The position numbers and the translations under genes are program-made. A DNA stretch of 64,000 nt, taken from Chloroflexota bacterium. Lineage in GTDB: Bacteria > Chloroflexota > Limnocylindria > Limnocylindrales > Limnocylindraceae. Positions 1 to 64,000 of this stretch are shown here, piece by piece. The stretch lies in contig JBDLWN010000102.1 in the NCBI GenBank assembly GCA_039804225.1, positions 3,344 through 67,343 on the forward strand, given 5' to 3'. Within the stretch, counting starts at the first letter, position 1. Each line of letters starts with the position of its first letter. Below the pieces are notes generated by a model that was given only the letters and a program-made list of their open reading frames with translations, searched no databases and was not told the origin of the DNA.

Positions 1-176
1 GAGGCCGGGGTCGGGTTAGCACCCGCCACACCCACCACGCCAGAGAAGCAGAGGAGGGCGGCCCCTGCGAGCGCGATGGCGCGGCGGAGCGTCCTTCGAG
101 ATGCCGCTCTGCGTTCCATAGGGAGATTCTACCGCCTATGCCACAACAGTTCATGTGAACCTTGAAAGGATCAGAT

Positions 177-1769
177 CTACTCGCTGAGGCTCCCATCGAA
201 GCCACCCTCGACATCAAGGATCCGCAGCGCGAGCGAGAGCGCTAGGCGCAGATCAGGTTCACGCAGATCCCACCCCGTTACCTCTTCAATACGCTTGAGT
301 CGATAGGCGGTGGTGTTGCGATGGACGCCTAGTGAACTGCTCGCTTCAGAGGAGCCTGGAGCGTCGAGGATGGCGCGGATCGTCTCAATCCGCTGTCGGC
401 GTGCGGCCGAGGTACCAACAAGGAGCGGCGCAAGCAAGGCGAGGGCGAGTCGACGGCCTTCCGGGATCGTCATCACCGAACCGAGCAGCTGATGCGCAGG
501 GAGAAGCTCCGCGCGCACCACCTGTTCGCCGCCACTTCCTGCGCGCCCGCCGATGCGGCGCTCTAGCGACTCAAGAGCGGCACGTGCCTCCGCCTCTGCG
601 GCGGGTCGCGCTGAAGCGTCGGTAAACGGCCGTGACACCGCGACGGGACGCTTCAGCCGCTTGGCAACCCTGCGTGCAGTCTCTGCGGCACCGGGGTCGC
701 TCGTGTCAGCAACGGCGATGATGCGCACCTCGAGGCTCTCGTTGCTCCCGCGCAACATGAAGCGTCGCGGACTCGCAAGGAGGCGCAGCTCGCGACGGAG
801 GGCCGGAACATCAGCCTCATGTGGTCGTGGTTGCCTCGCCGCGATCGCAACCCACGGTGGCCCCTCGGCCGGCAGGGTGCGTGCTTCGCCACGACCAGCG
901 TTGGCAGGAAGTTCAGCGGCAACGCGCACAATCTCAAGGGCGAGGAGTGGTGCCACGCGCTCACAGGCGATGCGTTCACGCTCGCCGACCGGCTCGTCGC
1001 CGAGCAAGATGATCGAGCCTGGCCGCTCTGAACCCTCATCGCCGAGCGGTGACTCTTCGACGCCCTCCTCAAGTTCCCGCTCCCCCTCTGGCGCGCCAGG
1101 AACGGCGGGGAGTGGAATGCGCTGCCCAGTTGGTCGACTCTTGGAGAGGTAGTGCGAGACCGCCTTCGCCGCGACGCCGCTCGACGGAAGGCCGGCTGGA
1201 GCGACAACAGCGAGCGAGACTCCGCCGCGCGCCTCAAGTGCCACCGCGCGACCAATGAACGCAGCGAGCGCACCGATGAGCGCCTCGAGTCCTTGCCCAT
1301 CGAGTGCGAGTGCTGCGATCTGCCGCTCGAGCCCAACCGCCTGTCGCTCAAGTTCGGCACGACGATTCACGACCGCGCCGATCAGGCTGCGCTCAAGTTG
1401 CGCCGATTCCATGCCGTGCACCGCGAGGCACGGCAACCCATTCTGCTCGGCAGCCTTCGCCAGTTCGGCTCGAACCTTTGATTCGGCCGCACTCGGCTGT
1501 TCGTCGCCAAGGAGCAAGATGCCGGTGCTGCCGTGCTCGGCGAGGTACTCCACAAGGTCGGCACGGGCCTGTGCGTCGGGTGCGGCTGAGGTGAGCAGGG
1601 TGAGTGGGATCAGCGCCAGATCACCCGACTCCATCCCGTCAAATGCTGGCAGTCGCATGCGCATGACGCGCACCCACGTGACGGTGCGCGCCATCGACTC
1701 GTCCCGCACCTTCGCCAACGGCACCGCGTTGGGGAGCAGCGTCTGTACGATCTCTCGCAGCGATGCCAT
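177..1769 (-). CDS. PucR/CdaR-family transcriptional regulator (C-terminal PucR-type HTH)
   Basis: 530 aa ORF. The C-terminal segment NTTAYRLKRIEEVTGWDL..LALSLAL is the characteristic PucR C-terminal helix-turn-helix. The N-terminal region is a long Ala/Leu/Arg-rich sensor domain. Confidence 0.65.
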   Translation of the reverse strand: MASLREIVQTLLPNAVPLAKVRDESMARTVTWVRVMRMRLPAFDGMESGDLALIPLTLLTSAAPDAQARADLVEYLAEHGSTGILLLGDEQPSAAESKVRAELAKAAEQNGLPCLAVHGMESAQLERSLIGAVVNRRAELERQAVGLERQIAALALDGQGLEALIGALAAFIGRAVALEARGGVSLAVVAPAGLPSSGVAAKAVSHYLSKSRPTGQRIPLPAVPGAPEGERELEEGVEESPLGDEGSERPGSIILLGDEPVGERERIACERVAPLLALEIVRVAAELPANAGRGEARTLPAEGPPWVAIAARQPRPHEADVPALRRELRLLASPRRFMLRGSNESLEVRIIAVADTSDPGAAETARRVAKRLKRPVAVSRPFTDASARPAAEAEARAALESLERRIGGRAGSGGEQVVRAELLPAHQLLGSVMTIPEGRRLALALLAPLLVGTSAARRQRIETIRAILDAPGSSEASSSLGVHRNTTAYRLKRIEEVTGWDLREPDLRLALSLALRILDVEGGFDGSLSE

Positions 1770-3208
1770 TACGCCCCCTCTCCTGACAGCCGACGTGTGA
1801 TGCGTCGAATGATGGCGCCATATTGCGCAGGATCTGTGCCCCGTTCCGTGAGGAGCGCAATCGGCACGGTGGCAACGGCAGGGCGAATCTGCAACCAGAG
1901 TCGCGCTCGAGGCCGGCGAAGCGTCAGCATCAAGCCGCCCATGATGAGCGCTGCAGCGACCCAGATGAGGAGTGCGGCTGGATCTCGCCGCGCAATGATC
2001 CCCGTGTACGAGGTGACCTCTCGCAGATAGACGCTGAATCCAGCACCCGGCGCCGTGGCCACCTCGCCCTCTGCGAGCACTGAGGCGAAGAGTGTCGTCA
2101 GGGGGAGGGGGTCATCAACACTGGGTGTGCCGCTTAGGTCAGGCGTACTCGCCACGATAAAGATCGCGGCAACACCGTTGTCGTCGCGACGCAACTGCAT
2201 CTCGATCCCGGCGCTGCTCCCTGGAATCGGCAACGTCGCATATGGCGCACCATCTAGTTGTGCGGTGAATGGTGCATCACCAGCCCAAAGCAGCGCGCCT
2301 ACGTCATCACGAATCTCGAGTCGCGCCGCTGGACCGAAGAAGTTTTGGTGAAAGCTCCAGCCGTCATAGGCAAGGGGTTCATTGACGCGCACCAGCTGGC
2401 GTGCCACCTCTTCCCCGCCAACGTAGACACCGAGGTCGGTGGAGAAATCGGCAAATGCGCCGGTTTCAGTGCGGGGGGCGCTAAAGGCGTGATTCACGAT
2501 CACAAGACCATCGGCGGTACCGATCTTGCCGACGGGGAGTGCCTCTCCATCAGTGAGCAAGATCCCTTGCGTGTACCCGAAGGCTCCCGAAGCTGCCGCA
2601 CCGAGCAGCATCACCACGAGCCCCGTGTGCATGACAAGGGTGAAACGTCCAGAGCGGCGGAAGCGGTCTGCATGAAGGAGGAGACCACCGTCGCGGTCAG
2701 GATCAGCGGCAACGCTCACCTCCCAGCCGTCGCGCTTCGCCTCGGCTGCTGCGGCGGCGGCACGGTCACCGAGCGCTGCGCCCGTTGGCAGCGCTGCAGC
2801 AAGATCGATCACGCCGCGCCCTGGTAGTGAGTCGCTGAAGAATGTGTCGGGCTGCTCGGTGCGGGATGGTGCCGTGGCAGCGGCGATCTTTGGGAGGCGG
2901 TCCCAGGTGCAAACAATGATGGAAACGGTGAGGAGCACGAGCAGCGCCGTAAACCACGGCGAGGTGAAGACGCGGAAGAGGCCGAGGCGCTCGAAGACGC
3001 CGACGAGCGGCCCGAGGGTGGGCTCGTACTCGGCACGAAGTTTGGCCATCTCGTTCGCGTAGTCTCCGGCGTTCTGTAGGGCGTAATCGGGGAGCTGGCG
3101 GAGCGCGATTCCGACCGTGGAGGCGAGGGCGATAACGCCGATCTGGAGTACGGCAAATCGTACGTTTGCCAGGAGTGCGCGCGCGAGGAGCAGGGGGCCG
3201 CTAATCAC
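1769..3208 (-). CDS. resB: ResB/Ccs1-like cytochrome c biogenesis (system II) membrane protein
   Basis: N-terminal RFAVLQIGVIALASTVG..Q and SPWFTALLVLLTVSIIVCTWDRLPK match the ResB signature regions. Other matching features are a large soluble central domain, a C-terminal TM helix (LLIWVAAALIMGGLMLTL) and length (479 aa). Confidence 0.6.
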   Translation of the reverse strand: MISGPLLLARALLANVRFAVLQIGVIALASTVGIALRQLPDYALQNAGDYANEMAKLRAEYEPTLGPLVGVFERLGLFRVFTSPWFTALLVLLTVSIIVCTWDRLPKIAAATAPSRTEQPDTFFSDSLPGRGVIDLAAALPTGAALGDRAAAAAAEAKRDGWEVSVAADPDRDGGLLLHADRFRRSGRFTLVMHTGLVVMLLGAAASGAFGYTQGILLTDGEALPVGKIGTADGLVIVNHAFSAPRTETGAFADFSTDLGVYVGGEEVARQLVRVNEPLAYDGWSFHQNFFGPAARLEIRDDVGALLWAGDAPFTAQLDGAPYATLPIPGSSAGIEMQLRRDDNGVAAIFIVASTPDLSGTPSVDDPLPLTTLFASVLAEGEVATAPGAGFSVYLREVTSYTGIIARRDPAALLIWVAAALIMGGLMLTLRRPRARLWLQIRPAVATVPIALLTERGTDPAQYGAIIRRITRRLSGEGA

Positions 3209-3288
3209 CCGCTGATGGTAGCCTTCGCACCGCTAGACCATCTCCCTTGCGGGGAACGTGGTGGCGTAGTTGCAGTGCAGGGGGTGAG

Positions 3289-3765
3289 ATGGCACGAGGG
3301 AACAGCCACGGAGCGCTCGACGACCTTGATCGTCGCCTCATGGAGGTGCTGCAGGCCGACGGCCGCAAGCCCTTCACAGAAATTGCCACAGCATTTGGCG
3401 TCCCTGAATCAACGATCCGGGCTCGATACAAGGGGCTCGTCGATCGCGGCGCACTCAAGGTGATCGCTGTCGCGGATCCACTTAAAGTTGGCTACCCGCT
3501 GATGGCTATGATCGGCGTGCGTTGCACCCCGGCCGCGCTACTGACCACCGCCAAAGAACTCGAGGCACTCCCTGAGGTGAGCTACTGCGTGGTGGTGGCT
3601 GGAGCGTACGACCTGCTGATTGAAGTGGTCTGCGAAGACAATGAGGCGCTGCTCACCTTCCTCACCGAGCGACTCCGCTCCATTGCCGGCGTGCTTGAAA
3701 CCGAAACGTTCGTCTACCTGCGCATCTTGAAGCAGAACTACGAATGGGGAACGACCCCGACCTGA
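3289..3765 (+). CDS. Lrp/AsnC-family transcriptional regulator
   Basis: LDDLDRRLMEVLQADGRKPFTEIATAFGVPESTIRARYKGL is an AsnC-type HTH, followed by a RAM domain (YDLLIEVVCEDNEAL). The start is taken at the internal Met (MARGN...) rather than the ORF-track start at 3247. Confidence 0.8.
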   Translation: MARGNSHGALDDLDRRLMEVLQADGRKPFTEIATAFGVPESTIRARYKGLVDRGALKVIAVADPLKVGYPLMAMIGVRCTPAALLTTAKELEALPEVSYCVVVAGAYDLLIEVVCEDNEALLTFLTERLRSIAGVLETETFVYLRILKQNYEWGTTPT

Positions 3766-3816
3766 CCGCCTGAGCGGCTCGGCCGGGGTCGCCCGGTTAC
3801 TCCAGTTGCGCGAGCG

Positions 3817-4722
3817 TTATGCAGCGCGGCGCTTTGACCAGCCGACCAGGGTTGCCGCGCCGATATAGGCGAGCAGTGCCGCCAAGATGATGGCTGGCAG
3901 GGCGGTCGTCCAACCACCCTCTTCGTCTCTTGTTCCAGTCATTTCCATGTCCATGGCGAAGAGTGGCATCGGGCCAACAATCGTTCCGTCAGGCAGCACG
4001 CAGGTGGTCACCGTCGGATCGTTGACGTCCACACCTTCAGCGCAGGGCTCAAGCGATGCGCGGAACTCCTCCATCCACGTCTCATACATCTTGGCCCAAT
4101 CGGTGTCGCCTTCACCACCATCCTCAAGCACCATGGGGAAGAGTGAGCCGTCTGGAAGCAGGCACGGCAGGACCGTGTCGCTCGAGATTGGCGCATCCGG
4201 TTCTGTGATCCCCTCTGGGCAGGCAGTCGGCTCACCGGTCACGGTTCGCCACTCTGGCTCTGGAACAACTCCGCCACTGCGACCTGCGAGTTCGATGAGT
4301 GCTGCAGGTGCATCGCCTGGGAGCACGTCACCCTGGTGGCTGTCAAAGGTTGCCGCACCCGTTAGCGGATCGACCTGATAGACGAAGCTGTGTGCGTTGA
4401 TGCAGCCGGCCTCGCAGTCGTTCCACCCGTAGGTGTAGACAACGATCCAGGTCGCTGCACTTCCCGACTCTCCCTTGACGTCGTAGTACTGCGAGGCGCC
4501 GATCTGTGCGCCATCGTTGTAGGTGAATTCGTCGAATGGCCCACCGGCGGCAAGGACGGCAGCGTGGGCGTCCTCAGGGGTGGCGATTGGCAGCGTGCCG
4601 CTGTACTCCGGCGCGAGGTAAGGGACGACCTCAGGGGTTGGGGACTCGTCGGCCGCAGCTGCGGGGGCAACGGCCGCCAACAGAAGGGCGATCGGGAGGA
4701 AGAGCCTCAGGAGTGTTCGCAC
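3817..4722 (-). CDS. Secreted, C-terminally membrane-anchored hypothetical protein with an internal Cys-containing repeat
   Basis: Signal peptide (MRTLLRLFLPIALLLAAVAPAAAA). Two copies of a C(L/V)LPDG(S/T)(L/I)(F/V)(P/G)PM motif. Acidic stretches. C-terminal TM helix plus basic tail (IILAALLAYIGAATLVGWSKRRAA). No family recognised. Confidence 0.5.
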   Translation of the reverse strand: MRTLLRLFLPIALLLAAVAPAAAADESPTPEVVPYLAPEYSGTLPIATPEDAHAAVLAAGGPFDEFTYNDGAQIGASQYYDVKGESGSAATWIVVYTYGWNDCEAGCINAHSFVYQVDPLTGAATFDSHQGDVLPGDAPAALIELAGRSGGVVPEPEWRTVTGEPTACPEGITEPDAPISSDTVLPCLLPDGSLFPMVLEDGGEGDTDWAKMYETWMEEFRASLEPCAEGVDVNDPTVTTCVLPDGTIVGPMPLFAMDMEMTGTRDEEGGWTTALPAIILAALLAYIGAATLVGWSKRRAA

Positions 4723-4805
4723 GATTCACCTCTACTTCTTCTGTGTGGGGATTCTCCCCATCGGTATCGTAACGAGGGAGCGGCGCTGGCGGTTCCCGTG
4801 AGGGG

Positions 4806-5456
4806 TCAGCCAGCCTGGTCGTAGGGCTGTGGGAGCCACTCGTCCCCAGTAAGGGCATGGAGCTCTCCGAGCGAAATATCAAACCAGGCGCCGTGCAGGG
4901 TGAGGCTGCCAGCGCGCTCGCGCTCGGCGATCCAGGGGAAGGTCCGGAGATGCTCTAACGACTGCTGCACGCTGAGATGCTCGATGAGTTTCTGGCGCTC
5001 CTCAGGGCTGCTCGCTGACGTAGTGGGGGTGCGCTGATCGAGAGTTACGAGGTCCGCAACCCATGCACCGATGAAGTCCGAGTCGGTCAGGGGAGATGCC
5101 GAATCAATCGCGGCGGCAACCCCCCCACAGCGCCCATGCCCCATGACAACGATTGAGGTGACACCGAGTCCATGTATGGCGAACTCAAGGGCTGCGCTCG
5201 CGCCGTGGCTCTTGGCATCGGGGGCGTAAACGGGGACGAGCGCGGCGACATTCCGCAGCACAAAGAGTTCCCCTGGGCCAGCGTCAAAGATGGTCTCTGG
5301 GGCAGAGCGGGAGTCGGAGCAGGCAACGATCATCGTGCGCGGTTTCTGACCCTCGCGCGCCAGCTCGTCATAGCGAAGGCGCTCGGCGTTGTAGCGCCCG
5401 GCACGGAAGCGTCGGTATCCCGCGCTGAGGCGCTCAGAGAGGGGCTGGCTCAACAT
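4806..5456 (-). CDS. Beta-class carbonic anhydrase
   Basis: CSDSR and HGxCGG zinc-ligand motifs (MIVACSDSRSAPE...VMGHGRCGG). 216 aa. Confidence 0.85.
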   Translation of the reverse strand: MLSQPLSERLSAGYRRFRAGRYNAERLRYDELAREGQKPRTMIVACSDSRSAPETIFDAGPGELFVLRNVAALVPVYAPDAKSHGASAALEFAIHGLGVTSIVVMGHGRCGGVAAAIDSASPLTDSDFIGAWVADLVTLDQRTPTTSASSPEERQKLIEHLSVQQSLEHLRTFPWIAERERAGSLTLHGAWFDISLGELHALTGDEWLPQPYDQAG

Positions 5457-5513
5457 GTACGCAGTCTAAACGAGGCGGCTAGGGCGGTAGATGACGCGAT
5501 TTGAGGGAGAGTT

Positions 5514-5591
<78 letters not shown>

Positions 5592-5639
5592 ACCTGCTCA
5601 TCCTAAACGCTCCTCTCAATCGGGTGGCATCATCAACCC

Positions 5640-7226
5640 ATGCCTGTTGAAATGACGCCCAAATCGGGCTCCCTTCGAGCCGCTGCCGCATCTGCCGTTG
5701 TGCCCGGACTAGGCCAGTGGCTTAACGGACGCCGCCGCGCTGCGCTCCTCTCCGCCCTCCCCCTCCTGCTCCTCATCGTGGTGGCGGTCAGCGCGCTCCT
5801 CCTCTTCGGCGTGGTGCGCACCGCCGCTGCGGTTGCAACCCCCGGCCGACTGACGCTCCTCTTCGCCCTGCTCCTTCTCTCCATTCCGTGGCGCATCCTG
5901 GTCACCCTCGATGCGGCCCGCGGCGCGAAGCGCACCCGTCGCACAGCCATCTTGCTGGCGCTGGCCCTGCTGATCTCCATCGCGCCGCAGGCAGGGGCTG
6001 CGGCCATTGTCTATCGCGCGAGGGTCGCCGCTACCGACGTCTTCTCCGGCTTCGGCACCCCATCGCCAAGTGGATCTGCAACGGAGAGTTCCACACCCAC
6101 CCCGCCTCCACTCGGCGATCGCTTCACCATGCTGCTCATTGGTGCCGACACCATGGGGAACCGCGCCTCCTTCAACACTGACTCCATGATCATCGTCAGT
6201 TGGGATCGAGTCGGTGGCTACGTCAGCACCGTCTCCATTCCTCGAGATCTTGTGAATGTGCCGTTGGGCAACGGCGACGTATTTGGGCCCAAGATCAACT
6301 CGCTCTGGTCATACGCTCTGCGGTATCCAAAGAAGTTTCCAGAAGGTCCAGCCGTTGCGCTCAGCACAGCGCTCGGCACCATGTTCAACGTCAGAATTGA
6401 CGCGACTGCAGTGGTTGTGATCCCGACCTTTGTCAAGATCATTGATCAACTCGGCGGTGTTGACCTAACAATTCGTCGCACCATTCTTGATGTCTCGTAT
6501 CGAACCAACATGGACGGGGCCAGGCTTCCCGCCGGAAACTGGCATGTGAGCGGCGAATGTGCACTCGCCTATGCTCGTATCCGCAAGGCTCCGGGTACCG
6601 ATGACATGACGCGCGGGCCGCGTCAGATTGAGATCCTGCTCGCTGCGCGCGATGAGTTGGCGCGCAGTGGCAACTTTGTTGGCAATGCGCTCGCCCTGCT
6701 GGATGTGATCGGTGATGGCGTGCGCACGGACCTGAACCCTGCGCTGATTCCGCAACTAGCAGAGGCGGCAGGGTCGTTTGATACGACGAAGATCGTACGT
6801 GCCGTGATCCAACCAGGAGATACGATCTTGCGCTACCGCCGCAAGGGTGAATACAGCCCCTTTGGCTCCGTCGTCTTCTTTGATGCAACGCGGATGTCGC
6901 TGCTTGCCGCTCGACTCTTCCCAGCTCCCGGCACACGGCCGTGGGGGTTCCCAGCTGCAGCGAACGAGCCCAAGCTCGGCGCGGAGGCCGCTTTCACGCC
7001 CGCGCCGCTCGCAAGTGGCGCATCACCCACGCCAACAGCGACGCCAACGCCAGAGCTGGCGCGTCCATTCCCACCGCTCGCCTCATGCGACGCTGGGCTC
7101 CCGCTGCCGCGCTACACCCCGACGCCAGATCCAACCGCCCCACCAGAGAGCGCGTCGCCGAGTCCGTCACCAACGGAGGTGACGCCCTCCCCAACTGCAA
7201 CGGAGAGCGTTCCCCCCTCCCCGTAG
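5640..7226 (+). CDS. LytR-CpsA-Psr (LCP) family cell-envelope phosphotransferase with Pro/Thr/Ser-rich C-terminal tail
   Basis: N-terminal TM segments. LCP core ([28 protein letters not shown]...VSIPRDL...) with conserved Arg/Asp residues. Low-complexity PT-rich C-terminus. Confidence 0.8.
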
Positions 7227-7273
7227 CGCGCAACGACGAGGGAGGCTCGGGCCACGCCTCGTACAATTTGACC

Positions 7274-8155
7274 ATGCCCTCGCTTCAACACAATCTCTTC
7301 GGGTTTATCTTGGGGGCGATTGCAGCGCTGAAGCCACCTCGAGACGAGGCACATGCGCGTGCGATGTTTGCACGGATGCACAGCCAGAAGCCTGCGCTTC
7401 CACCGAAGAGAATCTTAAAGACGGTGCGTGCTGAGGTTTCACACGAACGTGGATTTCCGGTGTGGACCCTTACCCCAAAGAGCGGCAGTACTGGCGTAGA
7501 GCTGATGTATCTGCATGGTGGAGCCTACGTGGGTGATGCCTCAGTGATTCACTGGAATCTCTGCGCAGAAATCGCACGTCACAGTGGCGCCACCGTGCTC
7601 CTGCCGATCTATCCACTTGCGCCTGAGGCGACTTGGTCAACATCATTCGAGGCGCTCCTGCAATTGGCGCGCGGAAGTGGTGACAGTACTCCGGTGCTGA
7701 TGGGCGATTCTGCTGGCGGCGGACTAGCGCTCGCGCTTGCACAACGCGTCGCGGCAGGCGGTGGTTCACCTCGTGTGGCACTCATCTCCCCATGGCTTGA
7801 CGTGACGATGTCTGATCCTGCAACGCCCACATATGACCACGTTGACCCAATCCTCAGCGCACCATTCCTTGAGGTTGCCGGCCGCTTCTGGGCCGGTGGT
7901 GATGATCCTCGCCGCGCTGAAGTCAGTCCGCAATTCGGTTCTCTCCGTGGGATCCGCGAGCTGTTGCTCTTTAGTGGCTCGCGTGACGTGCTCTACCCGC
8001 AGGCGCTCCGCCTCGTGGCGGATGCAAAAGCTGCTGGTGTCGCCTGCACCGCCCACCTTGAAGAGGGTCTTGTGCACGTGTATCCGCTGCTGCCGATCCC
8101 CGAGGCGAAGATGCCTCGCGCGGCGCTTAGCGCGTTTGTTCGAGCTCACTCCTAA
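7274..8155 (+). CDS. Alpha/beta-hydrolase fold esterase/lipase (HSL-like)
   Basis: LHGGAYV oxyanion-hole motif and GDSAGG nucleophile elbow. Start chosen at MPSLQ, downstream of the LCP gene stop; the ORF-track start at 6941 overlaps the LCP gene. Confidence 0.7.
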   Translation: MPSLQHNLFGFILGAIAALKPPRDEAHARAMFARMHSQKPALPPKRILKTVRAEVSHERGFPVWTLTPKSGSTGVELMYLHGGAYVGDASVIHWNLCAEIARHSGATVLLPIYPLAPEATWSTSFEALLQLARGSGDSTPVLMGDSAGGGLALALAQRVAAGGGSPRVALISPWLDVTMSDPATPTYDHVDPILSAPFLEVAGRFWAGGDDPRRAEVSPQFGSLRGIRELLLFSGSRDVLYPQALRLVADAKAAGVACTAHLEEGLVHVYPLLPIPEAKMPRAALSAFVRAHS

Positions 8156-8735
8156 GCGCAGATGCAACGAGCGTGGCGGCGCGACCGCGGTGGCTCAATG
8201 CATCCTTCTCTGCAGGCGCGCGTTCCGCCATGGTCCGACCCTCCACCTCAAAGACTGGGTCGTAACCGAATCCGAACTCCCCTCGTGGCAACTCCGTGAT
8301 CACACCAGGGCACTCACCCCGAAAGGTGCGCTCTGAGCTTCTTGCCGGATCAATCAGCGCCATGACACACACAAAGCGCGCGCTGCGGTCAGCGACCCCC
8401 GCCATCTCGGTAAGGAGTTTCTCGTAGTTCTCGGTGTCGGTGGCGTTCGGTCCCGCATAGCGCCGGGTATAGACACCAGGGGCGCCGTTGAGTGCGGCAA
8501 CTTCAAGGCCAGAATCGTCGGCTAGCGTCCACTCGCCCGATGCCTGCGCATACCAGCGCGCCTTCTGCAGGGCGTTCTCTTCAAACGTTGCGCCGTCCTC
8601 GGGTGCCTCATCGGTGATGCCGCGGTCGCTCAGTGTCACTAGATCAATGGGTAGGTCACCAAAAAGCCGCTGCAACTCAATCAACTTGTGCGCTGAACCG
8701 GTAGCGACCAGGAGCCGCCGTCGCGGCGCGTTCAC
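8127..8735 (-). CDS. rdgB: Non-canonical purine NTP pyrophosphatase RdgB/HAM1
   Basis: [13 protein letters not shown]...FGYDPVF...SHRG motifs. GTG start overlaps the rph stop (GTGA). The rph-rdgB pairing is conserved. Confidence 0.85.
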
Positions 8736-9445
8736 GCGCCGGCGAGGGTGTCGCGCTGGAACTTGATGAGATCTGCGATACCAGCGTCGGCGAGCTTCAA
8801 CATCTCATCGAGAGCGGTGCGGTGGAAGGGATCCTGTTCCGCTGTTCCCTGCAGCTCAACATAGTGGCCAGCGTCAGTGGCAACCACGTTCAGGTCAACA
8901 TCGGCGCGGCTGTCCTCCTCGTACGGCAGATCGAGAACCGCCTGGCCGTCAACGATGCCGACCGAAACGGCAGCGACGTTGCGCACTAGATGCGCCTCCA
9001 GCTTCTTGGCACGCATCGCAAGTGCCAAGGCGATCCAACCGCCAGTGATGCTGGCGCATCGGGTGCCACCATCGGCAACGAGCACATCGCAGTCAATGAG
9101 AATGGAGCGCTCGCCAAGCTTGGCCAGGTCAACGGACTGGCGCAGCGCGCGACCGATCAGGCGCTGGATTTCATGAGTGCGGCCACCGAGCTTGCCACGG
9201 ACCGCCTCGCGGTCAGAGCGGGTGTTGGTGGCGCGGGGGAGCATGCTGTATTCGGCGGTCACCCAGCCGGTCCCCTTACCGCGAAGGTGTGGTGGCACGC
9301 GCTCCTCGATTGAGGCGGAGCAGATCACCACAGTGTTGCCGATCGAGATGATGGCGGAACCTTCAGCCCACTTCTGGACACCGAGTTCAATCTTCAAGTC
9401 GCGGAGTTGATCTACCGCGCGCCCGTCGGCTCGTACCTTACTCAT
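8732..9445 (-). CDS. rph: Ribonuclease PH
   Basis: 237 aa with the RNase PH core ([19 protein letters not shown]...[18 protein letters not shown]). Confidence 0.9.
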
Positions 9446-9453
9446 GGTGCCCC

Positions 9454-10683
9454 CTACCCTTTCGCTTCGCGCTCGGCGGCCTTCGCCTCATCCCAGAGCG
9501 CATCTAATGTGGTGAAGTCTGCATCTTTTAGCGAGATTCCGCGTATAGCGGCGCGGCGCTCAACCTCGGCGAAGCGACGCCGGAACTTGTCGTTGGCCGC
9601 ACGAAGTGCCGCCTCGGCATCAATACCGCTGCGGCGACCCAGGTTCACGATCACGGCGAGTACGTCGCCGAGCTCCTCTTGCGCGTGTGCCAAGGCTGCG
9701 GCGCTTGACGCTTGCGTGCTGGTGATCTGATCAGGGTGACCCGCCTCGGCGAGGGCCTCGTCAAGTTCGGCTAGCTCTTCGCTGATCTTTGCCCGTACGC
9801 CGTCGAGGGTTGGCCAGTCGTACCCAACAGCACTCGCGCGGTCTTGCAACTCGCGGCTCGCCGAGAGGGCTGGAAGCCCACGACTCACTCCGTCCAGTGC
9901 GCCCTTCGGCTTTTCGCCTTCGCCCGCTGCGGCACGTTCGCCCGCCTTAATCGCCTCCCAGTTCCGTTGTACGTCTCGTGTGGTCGCCGCACTCGCATCA
10001 CCGAAGACGTGTGGGTGCCGGCGAACGATCTTGCGCACGAGACCATCCTGCACATCGGCATAGTCAAAATCGCCGCGCTCCTGCGCAATCTGTGCGTGCA
10101 GCACCACTTGCAGCAGCACGTCGCCGAGCTCTTCGGCAAGGTCGGCGATCGCTCGCGGTCGATCTGCCTCACTCGCCGACTCGAGTGCCGCAATTGCATC
10201 GTGCAGCTCCCAAGCCTCTTCGATTAGGTGCTTTGCCAGCGAGGAGTGCGTCTGCTCGCGATCCCACGGGCACCCGTCGGGCGCACGGAGGCGGGCGCTC
10301 AGCCACGGCATCGTCCACGGTGTGGCGAAGGCGTCTAGTGGTTCGAGCCCTGCGAGATAGATTGCCTGGTTCTCTCCTACGCCGCCGCTGGCACATGCGG
10401 CAACCGTGCTGACGCTGCCGCTCGGCAGAAGCGTGACTGCTCGATCAGCGCCATAGAGGCGAGTGAGCAGCTCCCAGCCAGCACCGAGCCGGCCCGGCAG
10501 ATGTGTTGTATTTGAGGCCGTGTCTGCAAGTAGGATCAGCGGCCGCCCAGTGTCGATCGCAGTGGCACCGCACTGGCTCAGGGCGACGACGGTGATGCCG
10601 TTCGCGGGATTCAGGTTCGCATCCGCACCTTGTGCAGCCGCGATGAGTGCGTCGAGAGATCCGTTGAACCCGTTCGCGGTCAC
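9454..10683 (-). CDS. mazG: MazG-family nucleoside triphosphate pyrophosphohydrolase with an N-terminal extension
   Basis: MazG EExxE-type region ([12 protein letters not shown]...[17 protein letters not shown]) and a second MazG-like repeat (VQRNWEAIK..). The roughly 130 aa N-terminal domain is of unclear type. GTG start overlaps the PPIase stop. Confidence 0.75.
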
Positions 10684-12419
10684 GGAGTTGGCGAAGCCCC
10701 AGCCTCCTGCACAACGGCGCCGTCAATCGCTACGCGCGCTGCGGAGCGATAGAGGTCAAGCCAAATTGAGAAGCCGCTCGCAGTTATGCCATCGATCTGA
10801 TCAGCCGTCAGCTCGCGCATCTCCACGCCATCGACATGCACGATGAGATAGGTGTTGGAGCTCTCAACAACGGCACTCGTGCCGCCCGCCTTCAGGCCCC
10901 AGACCACGGCTCCAAGGTCAGGATTCACGGTGTACTTCGGCACAAACCCTGGGCTCGCGAAAGTGAGCTCTTCGATCGTATTGGTGGCCGTTGCAGCCGC
11001 CTCCTTAAAGTCCACACCAGCGACCGCAAGAGATGTTGCCAACTCATCTAGGCGGTCCTTGAGCGACGCGCGGCGAGCATCAAACTTAATGACGTGATAA
11101 CCGAACTGCGTCTTGATCGGACCAAGAATGTCGTCGCTCTTCACGCCATCAGCCCAGATCGCCGTGTCGAACTCTGGTACGTAGGTCCCCTCCGGTGCCC
11201 ATGCCAACAGTCCGCCATCGGCTCCGGACGTCTTGTCGTCACTCTCTTTCGCCTCGGTCTCAAAGCTTGACCCGTTCTTCAAGCGAGCAACAAGATCGTT
11301 CGCCTCTTTCTCGGCGGCGGCCCAGGCTGGATCAGTTGGATCAAGGTCGCCTGCTGTGTTCGGGTCATCGTTTGGGCTAAAGAGGATGTGGCTGACCTGC
11401 ACCTGCTCCGCATCTGTCTCCGGAATGGTCGCGGCAACGTAGCTGACTTCGCGTTGCTCTACTGGGCTGACGAGCAGTTGTGCTGTGATCTTTTCGCTCA
11501 AGGCAATCCGTAGCGCTCGCTCCTCGGCCATACGCTCGTACAGCCCACGATCAATGCCGGCCTCTCTGACCTGCTTGTCGAAATCTGGATCAAGCTTTGC
11601 TGCCTGGAACTTGTCGAGACGGAAGATCACAAACTGATCGTCAGAGTTTGCAATGACCGCGGTCAATGGCAGAGTAGATCCATCGGTGGATGGAGTAAGG
11701 GCCCACGCGGCTTCGTATCCAGGATCGTCAGTCGGGTCCTCAGACTGTGCGCTCCAACCAACCAGGCCACCGGTTTCAGCGTAGGCGTCATCGGAGTCGC
11801 GCTTGGCAACTGTGGCGAAGTCACCGCCCGCCTTAATCTCGGCAAGGATTGCCTCGGCTTTCGCCTTCGCGGCGGCACGAGTCGCGTCAGTCGGCTTCTT
11901 CGTCGTGGGGTCATTGGCAACGTTGATCGTGATTCGGCGGAAGAGTCGAAGTTCAGGGAGCGTCGTCTCCTTGGTCCACTCACTTGCAACAACGGTCGGG
12001 TCAGCCGTCACGCCATTTGCGGCAGCGAGATCACGGATGAGGAGCGTGTCGACCATATCGGTGGTGACCTGGTTGCTGATCCCCTCTGCCTGCTCGTTCA
12101 GCGACTGAAGGGCGGCATCGCCCACGCTGTTGGTCATGGTGCCAGCGGCAACACGGGCGCGGATGCGTGAGCCCTGAAGAGCGATCTGGAATGCGGTGAC
12201 CTCGGCGCGCGCCTTTGCCTCCGCCTTATTGAATCCAGCGTCATTCACTTGCACAGCGGGCGCCCAGGTGCTGTCGTACACGGAGTAGCCGGCCACACCA
12301 ACAAGGAGCGCTCCGGTGAGGCCAATGGCGACAACAAAGGAGAGATTGGTGAGGGCGGTTTTGTCCGCCGCCTGATACTTGGCAGCGGCCCGGGCGCGTA
12401 GGCGTGCAATTGGGTTCAT
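10680..12419 (-). CDS. Membrane-anchored PpiC/parvulin-type peptidyl-prolyl isomerase (SurA/PrsA-like)
   Basis: N-terminal TM anchor. Parvulin hallmarks (VSHILFSPNDDP..., GPIKTQFGYHVIKF). Long SurA-like chaperone region. 579 aa. Confidence 0.7.
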   Translation of the reverse strand: MNPIARLRARAAAKYQAADKTALTNLSFVVAIGLTGALLVGVAGYSVYDSTWAPAVQVNDAGFNKAEAKARAEVTAFQIALQGSRIRARVAAGTMTNSVGDAALQSLNEQAEGISNQVTTDMVDTLLIRDLAAANGVTADPTVVASEWTKETTLPELRLFRRITINVANDPTTKKPTDATRAAAKAKAEAILAEIKAGGDFATVAKRDSDDAYAETGGLVGWSAQSEDPTDDPGYEAAWALTPSTDGSTLPLTAVIANSDDQFVIFRLDKFQAAKLDPDFDKQVREAGIDRGLYERMAEERALRIALSEKITAQLLVSPVEQREVSYVAATIPETDAEQVQVSHILFSPNDDPNTAGDLDPTDPAWAAAEKEANDLVARLKNGSSFETEAKESDDKTSGADGGLLAWAPEGTYVPEFDTAIWADGVKSDDILGPIKTQFGYHVIKFDARRASLKDRLDELATSLAVAGVDFKEAAATATNTIEELTFASPGFVPKYTVNPDLGAVVWGLKAGGTSAVVESSNTYLIVHVDGVEMRELTADQIDGITASGFSIWLDLYRSAARVAIDGAVVQEAGASPTP

Positions 12420-12493
12420 GCTCAGTGATCCTCCTTCAGTCGGGGCCTTGTTAGGGGCAGTATAGGGGGGACGGGTGCTATTCTCGCCCTCTC

Positions 12494-13348
12494 ATGTCGA
12501 CCCACAGCACGGAACTGACCGTCGGTAGGCCGCGTCGCGGCACTATTGGCACCATCTTCGAGAGCCTCGCCTCTCTTGCGGAACGCCGCCGGCTTGTCTG
12601 GTACCTGACAATGTCGGAGATCCGAAACAAGGGGGCCAACTCCGTTCTTGGGAACGTCTGGTGGTTCCTCGACCCCGCCCTCCAGCTCTTCGTCTATTTC
12701 TTGCTGGTCAGTGTCATCTTCCAGCAGGCTCAGCCAGCGATCCTCCTCTTCCTCGGCTCTGCGATCCTCCCTTGGAAATGGTTCTCTGCCGCGCTCGCCT
12801 CCGCTACAACCTCGGTTCGTGGGCGAGAGCAGGTGATGCGTCAGATCGCCTTCCCCCATATCGTCCTTCCGGCCTCCTCCGTGTTTGCCAGCGTCGCAAA
12901 CTTTGCTTTCGCCCTCGTGCCACTCGGCGCGCTTTACCTGCTCTACCCCGATCGGCTCACACCTTGGGCGCTCGCGGTCCTTCCCGTCGCAGCGGTCCAA
13001 TTCCTCTGGACGGTTCCAGTCGTCATCATGCTCAGCGCAGTGGCCGTCTTCTTCCGCGACGTTTCAAACTTCATCCCCCATGGGCTGCGCATCTGGTTCT
13101 ATCTCTCTCCTGCGCTCTTTCCGCTCGAAAAGCTTCAGGCGCTCGGTGACCAATACCCGTGGTTCGGCTTCTTCGTCACCATCAACCCATTCACCTGGCT
13201 CTTCTCGGGTTACCGCGACGCGCTCTACTACGGTCGCTCCCCTCAGTGGGAGGTGCTTGGCATCCTCGCTCTCGCCTCGATTCCAGCAACGCTACTCTCG
13301 GTCTACCTCTTCCGACGGGTTTCGCCACTCTTCGTCAAGGTGCTCTAG
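12494..13348 (+). CDS. ABC-2 type polysaccharide/teichoic-acid exporter permease (Wzm/TagG/KpsM family)
   Basis: Six predicted TM helices. ABC-2 family pattern (LVWYLTMSEIRNKGANSVLG..WWFLDP). Immediately followed by the cognate ATPase. Confidence 0.8.
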   Translation: MSTHSTELTVGRPRRGTIGTIFESLASLAERRRLVWYLTMSEIRNKGANSVLGNVWWFLDPALQLFVYFLLVSVIFQQAQPAILLFLGSAILPWKWFSAALASATTSVRGREQVMRQIAFPHIVLPASSVFASVANFAFALVPLGALYLLYPDRLTPWALAVLPVAAVQFLWTVPVVIMLSAVAVFFRDVSNFIPHGLRIWFYLSPALFPLEKLQALGDQYPWFGFFVTINPFTWLFSGYRDALYYGRSPQWEVLGILALASIPATLLSVYLFRRVSPLFVKVL

Positions 13349-14164
13349 ATGGCGCAGCGGAGAAGCACACGCGCGAAGGCTGTGCCGCCACCGATCCAGC
13401 TCACTGGACTCGGCGTGCAGTACGACTTACGACTCAGCAAGAAACGCAAGTTGCGAGATACGGTCCTACGCGATGGTCGCCACTCCCAGAGTGGCAAGTT
13501 TTGGGCACTGCGTGACGTTGACTTTCGTGTTGAGACGGGTGAATCCGTCGCGGTGATTGGACCGAACGGTGCAGGGAAGAGCACCATGCTGCAGGTTCTG
13601 GCCGGCATTCTTGAACCTTCGGTCGGTAAGGTCGAAGTTCGGGGCAAGATCGCGACCCTCTTACAACTTGGTGCGGGTTTTGATCCAGAGCTTAATGCGC
13701 GCGAGAACACGCTTCTTGTCGGGGAGTTCCTTGGGATCCCTCACAAGGAGATGGTCCGACGCGTACCAGCAATCCTTGAATTTGCTGGGCTCGGAGAATT
13801 TGCCGATGCGGAGGTGCGAACATACAGTTCAGGAATGCGCGCTCGACTTGGATTCAGCGTTGCGACCTCGGTTGAGCCCGACGTCCTACTCCTTGATGAG
13901 GTTCTCTCAACTGGCGATGCGGCCTTCATTGAAAAGTCACGGGGTCGCATAACAGAGTTGATGAAGCGAGCGCGAGCAATCGTCTTCGTGACGCACGACC
14001 TTGACTCTGCGGCTGCGATCTGCACCCGTGCGATTGAACTTGAGGGGGGCCGGATCGTTGCCGATGGACCAGCGAAGCGCGTTATTGCGGCCTACAAGAA
14101 GAAGATGGCGAAGCGTGCGACTACGGCGTCTCGCCCGGATCTGGCAGCCCGCCGCGGTAGTTGA
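13349..14164 (+). CDS. ABC exporter ATP-binding protein (Wzt/TagH/KpsT family)
   Basis: Walker A (GPNGAGKST), ABC signature (YSSGMRARLGF), Walker B (LLLDE), H-loop (FVTHD). Abuts the permease stop codon (TAG-ATG). Confidence 0.85.
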   Translation: MAQRRSTRAKAVPPPIQLTGLGVQYDLRLSKKRKLRDTVLRDGRHSQSGKFWALRDVDFRVETGESVAVIGPNGAGKSTMLQVLAGILEPSVGKVEVRGKIATLLQLGAGFDPELNARENTLLVGEFLGIPHKEMVRRVPAILEFAGLGEFADAEVRTYSSGMRARLGFSVATSVEPDVLLLDEVLSTGDAAFIEKSRGRITELMKRARAIVFVTHDLDSAAAICTRAIELEGGRIVADGPAKRVIAAYKKKMAKRATTASRPDLAARRGS

Positions 14165-14996
14165 GGATTACGAGCAGCGTTCTCACGGAATCAAGATCCA
14201 GTGTTGGCTCCACATCCGCGCTCTGGAGCACTGCGGTGGTAACCGTGTTTACCGCCACCACTCGACCCACCGAGAGGCCTCGCGGGAAGGCCGAGCGTAG
14301 CGTTGGGCTCAACTCAATCCCAGAGGTGGTGACCTCCGCTCCAACGAGCAACTGTCGCTGCGCGTCAACGTCATCAAATGCGAGTGGGTTCGCGGCACGC
14401 CCTCGAACCTGACCGATCGCACCCGTAGCGGCGACCTCAGAGGTAACCGAGAACTCTGGGTCAGTGAGGAGGCGAACCTGGCAACTCTGTTCCGATACTT
14501 GTACGACACGCCCCGCGAGTGATGCGCCTGCGCCAATGACGACATCGCCAATCTTCACGCCATCAACGCTGCCAACATCGAGAATGATGTAGCGACGATC
14601 AATCGCGAAATCTCGTGCGACCACCTGCGCCGCCACCGTGGTGAATGAGGTCGTGGCACGCAGGTCAAGAGTTGCCTGAAGCTCCGCTACTTCACGCTCA
14701 AGGCTGGCAATCCGGGCCGCTTCGGAGAGCAGCTGATCTCGTTCTTCGAGCAGCTCTGTGAGGCGCGCCTGCAGGCTTCGGATGTCGACAAAGAGCTCGC
14801 GGACTGAAGCGAAGCCTCGCCCTACCGCGGCAACGGGTTCACTCACCGAGCGCATTACCTCTCCTGCTGCGCCTTGTACCGCGAGCACTGGCGCGCTGCC
14901 AGACAAGAGGAAGAGAAGCCCGTTCAAGGCAAGTACGGCACCCACCGCAAGAAGGCCCGCTTGTGGATTACGTTTTCCGCGATCTCGGGGGAGCAT
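14121..14996 (-). CDS. mreC: Rod shape-determining protein MreC
   Basis: N-terminal TM, coiled-coil (LQARLTELLEERDQLLSE..LEREVAELQ), beta-rich C-terminal domain (GDVVIGAG...GRVV..V). Directly downstream of mreB. Start taken at the internal Met (MLPRDRGK). Confidence 0.75.
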   Translation of the reverse strand: MLPRDRGKRNPQAGLLAVGAVLALNGLLFLLSGSAPVLAVQGAAGEVMRSVSEPVAAVGRGFASVRELFVDIRSLQARLTELLEERDQLLSEAARIASLEREVAELQATLDLRATTSFTTVAAQVVARDFAIDRRYIILDVGSVDGVKIGDVVIGAGASLAGRVVQVSEQSCQVRLLTDPEFSVTSEVAATGAIGQVRGRAANPLAFDDVDAQRQLLVGAEVTTSGIELSPTLRSAFPRGLSVGRVVAVNTVTTAVLQSADVEPTLDLDSVRTLLVILNYRGGLPDPGETP

Positions 14997-15003
14997 GAAG
15001 GGC

Positions 15004-16056
15004 TTAGCGCAGTGGGCGCTGGTAGGTCTCGGGGACGAGCATCTTCTCGAGCGCCTCAACCTCTTCCAGGATGATGCCAGTGCCGCGCACAACGCAGGTC
15101 AGCGGATCATCGGCAATGCGGACTGGCATCTTCGTTTCCGCTGCAAGGCGCACATCCATGCCCAGCAGCAGCGCTCCACCACCGGCGAGAACGATTCCCT
15201 GATCCATGATGTCTGCCACAAGTTCCGGCGGTGTCTCTTCAATGGTGTCGCGCACCGCGTTCACGATTTCAATAATCGACGGCTCAAGCGCTTCTCGAAC
15301 CTGTGGGGCTGCCACCTCAACCGCGCGAGGCAAGCCGGTGAGTAGATCTCGGCCGCGGAAGGTGATCCGCTGCGAGTCCCACTCGCCGGAGTGTGCCGAA
15401 CCGACGGCCATCTTGATGTCTTCGGCGGTGCGCTCGCCCAGCAGAAGGTTGTACTGACGGCGGGCATAGGCAACGATGTTCTCATCCATCTCATCACCAG
15501 CAATACGAATGCTGCGCGCGGTCACGATGCCGCCGAGGGAGGTTACAGCGACTTCAGTAGTACCTCCACCAATGTCAACGATCATGCTCCCGTTTGGTTC
15601 ACCAACGGCGAGGCCAGCGCCGATCGCGGCTGCCATCGGCTCTTCAACGAGACGAACCCAGCGCGCACCTGCCCGAATCGCAGCGTCGCGCACAGCGCGC
15701 TTCTCAACTTCCGTCACACCAGAAGGGATGCCGATGATCATGCGGGGTCGGGCGGAGAGCCACCCACCCTGATGCACCTTGCGCACGTAGTAGCTGATCA
15801 TCTGCTCCGTCACTGCAGCGTCGGAGATCACGCCATCGCGGAGGGGTCGAATGGCGACAATGTTCGCGGGGGTCCGTCCAAGCATGCGCTTCGCCTCTGC
15901 GCCGATGGCGAGGACTTTGCGCGATTTGGTCTCTACCGCAACAACTGATGGCTCGCTGATCACCACGCCCTTACCGGCAACGTGGACGAGCGTATTGGCC
16001 GTGCCGAGGTCAATGCCGATGTCGCGGGAGAAGAGGTTATAGATTCGGTCAAGCAT
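15004..16056 (-). CDS. mreB: Rod shape-determining actin homologue MreB
   Basis: DIGIDLGTANTLV...DIGGGTTEVAV...LAGGGALL actin-fold motifs. 350 aa. Confidence 0.9.
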   Translation of the reverse strand: MLDRIYNLFSRDIGIDLGTANTLVHVAGKGVVISEPSVVAVETKSRKVLAIGAEAKRMLGRTPANIVAIRPLRDGVISDAAVTEQMISYYVRKVHQGGWLSARPRMIIGIPSGVTEVEKRAVRDAAIRAGARWVRLVEEPMAAAIGAGLAVGEPNGSMIVDIGGGTTEVAVTSLGGIVTARSIRIAGDEMDENIVAYARRQYNLLLGERTAEDIKMAVGSAHSGEWDSQRITFRGRDLLTGLPRAVEVAAPQVREALEPSIIEIVNAVRDTIEETPPELVADIMDQGIVLAGGGALLLGMDVRLAAETKMPVRIADDPLTCVVRGTGIILEEVEALEKMLVPETYQRPLR

Positions 16057-16098
16057 GGCGCGATGGTAGCACCCACCCTGCAGACCCCCACCCTCCCC

Positions 16099-16776
16099 CT
16101 ATGGCGCCTCGGCGCCCCAGATCGTGGGCTGCTTTGAACGAATGCTCACCCAGCGACCGTGACCGATCACCAGGTGGTCAAGGAACTCAATATCAAGTAG
16201 CCGGGCGGCGGCGAGGAGTTCACTCGTGAGGCGGAGATCTTCGTCTGAAGGCTCGGGGTCACCGCTCGGATGGTTGTGGACCGCAGCGAAGCCGACGCCG
16301 TGCGCCTCGAGAACCGGCCGAATCAGTTCACCGATGCGCACACTCGTGCCCGTCGCGGTTCCCGTATACACATGACGCAAATCGAGCAGCCCATTGCGAC
16401 CGTCGACGATGGCGATGTGGAGCTGCTCCTGTGCCGACCGGCCAAAGATTGGTTGGGCGATGGCAGCGAGATCCGCTGGAGCCTGCACACGGGTGCGCTC
16501 CGCCGGCCACCATGCGGCTAGGTCACCTGCTGCGACCACGGTGCGAGCGACGAGCTCGGCGGTGTGGCTCGGCACGCCGGCGCGCAGCAGCCTGTCGGTA
16601 ACGTTCCCTTGGATGAGCCCCTCTGGTCCCTCGGCAAGGGCGACAAGTTCGCTTGCCGAATGTGTTGCGCCGCTGTGAAAGAGCAACGTATCGAGTGCAC
16701 TGATGAACTGCAGGTCACGTTCGCGCTGCTCTGGGCCCGTATCGCTCGGTACGGCCGCTGCGAGGGCGAGACTCAT
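16099..16776 (-). CDS. radC: RadC-family JAMM/MPN domain protein
   Basis: HNHPSGDPEPSDEDL JAMM motif with an HhH-like N-terminal region. Conserved position upstream of mreB. Confidence 0.85.
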   Translation of the reverse strand: MSLALAAAVPSDTGPEQRERDLQFISALDTLLFHSGATHSASELVALAEGPEGLIQGNVTDRLLRAGVPSHTAELVARTVVAAGDLAAWWPAERTRVQAPADLAAIAQPIFGRSAQEQLHIAIVDGRNGLLDLRHVYTGTATGTSVRIGELIRPVLEAHGVGFAAVHNHPSGDPEPSDEDLRLTSELLAAARLLDIEFLDHLVIGHGRWVSIRSKQPTIWGAEAP

Positions 16777-16916
16777 TGAACCTCCACGACGTAGATCAAG
16801 CGGCCATCGTTGGCACCTCCGGCAGAGCGGCGAGCCCGCCGTTTTCCCGCCACCCTACCGAAGGCGAGTGCATCCTCTCGCTCGTCGCGTATCAGGCACG
16901 TACGGACTTGGCAGCG

Positions 16917-17897
16917 CTACGAGAGAGTGACGATCGCAACGATAGAAAGGTTGTACGCAGAGTGGAGGGCGATCGCCGCGAGGAGTGATCGACGCCGCAT
17001 CCAGAGCCATCCGAGGGCGATCCCGAGTGGGAGACGCACGACGAATGCAACAGCAGCCACGCCTGCGGCATCACCAACAGAAGTGCCACCAACCGTCAGT
17101 GTGTGCGCAAATGCAAACACGATTGCAGAGAAGAGGATCGCTCGGCGGGCGGACGATTGCCGCGCCCATGCCTGCGCAATCACTCCGCGGTAGAGGAGCT
17201 CCTCGCCGATCGGTGCAATGAGGCCAGCGGTCAACACATTTGCCGCTAGGTCGACCGCGTTCAACGTTGCGGGCAAAACTGCTGGAGCGCTTAGCCCGGT
17301 GCCGTTCATGACAAGGGTTGCGAAGACTCCGGCAGCGCTCAAGATGGGAAGCGCGAGAGCCATCCCCCAGAAAAGATCGCCAGCGAGGCCGCCGCGGCGG
17401 TCAGGCGGCGGCAGCGTGCTTGGTGATGCGGCGGGTGTGGCGAGGACGAGATCGCGCCAGCGCACCGCACCGCTGCCAACCACCACAAGTGCAATGATCA
17501 GCACCGTTGCGAGGTTCGACGCGGTCGCCAGAGCGAGGGTGCCGAGTGGCGTCGTCAACGTCGCTGCGGCGCCAAGCGCGGAGAGAAGGGCAGCAATAAG
17601 GATTTGCGCCAAGAGCGCCCACGTGATCGCTGTCCAAAAGATGGCGAGTGGCCCTGGCCCGCGCCACCCCGCATCGGGAGTATCAACACGTCGCTGCAGC
17701 GCGGAGGCGCCAGCGAGTGCGATGCCACCGATGCCAACGAAGAAGAGCCCCAGGATTGCCAGGCCAACTCCTGCACCCGCAATCCCTGCCACGAGTGCGC
17801 CTGCACCGAGCACGGCAAAGAGGAGGCCGATCAGATAGAGCGCTGGCGCCTCACGCCCCGCGAGTTGCAGCAACCCAGGGCGTGACAGGTCGGTCAT
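16917..17897 (-). CDS. CPBP-family (CAAX protease-like) intramembrane metalloprotease
   Basis: Multi-TM protein with the EExxxR (IGEELLYRG) and FxxxH (FAFAHT) motifs of the CPBP/Abi family. Confidence 0.75.
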   Translation of the reverse strand: MTDLSRPGLLQLAGREAPALYLIGLLFAVLGAGALVAGIAGAGVGLAILGLFFVGIGGIALAGASALQRRVDTPDAGWRGPGPLAIFWTAITWALLAQILIAALLSALGAAATLTTPLGTLALATASNLATVLIIALVVVGSGAVRWRDLVLATPAASPSTLPPPDRRGGLAGDLFWGMALALPILSAAGVFATLVMNGTGLSAPAVLPATLNAVDLAANVLTAGLIAPIGEELLYRGVIAQAWARQSSARRAILFSAIVFAFAHTLTVGGTSVGDAAGVAAVAFVVRLPLGIALGWLWMRRRSLLAAIALHSAYNLSIVAIVTLS

Positions 17898-17907
17898 GCG
17901 GTCGCGA

Positions 17908-20900
17908 CTACGGCGCGCTGTTCTCCGTCAGTGCCGCAAGCTCCTTCAGTACCGCCTGTAGCTCTGCAATGCGCACACCGTACGTTGCGAAGTCTCCCGA
18001 CTTCAGCGCCGTCTGTGCCTGCTCAAAGAGCGTTGAGGCTTTCGTGACAAGCCCAGCGACATCCGTTGGATTCGTTCCGCCGCCCGGATCGACCACGCCG
18101 CCACCAACAAGGAGGTTCAGCGCTTCAGAGAGCGTGTCTCCCCAGACGACCTTGGTCGAGGTTGCCGCGACAATCTTCTGGAACTCAGGGAACGAGCTTG
18201 AAGTGGACTGTAGGTAGACCGGCTGCAGGTACACGACCGTTCCGCCGATCGGCGTCACGATCAGATTCCCGCGCGTGACGGTTGAACCGGACTGATCCCA
18301 CAGCGTCGTTTGCGACGCGATGATTGGGTCCGCATCGATGCGAGCACCAACCTGGCTTGGCCCGAAGACTGACGTGTCCTTCGGGAAGCGGTAGCTCACG
18401 ATCTGACCGTAGTTTTCACCATCGTTGCGCGCTGCAACCCAAGCAATCATGTTCGGTCGGCTCGTTGGCACCAGTGGCTGAATGAGGGTGAACTCTGTGG
18501 TCTCTTCACCTGGCAGGCGCACACGCACGTAGTACGACTCTCCAGGGAGGGACTGTGCTCCAGCGGCCGACTCTGGCACGGTCCACACGTCGTCCTGACG
18601 ATAGAAGGTCTGCGGGTCGGTGACGTGATACCTCGCGTAGACTCGTGTCGTTACGTCAAACCCGTCTGAGCCAACCCGCAGGTGCGCCCGCAGATCGGCT
18701 GGCATCGTGTCGAGCGGCTGAAGGAGGCCTGGGAAGACCTTTGACCACGCCTGTGCGATTGGGTCCTTCGTATCGGCCAAATAGAGTTCGGTCTTGCCCG
18801 TGTAGAGATCAACCGTTGCCTTCACGCTATTGCGCAGGTAGTTGACCCTGCTCCCCTCAGCAGGGTTGGCGTTCGGGAAGTAGCTGCTCGTGGTGTAGCC
18901 ATCAGCAACGTAGCTGAGTCCACCGTCCTCGCGAATCACGAGATATGGATCGGAGTCCCAGGTAACGAATGGTGCGAGGGCAGTAACGCGCTCACTGACC
19001 GTTCGGCGCCAGAGCAACTGGCTGTCGGCGGTGATCTGGTCGCTGATCAACAGGTTCAGGTCGCCGAGTCGCGCAGCAAAGAGGAGGCGATCAAAGAAGG
19101 TGTTCAGTGAGATCCCTGAGGTTCCGCTCCACTTCGTTGTTGCGTCACCCGTGCCCCCTGACCCGCTGGTGTCATCACCAATGGGGTAGTCAAACTCTTC
19201 GGTCTTGGCTCCAACAATTACCCAGTCGGTATCAAGCTCACCGAAGTAGATGCGTGGCTCGGTCACTACCGGAGCCCCGCCACTAGAGACAGGTGGAATG
19301 TCGCGAATGATGAGCTCTGGTAGTCCGCCACTTGCAATGCCAGCGACTGGGACCATGGCAACACCGATTCCGTGGGTATAGGCAATCCGTCGATTTACCC
19401 AGGTGGCCGACTGAAGGGCACGCTCTGGGTTTAACTCTCGTGCCGAGAGCATTACCAGTCGCTGCTTCCCATCAATCACGTAGCGGTCAACATCGACGTC
19501 GGAGAAGTTGTAGTACTGACGCACCGTCTGTAGTTGGTCGAGTGTCTGCTGGAGCGGCCGGTAGTCCCAGAGGCGCGCGTCGGCAAACGACTCGGCGTTA
19601 TCGGCAATCGCCGCAGCCGTGAGATCGTCGGCTCCGTCGTACTGGCGCTCAGTCCAGCCATCAAGGCCGAAGGCTAGCCTCGTCATGCGAATGTTGTTGG
19701 CGATGTACGGCTCCTCGAGCGCGTACTCGTTTGGGGAGACCTGGAAACGCTGCACGAACTCTGGATAGAGGCCGGTCAGCACAGCCGATGCACCGAACCA
19801 GATGGTCATGGTCAGCACAAGTGGCCACGTTGAGCGCGTCACCGCGGCGCCGACCAAGAATGCGGCGGCGATTGCTGCGATCACCGTAAGTACGTCAAGG
19901 CCAGGGATGCGCGCCATGGCGTCGGTGTACGAGACTCCCGTCGCTACGCCGTTCTGTGAAAAGACCAGTTCAAGCTTGTCGAGTTGGTATCCGTAGGCGG
20001 TGACGAGGAGGATTGCACCAACGAGTAGCGCGAGGTGGAGGCGAGGCAGGGTGCCCACACCACTTAGGCCGCGGGCGCCGAGCGCTGGAAGGTAGCGGAG
20101 TGCGGCCAGCACCGTTGCGCCACCGAGCAACAAGATCCCAAGCCCCTGCGCAAGGCGCAGGACAGGGAGGCTGAAGAGATAGAAGGAGATGTCGCGACCG
20201 AAGATTGGATCAACGGCCGAGCCGTCGGCGGCGTAGGGCACCGCGTTCTGCCAGAGGGCGATCTGCTCCCAGTTGGCGGCAATCTGTGCACCAACGAGGA
20301 GGGCTACGACGACGGCACCGATGCGGAGTGCGCCGTTGCCGATTGTGGCGCCGGCTTTACGGACAGCACCATCACCGTCGGCACCGAAGAGTCCGCGCAG
20401 TGCGTCAACAAACCCTTCTGGTTGCAGATTGCCACGGTCATCAAGGAGCGGAGTTCGCGGCTCACGTGGTGCGTCAGAGCTTGTTGCAGCCCCAGTCGGA
20501 GTCCCGCCAAGGCGGCGAGCGATGAGTCCCGCCACAAAGAGGCTCACCAAAAGAAGTGCAAGTGCAGCGAGTGTTCCACCAACGAAGAGTCCACCCTGCA
20601 GCTGCAGGCGCTGCCAGTAGAGGGCGCCTGCGCCGAGCGAATCAAACCAGCGCGCATCGGTGAGGAGCCCAATGATCGGGCTGGCAACCAAGACGAGGAC
20701 AAGAAGGATCGGCAAGAAGAGCGTACGGAAGCCGAGCTTGAAGGCCGGTCGCTGCCCACTTGGCGCACTGGCGCCGGGGCGACGTGCGCGACTGCGCGAT
20801 GTGGGGGTGTCGGATTCAGGTTCTGACGCGCTCTCCTCAGGGGTGCCGTTGCCACGTCGGCGCTCTAGCTCTTCAAGGAAATCCTTAAATGGATCACTCA

Positions 20901-20919
20901 TGATCGAACCCCCCTTCAA
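17908..20919 (-). CDS. UPF0182-family large conserved membrane protein
   Basis: 1003 aa. N-terminal cluster of about seven TM helices followed by a large extracytoplasmic domain. Size and architecture are typical of the actinobacterial UPF0182 family. Confidence 0.6.
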   Translation of the reverse strand: MKGGSIMSDPFKDFLEELERRRGNGTPEESASEPESDTPTSRSRARRPGASAPSGQRPAFKLGFRTLFLPILLVLVLVASPIIGLLTDARWFDSLGAGALYWQRLQLQGGLFVGGTLAALALLLVSLFVAGLIARRLGGTPTGAATSSDAPREPRTPLLDDRGNLQPEGFVDALRGLFGADGDGAVRKAGATIGNGALRIGAVVVALLVGAQIAANWEQIALWQNAVPYAADGSAVDPIFGRDISFYLFSLPVLRLAQGLGILLLGGATVLAALRYLPALGARGLSGVGTLPRLHLALLVGAILLVTAYGYQLDKLELVFSQNGVATGVSYTDAMARIPGLDVLTVIAAIAAAFLVGAAVTRSTWPLVLTMTIWFGASAVLTGLYPEFVQRFQVSPNEYALEEPYIANNIRMTRLAFGLDGWTERQYDGADDLTAAAIADNAESFADARLWDYRPLQQTLDQLQTVRQYYNFSDVDVDRYVIDGKQRLVMLSARELNPERALQSATWVNRRIAYTHGIGVAMVPVAGIASGGLPELIIRDIPPVSSGGAPVVTEPRIYFGELDTDWVIVGAKTEEFDYPIGDDTSGSGGTGDATTKWSGTSGISLNTFFDRLLFAARLGDLNLLISDQITADSQLLWRRTVSERVTALAPFVTWDSDPYLVIREDGGLSYVADGYTTSSYFPNANPAEGSRVNYLRNSVKATVDLYTGKTELYLADTKDPIAQAWSKVFPGLLQPLDTMPADLRAHLRVGSDGFDVTTRVYARYHVTDPQTFYRQDDVWTVPESAAGAQSLPGESYYVRVRLPGEETTEFTLIQPLVPTSRPNMIAWVAARNDGENYGQIVSYRFPKDTSVFGPSQVGARIDADPIIASQTTLWDQSGSTVTRGNLIVTPIGGTVVYLQPVYLQSTSSSFPEFQKIVAATSTKVVWGDTLSEALNLLVGGGVVDPGGGTNPTDVAGLVTKASTLFEQAQTALKSGDFATYGVRIAELQAVLKELAALTENSAP

Positions 20920-20929
20920 CTATGGTGCG

Positions 20930-21412
20930 TCAGGGTCGGTGCGCGACCTCGATCGCACGGGTGAATGCGTCAAGTGCCGCCTCAGCAACCTTCGCCTCTG
21001 TCATCGTAGCGATTCGCATCGGATCCCACTTTGCAGCCACTTGGAGCACCAGCGGGCGACGCCACGGCTCGTTCACATCGGCCAAATCGCCCAAGAGTCG
21101 CAACTTGAGGCAGGAGCGCCCCTCCTCAACGGCAAGGAGGTCACCGAGCCCGTTGGTCATCAGCTCTCCCAGGCGCTGCAGCGGTGGCGTTGGCGGGGGG
21201 CCAGCGATCGGAGCGACCTCACGGCAACTCACGACTCCAGCCTCGTCCTCCGCCCACATCATGCCAATCCACCAGCCGTCGGGCATGGTCGTCGGCGCGC
21301 TCATTCCAGTGTGCACGGCAGCCTCGGGTCGCCCTTCGAGAAGGATCGGCTTCACCTTCAGGTAGCTCGCCCCCGGTGAAGGGAGGCGCTCAGGACCGCT
21401 GGTCACTCCCAC
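20930..21412 (-). CDS. Hypothetical protein (about 125-160 aa, start ambiguous)
   Basis: ORF immediately downstream of guaA, overlapping its stop by 10 nt. Protein-like composition (mixed acidic/hydrophobic), unlike the RS-rich frames on the opposite strand. No motif recognised. Confidence 0.35.
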
Positions 21413-23037
21413 TCAATCGTGGCGGGTGGCTTAGAGGTCACGTCGTACACCACACGTGTTACGCCAGGAACCTCATTGACGATGCGTGCCGAGATGCGCT
21501 CGATCAAGTCGTATGGGAGGCGCGCCCAATCTGCGGTCATACCGTCTTCACTGGTTACTGCACGCATTGCGAGCACATTCCCGTAGGTGCGCCCGTCGCC
21601 CATCACCCCAACAGAGCGCATCGGCGTGAGCACAGCGAATGACTGCCAGATGCTGTGATAGAGCCCGGCCTTCTTGATCTCGTCGACCACGATCCAGTCC
21701 GCCTCGCGCAGCGTGTCGAGCCGCTCCTTCGTCACGTCACCAAGAATGCGGATCGCAAGGCCTGGCCCTGGGAACGGCTGTCGCAGCACCACAGACTCGG
21801 GAAGGCCCAGCTCAAGGCCAACCGCGCGGACTTCATCCTTGAAGAGCGCTCGCAGCGGCTCAACAAGTTTGAACTTCAAGTCATCGGGAAGGCCGCCAAC
21901 ATTGTGGTGCGTCTTGATCTTCTGGGCGGCCTTCGTCTCTTTGGATGTTGACTCAATCACATCGGGGTAGAGGGTGCCCTGCGCCAAGAAGGTGAATTCG
22001 CCATGCTTCGTTGACTCCTCTTCAAAGACGCGAATGAATTCTCGCCCAATGACCTTGCGCTTCTCTTCCGGATCTACCACACCGCTCAGTGCGCCGAGGA
22101 AGCGCGCTTCGGCATCAACCATGTGGATCGTCATGCCGAGCGTGTTGGCGAAGACCTCGCGAAGAAGATCTGATTCGCGCTTTCGCATCAAACCGTGATC
22201 CACGTAAACGCAGACGAGTCGATCGCCGATCGCGCGGTGGATCAGCGCGGCTGCAACGGCGGAGTCGACCCCACCCGAGAGGGCACAGAGCACCCGATCC
22301 GTTGGGCCCACCTGCGCGGCTATGGCAGCAATGGCATCTTCAGCAACACGGCCAGGGGTCCAGTTCGCAGGGGCCTTGGCAATGTCGTAGACGAAGTTGC
22401 GCAGCAGGCGCTTCCCGCCAGGCGTATGAATCACCTCGGGATGGAACTGAATCCCCCAGAGATTTCGTGACATGTCGGCGAGGGCGGCAAACGGGGTGGA
22501 GTCGGTGTCGGCGATCGGCGTGAAGCCAGTTGGTGCCTTGGTGATGGAGTCGCCATGGCTCATCCAGACGCGGGCGGCTCCCCCTTCAGCTGCGACGCCG
22601 GCGAGCAGTGGATTGGACTCGTCGCCGATACGGATGTCGGCCGGGCCGTACTCACGCCGGGACGAAGGGCCAACCTCACCGCCGAGCTGCTGGGCCATCA
22701 GCTGCACTCCGTAGCAGATGCCTAAGATCGGCAAGCCGCTCTCCCAGAGTGCGGCGTCTGGCTTTGGGCCGTCGCTGTCGTAGACCGAGCTCGGGCTGCC
22801 GCTCAAGATGATGCCGGCGGGATTGCGCGCAACGATCTCGCTCAGAGGGGTATCAAAGGCGATCAGTTCGGAGTGCACGTTCAGCTCACGCACACGACGC
22901 GCGATGAGCTGCGCAAACTGGCTGCCGAAATCGAGCACGAGGATGCCCCCCTGCGTTGGGGCCACGGCACCGTTAGCGCCCACGCTGCCAGCTCTTCCCT
23001 TCGGTCGCTGCGGCCGGTGCGTAGATGACCTCAACAT
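21403..23037 (-). CDS. guaA: GMP synthase (glutamine-hydrolysing)
   Basis: GATase ([10 protein letters not shown]..), ATP-PPase P-loop ([10 protein letters not shown]), C-terminal dimerisation domain ending ..TIEWE. The true start is probably an internal GTG near 22965-22983, since the ORF-track N-terminus overlaps the upstream gene. Confidence 0.9.
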
Positions 23038-24118
23038 TGCGGAAGCCCTTCACGTTCTGCACGCCGAGGGCAGCGGCGGATTGACGCACCGCGCCGGCGA
23101 GGTTCTCACTGCCATCGGTCACGTGCGATGGCCCATGCAGGATCTGCTTCATGCTCCCGACCGTGCCAACGTTGATGCGGGTGCCGCGTGGCAGCGTTGG
23201 CGAGGGAGCCGCCATCCCCCAGTTGAATCCGCCGCCTGGCGCTTCGCTGCCGCGGGCGAGCGGCGAGCCGATCATTACGGCGTCGGCGCCAACGGCGAGC
23301 GCCTTGGCGATTTCGCCACCCTTGCGGATGCCACCATCTGCGACCACGGGCACATAGCGACCGGTGGCGGCGAAGAAGGCATCGCGTGCAGCGGCAACGT
23401 CACTGACGGCGGTCACCTGCGGCACGCCGATCCCGAGGACCTCACGCGTGGTGCAGGCGTTGCCTGGCCCCACGCCAACGAAGACGGCGGCGGCGCCCTG
23501 CTCCATGAGCGCATAGGCAGCTTCTGCGTTTGTGGTGTTGCCGATCGCAACAGGCATGCCTGCGCGCTTCACAAATTCTGAGAGCTCGAGTGGTGCGTAG
23601 CCCGAGGCGATGTGTCGAGCCGACGAGACCTGGCTCTGAATAAGAAGGAGATCAACATCCGCACCAATGAGGGCGTCGGCATACTTCCCCACCGCTTGTG
23701 GTGTTGCCGCAATCGCAACGGGCGCACCCACGGCGCGCATCTCCGCGATACGACGGGCAATCAGCTCTGGGCGAATCGGCGCAGCATAGAGATCAGCAAA
23801 GGTGGTCTGCACCTTATCGGCAGTCGCCGAAATGATCGTGGCGTACTGGGCCGCGGGATCTTCGTAGCGGAACCAGAGCCCCTCAAGATTGATGAAGGCG
23901 AGTGAGCCGAGTTCGCGCAACACTCCGGCGGTTGCTGGCGAGACCACCGCATCCATCGCCGAAGCGATGATCGGCTCAGCGAGTGGGATGCCGCAAAACT
24001 CTTGCGTGAGATCGACGTCGGCGGGATCAATGGTGTCGGTGCCAGGGGCGAGAGAGATGTCATCAAACCCGAAGGCGGGTCGCAGGGTGTCGATCTTAGA
24101 GATGAATGGACCACTCAT
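22973..24118 (-). CDS. IMP dehydrogenase-family protein lacking CBS domains (GuaB3-like)
   Basis: IMPDH TIM-barrel motifs ([22 protein letters not shown]) in a 381 aa protein with no CBS insertion, as in mycobacterial GuaB3. ATGA overlap with tmk. Confidence 0.8.
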
Positions 24119-24735
24119 TGACGGAGTGTAGCGAGGCCAACGGCAGAGGCGATTTCATCAGCAAGCTCACCCTTCGGGCGGCGGGCATCAAAGGTGCGCC
24201 AGCGTGCAGGCTCCGCGGCGGCCAACGCGCGGAAGCCATCGGCGACGCGCGTATGGAATGCCGCGTCAAACCCCTCCTCAAAGCGCGTGCGGCCGTCGCC
24301 CGACTTTCGGGCGAGCCCCTCCTCAGCTGGAAGATCCAAGAGTACGGTCAGGTCCGGCGTCAGCCCTGCAGTGGCGAAGTTGATCACCGCACGTAGCTCG
24401 TCGAGTGGTAGTCCGCTGCCGTACCCCTGATATGCAAGCGTGGAGTCGGCGAAGCGATCGGCGATGACGATGGTGCCACGCGCCAGTGCGGGGCGGATCA
24501 CTTCAGCGACAAGCTGCGAACGCGAGGCATTAAAGAGGAGTGCGTCAGCGCGTGGGTTGATCTCCACGGTTCCCCCCTCTCCGAGAAGGAGTGCGCGAAT
24601 CCTCTCCCCCGCCGGTGTGCCACCCGGTTCGCGAACGGTCAGTACCTCGCGACCCGCTGAGCGAAGCCGCTTCGCCAAGAGGGCAATTTGGGTGGACTTC
24701 CCTGATCCGTCTGGCCCTTCAAAGGTGATGAACAT
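24115..24735 (-). CDS. tmk: Thymidylate kinase
   Basis: FITFEGPDGSGKST P-loop, DRF..S.LAYQG motif. 206 aa. Confidence 0.9.
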   Translation of the reverse strand: MFITFEGPDGSGKSTQIALLAKRLRSAGREVLTVREPGGTPAGERIRALLLGEGGTVEINPRADALLFNASRSQLVAEVIRPALARGTIVIADRFADSTLAYQGYGSGLPLDELRAVINFATAGLTPDLTVLLDLPAEEGLARKSGDGRTRFEEGFDAAFHTRVADGFRALAAAEPARWRTFDARRPKGELADEIASAVGLATLRQ

Positions 24736-24741
24736 CGTGGG

Positions 24742-26682
24742 CTAGCGACGACGACGAGGGGTACTCGAGGAGCGACCCTGGGGCTCAAGTCGAACGCGTC
24801 GATGTGGATCGCGGCCACGCGAACTGCTAGTGATACCTGCATCGCCGGCGAGCTGATGCTGTAGGCGACGAATGTAGGCACTCTGTGGTGCAAGCTCGAC
24901 TGGATGCTGTGTGCGCCGCACCTCGTCAATCCCCATCTTCGCCTCGCGCATCGCAATCTCTCGCGGATCGTGTGGCAGCTGATAGATGTCAAGGAGTGCG
25001 CGCTCCATCTGCTCAGAGGCGTTGCTCTTCAACACATGCACCGGTACGCCGCGTCGCTCAGCATCCACGATCGGCGTGCCGCGCTGCTTAAACTCATTAC
25101 GAATCGTCACCACGGCATCAGCGTCATCGGCGGTGCGAGCTGTCGTTGCGGGGAGTCCCAGTTCGCGAATTGCCGCCTCAAGCTTCTTACGCGAGATTCC
25201 GTGCGCCAGGACGCGCAACTGGGGGAGCTGACTGACTTCGCGCTCTTCATCATCGGCGTCTGGTGCCTCATCCCACTCCGCTGGAACCAGCGTGCCACTC
25301 ACCGTTCGTCCGATCGGCTCGTGATCCATCTCAGAGATAGCTACAGACATTGAGTCGTGGCTCCATCCGCGCTCCGGTCGCCAGCTTCCGCCTCCAACAG
25401 GATCGCCCTCAAATGCGCGAATCACTGGAGTGGCGGTTCCTCCCGGGATGGTCTCAATGTGTCGTGCCTGCTCGCGGTTGCGTCGCCAGCCGCCACGCCC
25501 GTCTTCGCCGCGATCGCCCCGGTCACTGCGCCGGCCGCGGCGATCATCACCCGGAGTCAATCCGCCAAATCGACGAGATTCACCCTGCGCCGTTTGGCCA
25601 GGTCGAATGCGCGTATGCGATCGACGCACGCCACCCTCATCGCGCCAGCGCTCCTCAGGAGCCACCGCGTCGCCACGCAAGAGTGCGTCAACAGTGCCCG
25701 CAACATCTTCGTGCACCAGGATGTGGTCGCGATCAATGATCTCCACGATCACGTCAAAAGTTGGTGGTGCCTTTCGCTCCAACACGCTCTTTTGCGTTCG
25801 ACGTCGCCGTGCCTCGTCATCACCAAGGGTAACGCTCTGAATGCCACCGATCAGGTCGGTCAGCGTTGGGTTCAACATCAAGTTATCGAGGCTGTTGCCG
25901 TGCGCGGTGCCGATCAGCTGCACACCGCGCTCAGCAATCGTGCGAGCGGCAATCGCCTCGGCTTCGGTCCCGATCTCGTCGATCACGATCACCTCGGGCA
26001 TGTGGTTCTCGACCGCCTCGATCATGACGAGATGCTGTCGCTCGGGGGCGCTCACCTGCATTCGGCGGGCCTTGCCGATCGCGGGGTGCGGTATGTCACC
26101 GTCGCCTGCGATTTCGTTTGAGGTGTCTACCACTACCACGCGCTTGCTGAACTCTGAGGCGAGAACGCGCGCAGCCTCGCGCAGCATGGTGGTCTTTCCA
26201 ACACCCGGTCGTCCCATGATCAGAATCGAGCGGCCGGCTTCAATGTGATCGCGCAGAATCTCAATCGTGCCGAAGACCGAACGTCCAACTCGGCAGGTGA
26301 GACCAACGACTCGATCAGATCGATTGCGAATCGCAGAGATGCGATGCAGCGTCCTCTCGATGCCAGCTCGGTTGTCGCCGCCGAAATTGCCGATGCGAGA
26401 GATAACCCAGTTGAGGTCTTCGTCTGTTACCTCACGGTCGAGCAGCGTCACATCGCCCGAGGTGAGTCGCGCCTCGGGGCGACGACCGCGATCCATGACG
26501 ATCTCCAATAGTCCATCGCGACCTGCGGCAAGCTCTTCGCGGGTTGCCAGCTCGCGAATGGCAGCAACGATTTCGCCAGGGAGACAGGCGAGCAGTAGGT
26601 CGAGATTGTCGACAATTGCCTCGTCTTGGATCGCCGTGCGGTTTGGCTCTTCGTGGGGGTCGCGAGCAAGGCTCATGGGCAA
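24742..26682 (-). CDS. AAA-type ATPase of the Ycf45/SpoIIIAA-like (R3H-associated) family with an Arg/Gly/Asp-rich low-complexity linker
   Basis: Walker A (GRPGVGKTT) and Walker B (VIVIDEIGT). A central [21 protein letters not shown] low-complexity region. C-terminal roughly 150 aa putative nucleic-acid-binding domain. Confidence 0.55.
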
Positions 26683-26729
26683 ATCCTAGCGTGCGCCCGC
26701 GCGGTCGGCGCGGCGCGCGTGCCTGCCCC

Positions 26730-27344
26730 TCAGCGGAGGGCGGCGGTCGCCTCGGCTACGAGCCAGCGGTGCACGCCGGTCTCCCCCGTGATCTCGGGGT
26801 GAAAGGCGATGCCAAGGATTCGCCCCTGCCGTGCCGCCACGATTCGACCATCTTCCAGCGTCGCGACAGCGCGCGCCGACGGACCAACCTTCACGATTTC
26901 CGGGGCACGAATGAAGACGGCCTGAATGGTGCGTGATCGACCATCGTTGCCGAGGCTCTGCATGACTAGACTCGTCTCAAACGATTCCAATTGCCGCCCA
27001 AACGCGTTGCGTCGCACCTCAACATCAAGGAGTGAGAGGACTGGCTCATCACCATCCGCGATCTTCGTTGCGAGCAGAATCGCCCCCGCGCACGTGCCAA
27101 GGATTGGTGCGCCGTGCTTCGCCAGCGCTTTGATCGGCTTCACCAGATCCCAGCGATGCAGCAGTTTGCGCATCGCCGTGCTCTCGCCGCCAGGAAGAAT
27201 CAGGCCAGAAACACCGTCAAGATCTGTAGGGAGTCGCACTTCGCGCCCCTCAACACCGAGGGACTCAAGCATGCGGATGTGCTCAGCGAAGTCGCCCTGC
27301 ACTGCAAGGACGCCGATGATCGGTGCGGTGTGGCGCTTCGCCAC
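26730..27344 (-). CDS. pdxT: Pyridoxal 5'-phosphate synthase glutaminase subunit PdxT
   Basis: IGVLAVQGDFAEH..., GTCAG, HPE class-I glutamine amidotransferase motifs. Start taken at the internal GTG just after the pdxS stop. Confidence 0.85.
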   Translation of the reverse strand: MAKRHTAPIIGVLAVQGDFAEHIRMLESLGVEGREVRLPTDLDGVSGLILPGGESTAMRKLLHRWDLVKPIKALAKHGAPILGTCAGAILLATKIADGDEPVLSLLDVEVRRNAFGRQLESFETSLVMQSLGNDGRSRTIQAVFIRAPEIVKVGPSARAVATLEDGRIVAARQGRILGIAFHPEITGETGVHRWLVAEATAALR

Positions 27345-27348
27345 GGTG

Positions 27349-28248
27349 TTACCAGCCGCGCTTGGAGAGGCGTTCGCCCTCGGGGATGGTGCGCATCTCA
27401 ATCCCCTTCATCGCTTCACCAAGGCCCGCCGAAACTTCGGCAAGGATGGAGGCGTTCTTCCAGTGCGTCGTTGCCTGAACTATGGCGACTGCGGTCTTCG
27501 CTGGGTTCTTCGCCTTGAAGATGCCGGAGCCAACGAAGACGCCGTCGGCACCAAGCCACATGGAGAGCGCCGCGTCGGCCGGTGTGGCGATGCCACCTGC
27601 AACAAAGTTCACGACAGGGAGTCGACCCGCCTTCACGGTGAGCCTGACGAGTTCATACGGAACGCGCATCTCTTTGGCGGCGGCGCGCAAGCGCTTCTCG
27701 CTCTGCCCCTTGAGTGCGGCGATCTCTTCGGCAACGGTGCGAATGTGTCGCACCGCCTCAACGATGTTCCCAGTTCCAGCCTCACCTTTGGTGCGCATCA
27801 TTGCTGCACCCTCGTTGATGCGCCGGAGGGCCTCACCAAGATCCTTGCAGCCGCAGACAAACGGAACCTTGAAGTCGTGCTTGTTGAGGTGGTAGCGATC
27901 ATCGGCAGGAGTGAGCACTTCGGACTCGTCGATGTAGTCAACATCGAGTGCCTCAAGGATGCGTGCCTCACTCTCATGTCCAATGCGTGCCTTCGCCATC
28001 ACTGGGATGGAGACGGCGGCCTGGATCCCCTTGATCATGTCGGGGTCGCTCATGCGCGCAACGCCACCGTCGCGACGAATGTCCGAAGGGACGCGCTCTA
28101 GGGCCATGACCGCAACAGCGCCAGCCTCTTCGGCGATCTTCGCCTCTGCCGGATTGACGACGTCCATGATCACGCCGCCCTTGAGCATTTGGGCGAGGCC
28201 GCTCTTCGTAGCCCAGGTCGACGTCTTGGCGCGCTTTGGTGCTGGCAT
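27349..28248 (-). CDS. pdxS: Pyridoxal 5'-phosphate synthase lyase subunit PdxS
   Basis: [13 protein letters not shown]-like N-terminus ([16 protein letters not shown]). Highly conserved PdxS core through ...GSGIFK. Start at MPAPKRAK. Confidence 0.9.
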
Positions 28249-28333
28249 GCCCCTATTCTCGCACACCGTCCCCACCCCACAGGGCTAAACGGCGGCACAG
28301 CGTGCGCAGCCCCCCTGCTACGATCGCGACTAT

Positions 28334-28867
28334 ATGAACAGCGAAGTTCTCGTTCTGAATCAGGACTACGAACCGCTCAACGTCGCCTCCCTGCCGCGCG
28401 CCTTCCGACTGGTCTTAGGGGGCAAGGCCGAAATCCTCGCCGAAGGCGACCCAATCCGCAGCGCATCGCGGAGCTGGACCGCACCCTCAGTGGTGCGCCT
28501 CCGCCACCGCGTGCGCCGACCACGTCCGCGCGCCAAGTTGAGCCGCAAAGAGATCTTTGCGCGCGATGGTCACGCCTGCCAGTACTGCGGTCGGACCGGC
28601 GTCTCTCTGACAATTGATCACATCGTGCCGAAGAGCCGTGGTGGCGATACATGGACATGGGAGAACTTGGTTACCGCCTGCATGGCCTGCAATCACCGCA
28701 AGGGTGATCGCCTCCCCGAAGCCGCTGGTCTCCAACTCCGACGCAAACCGTACGAGCCACGCTGCGACGTATACGCCGTCTTCCTGCCGTACCTGCGGCA
28801 CGACGCTTACTCGGCGTGGCGCGACTTCCTCTTTATCTCGGATAGCGCTGCGGCCAGCGGCGCGTGA
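28334..28867 (+). CDS. HNH endonuclease (YajD-like)
   Basis: CQYCG...DHIVPKSRGG..WENLVTAC..CNHRK HNH/zinc-finger motif. Confidence 0.8.
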   Translation: MNSEVLVLNQDYEPLNVASLPRAFRLVLGGKAEILAEGDPIRSASRSWTAPSVVRLRHRVRRPRPRAKLSRKEIFARDGHACQYCGRTGVSLTIDHIVPKSRGGDTWTWENLVTACMACNHRKGDRLPEAAGLQLRRKPYEPRCDVYAVFLPYLRHDAYSAWRDFLFISDSAAASGA

Positions 28868-30189
28868 CCCCCGCGGCGGCGGTTCGCGCCGCCATCCCTC
28901 GCGACGTTGCAGATCTGCTGCGCGTACTTCGCACGGCAGGATTTGGCGCCTACGTTGTTGGCGGTGCCGTTCGCGATGTGATCGCTGGACGAGTCCCGGC
29001 CGATTGGGATCTCGCCACTGAAGCGACACCAGACCAGTTGCGTGCACTCTTTCCGAGCGCTACCTATGAGAATCGTTTCGGCACCGTCGGTGTTCCCACG
29101 GACGACGGTGTGGTTCGTGAGATCACCACCTTCCGCGCCGATAGCGGTAGCAGCGACTCCCGTCGCCCCGACGAGGTCGCCTTCCTCCCGCGTATCGATG
29201 GCGATCTTGCGCGCAGAGACTTCACGATCAACGCGATCGCGTTTGGTCTCGCCCCTGAAGCGAGTCGACGCGCCGATCCAGTCGCCGACGGCGCGATCGT
29301 TGATCCGCATGGCGGCGCTGAGGATCTAGCCAACGGTTTGTTGCGCGCGGTTGGTGATCCGGCCGAACGATTTGTTGAGGATGCGCTGCGCATGCTGCGC
29401 GCGATCCGGTTTGTTGCGCGCTTCAGTCTCATAGTGGAGCCGAACACAGCCGCGGCAATCAAACGCGATGCACCTCTGACTGCCCGCCTCTCTGGCGAAC
29501 GAATTGGTGCAGAGATTGAGGGAATCCTCGCCGCTGCACGCCCCGCGCGCGCATTGCAGCTTGCTGCAGATCTCGGCATCCTTGCCGCCATCGCACCCGC
29601 GCTTGCGGCAGAGTGGAGCGCTGAGGTTGGTGCGCGCGTTGAGGCGGTAGGCGGCGATGCGCTCCCCGATGCGCCAGATCCTCTCGGGCGCATGAGCGAG
29701 CTTCTTCTGCCGATCGCCGACGACGAAGATGTTGCAGCACTCCTTGAATCGTGGCGTCGGCCACGAGCAACGATTGCGGCAATCCAGCAGATACGCACCC
29801 TTGATCGCGCCGTTGCCGCTGCGGAGAAGATGGCCGAGCGCGGTCTCGATGATGGGGCAGCACTTCGTATCGTAGCCGCCGCCGCTACTGGCGATCCCCG
29901 AGACGCCGCTCGGCAGATTCGTCGCCGCGTTGCGAACGGTCGGGCTGGTAGCGGTGCCGCCAGGCTCCTGCGCACCTGCGTTCAGGCTGATGAGGAGCAG
30001 CTCCCCGCAGCAGCGAGTGATCTCGCCGTTGGGGGCGACCAGCTGGTGGCGCGCCACGGTCGTACGCCGGGACCGTGGGTCGCCGCACTCCTCGCGCGAC
30101 TCGTTGATGACGTAGCTCATCGCCGCGTGGCAAACACGGAAGGTGATCTCCTCACTTGGAGCGAGAGGGTCGTCGCAGAGGAGGGGTGA
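28864..30189 (+). CDS. cca: CCA tRNA nucleotidyltransferase / poly(A) polymerase family
   Basis: GGAVRD..DxD Pol-beta nucleotidyltransferase motif (YVVGGAVRDVIAGR..DWDLAT), RRDFTINA. GTG start overlaps the HNH gene stop (GTGA). Confidence 0.8.
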   Translation: MTPAAAVRAAIPRDVADLLRVLRTAGFGAYVVGGAVRDVIAGRVPADWDLATEATPDQLRALFPSATYENRFGTVGVPTDDGVVREITTFRADSGSSDSRRPDEVAFLPRIDGDLARRDFTINAIAFGLAPEASRRADPVADGAIVDPHGGAEDLANGLLRAVGDPAERFVEDALRMLRAIRFVARFSLIVEPNTAAAIKRDAPLTARLSGERIGAEIEGILAAARPARALQLAADLGILAAIAPALAAEWSAEVGARVEAVGGDALPDAPDPLGRMSELLLPIADDEDVAALLESWRRPRATIAAIQQIRTLDRAVAAAEKMAERGLDDGAALRIVAAAATGDPRDAARQIRRRVANGRAGSGAARLLRTCVQADEEQLPAAASDLAVGGDQLVARHGRTPGPWVAALLARLVDDVAHRRVANTEGDLLTWSERVVAEEG

Positions 30190-30213
30190 GATACCATCGC
30201 GTAAACTCTCGGT

Positions 30214-31185
30214 ATGACGCTCGAGCAACGTACGATTTTGGTAACTGGTGGGGCTGGGTACATCGGCGCTGCAAGCGCCATTGCCCTGATCGCCGCTGGA
30301 CATCGTGTCGTCATCCTTGATGACCTCTCTACGGGGCACGCCGACACGATCCCAAATGAGGCCTCCTCGGTTGTGGGCAGCTTCGCCGATGGAGATCGCA
30401 TGCAGAGCCTGCTGCGCGACGCCCGGATTGACACGATCTTGCACATTGGCGCGCTGAGCATTGTTGCCGAGAGCGTGGGGCAGCCAGAGCGGTACTTCAA
30501 GACGAACCTTGTCGGCAGCATCGCTCTGCTCGACGCCGCGATTGCCGTTGGTGTGAAGCGCCTGATCTTCTCTTCTAGCGCTGCGGTGTATGGCGCCTCT
30601 TCATCGAACGTGCTCCATGAGGAGCTTCCGCTTGCACCGGTCAACCCGTATGGGGCAACGAAGGCCGCCTTCGAGCAGGTGCTCCGCGCCTACGCCGCAG
30701 CCCATGGACTCACTGCGATCGCGTTGCGCTACTTCAATGTGGCGGGTGCAACGGAGCATGTTTCTGAACGCCATCACCCAGAGACGCACCTGCTGCCACG
30801 CCTCATGAACGCTGCCCAAACTGGGGTGCCGTTTGAACTGTATGGGAGCGACTACACCACACCGGATCGCACCGCCATCCGTGATTATGTGCACGTTGCC
30901 GACGTTGCGGCAGCGCACGTCGCCGCGACCGAAAAGGTTGCCACTGAAGGGGGCCAAGGGTTCACCGCCCTGAACATCGGGAGCGGTGCGGGCACGAGTA
31001 TTCGTGAGGCGATCAAGGCAATTGAGAAGGCCTCTGGTGCACGCATAGAGGTGCAGGAGCGCCCCCGTCGCGCCGGCGATCCGCCACGCCTCGTGGCTGA
31101 TATTTCGCGGGCGCAGAGTCAGCTGGGTTGGCGCCCACGGCAGAGCGACATCAATCGAATTGTGAAGAGTCTCCTCCCGAAGTAG
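30214..31185 (+). CDS. galE: UDP-glucose 4-epimerase
   Basis: TGGAGYIG Rossmann motif, YxxxK (YGATKAA), YFNVAGA. 323 aa. Confidence 0.85.
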   Translation: MTLEQRTILVTGGAGYIGAASAIALIAAGHRVVILDDLSTGHADTIPNEASSVVGSFADGDRMQSLLRDARIDTILHIGALSIVAESVGQPERYFKTNLVGSIALLDAAIAVGVKRLIFSSSAAVYGASSSNVLHEELPLAPVNPYGATKAAFEQVLRAYAAAHGLTAIALRYFNVAGATEHVSERHHPETHLLPRLMNAAQTGVPFELYGSDYTTPDRTAIRDYVHVADVAAAHVAATEKVATEGGQGFTALNIGSGAGTSIREAIKAIEKASGARIEVQERPRRAGDPPRLVADISRAQSQLGWRPRQSDINRIVKSLLPK

Positions 31186-31187
31186 CG

Positions 31188-31556
31188 CTACTGGATTCGG
31201 ACGAGCACCTTCGCATCAGACCAGAGCTGTTCAAGCTTGTAGAAGTCGCGCTCTGGCGGCGTGAAGATGTGCACGATCACACTGCCGTAGTCCAAGACGA
31301 TCCAGTGAGAGGCGGCGGCGCGATGACGGTGAGCCGGAATGATGCCCTCTTCTGCCATGCCACTGACGATGCTCTCGGTGATGGCGGCAAGCTGTGGCTC
31401 CGAGCCACCAGTGCAAATCACAAATGCCTCGGTAACGGTGGTGAGGCTACTCACGTCAAGCACAAGGATGTCGGCCGCCTTCTTCTCTTCCGCAAGGAGG
31501 GCAACCTTTCGCGCAAGATCGTGTGGCTCAATGGCACTGTGCTGTTTCGTTGACAT
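31188..31556 (-). CDS. rsfS: Ribosome silencing factor RsfS (Iojap)
   Basis: KKAADILVLDVS...FVICTG.S..Q..AI...DYGSVIVHIF pattern. Start at MSTKQ. Confidence 0.8.
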   Translation of the reverse strand: MSTKQHSAIEPHDLARKVALLAEEKKAADILVLDVSSLTTVTEAFVICTGGSEPQLAAITESIVSGMAEEGIIPAHRHRAAASHWIVLDYGSVIVHIFTPPERDFYKLEQLWSDAKVLVRIQ

Positions 31557-31588
31557 GACCTCAGCGTACCGCACTACCGGGTGCGCGA

Positions 31589-32266
31589 TTACGAGGCAGG
31601 ATCAACGGGCACATCTTCCACTTCAACAGGGCGCTCAAGTACCAACTCAGGTCGACCGCGGTAGAGCCCCTCACGTCGAATCAAGTCAGCGACAGCGTCG
31701 GGAACGAGATATCGCAGCGACCGTCCGCGTGCCGCCAACGCCCGCAGTTCACGGCTCGCGTGCGAAAGATGGAATCCGTCGAGATAGAGGAAGCGGTCCT
31801 CGCGTCCTGGGAAGTGACGCGTAAGCCAGGCTCGGTCTGGGGTTGGCGTGCCAGGTCGTGGCAGTGCTGCAACGCGTGCTAGGTCAAGGATCCCGGCTGC
31901 ATCTTCCCACTCGTGAAATCCGAGGAGCGACTCAACAGAGAGGATGAGTGTGAGCTCTGGTGCGGCCCCAGCTTCACGTCGTTCCGCCGCAATGGCACGA
32001 AGGGTGTCGATCGTGTACGAAAGGCCGGGTCGATCAATCTCCATACGGCTCAACTCAAATGCTGGATTCCCGGCGATCGCAAGTTGAACCATGCGACATC
32101 GAATCTCAGGGTCGGTGACACGATCGGCGACTTTGTGCGGAGGTCGTGCGGCGGGGACAAAGAGTACGTGGTCGAGTTTCAACAGCTCGTAGGCGGCCTG
32201 GCCGAGGGCAAGGTGGCCATCGTGGATTGGGTCGAACGTTCCACCGAGAATTCCGATGCCGCTCAC
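31589..32266 (-). CDS. nadD: Nicotinate-nucleotide adenylyltransferase
   Basis: GILGGTFDPIHDGHL (H/TxGH) motif and ISST-like region. Conserved obg-nadD-rsfS order. Confidence 0.85.
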   Translation of the reverse strand: MSGIGILGGTFDPIHDGHLALGQAAYELLKLDHVLFVPAARPPHKVADRVTDPEIRCRMVQLAIAGNPAFELSRMEIDRPGLSYTIDTLRAIAAERREAGAAPELTLILSVESLLGFHEWEDAAGILDLARVAALPRPGTPTPDRAWLTRHFPGREDRFLYLDGFHLSHASRELRALAARGRSLRYLVPDAVADLIRREGLYRGRPELVLERPVEVEDVPVDPAS

Positions 32267-33654
32267 CCTTCACTCTCCCCGTCGTTGTTCGGTGTTGCGG
32301 CCAAGAGAACGCCATCAAGCTCCAGCGCCTCGGCCTCTTCCGCCGCGTTGAGGAGCGATGCGTCGTCTGGGTCATCCCACTCAAGAGAGAGCTCACCGAT
32401 CATGACGGTGTCGCCGCTGCGGCACCCCGCCTTTCGCAGCGCAGATTCAATCCCCTGTCGCGCAAGCTCATGCTGGAATCGCTCCGCAGATTCATCGCGA
32501 GCAAAGTCGGTCTGATGTACGAGCCGCTCAATCGCCTTCCCACGAACGCGGAATCCCTCGCCCTCGCGGCTAACCTCAAAGCCAACTGAGGCGATCGGAT
32601 TGATGCGGTGCACCACCACACCCGCCGGCTCAGCTGGATACGAGAGAGTCTCTGCATCAGGGAGAAGGTCGGCCAAAGCATCGCGCAGCGCAGCGATCCC
32701 CTCGCCGCGCTCGCCGCCCGCCGCCGAGATCGGCAGCACCTGCAAGCCGAGCTCGCGGAACGCTGTGGTCAGTTCCGCCTCACGCTCCTTTGCCTCGGGC
32801 CGATCCAGTTTGTTGAGGGCAATCAGCGTGGTCTTCTCGAGCAGCGCTGGATTGTGCGCCTCAAGCTCTGTGCGAATGATTGCGGCATCGCGCACAGGAT
32901 CGGTAGTAGACGCATCGACCACGTGCACCAGCACGCGCGTACGCGAGGCATGTCGCAAGAAGGCGAAGCCGAGACCGGCACCGATTGACGCCCCCTCAAT
33001 CAGTCCTGGTAGATCGGCGATTGTTGGCCGGCGACCATCGTCAATGCCAAGTTCGAGCACGCCGAGGTTTGGCTCAAGGGTGGTGAAGGCATAGTCACCA
33101 ATCTTTGGCTGTGCCGCCGTGAGTGCCGCGAGCAGAGTGGACTTTCCAGCATTCGGTAGCCCGACGAGTCCAACATCCGCAATTAGACGAAGTTCAAGTC
33201 GCACGTCGCGCAGCTCTCCAGGCTCCCCTTTCTGCGCGTGACGTGGCGCCTGATGGGTTGCCGTGGTGAAGTGCGCATTACCAAGGCCACCGCGGCCGCC
33301 GCGCACCAACAACACATGCTGCTCGCGCGAGACAAGGTCGGCGATGAGATCACCACTCCTTGCATCAAAGATTGCCGTGCCAGGTGGCACTCGAATGACC
33401 AGGTCGCGTCCAGCTTTGCCGTGCGACGTCTTGTTTCCGCCGCCGCTCGCATCACCTGCAACGTATCGACGTTTGACCTCAAAGTCGCGCAGGGTGGTCT
33501 GCCCAGTATCCACCGCCACATAGATGCTGCCGCCCCGGCCGCCGTCGCCACCATCAGGACCACCACGAGGTACATGCGACTCACGGCGCATCGTCGATGC
33601 ACCATCACCGCCACGCCCAGCAGCCAGGTGGATCTCTACAACGTCAAGAAACAT
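32263..33654 (-). CDS. obg: GTPase Obg/CgtA
   Basis: Gly-rich Obg fold (GGDGG..GG), G1 GLPNAGKST, G3 DLPG, G4 NKLD, C-terminal TGS-like domain. Confidence 0.9.
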   Translation of the reverse strand: MFLDVVEIHLAAGRGGDGASTMRRESHVPRGGPDGGDGGRGGSIYVAVDTGQTTLRDFEVKRRYVAGDASGGGNKTSHGKAGRDLVIRVPPGTAIFDARSGDLIADLVSREQHVLLVRGGRGGLGNAHFTTATHQAPRHAQKGEPGELRDVRLELRLIADVGLVGLPNAGKSTLLAALTAAQPKIGDYAFTTLEPNLGVLELGIDDGRRPTIADLPGLIEGASIGAGLGFAFLRHASRTRVLVHVVDASTTDPVRDAAIIRTELEAHNPALLEKTTLIALNKLDRPEAKEREAELTTAFRELGLQVLPISAAGGERGEGIAALRDALADLLPDAETLSYPAEPAGVVVHRINPIASVGFEVSREGEGFRVRGKAIERLVHQTDFARDESAERFQHELARQGIESALRKAGCRSGDTVMIGELSLEWDDPDDASLLNAAEEAEALELDGVLLAATPNNDGESEG

Positions 33655-33657
33655 GGT

Positions 33658-35190
33658 TTAGGGAAGGAAGCGCGCTGGGTTGTAGAGCGTCGAGGCCCCA
33701 GCGAGCGGGAATCCTCGAGAGACCACGAAGTGCAGGTGGGGCCCAGTCGCGCAGCCCGTTTGGCCCATGCGCCCGATGCGCGTTCCCCGCGTCACCTTCT
33801 GGCCGGTGTTCACGAGGATGCCTGAGAGGTGGTAGTACCCCGTATAGAGGTTCGAACCGTGAGCAATGATTACTTGGTATCCACCGCAGTTGTTGCGCCA
33901 CCCAGTGAAGACCACGACGCCATCGCCAGCGGCAACGATTGGGGCACCGTAAGCGTTAGAAATATCCATCCCCAAGTGTGTACGAGTGAACCCACGTACG
34001 TAGCGACCGCCAGGTACGGGGTAGCGGAATTTCACTCCGCTATACACCGACGGAATCGGTCCTGTGTAGCCGATGAGCCCATCGGGGCGAGTAAATGTTG
34101 GCAGCGCAGCGCCTCGCCCGCCCGGAAGGACAAGGACCATGCCCAAGACAAGGTCTGCAGTCTTTAGGTTGTTGTAGGTACGAATAGTTGATGGCGTAAC
34201 GCGATACTTAGACGCGATCGATTTGAGCGTCTCATGCTCGCGCACCGTAACGACGATGCCGCGGGTGTCTGGAACGCGCAGGCGCTTTCCAACTGGTGGA
34301 TTGTCGGCGGACTGCAGGCCGTTAGACCAGATCAGCTCCATGGAAGTGATCTTGTAGCGTTTCGCAATCGCGGCGAGGGTTTCACCACGGGCAACCACAT
34401 GGATGATGACGTGGTCACGACCGTCGGCGACAACGATATCGATGGCAGCTGGGAGCTCAAGGGTTCCATCGTCAAGGAAGATTGGCCCGTCCGCTGCCGA
34501 TGTCGCCACCACTGGGTCAGAGGACTGCGCAATAACCTCTGTGGCGCGCATTGAGAAGGTCCTCTCTGTGGCAGTCTCTCCAATGAGTACCCCGTCGCTC
34601 ACGGCGAAGTTCTCGGTGATGCCATCCGAGGCGAACCGGTCTGGGTTTTCCGTTCCACCCCACTCCGTCGTAAACGTCTGCTCAAGGTCAGCGCCCATTC
34701 CGACGCTCATACCCGCGTCATTCAGCGCCTGCGAGCGAACGTCAACAGTTGGCCCTGGGAGGAGGCTCGCAATAATCGCCACGCTGAGAAGCCCAGCGAT
34801 CACCGCGGGCATTGCTCGCTCTGGTTCGCGGCCCAGATTGCGTAGCCCAGATTCGAGAGAGCGGCGGCGGCGGCGCAGCAATCGAAGGATCCCCCGCTCC
34901 TCGAGGGCTGGGGAGACTTTATGGGCGATAGCTGCTACGGCGATTCCGCTAGTGCGGGCGGCAAGTGTGGGGTGAACGCGAATCCGGCGTGGGAGTGGGT
35001 GCTTTAGAAACTCACCAGCTCGGAAGAGGCTCAGGCGAATAGCGCGTTCACCGCTACGTTCCAAGAAGGATCCGAATGCCAGGAGGCGACGGCGAATAGC
35101 CGCGGCGAGACGGAAGGAGAGGCTTCCAGCTCGCACATTGCGATGCATGGATCCACGGGCAGACGTTTTTTGGCGTTTCACATCTGGCAT
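33658..35190 (-). CDS. LysM-domain M23 family metallopeptidase (start ambiguous, possible alternative at 34812)
   Basis: Two LysM repeats (HVVARGETLAAIAKRY.., VTVREHETLKSIASKY..). M23 motifs (HLGMDI..., HLHF). TM anchor MPAVIAGLLSVAIIASLL. The first 126 codons are Arg-rich with lower third-position GC and may instead be a 5' leader. Confidence 0.8.
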   Translation of the reverse strand: MPDVKRQKTSARGSMHRNVRAGSLSFRLAAAIRRRLLAFGSFLERSGERAIRLSLFRAGEFLKHPLPRRIRVHPTLAARTSGIAVAAIAHKVSPALEERGILRLLRRRRRSLESGLRNLGREPERAMPAVIAGLLSVAIIASLLPGPTVDVRSQALNDAGMSVGMGADLEQTFTTEWGGTENPDRFASDGITENFAVSDGVLIGETATERTFSMRATEVIAQSSDPVVATSAADGPIFLDDGTLELPAAIDIVVADGRDHVIIHVVARGETLAAIAKRYKITSMELIWSNGLQSADNPPVGKRLRVPDTRGIVVTVREHETLKSIASKYRVTPSTIRTYNNLKTADLVLGMVLVLPGGRGAALPTFTRPDGLIGYTGPIPSVYSGVKFRYPVPGGRYVRGFTRTHLGMDISNAYGAPIVAAGDGVVVFTGWRNNCGGYQVIIAHGSNLYTGYYHLSGILVNTGQKVTRGTRIGRMGQTGCATGPHLHFVVSRGFPLAGASTLYNPARFLP

Positions 35191-35275
35191 AGCAGCCTCC
35201 GATCTCCGCCTTAGTCTACCCCTCGGCTATGCCGCCGAGCGGAAGACCTGGCACACACTGTGCCTTGTGCGTGGG

Positions 35276-36682
35276 TTACGCGGGGTTAGACCCCTCGGTT
35301 CCCTTCGTGAGTGAGGCGAGGAACTGGGCGTTTGACTCCGTCTTCGCAATGCGGTTCAGGAGCAGCTCAATCCCCTCGTTGGCCCCAACGGCCGAGAGCA
35401 TTCGGCGCATGGTCCAGACCATCTTCAGGGTCCCTTCGTCAAGAAGGAGTTCCTCGCGGCGGGTACCAGAGCGCTGCACGTCAATCGCCGGGAAGATGCG
35501 CTTCTCGGCCAACTTGCGGTCGAGCACAAGTTCGGAGTTACCCGTTCCCTTGAACTCTTCGTAGATGACGTCATCCATCTTCGAACCAGTGTCGACGAGG
35601 CAGGTGCCGATGATGGTGAGTGAGCCGCCCTCTTCGAGCTTTCGCGCCGCACCGAAGAAGCGCTTTGGTGGATAGAGCGCAATTGGGTCGATACCGCCCG
35701 AGAGCGTTCGCCCGGATGGTGGGAGCGCCAAGTTATAGGCGCGTGCCAGTCGCGTAATTGAGTCAAGCAACACGACAACGTCGGCACCGGCCTCGGTGCG
35801 GCGCTTCGCAATTTCCAGTGCCATCTCGGCAACATGCGTGTGGTTCTCGGTTGGCTCGTCGAAGGTCGACGAGATGACCTCGCCCTTCACGGAGCGGCGC
35901 ATGTCGGTGACCTCTTCTGGTCGCTCGCCGATGAGGCAGACCATCAGGGAGATCTCTGGATAGTTCGCAGTCACGCCCTGGGCGATCTGCTTCAGCAGGC
36001 TCGTCTTACCGGCTTTCGGTGGCGAAACGATAAGGGCGCGCTGCCCCTTGCCCAGTGGGTTGACCAGGTTGATCAGTCGCTGTGAAAGGTTCGATGGAAC
36101 TGTCTCGAGGTTGATCAGCTCAATTGGGTGAATCGGTGTGAGGTCGCCGAAGTGCGGTCGTCGTCGCGCCGACTCTGGGTCGGTGCCAGAGACGATTTCG
36201 ACGCGGAGCATCCCCCAGAACTTCTCACCCTCGCGCGGTGCACGAATCACGCCGCCGATCGTGTCTCCCTGACGCAGGCCGAGTCTGCGCACCATTGGTG
36301 ACGGCACGTAAACATCGTCGGCGCTGGGGAGTAAGCCATTGCGGCGAATAAAGCCGTAGCCATCGTCAACAATTTCAAGGATCCCTTCGGCCCAAATCTG
36401 ACCCTGCTCTTCGGCCTGCGCCGTGAGGATCTTCTGGATGACTGTGGATAGTTCTTCTTGCTGGGTAGCTTCGACGCCGAGCTTCTTCGCTGCAGCAATG
36501 AGCTCTGTTGCCTTCATGTTGGCGAGGGAAGCAAATGTGACGAGCCCCTCGGCGGCAAGGTCGGCTTCTGAGAGCACCTCGACGTCGGCCGGAAGTGCGC
36601 CCTGTGGCATGCGCATTGAATTCGGGTTCGGTCCGCCGCGGCGGGGTGGTCGTCGTGGGCCGCGATTTCGTCCGTCGTTCAT
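35276..36682 (-). CDS. rho: Transcription termination factor Rho
   Basis: Cold-shock-like RNA-binding domain (GYGFIRR), Walker A ([10 protein letters not shown]), Q and R loops. Start taken at MNDGRNRG; the upstream ORF-track extension is RS-rich. Confidence 0.9.
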
Positions 36683-36806
36683 ATCAGTTGAATACCTTCC
36701 TCTACCTATGGGTGAATGCATCCCCGGTACGCGGTACTGCGTCGCGCTTGCTGTGCAGTTCGGGGGGGATGAGAGAACTCTACGGCAGCCGTTGCCGCTC
36801 GTCAAG

Positions 36807-36826
36807 AGCCCGATGATTCGGGCCCA
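36807..36826 (-). terminator. GC-rich hairpin 4 nt downstream of the fsa stop (GAGCCCGA-TGAT-TCGGGCCC), weak U-tract
   Basis: Near-perfect 8-bp inverted repeat read directly from the sequence. It lies in the fsa-rho intergenic region, also the rho leader. Confidence 0.3.
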
Positions 36827-36829
36827 CGA

Positions 36830-37486
36830 CTACTTCCCGGAGGTTGCCTTTGCCCAGTCTGACTTGAAGATCGCGATCCCCTTATCGGTCAGTGGGTGCT
36901 TCGTCATCTGCTCAAGCACCTTGAGCGGCATTGTGGCAACGTGCGCACCCGCCAGTGCTGACTCAGTGACGTGTCGTGGGTGGCGGATTGATGCAGCAAG
37001 GATCTCGCAGTGATCAAGCCCCTCGTAGTTCGCAAAGATCTCAGCGAGCTCTCGGATCACGATCATGCCGTCTTCGTTGATGTCGTCGAGTCGGCCAACG
37101 AATGGGCTAATCAGTGAGGCACCGGCCTTCGCCGCCATGAGCCCCTGGTTCGCGGTGAAGATCAGCGTGCAGTTCGTCTTGATCCCCTCGGAAGCGAGGC
37201 GGCTAATTGCCTCGAGGCCGGCGGTCGTGAGGGCAACCTTGACGACGATGTTCGGAGCGATCTTCGCAAAGGCGAGACCCTCTTTGACCATGCCGTCGGC
37301 GTCATCGCTGATCACCTCCGCCGAGACCGGACCCTTCGTCAGGTTGCAGATCTCCTTTAGGATCTCCTCGTACGAACCGCCAACCTTTGCGTAGAGCGAC
37401 GGGTTCGTGGTGACGCCGTCGACAACGCCCCACTTGATCCCAGTCTTGATCTCTTCGATGTCAGCGGTGTCCAAGAAGAACTTCAT
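36830..37486 (-). CDS. Fructose-6-phosphate aldolase / transaldolase-like (Tal type 3B/FSA family)
   Basis: 218 aa. MKFFLDTADIEEI...TTNPSL...KV (Schiff-base Lys region) typical of short transaldolase/FSA. Confidence 0.85.
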   Translation of the reverse strand: MKFFLDTADIEEIKTGIKWGVVDGVTTNPSLYAKVGGSYEEILKEICNLTKGPVSAEVISDDADGMVKEGLAFAKIAPNIVVKVALTTAGLEAISRLASEGIKTNCTLIFTANQGLMAAKAGASLISPFVGRLDDINEDGMIVIRELAEIFANYEGLDHCEILAASIRHPRHVTESALAGAHVATMPLKVLEQMTKHPLTDKGIAIFKSDWAKATSGK

Positions 37487-37529
37487 AGCGCCCCCTCAAT
37501 ATTGAATGTCTTAGCCCGATTATGGGCGA

Positions 37530-39284
<1,755 letters not shown>

Positions 39285-39334
39285 CTACACTTAAGGTGGG
39301 GCGCTCGGGGGTTCCCGAACGAGCCTGACGGAGT

Positions 39335-40249
39335 CTATCGCAGGCGGCGGCGGAACGGGGAACTGGTTTGGCGCCCTGCCCAGATCCCCAAAAGGATGAG
39401 TGCGCCGCCGAACGCTTGGATCGGCTCAAGGGCCTCGCTGAGCACGGCGGCCGAGACTACGACGGCGAGGAACGGCACCAGTAGTTGGAAGCTGGCGACG
39501 CGTGAGACGCCAACGATCGGCACAGCTGTGAAATACAAGACGTTGGCCAAGCTGCTTGAGCCGATCGTTGAGAAGACCAAGCCGAAGATGGCGACCGGTG
39601 GTGGCGCAGCAAGCCCATCGAATTGACCGTCGGCGATCGCGGTGATGAAGAGCGCAGCTCCACCGAAGATCATGCTCCAGGCGGTCCAGGCTATTGCGCC
39701 AACGCGTGGAATCACGCGTGCCCCAGCAAGCAGATAAACAGCCCAACAGACGGCGGCGGCGAGTGTCATCAACACGCCGGCCGTCTCACCGCCAAATGCA
39801 CCCGCCCCTTCGCCAAGGGCAACGGCCACAACGCCGGCAAAGGCAATGATGCCGCCCAGGGCAACCGCAGGCTTCAGCGGATCGATGCGCAGTAGTGAGG
39901 CCAGGATCGCCGTCAGAAACGGGGTGACCGCAATCAGAAGCGCACTCGTGCCAGCATTAATGGTGCCGAACGCGCCCGCCCAGAGAAGTTGATAGACGCC
40001 CTGGCCGATCACACCAAAGAGTGCGGCTGCGAGCAGGTCGCGCCGCGCCATACGAATGTTGGCGCCGCGCAGGAACGCCCAGCCGAGAACCAATACGCCA
40101 GCGGTGGTGATGCGGACAGCAGAGAATGGCAGAACGGGCCACGCAAGCACCGCCGCTTTCACCACAGTGAAGTTGATGGCCCAGGTCGCCATGGCGACGA
40201 GCACGCCGAGTTCAGCCACAGCGCGGATGCTCAGCGGAGCGCGGCTCAC
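39335..40249 (-). CDS. EamA/DMT-superfamily transporter
   Basis: Ten predicted TM helices in two EamA-like repeats. 304 aa. Confidence 0.75.
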   Translation of the reverse strand: MSRAPLSIRAVAELGVLVAMATWAINFTVVKAAVLAWPVLPFSAVRITTAGVLVLGWAFLRGANIRMARRDLLAAALFGVIGQGVYQLLWAGAFGTINAGTSALLIAVTPFLTAILASLLRIDPLKPAVALGGIIAFAGVVAVALGEGAGAFGGETAGVLMTLAAAVCWAVYLLAGARVIPRVGAIAWTAWSMIFGGAALFITAIADGQFDGLAAPPPVAIFGLVFSTIGSSSLANVLYFTAVPIVGVSRVASFQLLVPFLAVVVSAAVLSEALEPIQAFGGALILLGIWAGRQTSSPFRRRLR

Positions 40250-41178
40250 GACGCGGTATTCCGGTCGAGATACCCCTTTTCACGGGCACGATCGATTCCT
40301 GCCACAAAGAGTCGTGGCGAGAGAAGCCAAATGATGACGGTGCCCGCGGCAAGGATGAGCAGGAGCTCCTTCGTGGGCATGGAGCCGAGGATACCTGGTG
40401 ATGTGGTGCCGAGGAGCGCGCGTCGCAACCCCTCTATCCACCAGGTGATGGGGAGTGCCGCCGAAATGCCTTGCACTGGGCCTGGAAGCACCTCGAGCGG
40501 GAAGATCGCGCCGCAGAGCAAGAATACGGTCGATGAGACCGCCTGCGGGTAGGCCCAGGCATCATTGCGCAGCTGCACGCAAACTCCACCGAGCACAATG
40601 CCCAACCCAACAACGGAGAGAAGTCCAAGCGGGAGCACCGCCATAAGAAGCAGTAGGTCGGGACCACCCGCGCGCATCGGCACACCGAGCAAGACTCCTG
40701 CACCGATGACAATCAGCGCACTAAACCCGGCGATGCTCGCCTTGACCAACGACCGACCAATCGACACGGGGAGCAGGGATGACGGCGTTGCAAAGATGTA
40801 ACGGATCGTGCGATAGCGCTCGCGATCGTCAAGCAGTGCATGCGTTGGCCCCTCCAGCGCAGCGCTGACGATTTGGAAAACGGCCTGACCCATCACCACA
40901 AACCCGATCGTCGCGACGTTCAGAGTTCCGCCGATGCTAAGCACGGTGAGAAAGAGGCCAAGGAACGCAAGTGGCCGAACAATGAGAAACGCAGCAAGAT
41001 AGATTGGCTCGGCCCAATTCCCTTCAATCGCCCACGCAAGTCGCGCCGAGGCGACAAGGGAGCGTGCAGCGTCGGCAGCAGAGCCACGCAGCGGACCGAA
41101 TGGGCGCACCTCTGGTGCGGAACCCGCGCTAATCGGCACGTGCCAACAACTTTCCACCAGAGCGACCGATGCGTTCAA
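40246..41178 (-). CDS. ABC-2 type transporter permease
   Basis: Six-TM ABC-2 permease topology, downstream of and coupled to a second permease and the ATPase. The true start may be downstream of the ORF-track start. Confidence 0.65.
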   Translation of the reverse strand: MNASVALVESCWHVPISAGSAPEVRPFGPLRGSAADAARSLVASARLAWAIEGNWAEPIYLAAFLIVRPLAFLGLFLTVLSIGGTLNVATIGFVVMGQAVFQIVSAALEGPTHALLDDRERYRTIRYIFATPSSLLPVSIGRSLVKASIAGFSALIVIGAGVLLGVPMRAGGPDLLLLMAVLPLGLLSVVGLGIVLGGVCVQLRNDAWAYPQAVSSTVFLLCGAIFPLEVLPGPVQGISAALPITWWIEGLRRALLGTTSPGILGSMPTKELLLILAAGTVIIWLLSPRLFVAGIDRAREKGYLDRNTAS

Positions 41179-42019
41179 TGTGGGCGAGTAGCAGGCGTCC
41201 GATCACGCCGAACACAATGGTCATCACCAAGAGAATCAGCAACTCCACGCCGACAGGCAGAATTCCCGTTGCAGCAAGCTGTGGCACCGCAACTTGGCGC
41301 AGCGCGTCAATCGCTGGAGCGAGCGGCAAGATGCCGAGTGCGACCACACCAACCGTGCCCATGGAACGTACGGGTGCGTAGACGCCGCCGAGTAGTTGCA
41401 TCGGCTCGTTCAAAAGGCTCCCGAGATGATCTGCCTCGCGGCCGGAGATGAGGAAGATTGACGAGAGACAGACGCCGAGCGAATACATCGCCGCCACCCC
41501 CGCGAAGATGACCAGCGCAAGCAGGAACGGATCGGCCACCTGGTACTTTGCCCCGAAGAGGAGCACGCCTGCCACGGTAATGATCACCGCCCGAATGACC
41601 ACGCCGAGCGCCCCGCCGATCGCCATGCCGAGGGCAATAGCGCCGAGGCCGACGGGGGCGGTGATGTAGAGGAGGAGATTCCCCGAGTCGCGCTCCCAGT
41701 GGAACTGTGCCCCCATCATCCACACGACAGAGATCCAGAAAGAGAGGAGTGCGGTCGCCAAGATGGTGGAGGCGATCCACGCCTCATCCACCCCGCGGGA
41801 GCGGAGCAGGAAGACGATCGAGCACATGCCAAGAATCGGGAAGACAAGATCGAAGAAGAGCCATGACGGTTCGCGCGCTGCACCGATCACACGTGGATAG
41901 GCGCGGGCCACCACCGAAACGAATGCGTGCCGAAATCGTCGACCGAGGCTCCACGAGGTCTCCTCATGAATTCGCGAGATGAGGGCGGTGGCCTCTGCGC
42001 CAACGACGCTACTCCCCAT
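41129..42019 (-). CDS. ABC-2 type transporter permease
   Basis: Six-TM ABC-2 permease topology. Overlaps the ATPase gene stop. Confidence 0.65.
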   Translation of the reverse strand: MGSSVVGAEATALISRIHEETSWSLGRRFRHAFVSVVARAYPRVIGAAREPSWLFFDLVFPILGMCSIVFLLRSRGVDEAWIASTILATALLSFWISVVWMMGAQFHWERDSGNLLLYITAPVGLGAIALGMAIGGALGVVIRAVIITVAGVLLFGAKYQVADPFLLALVIFAGVAAMYSLGVCLSSIFLISGREADHLGSLLNEPMQLLGGVYAPVRSMGTVGVVALGILPLAPAIDALRQVAVPQLAATGILPVGVELLILLVMTIVFGVIGRLLLAHIERIGRSGGKLLARAD

Positions 42020-43100
42020 CGCTCACCTCATCGGATTCGCTGATCCCGCGACCAACCAGTTGCACGAAGACCTCTTCTAGGGTTGGTTCACTCTTTGAGA
42101 TCTCCTGCAGGTGCGCGCCGCCTGCGGCGAGCGCACTAATCACGCCGCCAAGAGCAGCGTCTTCCTTAAGGCCGATGGCAAGGCGGAGCATGGGCGATCC
42201 GACTCCAGAGGCGTCGCTACCATCAGTATCTCGCGCCGCGACGGAGACCACGCCAGGGAGCCCGCGCAACGAGTCCAACGACATTGATGCAGGGAGTACG
42301 TCAATTCCAACGACAAAGAGTGCATCCTTCTGCACCATGCGCTTCAGCTCCGTTGGTGTCCCCTGCGCCAAGATGCGCCCGTGATCAACGATAGCGATGC
42401 GATCACACATCTCATCTGCCTCGGCCATGTAATGCGTGGTGAGAAGAACGGTTCGACCGGGCTGCTCTGCCTGAAAGGCGCGTACTCTATCGCGCACGTC
42501 GCGCGCGGCAGAAACGTCGAGACCGATCGTTGGCTCATCAAGGAAGAGGATCCATGGGTCGTTCAAGAACGATCGCGCAAAGTTCAACTTCTGACGCTGG
42601 CCCGTTGAGAGGGCGCTGATCTTTCGGTCGCGAATCTCTTCAATGCCGAATGAGGCGATCTGCGCGTCAACCTTTGCCATCCCTTCGCGATATGGCAAGC
42701 CGTAGAACTGAGCAAACATCGCCAGCTGCTCTCGAACGGTCAGCAGCCCGTACCCCGAGAAGTCGCCGCCAGCGACCAGGTTCATGATCCGGCGCACGCG
42801 TGCCGTCTCGGTAACGACATCCAGGCCGAAGATCGAAGCAGATCCGGTGCTCGGAAGGAGAAGGGTGCTCAGAATCTTGATCAGCGTGCTCTTCCCCGCG
42901 CCGTTAGGGCCAAGCACCCCGAAGAGCTCACCCGGCTCAATGCGCAGGTCGATGCCGTCTAGCGCCGTGACAGGACCACCTTTCGCATTGAAGACACGGC
43001 CGATCCCAGTGGCCTGAACGGCGGCAGGCGAGGTAGATCCCGACATAGCTCCTCCTTGGGCGGGGTGGTTCCACGTTGCCACTCGGTTGCAACGGCGCAA
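42009..43100 (-). CDS. ABC transporter ATP-binding protein (DrrA/NodI-like) with C-terminal extension
   Basis: Walker A (GPNGAGKST), signature (LSTGQRQKL), Walker B (LFLDEPT), H-loop (TTHYM), plus a roughly 100 aa C-terminal domain. Confidence 0.85.
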   Translation of the reverse strand: MRRCNRVATWNHPAQGGAMSGSTSPAAVQATGIGRVFNAKGGPVTALDGIDLRIEPGELFGVLGPNGAGKSTLIKILSTLLLPSTGSASIFGLDVVTETARVRRIMNLVAGGDFSGYGLLTVREQLAMFAQFYGLPYREGMAKVDAQIASFGIEEIRDRKISALSTGQRQKLNFARSFLNDPWILFLDEPTIGLDVSAARDVRDRVRAFQAEQPGRTVLLTTHYMAEADEMCDRIAIVDHGRILAQGTPTELKRMVQKDALFVVGIDVLPASMSLDSLRGLPGVVSVAARDTDGSDASGVGSPMLRLAIGLKEDAALGGVISALAAGGAHLQEISKSEPTLEEVFVQLVGRGISESDEVSDGE

Positions 43101-43183
43101 GTGGAGGGAGTCTACAATCTCCCTGCAGCTCCGTGGCGCACGTGTTCAACTCCGCGCCGACGGCTCACCTGCCGAATTGATGG

Positions 43184-45244
43184 ATGGAGAGACCCATGGA
43201 TCAGCGCCTCGACCAGTCGGCCGTCACCACCATTCGCACCCTTGCCATTGATACGGTACAGGCGGCGAACAGCGGACACCCTGGCGCTCCGATGGGCTGT
43301 GCACCGATGGCGCACACCATCTGGTCACGCCACCTTCGACACGCACCGTCAACGCCAAACTGGTTCAATCGCGATCGCTTCGTTCTCTCCAACGGACATG
43401 CGAGCGCACTCCTCTACTCACTCATTCATCTCGCCGGCTACGGCTTGACCCTTGATGACCTTCGCGCGTTCCGCCAGTGGGGCTCGCTCACCCCTGGGCA
43501 CCCAGAGTTCGGCTTGACCGCCGGCGTCGAAGCGACCACCGGCCCACTCGGCCAGGGGTTCGCGAACGGCGTTGGGATGGCCATCGCAGAGCGCCGCCTC
43601 GCCGAAGAGTTCAACCGCCCAGGACACACGGTGATTGATCACCGCGTGTTCGCGATCGTCTCCGACGGTGACCTCCAGGAGGGGATCGCCTCTGAGGCCG
43701 CGTCGCTCGCTGGGCACTTGAAGCTCAGCAAGTTGATCTACCTCTGGGACGACAATCTGATTCAGCTCGACGGGCCAACCTCGACCGCCTGGTCAGAGGA
43801 TGTGCTGAAGCGATTTGATGCCTACGGCTGGCACACCGCGCGCGTAGAAGAGGGCAACGACATCGAAGCCATCGATCGCGCCATTGATTGGGCGATCGCC
43901 GATGAGCGACCGAGCCTGATCGCAGTGCGAACCATCATCGGCTTCGGTTCACCGAACAAGGCGGGGAGCCAGAAGTCACACGGCGCACCACTCGGTCCTG
44001 ATGAGGTGAAACTGACCAAGTCAGCGTATGGCGTTGACCCAGAGGCAACCTTTGCGGTGCCCGCCGATGTTGCCGCCCTCTATAAGGAGCGCAGCGATCA
44101 CGGTGCAACCCTGGTTGCTGAGCACACGAAGAAGCTCCTCGCCTACGCCAACGCCTTCCCTGCCGAGGCCGCTGAACTGCAGCGCCGCATGGCGGGAACG
44201 CTTCCGGCCGGCTGGGAGAGCGCACTACCGAAGTACGAGCTTGGTGGTGATGCGCCAACACGCAACGTCAGCCAGTCGAGCATTTCAGCGCTCGGCGCAG
44301 TGCTTCCAGAGTTGATCGGCGGCAGCGCCGACCTCTCGGAGTCAAACCTCACCGACATCCATGGTGGTGGCAGGTTCACCGCGACCGAGTCGGGTCGCAA
44401 CATTAGCTACGGCGTGCGCGAACATGCGATGGGCGCAATTGCAAACGGCATCTCGTATCACGGTGGGCTCATTCCGTTCGTTGCAACGTTCCTGACGTTT
44501 AGCGACTACCTGCGCGGCGCTCTGCGCCTCGCAGCGCTCGCCAACCTCGGCAGCATCTTCGTCTTCACGCATGACTCGATTGGTCTTGGTGAAGATGGAC
44601 CAACACACCAGCCAGTTGAGCACTACGCCGCGTTGCGTGCGATTCCAAACGTGCGCTTCTTCCGCCCTGGCGATCCAAACGAGGCGGCAGCGGCGTGGGG
44701 CGTTGCCGTTGAACGACGACATGCGCCAACGGTGCTCGCCTTCACCCGACAGAAGTTGCCGGTGCTTGCTGGCTCCATCACAGGCGCAGCAGCCGGCGTG
44801 CGACGCGGTGCCTATGTGCTTCGCGAGGCAACGGGCGCCGCGAAGATGATCTTGATCTCGACGGGCTCAGAGTTGCACCTCGCCGTTGCGGCGGCTGAGC
44901 AGCTTGAGGCCGCCGGCACTCCAACACGCGTTGTCTCGATGCCCTGCCCGGAACTCTTCGGCGAGCAGGATGCGGCGTACCGCGAGTCGGTACTGCCAAC
45001 TGCGCTTCGTGCACGCGTTGCCATTGAGGCGGGTGTCAGCCTTGGTTGGGACCGCTGGTCAGGCACCGACGGCGCCATCATTGCGATGGACCGCTTCGGC
45101 GCATCGGCGCCTGCGCCAACCCTCTTCAAAGAGTTCGGCTTTACCCCAGAGCGCATCGTGGAGATCGCCAGGGGCGTGCTTGCAGGCACGGTGCACGGTG
45201 TCGTTCCGACGCCGCACCTGCACGATGGGCATCAGGTTCGCTGA
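43184..45244 (+). CDS. tkt: Transketolase
   Basis: ThDP-binding motifs ([19 protein letters not shown]), transketolase pyrimidine-binding and C-terminal domains. 686 aa. Confidence 0.95.
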
Positions 45245-45245
45245 G

Positions 45246-45710
45246 GTGGGTCGCCGACTCGCCATCGCCGCCGACCACGCCGGAGCCGCTCTCAAGGCGG
45301 AAATCGTTGCCCGCGTTGCAGAGATCGCGCCCGACTGGAGCGTTGCCGACCTTGGTGGCGACGGGAGTGACCCGACCGACGACTACCCCGACTCTGCACG
45401 CGCGGTTGCGGAGCGCATGCTCGCCGGCCAGGCCGATCGGGGTCTGGTGATTTGTGGCTCAGGGATCGGCGTCACGATCGCCGCGAATAAGTTCCACGGA
45501 ATTCGCGCCTCAATCGCACACGATCCAGCATCTGCGCGCCAAGGCGTGGTGCATGACGACATGAACGTACTCGCCTTCGGCGCGAACCTGATTACCCTTG
45601 AGACGGCGCTCGAAACGCTTGCCGCCTTCTTGCAGTCCGAGCCGAGTAGCGAAGAGCGATACCTCCGCCGCACGGCCAAGGTCGCCGATATTGAAGAGGA
45701 GCAGTCATGA
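45246..45710 (+). CDS. rpiB: Ribose-5-phosphate isomerase B (RpiB/LacAB family)
   Basis: LAIAADHAG..LK N-terminus, CGSGIGV..ANK, HD..ARQ motifs. GTG start 1 nt after the tkt stop; the ORF-track start at 44886 lies inside tkt. Confidence 0.85.
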   Translation: MGRRLAIAADHAGAALKAEIVARVAEIAPDWSVADLGGDGSDPTDDYPDSARAVAERMLAGQADRGLVICGSGIGVTIAANKFHGIRASIAHDPASARQGVVHDDMNVLAFGANLITLETALETLAAFLQSEPSSEERYLRRTAKVADIEEEQS

Positions 45711-47485
45711 GCAGCGAACCACGACTCCCGTTCCGCGCGCGTATTGGCCGAGCCTCAGACCTTGCCGCAATCGAAAGCACGTTCGAACGCGCTCGCGCCG
45801 GCGAATGGGCCGTGCGACTCGCTGCACGTGACACTTCACTGTGGAGCAGCGATGCCGACGTGCAAGAGAAGATTGCGAATCGTCTCGGTTGGCTCGATGC
45901 CCCTGAACACTTCACTACGGAGATCCCAGCGCTGGAAGCGTTCGGCGAGTCGCCCGTTACTGGCGCCGCCACCCGCGTCACCGACTTTGTCGTTGCTGGC
46001 ATGGGCGGCTCGTCGCTTGCCCCTGAGGTGCTCGCACGAGCCTTTTCCGACATCACCGACTGGGGGAAGGCTCGTATCTGCGACTCGACCGACCCTGAGG
46101 CGGTGCGAACTGCGGTCGCTGGGCTGAAGCCAGAGAGCAGCTACTACCTGCTCGCGAGCAAGTCAGGCACCACGACGGAGACGCTCTCCTTCGCCGCATA
46201 CGCGTACGAGTTGAATAAGCAGCAACTCGCCGTAAGCGGCTCCGCACAGGAGCCAACGGCAAACTTCGCTGCCATCAGTGACCCGTCTCCGTGCGTTGAC
46301 GGAGTTACGAAGGTGGTTGACACCAGTCGTCTCTTCTTGAATCCCGCCGACATTGGTGGCCGCTACTCGGCGCTCAGCTTCGTTGGCCTTGTCCCTGCGG
46401 CACTCCTCGGGATTGATCTTGATCCACTCCTCGCATCGGGGAGCGCAGCGATCGCACAGAGCCGCGATCCAGAGCCAGCGGGGAATCACGCACTCGCCCT
46501 CGGCTGCATCATGGGCGCACTGGCGCGTGAGGGTCGCGACAAGATGACGCTCATCGTCGACGAACCGATTGATGGCTTCGGCGCCTGGGCAGAACAGCTC
46601 GTCGCAGAGAGCACTGGAAAGCACGGAGTTGGTGTGGTGCCCGTTGATGGCGAGCCGCTCGGCGCCGTCACCGCCTACGGCGATGATCGACTCTTCGTTC
46701 GCATCAAGTTGGATGGCGGCGTTGCGCCACGCTGCGCCGATGGCTCCGCCGTTGACGCACGGCTCGACGCACTCGCCGCAGCGGGTCACCCAGTCATGGA
46801 GTGGACGCTCAACGATCGCATTGACATTGGTGGGGAGTTCGTGCGCTGGGAGGTAGCAACGGCATTTGCTGGCGCCGTGCTGAACATCAATCCATTTGAT
46901 GAGCCGAACGTCACTGAGTCGAAGACCAACACCGCAAATGTGCTTGCCGAACTTGCGGCGAGCGGTGCGCTTCCAGAGTTGCCAGCAAAGTGCTCAGTTG
47001 ATGGTTTGCAGATCTGGGCCGATGACACGCTCCCCGCCGCATTCGCCGATGATGCAGAGCGGCTCATCGCCGGCCAGCTTGATCGACTCCGTGCCAACGG
47101 CTACATCGGCATTCAGGCGTATATCGCCAGCACGCCGGCGCGCAGCGCGGCGCTCACCAGGTTGCGCCTCGCCCTACGCGACGCGACCGGGCGAGCCACC
47201 ACCGTCGGCATCGGGCCGCGCTTCCTGCACTCCACGGGCCAACTCCATAAGGGTGGGGCGCCGATCGGCTGGTTCCTACAGATCGTGGCGGGGCACCCCC
47301 ACGATCTCGCAATTCCGGGGCGGCCGTATAGCTTCGGTCAGCTGATTGACGCTCAGGCGCTCGGGGATGTGCGCTCACTGGCAGACCACGGACTCCCCGT
47401 GCTGCGAGTGCACCTGGGCAACGACCCAGACGCTGGGCTCACGCGCCTCACCGCGCTCATCGAACGGGTGCTCGCAGTTCGCTAG
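45707..47485 (+). CDS. pgi: Glucose-6-phosphate isomerase (PGI superfamily)
   Basis: RLGWLDAPE N-terminal motif and SIS-domain motifs (GMGGSSLAPEV, SKSGTTTET). 592 aa. ATGA overlap with rpiB. Confidence 0.7.
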   Translation: MSSEPRLPFRARIGRASDLAAIESTFERARAGEWAVRLAARDTSLWSSDADVQEKIANRLGWLDAPEHFTTEIPALEAFGESPVTGAATRVTDFVVAGMGGSSLAPEVLARAFSDITDWGKARICDSTDPEAVRTAVAGLKPESSYYLLASKSGTTTETLSFAAYAYELNKQQLAVSGSAQEPTANFAAISDPSPCVDGVTKVVDTSRLFLNPADIGGRYSALSFVGLVPAALLGIDLDPLLASGSAAIAQSRDPEPAGNHALALGCIMGALAREGRDKMTLIVDEPIDGFGAWAEQLVAESTGKHGVGVVPVDGEPLGAVTAYGDDRLFVRIKLDGGVAPRCADGSAVDARLDALAAAGHPVMEWTLNDRIDIGGEFVRWEVATAFAGAVLNINPFDEPNVTESKTNTANVLAELAASGALPELPAKCSVDGLQIWADDTLPAAFADDAERLIAGQLDRLRANGYIGIQAYIASTPARSAALTRLRLALRDATGRATTVGIGPRFLHSTGQLHKGGAPIGWFLQIVAGHPHDLAIPGRPYSFGQLIDAQALGDVRSLADHGLPVLRVHLGNDPDAGLTRLTALIERVLAVR

Positions 47486-47524
47486 CATCGGGTTATACAG
47501 CCACTAATAGTGAAGGGGGAGAAC

Positions 47525-48420
<896 letters not shown>

Positions 48421-48424
<4 letters not shown>

Positions 48425-50037
48425 GCCCACAAACGCCCCCTGAGGGGCACGCAACAATTCGCGATCTTCGACTCGGCAAGAAGACGCGGAAGCCTGCGGC
48501 GAAGAAGGGGGCGAAGAACCCACTGCGAGCCGGGCTGCGCATCGAGCGCGTGCCTGATCCGCATGTGGTGGTTCTCTTTGGTGCAACGGGTGATCTCGCG
48601 CACCGCAAGGTTGTCCCGGCGCTCTTCCACCTATGGGTTGGCAATCTTCTCCCAGAGCGATTCGCACTCGTCTGCTTCGGCCGACGTTCGTTTAGTGATC
48701 AGGAGATCCGCACCGCACTGCGCGCCTCACTCGATAAGCATGCGCGGATTACCCCAGTAGACGAAGAGCGATGGGCAACGTTCGCTGCGCGCATCACTTA
48801 TCACCAGGGTGGTTTTGACGAGCCAGCGGCATACGCGTCGTTGGCGACCAAGCTCGACGCTATTGACACCGAGTCCGGCACCGATGGGAATCGCCTCTAC
48901 TACCTCGCGACACCGGCCTCATCGTTCCCAGAGATTGTGCGAAGCCTTGGTGCTGCAGGCCTCGATCACGAGACCGCCGATGGCGGTTGGCGCCGCATCG
49001 TCATCGAGAAGCCGTTCGGCCGCGACCTTGAGACGGCGGTCAAGCTCAACCGCGAGGTTGGCAAAGTCTTCCGCGAGTCGCAGGTCTATCGCATCGACCA
49101 CTACCTCGGTAAAGAGACGGTGCGCAACATCCTGATCTTCCGCTTCGGCAACCTGATCTTTGAGCCGATCTGGCACCGCCGCTACATCGACCATGTGCAG
49201 ATCACGGTCGCCGAGTCGATCGGTGTTGAGGGGCGCGGCGCATTCTACGAAGAGACTGGGGCACTGCGCGACATCTTGCAGAACCACCTGCTGCAGTTGC
49301 TGACGCTGGTGGCCATGGAGCCGCCGGCAAATCTCGAGGCCGATGCTCTGCGCGACGAGAAGGTGAAGGTACTCCGCGCCATTCGACCGATCCCCGTTGA
49401 GAAGGTTGATCAGTCGGTGGTTCGCGGCCAGTACGGCCCAGGTTGGGTTGGGGCGACAGAGACGTCTGCCTATCGCAGTGAACCGGCGGTTGACCCTGCC
49501 AGCGAAACCGAAACATTTGTTGCGGCACGCCTCGAGATTGACGATTGGCGTTGGGCTGGCGTCCCCTTCTATCTACGCGCCGGAAAGCGCCTCCCAAAGC
49601 GAGCCACCGAGATCGCTATCCAGTTCAAAGATGTTCCACAGCGCCTCTTCCCCACGGTCGGCGATGAGCCGGAGCCGAACCTCCTCGTCATTCGCATTCA
49701 ACCTGATGAGGGAATCCTCATGCGCTTCGCGGCGAAGGTCCCTGGTCTAGGGATCGATGTTCGCCCAGTGAACATGGACTTCGCCTACGGTTCAGCCTTC
49801 ACGGTGGAGAGCCCCGACGCCTACGAGACGCTGATCCTTGACGCACTGTTGGGCGACGCGTCACTTTTCACGCGCGCCGATGAGGTCGAGGCGGCCTGGC
49901 GCATCGTTGACCCAATCATCGATGCCTGGATCGCCGGCGCCGAGCCAGAGATGCCGAACTACACATCGGGCACCTGGGGCCCCGAGGCCGCAGACGAGCT
50001 ACTCACCCGAGAGGGGCGCCGCTGGCGCCGCCTCTAA
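48421..50037 (+). CDS. zwf: Glucose-6-phosphate dehydrogenase
   Basis: GATGDLA..RK NADP motif, RIDHYLGKE active-site motif, EKPFG. 538 aa. Confidence 0.9.
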
Positions 50038-50058
50038 GCTGGCAGAGGCGCGACACCG

Positions 50059-51240
50059 ATGAGCCTCAACTCCATCCTCGCTTCGTCACTCCGTTGGTCT
50101 TCGAGCGCCACGACCGTTGCTGAAGCTGACGCACTCCTCGCCAAACTCTGGGCGAGCAGCGAGACGCGCCGATTCCTAGTCTCTGACTCGCCTACCGACG
50201 CAACCACGGCCGAGCCGATTGCAGTGCGCACCGGCGTGATGAATCTCGCCGTTGTTGCCAACGGCGCAGAGCGTGCTACGCACGCGGCCTCCATCTTGGC
50301 AACGCTGCCGCGCAACCCGTCGCGCACCCTCTTCATTGTTCCGCGTGATCCAGAAGGTCCCGCCACGTTCGCCGCACGTCTTGAAGTGTTTTGCGCCGTT
50401 ACGCCACGCGGTGATGGAACCTCGGCATGCACGGAGCTACTCTGGATTGATGTGGGAGGACCTGCGGCGCATCACCTCGCCAGCATCGTGCCACCGCTCT
50501 CTCTCCATGATCTACCGACGTTACTTTGGTGGGATGCCCCAGTAAACGCAGCCGAGAACGACGTTCGACAACTCTTGCGCGGTGTTGACCGCGTGATCAT
50601 TGATGGTGCAACGCAACCGAACGACGGCCTCGCAACCATTCAAAGCCTCTTCGCCGCAGCGGAGAGCGCCGGTGTCGCACTCACCGACTTCGCACTGCTT
50701 CGCCAAGGGCGTTGGCGCGATTCTATCGCCACGATGTTTGACGACGAGTCGGCGACCCCATTCCTAAGTGCTATCAACAAGGTCTCCATCGACTACTCAG
50801 GTGGAAAGGGCTCCAGCGCGTCGATCAACGTTGTGCGCCCCGCCTATCACGTGGCGTGGCTCGCCTCACGACTAAAGGCCTCTATCAAGACGCCACTGCA
50901 CGTAGGAGAGGGCCCAGGGTGGCGTGCTGAGCTGCATGACCCGCAGCGTCACGCAATTTCCGTTGAGTTGAACCCCGTTGAGTCGGTGCTCGGCGCTGGC
51001 ACAACCATCGCGGTACGCATTGTGGCTGATCGGCGAGGTGATCACTTCGATCTTGAGGTGCGTGCTGATTCCACCTCAACCCGTGCGATCGTCAAGATCA
51101 ACGGGAAGGTGGTGCATGAGCGAACATTCCAGGCACCTCGTTGGACCGAGGCGACACTGCTAAGTGAGTCACTTGAATATGGCGAAGTTGATCCTCTCTC
51201 ACCAGCGATCCTTCGAACCATGAGCGCGCTGATCGGATGA
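50059..51240 (+). CDS. opcA: OpcA, glucose-6-phosphate dehydrogenase assembly protein
   Basis: Conserved position directly after zwf. 393 aa, with composition and length typical of actinobacterial OpcA. Confidence 0.75.
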   Translation: MSLNSILASSLRWSSSATTVAEADALLAKLWASSETRRFLVSDSPTDATTAEPIAVRTGVMNLAVVANGAERATHAASILATLPRNPSRTLFIVPRDPEGPATFAARLEVFCAVTPRGDGTSACTELLWIDVGGPAAHHLASIVPPLSLHDLPTLLWWDAPVNAAENDVRQLLRGVDRVIIDGATQPNDGLATIQSLFAAAESAGVALTDFALLRQGRWRDSIATMFDDESATPFLSAINKVSIDYSGGKGSSASINVVRPAYHVAWLASRLKASIKTPLHVGEGPGWRAELHDPQRHAISVELNPVESVLGAGTTIAVRIVADRRGDHFDLEVRADSTSTRAIVKINGKVVHERTFQAPRWTEATLLSESLEYGEVDPLSPAILRTMSALIG

Positions 51241-52007
51241 GTCTCCCCACGGTTCGCGTGCTCGTCGACGCCGAGGGCGTTGCGGAGGCAGCTGCGGACC
51301 AGATCATCGAGGCGGCGACTGCCGCCGTTGCTGCTGGCGGCGTCTTTCATCTCTGCACAACGGGGGGTTCAACTCCTGCGGCGCTCTATCGCGCCCTGCG
51401 CGAACCCTCACGAGCCGACCGAATGCCATGGGCGCAAACTCAGATCTGGTTCGGTGATGACCGCTTCGTGCCACGTGCTGACCCGCTCTCAAACGTCACC
51501 CCGCTCGACGCCCAGTTGTTGAGCGCGGGCGCCGATGGTGCCCTCTCACGACTCGCCTCCAGCGCGGTTCATCCCTGGCCCACGACTGCAGCCGATGCGC
51601 CAACCGCGGTAAGCGCCTATCTCGAGGAGCTGCGATCCGCTGGGGTGCCGCACACGCCGACGGGCTTCCCCATCTTCGACCTGCTGCTCATCGGCATTGG
51701 CGGCGATGGGCACTGCCTGAGCGTCTTCCCTGGCTCACCGCTTGCGCTCGAGCGGGCGCCGGTCGCCGCGGGGGTTCCAGCTCCAACGCACATCGAGCCG
51801 CACGTGCCGCGCCTCTCCTTCTCGCTCGGCGTGCTCGCCAGTGCACGCGCGGTGATTGCCCTCGCTCCAGGCGCCGGCAAGGCCGATGCACTCGCGCGCA
51901 TCTTCAGCGACTCCAACGCAGTGGCCGACGTACCAGCAAAGGCGGCGCTGATCCCCACGGCGACATGGCTGCTCGATACGGCCTCGGCCGTAAAGCTATC
52001 CGCGTGA
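51237..52007 (+). CDS. pgl: 6-phosphogluconolactonase
   Basis: Glucosamine-6-P isomerase/Pgl fold motifs (LCTTGGSTP, LLLIGIGGDGHCLSVFPGS). Conserved position after opcA. Confidence 0.85.
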   Translation: MSLPTVRVLVDAEGVAEAAADQIIEAATAAVAAGGVFHLCTTGGSTPAALYRALREPSRADRMPWAQTQIWFGDDRFVPRADPLSNVTPLDAQLLSAGADGALSRLASSAVHPWPTTAADAPTAVSAYLEELRSAGVPHTPTGFPIFDLLLIGIGGDGHCLSVFPGSPLALERAPVAAGVPAPTHIEPHVPRLSFSLGVLASARAVIALAPGAGKADALARIFSDSNAVADVPAKAALIPTATWLLDTASAVKLSA

Positions 52008-53128
52008 CCCGCTCGGCGCGTGCCCTTAGGCTCGGCGCTGTCGGACTGATCACCGCCCTCTCGTTGCTCCTGCACCAGCAGGCGGCGCGACTCCCGATCG
52101 ACTTCGATGAAGATGACTACATGCGTGCCGGACAGATCTTGGCCGACGAGATTCGCACTGGCAATCCTACGATCTTGCTTGAGGAAAACTACCGAATTGA
52201 GCATCCGCAGTTTGTGAAGATGCTGATCGCGTCGGTGATGCTCGGCATGGAGCCGATTCAGCGCATCCCAGAGCTCCGCGTCACAGCCAACCCCTACGAG
52301 CTGATGCATCGGCCAACGCTGGCTGCAGTACGCCGCATGGAGGTAGCGTTCGGTATAGTCGCCGTCACCGCCTTGGCGCTGGTCAGCCCGGTTGCAGGGG
52401 TCTTTCTTGCGACGAGCACCTGGGTCATCAAGTACACCAGCCAAGTGATGCTCGAATCGGTGCCGCTCCTCTTCTCACTGCTAGGCGTGGCGCTCTACGA
52501 GTTCGCACGCGGTATCTCTAGTGCACGTCGTCGGCGGCTCGCCTACATCGCCTCTGCAATTGGCATTGGCCTCGCCGTCGGCGCCAAGTATCCGTATGCG
52601 ATTGCCGGCCTCGCGATCGTTGTCGATCGCCTCCGTCGCACGCGACGCGGCGAGACACTCAGGCTCAAGGATGCGCTTGGCTGGAGCGCTATCGCTGCGC
52701 TCGCCTTCTTTGCGGTGAATCCGTACCTGTGGAGCGACCCAATCGGTCGGCTGATCGCGAGCGCCGCTTATCACCCAGAGTACGCCGCAAGCGAGCAGGT
52801 TCAATCGACTGGCTTCCCAGCGTGGCAACAGTTGATCTGGCTGATGCAGTCGGTGCCATGGCACGACGACCAGAACATTTTCCTCGTGAAGTTCGACACC
52901 TGGATGCTTCTGCTGGCGCTTATTGGCCTTGTGCCACTTGCACGCAATCGACCGGTCTATGCAATCTGGCTTGGACTCGGCGCCGTTGCGCTGCTCTTCT
53001 GGCCAACCAAGTGGCCACAGTACCTACTAACGATTGCTGTTCCCTACGCGCTCGGCGGCGCCGCCGGTCTCGCGCTGATCGGGAAGGTAGCCGTTGGACT
53101 CCCTCGTCGGCTGCTCAAGGGACGCTGA
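51965..53128 (+). CDS. GT-C fold membrane glycosyltransferase-like protein (PMT/ArnT-like), start uncertain
   Basis: TM1 followed by an acidic DE-type loop (PIDFDEDDY). Multiple TM helices. The ORF-track start overlaps pgl, so the true start is probably near 52010. Confidence 0.45.
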   Translation: MAARYGLGRKAIRVTRSARALRLGAVGLITALSLLLHQQAARLPIDFDEDDYMRAGQILADEIRTGNPTILLEENYRIEHPQFVKMLIASVMLGMEPIQRIPELRVTANPYELMHRPTLAAVRRMEVAFGIVAVTALALVSPVAGVFLATSTWVIKYTSQVMLESVPLLFSLLGVALYEFARGISSARRRRLAYIASAIGIGLAVGAKYPYAIAGLAIVVDRLRRTRRGETLRLKDALGWSAIAALAFFAVNPYLWSDPIGRLIASAAYHPEYAASEQVQSTGFPAWQQLIWLMQSVPWHDDQNIFLVKFDTWMLLLALIGLVPLARNRPVYAIWLGLGAVALLFWPTKWPQYLLTIAVPYALGGAAGLALIGKVAVGLPRRLLKGR

Positions 53129-53882
53129 TCCCCCACTTTGCACCAAGTGCGCGGTGTGCCGCCTGCAGCTCGCTCGGTGAAAGCGACCTTCCCCAAATCA
53201 CCACCTCCATGATGGTGCCGACGAAGTACTTTGATGTCCCAGCAACGAACATCCCGCCGATCCAATTCATGCTCTCTGTCGTGGTGATGTTGAACGACGT
53301 CTCCGCACCTCCGTTGTACTGAAAGCCGTCAGCCGCACCTGCGGCGGTGCGCACGGTGGTGATGGTCAGCCCGGTGGCAGTACGAGCGGTTGTGGCGCCT
53401 ACCGATTGACCGTTGCTGTACATCCGTAGGCGACCGAACTCCATGGTGATACCAGAGAAGCGCGTCCGACTCCCCATGAGCGGATGGCTGAGCCCATCGT
53501 TGCTGTGCCGAAAGACGATCATCACTGTCATTGGCTCCAGAGGGATGGCCGTTGGTAGCTGCACTGCCGCACCGCTGAACTGCAGGCCGGTCACCCCCGC
53601 TGTCACCGTTGGGTAGGGTTGATATGGTCCTGCGCTTACGGGCGCGTGTTGCGCTTGGCCCGACTTGTCGAACCAGTAGCGAAGGCGCGGCGCGAGCGCC
53701 ATGGTTCCCGCCTCTGCGGCGTCGTACCAGAGGAGGAGCCCACTGTTGATGCCACCCGGGGCACTCCACGTGCCAGAGCTGAGCGATAGGTCGAACCGGG
53801 GTGACCAGGCGGCACCCGAGGTTGCTAGGGCGATGAGCGCGAGAGGCACGACAACTCGCAACCACGAACGGTGCCGACTCAC
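53115..53882 (-). CDS. Secreted LamG/concanavalin A-like lectin-domain protein
   Basis: Signal peptide (..LRVVVPLALIALATSGAAW). Body matches the LamG jelly-roll pattern, including C-terminal F.G.I.EV.IW.R.LS..E. GTG start overlaps the upstream peptidase stop (GTGA). Confidence 0.55.
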   Translation of the reverse strand: MSRHRSWLRVVVPLALIALATSGAAWSPRFDLSLSSGTWSAPGGINSGLLLWYDAAEAGTMALAPRLRYWFDKSGQAQHAPVSAGPYQPYPTVTAGVTGLQFSGAAVQLPTAIPLEPMTVMIVFRHSNDGLSHPLMGSRTRFSGITMEFGRLRMYSNGQSVGATTARTATGLTITTVRTAAGAADGFQYNGGAETSFNITTTESMNWIGGMFVAGTSKYFVGTIMEVVIWGRSLSPSELQAAHRALGAKWGISVP

Positions 53883-54724
53883 TCTGGCCCCCAGCGCAGC
53901 GGGAGTGAGATGGTCGCATTGACGGCAGTAATGCTCCCGAGGAGGGTTACTTGGATCTGGCACTCGCTTGCGGCGGCGCCTGCAGAGAGTGACGCGAGTC
54001 GCCCCGTTGCAAGATTCGCCGCACTCCATGTGGCGGTGAAGAGGTCGGCAGAGCTCGTCCAGGTTGCGCTGCCAACTGGGCGACAGGTGCTGGTGAGTCG
54101 CAGTGATCGGGCGATGGCACTCGTCGCGTTCGGCGCGAATTGATCCGGATCAATGCGCAGCGTATTGGTGGCGCCAGCACACTCGCCCTCCACCCCCGTT
54201 GGGCACGGCGTGAGCGTCAACATCCAAGTTGCCCGTCCTCCCGGAAGGAGCTGACCGAGGGCATCGGTACCCACCAACGTTGAGCCACTCATCTCCACGC
54301 GCGCCCCTGGTGCGGAGGTGATGCTCACGTTGACGTTCCTCCCGGCACTGAACTGTGCTCCGACAAGGTCGAGCGGAAGTGAGGCGAGGAGGCCGGTGGG
54401 GATGACGGCGGCGAGCCCGCCCAACACTGCCGCATCGGCAATGCGCTCCGCATCGGGGCTGAGGCTGGCGTCACCCTGTGTTCGACGCCACCCCGCACCC
54501 CGCTGAATGACGCGGTGTAGAAGCAATTGCCCATCACTCGGTCGCTCCACCAACACCACATCGCCCACCTCACCGCCTCGCCATAGTCGCGCGGTGAGGA
54601 CCAGATCACCATCGCGAATGCTTGGCGACATTGAGTCTCCTGAAACAACGAGCATCCGCACGCCGGCAAGCTGCGTTGCAAGCAGAAGTGCCAGCGCAGC
54701 GGCACCCCATCTGGTCCGACTCAT
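53879..54724 (-). CDS. Signal peptidase I of the SipW/archaeal-ER type (S26B) with a roughly 150 aa Cys-containing C-terminal extension
   Basis: N-terminal TM. Catalytic Ser box VVSGDSMSPSIRDGDLV and downstream His region typical of SipW-like S26B peptidases. ATG overlaps the stop of the upstream TasA-like gene (ATGA). Confidence 0.7.
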   Translation of the reverse strand: MSRTRWGAAALALLLATQLAGVRMLVVSGDSMSPSIRDGDLVLTARLWRGGEVGDVVLVERPSDGQLLLHRVIQRGAGWRRTQGDASLSPDAERIADAAVLGGLAAVIPTGLLASLPLDLVGAQFSAGRNVNVSITSAPGARVEMSGSTLVGTDALGQLLPGGRATWMLTLTPCPTGVEGECAGATNTLRIDPDQFAPNATSAIARSLRLTSTCRPVGSATWTSSADLFTATWSAANLATGRLASLSAGAAASECQIQVTLLGSITAVNATISLPLRWGPE

Positions 54725-55338
54725 TGCGTCTTGTTGCGTGCCTCGAAGGTAAAGGTCACAGCGACCGAAGAGTCGGCCCCTGTTGTCGCGCTCGCCGGTA
54801 GCGTGAAAGTGAAGGTATACGCCGCACTCTTCGCCGTTGCGCCCGTCACCGCTCCTCCATTCTGTGAACTCCATGCTGTGCCGATCGGCGATGCAAACGA
54901 GCTATAGGTCGATAGCCCGTTCAGTGCGCCGCTATAGAGCGTTTCGGAGCTCTGGCCGCCAATGCTGCGGCTGATCGTTACCTGCAGAGTGGCGCCAAGT
55001 TCAGAGGGGGCGGTCGACGTTCCAGTGAGATCACTCCACAGCGCAATCTCGGTGAGGTCTGATGGTGTGGTTACTGTTGATTCGTTGAGCACTGTAATAG
55101 TCTGGGTAAACGTTGCTCCCGGGCCAATGTTGGTGAGTGTCGCGCCACCGAAGGTGAGCTGCTGCACACCGCCTGTACTCAGCGAAACGACTCCAGAGGT
55201 TGCCCCGCCAGTTACTGGCGCCGTAGCGGTAAACGCTGCGCTAGTTCTTCCAACAGTCGCCCCAATCACTAAGGCGCCCGCTACGACCACAGCCCGCACG
55301 GCGTGACGCGACGTCAAGAGAGTTCGCTCTGTGTGCAT
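54721..55338 (-). CDS. TasA/camelysin-like secreted protein with SipW-cognate-class signal peptide
   Basis: N-terminus (...VVVAGALVIGATVGRTSAAFTATAP) matches the hydrophobic core plus AAF(T/N/S) pattern of SipW-cognate signal peptides. 205 aa, Thr/Ser/Gly/Ala-rich and beta-rich like the M73/TasA family. AGGAG RBS 8 nt upstream. Confidence 0.55.
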   Translation of the reverse strand: MHTERTLLTSRHAVRAVVVAGALVIGATVGRTSAAFTATAPVTGGATSGVVSLSTGGVQQLTFGGATLTNIGPGATFTQTITVLNESTVTTPSDLTEIALWSDLTGTSTAPSELGATLQVTISRSIGGQSSETLYSGALNGLSTYSSFASPIGTAWSSQNGGAVTGATAKSAAYTFTFTLPASATTGADSSVAVTFTFEARNKTQ

Positions 55339-55397
55339 ACCGACTCCTATGAGCGGGTTATTGGGCGGGTCGTAATCCTATGGGGAGGCGCGTACTG

Positions 55398-55412
55398 GCG
55401 GGGTATCCCCGC
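55398..55412 (-). terminator. GC hairpin (GCGGGG-TAT-CCCCGC) 10 nt downstream of pstB stop
   Basis: Perfect 6-bp GC stem with 3-nt loop between the pstB stop and the promoter/RBS region of the TasA-like gene. No U-tract. Confidence 0.3.
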
Positions 55413-55421
55413 GGAGGCAGA

Positions 55422-56285
55422 TCAGCCGAAGCGGCCCGAAACGTAGTCGGCGGTGAGCTGCTGCTGTGGCGCGGTGAAGATCTTCCCCGTCTCGCCCTGT
55501 TCCACCACATAGCCGGCTCGATCGTCGCCCATCGTGAGGAAGACGGTGTAGTCCGAGGCGCGTGCCGCCTGCTGCATGTTGTGCGTGACGATGACGATCG
55601 TGTAATCACGAATCAGCTTGCGCATCAGCTCCTCAATCTGCAGCGTTGACTTTGGATCCAACGCCGAGCAGGGCTCATCCATGAGGATGACCTCTGGACG
55701 AATGGCGAGGGCGCGCGCGATGCAGAGGCGCTGCTGCTGCCCACCCGAAAGGGAGAGCCCAGGTTGATCAAGCTTATCTTTCACCTCATCCCAGAGGGCG
55801 GCGGCGCGGAGACTCTCTTCAACGAGGGCATCGATTCCTGTAGTCTCGCCGAGAAGGCGAAGCCCAAATGCCACGTTCTCGAAGATGGACTTCGGGAATG
55901 GGTTCGGTTTCTGGAAGACCATGCCGACGCGGCGGCGAAGATCAATCACGTCTGTTGCACGGGAGTGTACCGACGTGCCCTCGAAGGCGATCTCCCCCTC
56001 CATGCGGAAGCCAGGGACAAGGTCGTTCATGCGGTTGATGGAGCGGAGCAGCGTGCTCTTGCCACAGCCGGAAGGGCCGATCAGCGCCGTGACCTTGTTG
56101 CGCGGAATGGCGAGGCTTACCTCGCGCACCGCACGGAAGCCGCCATACCAGCAGCTGACGTTCTCTAGGAGTAGGGCGGGATTTGTTGATGATGTGGCAG
56201 GAGCACTGGTAGCACTCGATGGGGCGCTCGCACCCACCTGGCTTACTGAAGGCTTGGTCACTGGCTCACGCTCGTTCATCGACAT
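55422..56285 (-). CDS. pstB: Phosphate ABC transporter ATP-binding protein PstB
   Basis: Walker A (GPSGCGKST), [14 protein letters not shown], Walker B (ILMDEP), H-loop (VTHNMQQA), C-terminal ..YVSGRFG. Start taken at the internal Met overlapping the pstA stop. Confidence 0.9.
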
Positions 56286-56295
56286 AGACGGTACC

Positions 56296-57195
56296 TCACC
56301 ACTGGATCGTGCGCGACAGTCGCGCACGCAGGATAATTGCCACGAGATTGAGCAGGAACATCAGCACAAGGAGCACCAGAATCGCTGCAGCTGAGATCTC
56401 TTGGAAGGCTGCCTGTGGGCGACCCGCCCAATTGAAGATCTGGATCGGCAAGACGGTGTACTTATCTTCAAATGGATTCACGGGCACAAAGGTCACGAAG
56501 GTGACGGCCCCAATAAGAATCAGTGGTGCAGTCTCGCCGACGGCACGACCTACAGCCAACACGATGCCGGTAAGGATGCCAGGCGCCGCAGCGGGGAGGA
56601 GCGCTCGGCGCACCATCTGCCAGCGTGTTGCACCAAGCGCATATGCCGCCTCGCGCTGGCTAGGTGGCACGGCACGAATCGCCTCCATGCTTGAAATGAT
56701 CACCACGGGAAGAATGAGCAGGCTGAGCGTGAGCGCAGCTGCAAAGACCGTGCGCCCAAGGCCGAGGAGCCGCACGAAGAGCGCCAGCCCAAAGATGCCG
56801 TACACGATCGAGGGGACGCCGGCGAGGTTGGAGATGTTGATGCGCAACAGACGTGACCAGCGACCGCGTCCGGCGTACTCCTCCAGATAGATTGCGGCGG
56901 CAACACCGATGGGGAAGGTCATGATCGCAACGAGCGTCGTCACCCAGAGGGTGCCGACGAGCGCTGGCAGGATGCCGGCCTTGGCGGGGATGCGGCTCGG
57001 TGCCGAGGTGAAGAACTGCAGATCAACACTGCTCCCGCCGCGCACCACCACATCAATGAGGAGTGCCACGAGCGTGATAAGGCTGGCAAAAATCGCGAGA
57101 AATGCGAGCAGGCCAAACAGCGCATTGGCAACTTTTCGACGCGTCGTCGTCTGGCTGTTCATTCGTATACGTTCCGATAGCGCGCTACCAGCCAA
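56296..57195 (-). CDS. pstA: Phosphate ABC transporter permease PstA
   Basis: Six-TM permease with the EAA loop ([14 protein letters not shown]). Gene immediately precedes pstB. Confidence 0.85.
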
Positions 57196-58082
57196 GCGCT
57201 GATGAGGTTGAGCGTAAAGGTGATCGCGAAGAGCGTTGCCCCCACGGCGAAGAGCGCCTTGAACTGAATGCTCTCGGTTGGGGTGTCTCCAAGGCTGATT
57301 TGTACGATGAACGCGGTCATCGTCTGCACCGATTCAGTTGGGTTCAACGTCAGCTGAGGATTGGTGCCTGCCGCGAGCACCACGGCCATCGTCTCACCAA
57401 CTGCGCGACTCATGGCCAGGATCACCGCCGCAGCAATGCCTGAAAGCGCTGCCGGTAGGAGCACTCGGCGCACAGTCTCCCAGCGCGTTGCGCCTAACGC
57501 ATAGGAACCCTCTCGCAGGCCACGAGGCACGGCCCGCAGTGCGTCTTCAGTAAGCGAGGCGACGAGAGGCAGGACCAAGATGCCAACGACAATGCCGGCC
57601 GAAAGTGCCGAGAAGGTTCCAAGGTCAGGAAGAATCGTGGCCTTCAGCAGCGGGGTGATCACCGTGATCGCAAAGAAGCCGTACACGATCGTTGGGATAC
57701 CAGCCAAGATCTCAAGGACTGGCTTGATGATGGAGCGAACTCGCTGGCTCGCAAACTCGCTCATCCAGACTGCGGCAAGGACACCGAGTGGTACCGCAAG
57801 AACAAGCGCAATGAAGGCGATCATGAGTGTGCTCGTGACTAGCGGAATGACACCGAACGCATACGGAAGGATTGATGCCGACCAACGAGTTCCGGTGAAG
57901 AAATCAACGGGAGAAACTTCGCCGAAGAAGAAGAACGCTTCGACGACGAGGACGGTGATGATGCCAACGGTGGTGATGATCCCTACGGCTGCCGAGGCCC
58001 GAAGGAGGAATTCGATCAGAGCCTCACCCCTGCGGGTGGTGGCGGCGGAGTCGGGGCGATGAGCTGCCGATACGCCTGCCAC
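57159..58082 (-). CDS. pstC: Phosphate ABC transporter permease PstC
   Basis: PstC-type permease (MSEFASQRVRSIIKPVLEILAGIPTIVYGFF; [14 protein letters not shown]). Gene follows pstS. Confidence 0.85.
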   Translation of the reverse strand: MAGVSAAHRPDSAATTRRGEALIEFLLRASAAVGIITTVGIITVLVVEAFFFFGEVSPVDFFTGTRWSASILPYAFGVIPLVTSTLMIAFIALVLAVPLGVLAAVWMSEFASQRVRSIIKPVLEILAGIPTIVYGFFAITVITPLLKATILPDLGTFSALSAGIVVGILVLPLVASLTEDALRAVPRGLREGSYALGATRWETVRRVLLPAALSGIAAAVILAMSRAVGETMAVVLAAGTNPQLTLNPTESVQTMTAFIVQISLGDTPTESIQFKALFAVGATLFAITFTLNLISAWLVARYRNVYE

Positions 58083-58143
58083 AGACCCTCCTCCCGCTAA
58101 GCCGCTCTCCCTACGTACGCGGCGATCCTACCCCTAGAAGTGT

Positions 58144-58174
58144 CGACCCGGGGGCTGATGGGGCCCCCGGGTCG
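58144..58174 (-). promoter_or_regulatory. Intercistronic stem-loop between pstS and pstC (12-bp perfect GC-rich stem, 7-nt loop)
   Basis: CGACCCGGGGGC-TGATGGG-GCCCCCGGGTCG read directly from the sequence. It lies in the 122-nt pstS-pstC spacer. Confidence 0.5.
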
Positions 58175-58204
58175 TTTGAGCGTGCGTGAGGGCTCAGCGC
58201 CCGC

Positions 58205-59209
58205 TCAGTATCCGTACTTGAGTGCAGCCTCTAGGGTCGCCTTCGCGGCGGCTAGATCTGCATCGTTGAGGCCGATGTAGCCAACCTCGGCCGAGAGTTC
58301 GTTCGCGTTCTCCAGGAAGAACCGGAAGAATGCTGCGACCTCGGGTCGAGCTAGTGCTGCTACGGATGCGTAAACGAAGAGCGGTCGCCCGAGTGGCGCA
58401 TAGCTGCCGTCGTTTGCTGCATCTGCAGACGGCGCGGTGCAACCACTGCCGCCGTCGATCTCAACTGCCCGGATCTTGTCGGCATTCTCAGTCACATAGG
58501 CAAGGCCGAAGTAACCAAGCGCGTACTGCGAGCCGCTGATGCCGGTCACCAACGTATTGTCGTCCTCTGATGCGGTGTAATCGGAGCGCGAGCGCTTCGC
58601 CTCACCGTTGATCACTTCGGTGAAGTAATCAAAGGTGCCGGAATCGGCGCCTGGGCCATACAGGTCGATCTTCTCGGCTGGCCAGCCAGCGCGAACGTCT
58701 GCCCAGGTCTCGACGACTGAACCTAGATCCCAAATGGACTTGAGCTCGTCGGTGGTGAGGCAGTCAACGAAGGTGTTCTCCTTGCTCACCACTACGGCGA
58801 GTGCGTCGAGGGCAACCTTCAGTTCAATGTATTCAATGCCAGCGTTCCTGCAGAGCGTGGCCTCGGAGAGGACGTCGTCGGCAGTTCCGTCGACACCATC
58901 GTCGCCAGGCTTGTCGCTCGTCTTGATTGGGCGGGACGCGTTGTTGGCGTCCATCTCGCCTGCGCAGAACTTCTTGAAGCCACCACCGGTGCCTGAGAAG
59001 GCGACGGTGACCTGCACGCCGGAGTTCGCGTTCTGGAACTCCTCGGCAACAGCCTCGGTGATTGGATAGACGGTGCTCGAGCCGTCAATGGAGATATCGC
59101 CGGTCAGGGCTACGGTCGACGCCGACGGACTGGCGGCTGAACCGCCACAGGCGGCGATGAACAGGGCGGCCGCGGCGGCCACGCTGAGCTTCTTCATGGT
59201 GCTTTTCAT
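58205..59209 (-). CDS. pstS: Phosphate-binding lipoprotein PstS
   Basis: Signal/lipobox (MKKLSVAAAAALFIAACGG). PstS motifs (GSSTVYPI, FSGTGGGFKKF). Start set at MKSTMKK with a GAGGAG RBS upstream. Confidence 0.85.
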   Translation of the reverse strand: MKSTMKKLSVAAAAALFIAACGGSAASPSASTVALTGDISIDGSSTVYPITEAVAEEFQNANSGVQVTVAFSGTGGGFKKFCAGEMDANNASRPIKTSDKPGDDGVDGTADDVLSEATLCRNAGIEYIELKVALDALAVVVSKENTFVDCLTTDELKSIWDLGSVVETWADVRAGWPAEKIDLYGPGADSGTFDYFTEVINGEAKRSRSDYTASEDDNTLVTGISGSQYALGYFGLAYVTENADKIRAVEIDGGSGCTAPSADAANDGSYAPLGRPLFVYASVAALARPEVAAFFRFFLENANELSAEVGYIGLNDADLAAAKATLEAALKYGY

Positions 59210-59254
59210 GGTGCTCCTCTCGCCAAGATTTATTGCGAGGGGTTCCCTCGCTGC

Positions 59255-59270
59255 GGCCACATCTGTGGCC
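59255..59270 (-). promoter_or_regulatory. Perfect palindrome GGCCACA-TC-TGTGGCC in the pstS 5' region, between an AT-rich element and the RBS
   Basis: 7-bp arms with a 2-bp spacer, 45 nt upstream of the pstS start. An unusually AT-rich block (CATTAATGGTCCGTTAACAATGTTAT on the coding strand) lies 30-60 nt further upstream. Confidence 0.35.
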
Positions 59271-59357
59271 GTTAGGGGCACTCTCCGATAACATTGTTAA
59301 CGGACCATTAATGCCTTATTTCGCCAGGAGTGCTCCCTGATCACAGGGGCTCGGGGG

Positions 59358-60446
59358 CTACTCCAGCGGTAGTGCAATCCCGCTTGGTGCCCAGCTTTCG
59401 CCGATACGATCAATCCCCGCTGGGAGATTCGCGATGGCACGCTCCAGAATTTGGTTGCTGACAGATACGCCAGCGGGAAGGTTACTGCCAAGGTCCAGAA
59501 CGCCCTGCGGCGCTGGCCACACCGAGGCGTTGAACTGGTCAATGGACCAGACAAGGCTGTCGCCGAATCGATCCGTCTCGCCGCCTTGTTCAAAGACTGC
59601 CGCGCAATCAATTGGTTGATCTCGGCAGAATGCGAGTCCGTCGGTGAGCCCAATCAGGGTCAGCGCGGCAGCGATGCTGAAATCTTCGTCATCTTTGGCG
59701 CTCTTCTCCATCCACAGTGCAAGTCCACGGACGCTAGAGGTGTCACCTAGGTCAATGATGGTGATGCCATCCGGGCCAACAGGGAGCCCGCTCTCCAGCG
59801 AAATGAACTCTTGTGCCCGCGCGAGGCCGTCGTATTCCGTCAAGAAGGCCGCGGCATAGGTGCCGTCGTAGAGCGGGGTGAGGTCGATGGGCAGCGATGG
59901 ATCCGCTGGGAATTCTGCGGTCACGTTCTCGGCTCCCTCGCGTGCAAGCAGTGCAAGCAGCGGCACCTCGTCACCAACGATCCCCTGAACGAGAATTGTC
60001 GAGCCGCTCAGGTCCGCCGCGGTGGCGGCTCCTGAGGCGGGAGCGACTAGTACCATCGAGGTCCTCTGCTGCAGATTGGCGATCATGACTAACGACTCGC
60101 GTGCGGTTGCAGATGCAACGACTGCGTCGGGAGTGGCGATGTAGAGGTGAAGTCGTGTCTCGGAGGTCACGAGAGGGAATGGTGCCTCTCCAACGGTTGG
60201 GGCGATCTGGTTCAACGTGATGCCTGCTGCGGCAATCGTTTCAGAAGCGGCAGCGTAGGCGAGCGGCGCGGCCAACACATCTATGGCGCCAGGCAAATGC
60301 ACCGTTACCGAAATCTCTTTGGAGGGTCGTAGTTCGCCTGCGATAGACGACGCCGATGGCTCCACGCTTCCGCCAACCGGGGGTCGGCACGCGACTGCGA
60401 CCAGCGCAATTGATAGGAGGGCGGCGAGGTTGTGACGCTTGCTCAC
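59358..60446 (-). CDS. Putative lipoprotein / solute-binding-like protein translationally coupled to pstB of the upstream pst operon
   Basis: Signal peptide with a lipobox-like LVAVAC. 362 aa mixed alpha/beta composition. GTG start overlaps the pstB(2) stop (GTGA). No confident family assignment. Confidence 0.45.
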
Positions 60447-61333
60447 CCGAATCGCCCCTGAATGTAACCTTCGGTGAGCGCCTGCTTCGGATTGGTGAAC
60501 ATCTCCGCCGTTGGGCCGGTCTCAACGAGGTAGCCCGCCCGATCGTCATCCATTGAGAAGAAGGCGGTCTCATCAGAGACGCGCGACGCCTGCTGCATGT
60601 TGTGCGTGACAATGACAATTGTGTACTCCGCAGCAAGATCACGGATCAGCTCCTCAATCTTGAGGGTGGCGACCGGATCAAGCGCCGAGCACGGCTCGTC
60701 CATCAACACCACGCGCGGCTTCACGGCAATGGTTCGCGCGATGCAGAGACGCTGCTGCTGCCCACCTGAGAGGGATGTCCCAGGTTGCTTGAGCTTCTCC
60801 TTTACCTCGTCCCAGAGTGCTGCGCGACGGAGCGAATCCTCAACAATCCCCTCGATCTCTGACTTTGACGTTCCGCCAGTGAGGCGAAGTCCACTGGAAA
60901 CATTCTCGCTGATTGACATAGTCGGGAACGGGTTCGGCTTCTGGAAGACCATCCCAACCACTCGCCGGGCACGAACGGGATCCACATTCGCGCTGTAGAG
61001 GTCAACACCGTCAAGCGAGATCGAGCCCGAGACGGTTGCACCTGGGAGCGTCTCATGCATGCGATTGATCGTGCGGATCAGCGTCGACTTGCCGCAGCCC
61101 GATGGGCCGATGAGGGCGGTGACACTCTTCGGTCGGACCGCCAACGTCACATCCTTCACAGCGCGGAACGCGCCATAGCGTGCTGAGACGTTCTCAAGGA
61201 CCAATCGCCCAGCATCACTCTCGCTGGCGGCAGCACGAGAGGCAGCGTGCGCCGCAGGTCGCGCCGCGGCCTGGGCGAGCTCATCTTTTGCCCCTGTTGA
61301 TGTGGCTTGTGTGTTTCGTTTCTCCGTTGCCAT
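60443..61333 (-). CDS. pstB: Phosphate ABC transporter ATP-binding protein PstB (second copy)
   Basis: Same motif set as the first copy ([36 protein letters not shown], ..YIQGRFG). Confidence 0.9.
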
Positions 61334-61345
61334 GTCGCTCCTTCC

Positions 61346-62221
61346 CTACGCTGTTCTGCTATTCACGGTTCGGCCTCGCACCAGCACGTTAATAGTGAGT
61401 GCGATTGCCATCAAGACCAGCGCTGTTGCCCACGCCTGACCGATCAAAAGGTCATCGGCAGCAGCGGCATACTGGTAGATCACGATTGGCATAGCGTTCA
61501 TGGTGGTGCTGAAATCAAGCCAGTTCTCTGCGTTCGTGCCACGCGCCGTCATCAGGAGCGGCGCCGTTTCGCCCAAGGCACGGCTAAAGGCGAGGATCAC
61601 CCCGGTGAGGATTCCAGGCAGTGCGGTGCGCACGCTGACAAGGAGGGCAGTCCTCCACACGGGCACACCGAGGGCTAACGAGGCCTCTCGGATCGCCTGC
61701 GGCACCAGCCGAAGTACTTCTTGGGTAGATCGCATCATGATCGGTAGTGTGAGAATCGAAAGTGCAGCCACGGCGGCCCATCCCGAGAAGCCCAAGACGG
61801 GCACCAAGACGAGATAGGCAAACACACCCGCCACGATGCTCGGTACACCAAGCATCACGTCGATGGCCGTCTCGCCAATGGCGACAACGCGAGGCGACGC
61901 GAACTCAGAGAGGTATACCCCACCGGCAATGCCGATTGGCCCGCTAATCAGAACTGTCAATCCGGTGAGCTGAAGTGATCCCACGATCGCGTTGAGAATA
62001 CCTGGCATGGTGTCAAGCGGATTGTTCAAAAAGAACGATGGCACAAGGTATGGTGCCGACTTAATCAATACAAATGCGATGAGGGCGACGAGGGGCAAAA
62101 TCGCTAAAAACGCGGACACGCCAACGAGAGTCCGCATCACCCAACTCACTCTCTGTCGCGAGCGCTCACTGGCCGTTGGCTGGGTCAGCAACTTAGCGAT
62201 CGTGTCCATCTGCATGCTCAT
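61346..62221 (-). CDS. pstA: Phosphate ABC transporter permease PstA (second copy)
   Basis: Six-TM permease with EAA loop (EASLALGVPVWRT). Precedes pstB. Confidence 0.85.
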   Translation of the reverse strand: MSMQMDTIAKLLTQPTASERSRQRVSWVMRTLVGVSAFLAILPLVALIAFVLIKSAPYLVPSFFLNNPLDTMPGILNAIVGSLQLTGLTVLISGPIGIAGGVYLSEFASPRVVAIGETAIDVMLGVPSIVAGVFAYLVLVPVLGFSGWAAVAALSILTLPIMMRSTQEVLRLVPQAIREASLALGVPVWRTALLVSVRTALPGILTGVILAFSRALGETAPLLMTARGTNAENWLDFSTTMNAMPIVIYQYAAAADDLLIGQAWATALVLMAIALTINVLVRGRTVNSRTA

Positions 62222-63216
62222 GCGCGCCCCCCAGTAAACGCAAATCGACGGATCAGCATACGTACCGCAAGGCTAATGATCGTCGTCAACAAGAAGAGTG
62301 AGAGACCCAGGGCGGCCATAGAGCCGATGGCCACTTCTCCCGAAGCTTCGGCGATATTAGACGCGATCTTACTGGCGACCGTTTGACCGGGTTGGAAGAG
62401 CGACGTAGGGACACCCTCCGCGTTACCGATCACCATGGTGACGGCAACAGTTTCGCCAATCGCACGACCTAGAGCGAGAAGTACACCGCCGATGAGGCCG
62501 ATGCGCGCCGTTGGGAGGATGACGTCGCGAATAACTTCCCATTTTGTGGCGCCCATGCCGATGTAGCCCTCGCGAAGCGAAATGGGCACGGAGCGAATGA
62601 ACTCTCGGCTCACGGCGACCACCATCGGCAAGATCATGATCGCCAGAAGAAATCCGGCGCGGAACACACTGTCCGCTGCAGGTGACTCGGGGTCCTCCGA
62701 GAGGAAGGGGATGAACCGTCCGAATGACAGCGCGATCCACCATTCAATAGTGTCTCGGAGTCGATCTGAAAGATCGCCCGCGGCCCACAGGCCGAAGACT
62801 ACGGATGGGATAGCAGCGATCAACTCGACGACAAAAGTGAGTGGTGCAGAGATTCGTGGCGGAGCGAACTCCACGAGGTAGATCGCAGCAAGGATGCCGA
62901 TCGGTGCTGCGAACAGCACGGCAATCAGGCTGGTCGCGGCCGTTCCAAAGAGGGCGCCAAACGCGCCGTAAAGGGCGTCAACGACCTGGCCGTTCTCATC
63001 AATTGTGCCCGTGGACCAGGTTGCGCTGGTCAGAAAGTCAACTGGGCTCTGAATCGCCCAGAGGGGATTGCTATAGCCGACAAACGCAACGATCAAGCCA
63101 GCAAGGGCGATGCCGAGGGCGAGGAGACCAGTTCCAGTGATGCGACGAAAAAGACTATCAGCCGATAACCCACCTGTTCGTTGTAACTCCAGCCCTGCCA
63201 TCTCCACTCCAATCAT
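62218..63216 (-). CDS. pstC: Phosphate ABC transporter permease PstC (second copy)
   Basis: PstC-type permease (LVEFAPPRISAPLTFVVELIAAIPSVVFGLW; EGYIGMGATKWEVI). Follows pstS. Confidence 0.85.
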   Translation of the reverse strand: MIGVEMAGLELQRTGGLSADSLFRRITGTGLLALGIALAGLIVAFVGYSNPLWAIQSPVDFLTSATWSTGTIDENGQVVDALYGAFGALFGTAATSLIAVLFAAPIGILAAIYLVEFAPPRISAPLTFVVELIAAIPSVVFGLWAAGDLSDRLRDTIEWWIALSFGRFIPFLSEDPESPAADSVFRAGFLLAIMILPMVVAVSREFIRSVPISLREGYIGMGATKWEVIRDVILPTARIGLIGGVLLALGRAIGETVAVTMVIGNAEGVPTSLFQPGQTVASKIASNIAEASGEVAIGSMAALGLSLFLLTTIISLAVRMLIRRFAFTGGRA

Positions 63217-63258
63217 TTGTCGAACTTTGTCGCCGATGAGGTCACCCCGTAGATGACT

Positions 63259-63289
63259 GGAGGGGCGGACGACGCTCGTCCACCCCTCC
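63259..63289 (-). promoter_or_regulatory. Intercistronic stem-loop between pstS and pstC of the second pst operon (14-bp stem, one G-U mismatch)
   Basis: GGAGGGGCGGACGA-CGC-TCGTCCACCCCTCC read from the sequence. Same position as the hairpin in the other pst operon. Confidence 0.45.
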
Positions 63290-63320
63290 AGAGGCCCGCG
63301 CTACGCGGGCATGTTCAAAC

Positions 63321-64000
63321 TTATGGCCAAACGGCGGTGCCTTCCCACTTGATCGTCCTCAGCTCCGCGATTGCTGTCGTCCTGACAGAGGCCGGGAGTG
63401 AAACGTAACCGCGAGCGAGGTACGTCGAAGTTTGTCCCGACGTCAGTGCCCAGTTCAAGAACGCTACAAGACCTTGGACCTGACCTTTGCCTACCGTAGC
63501 ACTGGTCGCTTCCTCAAAATTCTTGTAGAGCAGGAGCCACGAGTACCCAACGATTGGATACGACGAGGTGCCAGTTGCAAAGACTGGCTGAACGTAGCTG
63601 ACCGATGGGTTAATCGGATCTTGACCAGCCACAGCCGCATGTGCAGTTAGCGCTGCAACTGCACCGGCTGATGTCGGCACCAGATAATTGAACTTGCCCC
63701 TGTTTACGCCGCTCGTGAACTTACTCTTCGTCTCGAGAGCTGCGGACTTCAGCCCGTACTTGCTTGCAAACGAACTCTCAACGTACGAGATCGTGCCAGT
63801 CGTTGCCTTAACATACGGCGCGATGCCGCCATTGCCGCTCTTGCCCAAGATGGGAGCAGCACCATTTGCAGCTCGGATCCCAGCAAAGTACGTGCCCGGA
63901 GCAGTGTTTACTGGCACGAAGTCCGTAGCGGATGCTGGAGAGTCATTGAAATTCTCCTCTGTGTTAGAGGTGAATTGGCTGTGCATTCCACACTGCTTCT
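63321..64000 (-). CDS. pstS: Phosphate-binding protein PstS (second copy), 5' end beyond the window
   Basis: C-terminal two-thirds of a PstS fold (..YPIVGYSWLLLYKN.., LNWALTSGQ). The reading frame stays open to the window edge with no in-frame stop. Confidence 0.8.
   Translation of the reverse strand, partial: KQCGMHSQFTSNTEENFNDSPASATDFVPVNTAPGTYFAGIRAANGAAPILGKSGNGGIAPYVKATTGTISYVESSFASKYGLKSAALETKSKFTSGVNRGKFNYLVPTSAGAVAALTAHAAVAGQDPINPSVSYVQPVFATGTSSYPIVGYSWLLLYKNFEEATSATVGKGQVQGLVAFLNWALTSGQTSTYLARGYVSLPASVRTTAIAELRTIKWEGTAVWP

Follow-up and report, generated by a model that had tools for sequence, protein, structure and literature searches.

The biofilm-fiber locus tapA-sipW-tasA of Bacillus subtilis pairs the major subunit TasA with the signal peptidase SipW and the accessory protein TapA, the N terminus of which imitates the donor strand of TasA and nucleates fibers; tapA and sipW are joined by a stop-start overlap (PMC9674648, PMC10151520). 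Loci of the TasA type that include dedicated peptidases and tip proteins are known across bacteria and archaea, including Chloroflexota (PMC9245690; bioRxiv 10.64898/2026.01.04.697558), and AbpX-like genes have been reported in this phylum (bioRxiv 10.64898/2026.01.04.697558). In Bacillus cereus (sipW-calY1-bc1280-calY2) and Clostridium perfringens (sipW-bsaA), a dedicated SipW is encoded together with one or more TasA/camelysin subunits and a lineage-specific accessory, which shows that the accessory slot is evolutionarily plastic. The filament genes of the AbpA/AbpB bundling pili, AbpX, and Tafi are accompanied by a signal peptidase I, a predicted tip protein or adhesin, minor subunits, and membrane anchors. 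In Streptococcus pyogenes, the signal-peptidase homolog SipA/LepA is needed for pilus polymerization; SipA is not known to have the catalytic residues and serves sortase-dependent pili as a chaperone.

We analyzed three minus-strand genes, termed A, B, and C, in a 64-kb stretch of DNA (the window, 64,000 nucleotides in full) from a Chloroflexota bacterium, and we consider it probable that they form a TasA-superfamily module in which a dedicated peptidase serves a secreted fiber or matrix. The triad is a real and conserved variant of a known biofilm-fiber system and no new type of machine. A preliminary description of this DNA had suggested a distinct assembly module; this stands for the variant but not for the general concept, as the combination of a TasA-like subunit, a dedicated peptidase, and tip or anchor proteins had already been published.

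Like tapA-sipW-tasA, the triad has a putative jelly-roll major subunit with a signal end of the A↓AF type (the arrow marks the putative cleavage site) in a monoderm host, an ER/archaeal-type peptidase within the operon (putatively dedicated here), start-stop overlaps, and a secreted accessory protein whose N terminus resembles that of the major subunit, in this case by a short motif. Unlike in that locus, the order is subunit, peptidase, accessory, and the accessory slot is taken by a LamG_3 lectin-like protein, whereas Bacillus TapA has an Ig fold; both the reversed order and the different partner had been noted in the preliminary description and were confirmed. SipW has a C-terminal membrane segment, which B appears to lack, and B is fused to a 150-residue beta-sandwich. 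Compared with TasA, A is shorter, has no C-terminal extension, and is too divergent to be scored by PF12389 or TIGR04088. The B. cereus and C. perfringens loci resemble the triad in composition but carry a second camelysin paralog, BC1280, or isopeptide cross-linking; a LamG partner is absent from them, and a peptidase fusion is unreported. The parts list of the Abp and Tafi loci is also similar, but the peptidases that accompany AbpX carry ten membrane helices or DUF5305 accessory subunits, whereas B has a single helix and a fused soluble beta-sandwich. In contrast to SipA/LepA, B retains invariant Ser, His, and Asp residues, and the locus has no sortase or LPXTG motif.

Gene organization and conservation

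As the preliminary description had stated, the open reading frame list and the sequence show the three genes chained by an ATGA and then a GTGA overlap (Table 1). The open reading frame list would also allow B to be extended upstream to 54874 and C to 54029, but these longer forms are unsupported, because independently called homologs are 281 to 282 aa and 255 aa long, respectively, and start at the overlap codons. A consensus scan of positions 52800 to 56500 found no promoter and no convincing terminator for the triad.

Table 1. Positions of the triad and related features in the window
Feature	Positions	Strand	Description
Gene A, putative major fiber subunit	54721-55338	-	205 aa, ATG start; predicted secreted, divergent TasA/camelysin-superfamily member
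Gene B	53879-54724	-	281 aa; predicted membrane-anchored ER/archaeal-type S26 signal peptidase plus C-terminal domain
Gene C	53115-53882	-	255 aa, GTG start; predicted secreted LamG_3 (concanavalin A-like) protein
Shine-Dalgarno AGGAG of A	55344-55348	-	5 nt 5' of the A start codon, read from the sequence
ATGA	54721-54724	-	TGA of A overlaps ATG of B
GTGA	53879-53882	-	TGA of B overlaps GTG of C
A signal peptide	55237-55338	-	residues 1-34; predicted cleavage TSA↓AFTATAP, Phe at P2' as in TasA
B catalytic domain	54395-54655	-	residues ~24-110, after a membrane helix at residues 3-19
B linker	54341-54391	-	residues 112-128; conserved A-x-F-[STA] (VGA↓QFSAG), resembles the mature A N terminus
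B C-terminal beta-sandwich	53882-54340	-	predicted, residues 129-281; conserved Cys 174, 182, 214, 255
mreB	15004-16056		

Of 31 related loci (26 species-level genomes), 29 had the three genes side by side in unchanged order; these were all the loci long enough to show it, the remaining two being interrupted by contig ends. Gaps between the genes ranged from -16 to +26 nt across these loci, and the exact -4/-4 overlaps were found in 17 of them. The three genes thus form a conserved unit, and their arrangement exceeds chance. The close relatives all belonged to Candidatus Limnocylindrus or Aquidulcis (class Limnocylindria, phylum Chloroflexota), so that the earlier assignment to an actinobacterial-type genome has to be corrected, while the presence of mreB was verified.

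The triad had also been read as an accessory insertion, and a horizontally acquired island would agree with its position between unrelated metabolic operons and with the variable genes of its neighborhood: those separating pst from A differ between genomes, as does the occurrence of a GT-C gene nearby. However, the triad converges on pgl-opcA-zwf, downstream of pst, even where the A proteins are only ~50% identical, and it lies beside pgl in every clade compared; its G+C content (0.59 to 0.66) is like that of the surroundings, mobility genes are absent, and when 185,579 species genomes were scanned, the A family was found only in Limnocylindria. The island reading was rejected on its fixed position, matching G+C content, and lineage-confined family, and we give it hardly any probability; the triad is syntenic core DNA, vertically inherited. 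The GT-C/PMT-like neighbor was also considered as a constant partner and was rejected, since only some close relatives have that gene.

Members of Candidatus Limnocylindria abound in the surface waters of lakes as planktonic, uncultured cells. Such cells have no evident requirement for a biofilm matrix, and the fiber is predicted here from the genes. The strict conservation of a TasA-type module in this class suggests that an extracellular fiber or surface assembly is built, which would be relevant to how these cells attach to particles, aggregate, and interact with grazers and phages. For Chloroflexota, a monoderm cell plan with Sec and Tat only has been inferred (PMC6169038), and TasA homologs occur mostly in monoderm hosts, Chloroflexota among them (PMC9245690).

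The putative fiber subunit

Searches with A itself found no TasA-related model: there were zero Pfam matches at an E value of ≤1, PF12389 included, and no relevant NCBIfam match at an E value of ≤10 (TIGR03769, at an E value of 4, was irrelevant, and NF046066 and TIGR04088 were absent), and the A profile searched against PDB sequences returned noise (E values of 0.15 to 0.25) and no TasA. The A-family profile retrieved just 35 cluster representatives from 1.84 billion, proteins of ~200 aa with E values from 5e-18 to 1e-3. Among 23 aligned A-family sequences, 20 of which were distant profile matches, PF12389 (camelysin/TasA) matched 14 (best E value, 5.4e-10), and TIGR04088 and the TasA model NF046066 matched 8 each. 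The AlphaFold (AF2) model of A had a beta-sandwich core (pLDDT, ~80 to 96), with residues 1 to 46 disordered in the monomer. When this model was compared with the PDB by Foldseek, B. subtilis TasA ranked first (5OF2) and second (5OF1), with 5OF2 as the sole match at an E value of ≤1e-3 (E value of 8.1e-4, probability of 1.00); the TM scores of 0.41/0.43 were modest, partly because the 46 disordered residues enter the count. The hallmark motifs AAF[TS], PG, and F-x-FEA-R-N were present. Transitive profile evidence and the predicted fold support the assignment of A to the TasA/camelysin superfamily that the preliminary description had made, the TasA-like jelly roll included, though the curated models miss A. 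The triad extends the superfamily to a lineage missed by current Pfam and NCBIfam models. No other A-like open reading frame was found within the window.

Since the distant relatives of A match Pfam Peptidase_M73 (camelysin), A might be taken for a secreted metalloprotease of that type. The M73 name is historical, however, and TasA and CalY are structural fiber proteins (PMC5879678, PMC9674648). Mature A (171 residues) contains no His and no Cys and therefore offers no plausible zinc site, on which ground this very improbable reading was rejected.

The signal of A has an Arg-rich N-region followed by a hydrophobic core (residues 13 to 29), and the segment quoted in the preliminary description, GRTSAAFTATAP, corresponds to residues 30 to 41. 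Ala34 and Phe36 were invariant among A homologs, and Thr32 and Ala35 were nearly so. By analogy with TasA, which is cut at A27↓A28-F29 (PMC10269814, PMC9674648), we infer cleavage after Ala34. The signal of C ends in SGA↓AWSPRFDLSLSS, with A24 and W26 invariant among C homologs, so that the signal ends of A (TSA↓AF) and C (SGA↓AW) are both small-small-aromatic, with the aromatic residue at the putative P2' position. The TIGR04088 model matched neither A nor C; of the SipW-cognate signal previously ascribed to A, the aromatic-P2' signal end held, while the match to the curated model did not.

The signal peptidase and its fused domain

B matched the S24/S26 catalytic fold and family model. The SGDSMSP box was found at residues 28 to 34, and Ser31 within it, His70 (LLHRV), Asp85 (GDAS), and Asp91 align with SGSMEP, VHRV, and KGDN of human SEC11A, the closest solved structure to B by sequence. 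All four residues were invariant in two sets of homologs (n = 17 and n = 25), which substantiates the Ser/His dyad. In family S26, a His that replaces the Lys of bacterial P-type enzymes marks the ER/archaeal type. The top NCBIfam match of B was TIGR02228 (sigpep_I_arch), at 33.5 bits and thus below its cutoff of 51.85, and the SipW equivalog model NF046067 gave 13.3 bits versus a cutoff of 190. Judged by its sequence, B has the mechanism of the ER/archaeal-type (Ser-His) S26 peptidases, as first proposed, but it is no SipW ortholog.

B could instead serve these small genomes as their general type I signal peptidase, a housekeeping enzyme, with A and C being abundant secreted or surface proteins that are merely cotranscribed. 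No second S26 or B-like open reading frame occurs within the 64-kb window, the triad is a syntenic core locus adjoining housekeeping operons, and Chloroflexota have Sec and Tat alone (PMC6169038), all of which this reading would explain, but a window of 64 kb cannot show whether the rest of the genome holds another peptidase. The A-x-[FW] ends of A and C are aromatic-P2' sites of the TasA/SipW type, which are poorly cut by general bacterial peptidases (PMC10269814), and the start-stop coupling persists across ~50% sequence divergence. Moreover, pairs of TasA-like and SipW-like genes recur in unrelated lineages and are the basis of TIGR04088; the contigs of our distant TasA-like matches were mostly too short to give a context, and one, an example of such a pair, had an adjoining SipW-like gene. 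We regard a housekeeping role as quite unlikely and favor a dedicated peptidase.

The extra C-terminal domain pointed out in the preliminary description was predicted, from an alignment that included distant B sequences, as a beta-sandwich of ~150 residues, and it is without a known relative. The linker that precedes it had a pLDDT of <50, and F125 was invariant within its otherwise variable stretch. In other clades the linker reads AAA↓SFTATLPISISLTS and the signal end of A reads TSA↓AFTATQPV. Each of the three proteins has an invariant aromatic residue placed two residues past the small residue that ends a hydrophobic stretch, and the linker of B looks like a copy of the mature A N terminus, a feature that appears to be new. 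HMMER profiles of the A N terminus did not place B or C above background (ranks 11 to 525 among 750 open reading frames of the window). When compared by hhalign, the B C-terminal region scored against the TasA-like family with a P value of 0.005, and none of 200 column shuffles equaled the real score, whereas the B C-terminal domain versus C and C versus A were unrelated (P values of 0.36 to 0.97). Given the HMMER result, the claim of three donor strands consists of a short motif and one profile-profile score.

The LamG partner and the proposed assembly

Residues 185 to 239 of C matched PF13385 (Laminin_G_3) with an E value of 2.7e-6 and 28.0 bits, just above the gathering score of 27.6; the match covers the C-terminal third of the model only. 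The same model matched 13 of 15 C homologs, in agreement with the secreted LamG-like protein described earlier. The C profile gave nothing significant against PDB sequences, and no TapA/YqxM-type NCBIfam model matched C or the B C-terminal domain. The triad shows a LamG lectin in the accessory/tip slot of a TasA-type locus, and the apparent replacement of TapA by such a protein looks new.

In the dedicated-peptidase module that we favor, A would be exported through Sec, and the coencoded B, being of the ER/archaeal type that tolerates an aromatic P2' residue, would remove its signal peptide after Ala34. Mature A would begin with AFTATAP, its N-terminal segment being flexible and its core a jelly roll like that of TasA; as TasA does, it may polymerize by giving its N-terminal strand to the next subunit, and the disorder predicted for this segment fits the free TasA donor strand (PMC9674648). 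C, with an A↓AW signal end followed by a short strand-like segment, would take the accessory role of Bacillus TapA as a nucleator, cap, tip adhesin, or anchor. The beta-sandwich of B probably links the peptidase to the fiber, where it would anchor or initiate it close to the membrane, or else it is released as a second minor subunit.

A and C might also form a nonfilamentous surface complex, held at the membrane by the B C-terminal domain, that serves in the binding of substrates or particles or as an envelope layer and involves no donor-strand polymerization. The planktonic cells (PMC6169038), the lectin-like C, and the membrane anchor of B with its predicted extracytoplasmic beta-sandwich and conserved Cys pairs would suit such a complex, and so would the shortness of A, which lacks the C-terminal extension that stabilizes TasA fibers. 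Nevertheless, all characterized TasA-superfamily members (TasA, CalY, AbpA, AbpX, Tafi, and threads) are donor-strand filaments (PMC9674648, PMC9245690, bioRxiv 10.64898/2026.01.04.697558), and A retains a disordered N-terminal segment outside the fold in the monomer model. A complex of this kind is unlikely in our view, and a fiber remains the preferred reading.

A more specific form of the fiber reading, tentative and rather improbable, takes B as a fusion of a signal peptidase and a minor fiber subunit, so that the enzyme maturing the subunits would also nucleate the fiber or anchor it at the membrane, with the linker (A↓QFSAG..VNVSITS) either self-processed or acting as a built-in donor strand and C capping the distal end as an adhesin. 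If this is true, the triad would be a complete chaperone-free and sortase-free three-gene pilus system in a monoderm bacterium. This natural fusion of a peptidase and a beta-sandwich through a subunit-like linker offers a compact test system for the coupling of processing and nucleation in donor-strand fibers.

Conservation and inheritance of the triad

The three minus-strand genes A, B and C, encoding a TasA-like protein, an S26 signal peptidase and a LamG protein, respectively, are chained as the preliminary description had read them: the A stop codon and the ATG start of B overlap in ATGA, and the B stop codon and the GTG start of C overlap in GTGA. The A start codon is preceded, at a distance of 5 nt, by an AGGAG ribosome-binding site, and the motifs quoted for the two proteins, GRTSAAFTATAP in A and SGDSMSP in B, were both found in the sequence. 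Longer 5' extensions of the B and C reading frames had no homologue support, because independently called relatives are 281 to 282 aa (B) and 255 aa (C) long.

Features of the locus and its neighborhood (nucleotide positions in the window; A, B and C from the ORF table and the reverse-strand sequence; segments of B in residues, from the structure model)
Feature	Position	Strand	Remarks
Gene A	54721-55338	-	205 aa
Gene B	53879-54724	-	281 aa
Gene C	53115-53882	-	255 aa; GTG start
GT-C/PMT-like glycosyltransferase gene	51965-53128	+	PF02366, E 1.5e-4, slightly under cut-off
Phosphate-type ABC transporter, first set	55422-59281	-	pstS-C-A-B
Phosphate-type ABC transporter, second set	59358-63216	-	ABC ATPase, two permeases, 362-aa protein
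mreB	15004-16056	-	PF06723 at 1e-136
mreC	14121-15092	-	
B, N-terminal membrane helix	residues 3-19		
B, small catalytic beta-domain	residues 24-108		
B, linker	residues 112-128		low confidence
B, C-terminal beta-sandwich	residues 129-281		confident; four conserved Cys

The triad is conserved as a unit elsewhere: A, B and C were adjacent and in unchanged order in 29 of 31 loci, that is, in every locus long enough, with intergenic gaps of -16 to +26 nt and the exact -4/-4 overlaps retained in 17. The three genes are translationally coupled and co-inherited. Whatever the clade, the triad faces pgl-opcA-zwf in convergent orientation, with a pst operon on its upstream side, a placement that persists at approximately 50% identity for A, 37 to 47% for B and 35 to 44% for C, while the genes between pstB and A differ among loci. 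Because the position is the same in all clades despite this divergence, the triad is vertically inherited core DNA of the class Candidatus Limnocylindria and not the accessory insertion proposed earlier; its G+C content (0.59 to 0.66) also is the same as that of the flanks. A mobile island is extremely improbable, since the synteny excludes it.

The genome had additionally been described as actinobacterial in type. Homologues of A were named only as Candidatus Limnocylindrus or "Chloroflexi bacterium" MAGs, and a scan for the A family in 185,579 species (one genome each) gave 26 loci. Freshwater Chloroflexota MAGs in the class Candidatus Limnocylindria (Limnocylindrus/Aquidulcis group) were the source of all but three of these; two records had uninformative titles, and the third was labelled Thermoflexus hugenholtzii, likewise a Chloroflexota name. 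The genome is therefore not actinobacterial. The mreB gene was present as reported and, together with mreC, agrees with the rod-like or cylindrical cell form to which the genus Limnocylindrus owes its name.

Both ABC transporter sets are consecutive, upstream of the triad and on the same strand; the 362-aa protein of the second set had no Pfam match. In the window pstB directly adjoins the triad, and because only 83 nt separate it from A and no terminator was detected, read-through from pst into the triad is possible. In two loci of more distant Limnocylindria clades (L001, 4836-7845; L004, 4797-7873), three genes encoding an NMT1-like binding protein, an Orn/DAP/Arg decarboxylase and a thymidine kinase lie between pstB and the triad; thus, the flank has been rearranged with the triad intact. 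On the other side, the GT-C/PMT-like gene lies between C and pgl, converging on C with a 14-nt overlap of its 3' end. It occupies this spot in about 10 close relatives but is missing from others and from every distant clade, and therefore is a variable indel.

Properties of the three proteins

No Pfam or NCBIfam model scored against A, even at permissive thresholds, and the A-family profile had no significant match in the PDB sequences. An exhaustive search of 1.84 billion cluster representatives yielded only 35 proteins at E<=1e-3, which makes this a very small family. More distant profile hits were about 200 aa long, with the pattern T-x-AAFTD ... PG-x-S ... LA-x-x-L-x-V ... TF-x-WE-x-R. When 23 aligned sequences, including 20 distant profile hits, were tested against family models, PF12389 (Peptidase_M73/camelysin) was matched by 14 (best 5.4e-10), NF046066 (TasA) and TIGR04088 (SipW-dependent signal) by 8 each, and TIGR04090 (BsaA) by 3. 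The AlphaFold model of A (mean pLDDT, 73.7) had a beta-sandwich core at approximately 80 to 96 and disordered residues 1 to 46, and Foldseek ranked Bacillus subtilis TasA structures 5OF2 and 5OF1 first and second in the PDB, with 5OF2 the sole match at E<=1e-3 (probability, 1.00; TM, 0.41 to 0.43). The family matches of the distant relatives and the predicted fold therefore identify A as a secreted, divergent member of the TasA superfamily that current curated models miss; the TasA/camelysin likeness suggested before stands through these relatives and the fold, although not through any direct model match. A camelysin-type protease is a highly improbable alternative, and a zinc-protease role is ruled out, because mature A contains 0 His and 0 Cys. 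Since Ser and Thr make up 31% of mature A and a GT-C/PMT-like gene is nearby, O-glycosylation of this putative fibre protein is conceivable.

Among the distant profile hits were several large multidomain proteins. In P0250 (579 aa), RCC1 repeats accompany an N-terminal TasA-like region, while the profile matched 14 stretches of P0255 (2750 aa) and 7 of P0264 (870 aa), numbers that suggest tandem arrays of TasA-like domains.

For B, the Pfam families Peptidase_S24 and Peptidase_S26 scored slightly above threshold, the best NCBIfam model was the archaeal-type sigpep_I_arch (3.4e-8, under its cut-off), and SipW proper had a negligible score. The best solved relative by sequence was human SEC11A (7P2P), in which SGSMEP, VHRV and KGDN align with Ser31 (SGDSMSP), His70 (LLHRV) and Asp85 (GDAS) of B. 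These residues and Asp91 were invariant among 17 and 25 homologues. A His in place of the Lys of bacterial P-type enzymes is the hallmark of the ER/archaeal-type S26 peptidases, to which B had been assigned. B is a signal peptidase of the ER type whose catalytic residues are intact and which has an extra extracytoplasmic domain, the additional C-terminal domain already noticed in the preliminary description. That B is instead a housekeeping signal peptidase is improbable.

C matched PF13385 (Laminin_G_3) at 28.0 bits (cut-off, 27.6) over residues 185 to 239, which include IMEVVIWGRSLSPSEL, the familiar C-terminal strand motif of this family. The same model was matched by 13 of 15 homologues, from all clades, bearing out the reading of C as a secreted LamG/ConA-like protein.

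Shared motif and proposed assembly

Each of the three proteins carries an invariant aromatic residue at the end of a hydrophobic stretch, two positions past a small residue: TSA/AFTATAPVTGGATSGVVSLST in A, VGA/QFSAGRNVNVSITS in the B linker and SGA/AWSPRFDLSLSS in C (the slash marks the putative cleavage point or, in B, the matching point). The likeness of A and B is plainer in another clade, with TSA/AFTATQPV in A versus AAA/SFTATLPISISLTS in B. TasA is cleaved at A/AF, and its P2' Phe makes it a substrate of SipW, not LepB (PMC10269814). In the fibre, the mature N terminus of TasA (residues 28 to 38) serves as the donor strand, and the N terminus of TapA is similar to it and nucleates assembly (PMC9674648, PMC10151520).

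In a profile-profile comparison, the linker and C-terminal domain of B scored 24.2 (P 0.005) against the TasA-like family, in register across the AxF, PG and LAxxLxV motifs, versus a mean of 11.2 and a maximum of 19.4 in 200 column shuffles (3 with an hhalign error) and 11.2 for the reversed profile. With HMMER profiles of the A N terminus, neither B nor C stood out from background in the window, and no relation was found between the B C-terminal domain and C; thus, a TasA-derived module in B is only suggestive.

We propose that B would cleave A and C, after Ala34 and Ala24, respectively, and that mature A would polymerise by N-terminal donor-strand exchange, as TasA and the other characterised superfamily members do. 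C would act as the accessory component, whether as nucleator, cap or lectin tip, while the C-terminal domain of B may link the peptidase to the fibre or become a minor subunit upon release. The host, probably a monoderm with Sec and Tat only (PMC6169038), agrees with the known distribution of TasA systems (PMC9245690). That the products form a non-filamentous surface complex rather than a fibre is unlikely.

Comparison with known systems

Particular to this locus are a subunit family undetected by curated models, the gene order of subunit, peptidase and accessory, and a peptidase extended by a novel beta-sandwich, which follows a linker mimicking the subunit N terminus. In contrast to the TapA, second camelysin or BC1280 systems, the accessory here is a LamG_3 protein. 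The kind of system is already known, since Chloroflexota TasA homologues have emerged from PF12389 surveys (PMC9245690) and TasA-superfamily loci that include a dedicated signal peptidase I, tip or adhesin proteins, minor subunits and anchors have been described across bacteria and archaea (bioRxiv 10.64898/2026.01.04.697558), and since a related locus (L035; GCA_003550425.1, PUKE01000289.1, 96-2540) has a SipW-like neighbor. There, the distant TasA-like protein P0254 adjoins a divergently transcribed SipW-like peptidase of 241 aa whose C-terminal tail is Pro-rich; next comes a Big_1-domain protein with a weak match to the TasA-like profile. This is an independent case of clustered subunit, peptidase and accessory.
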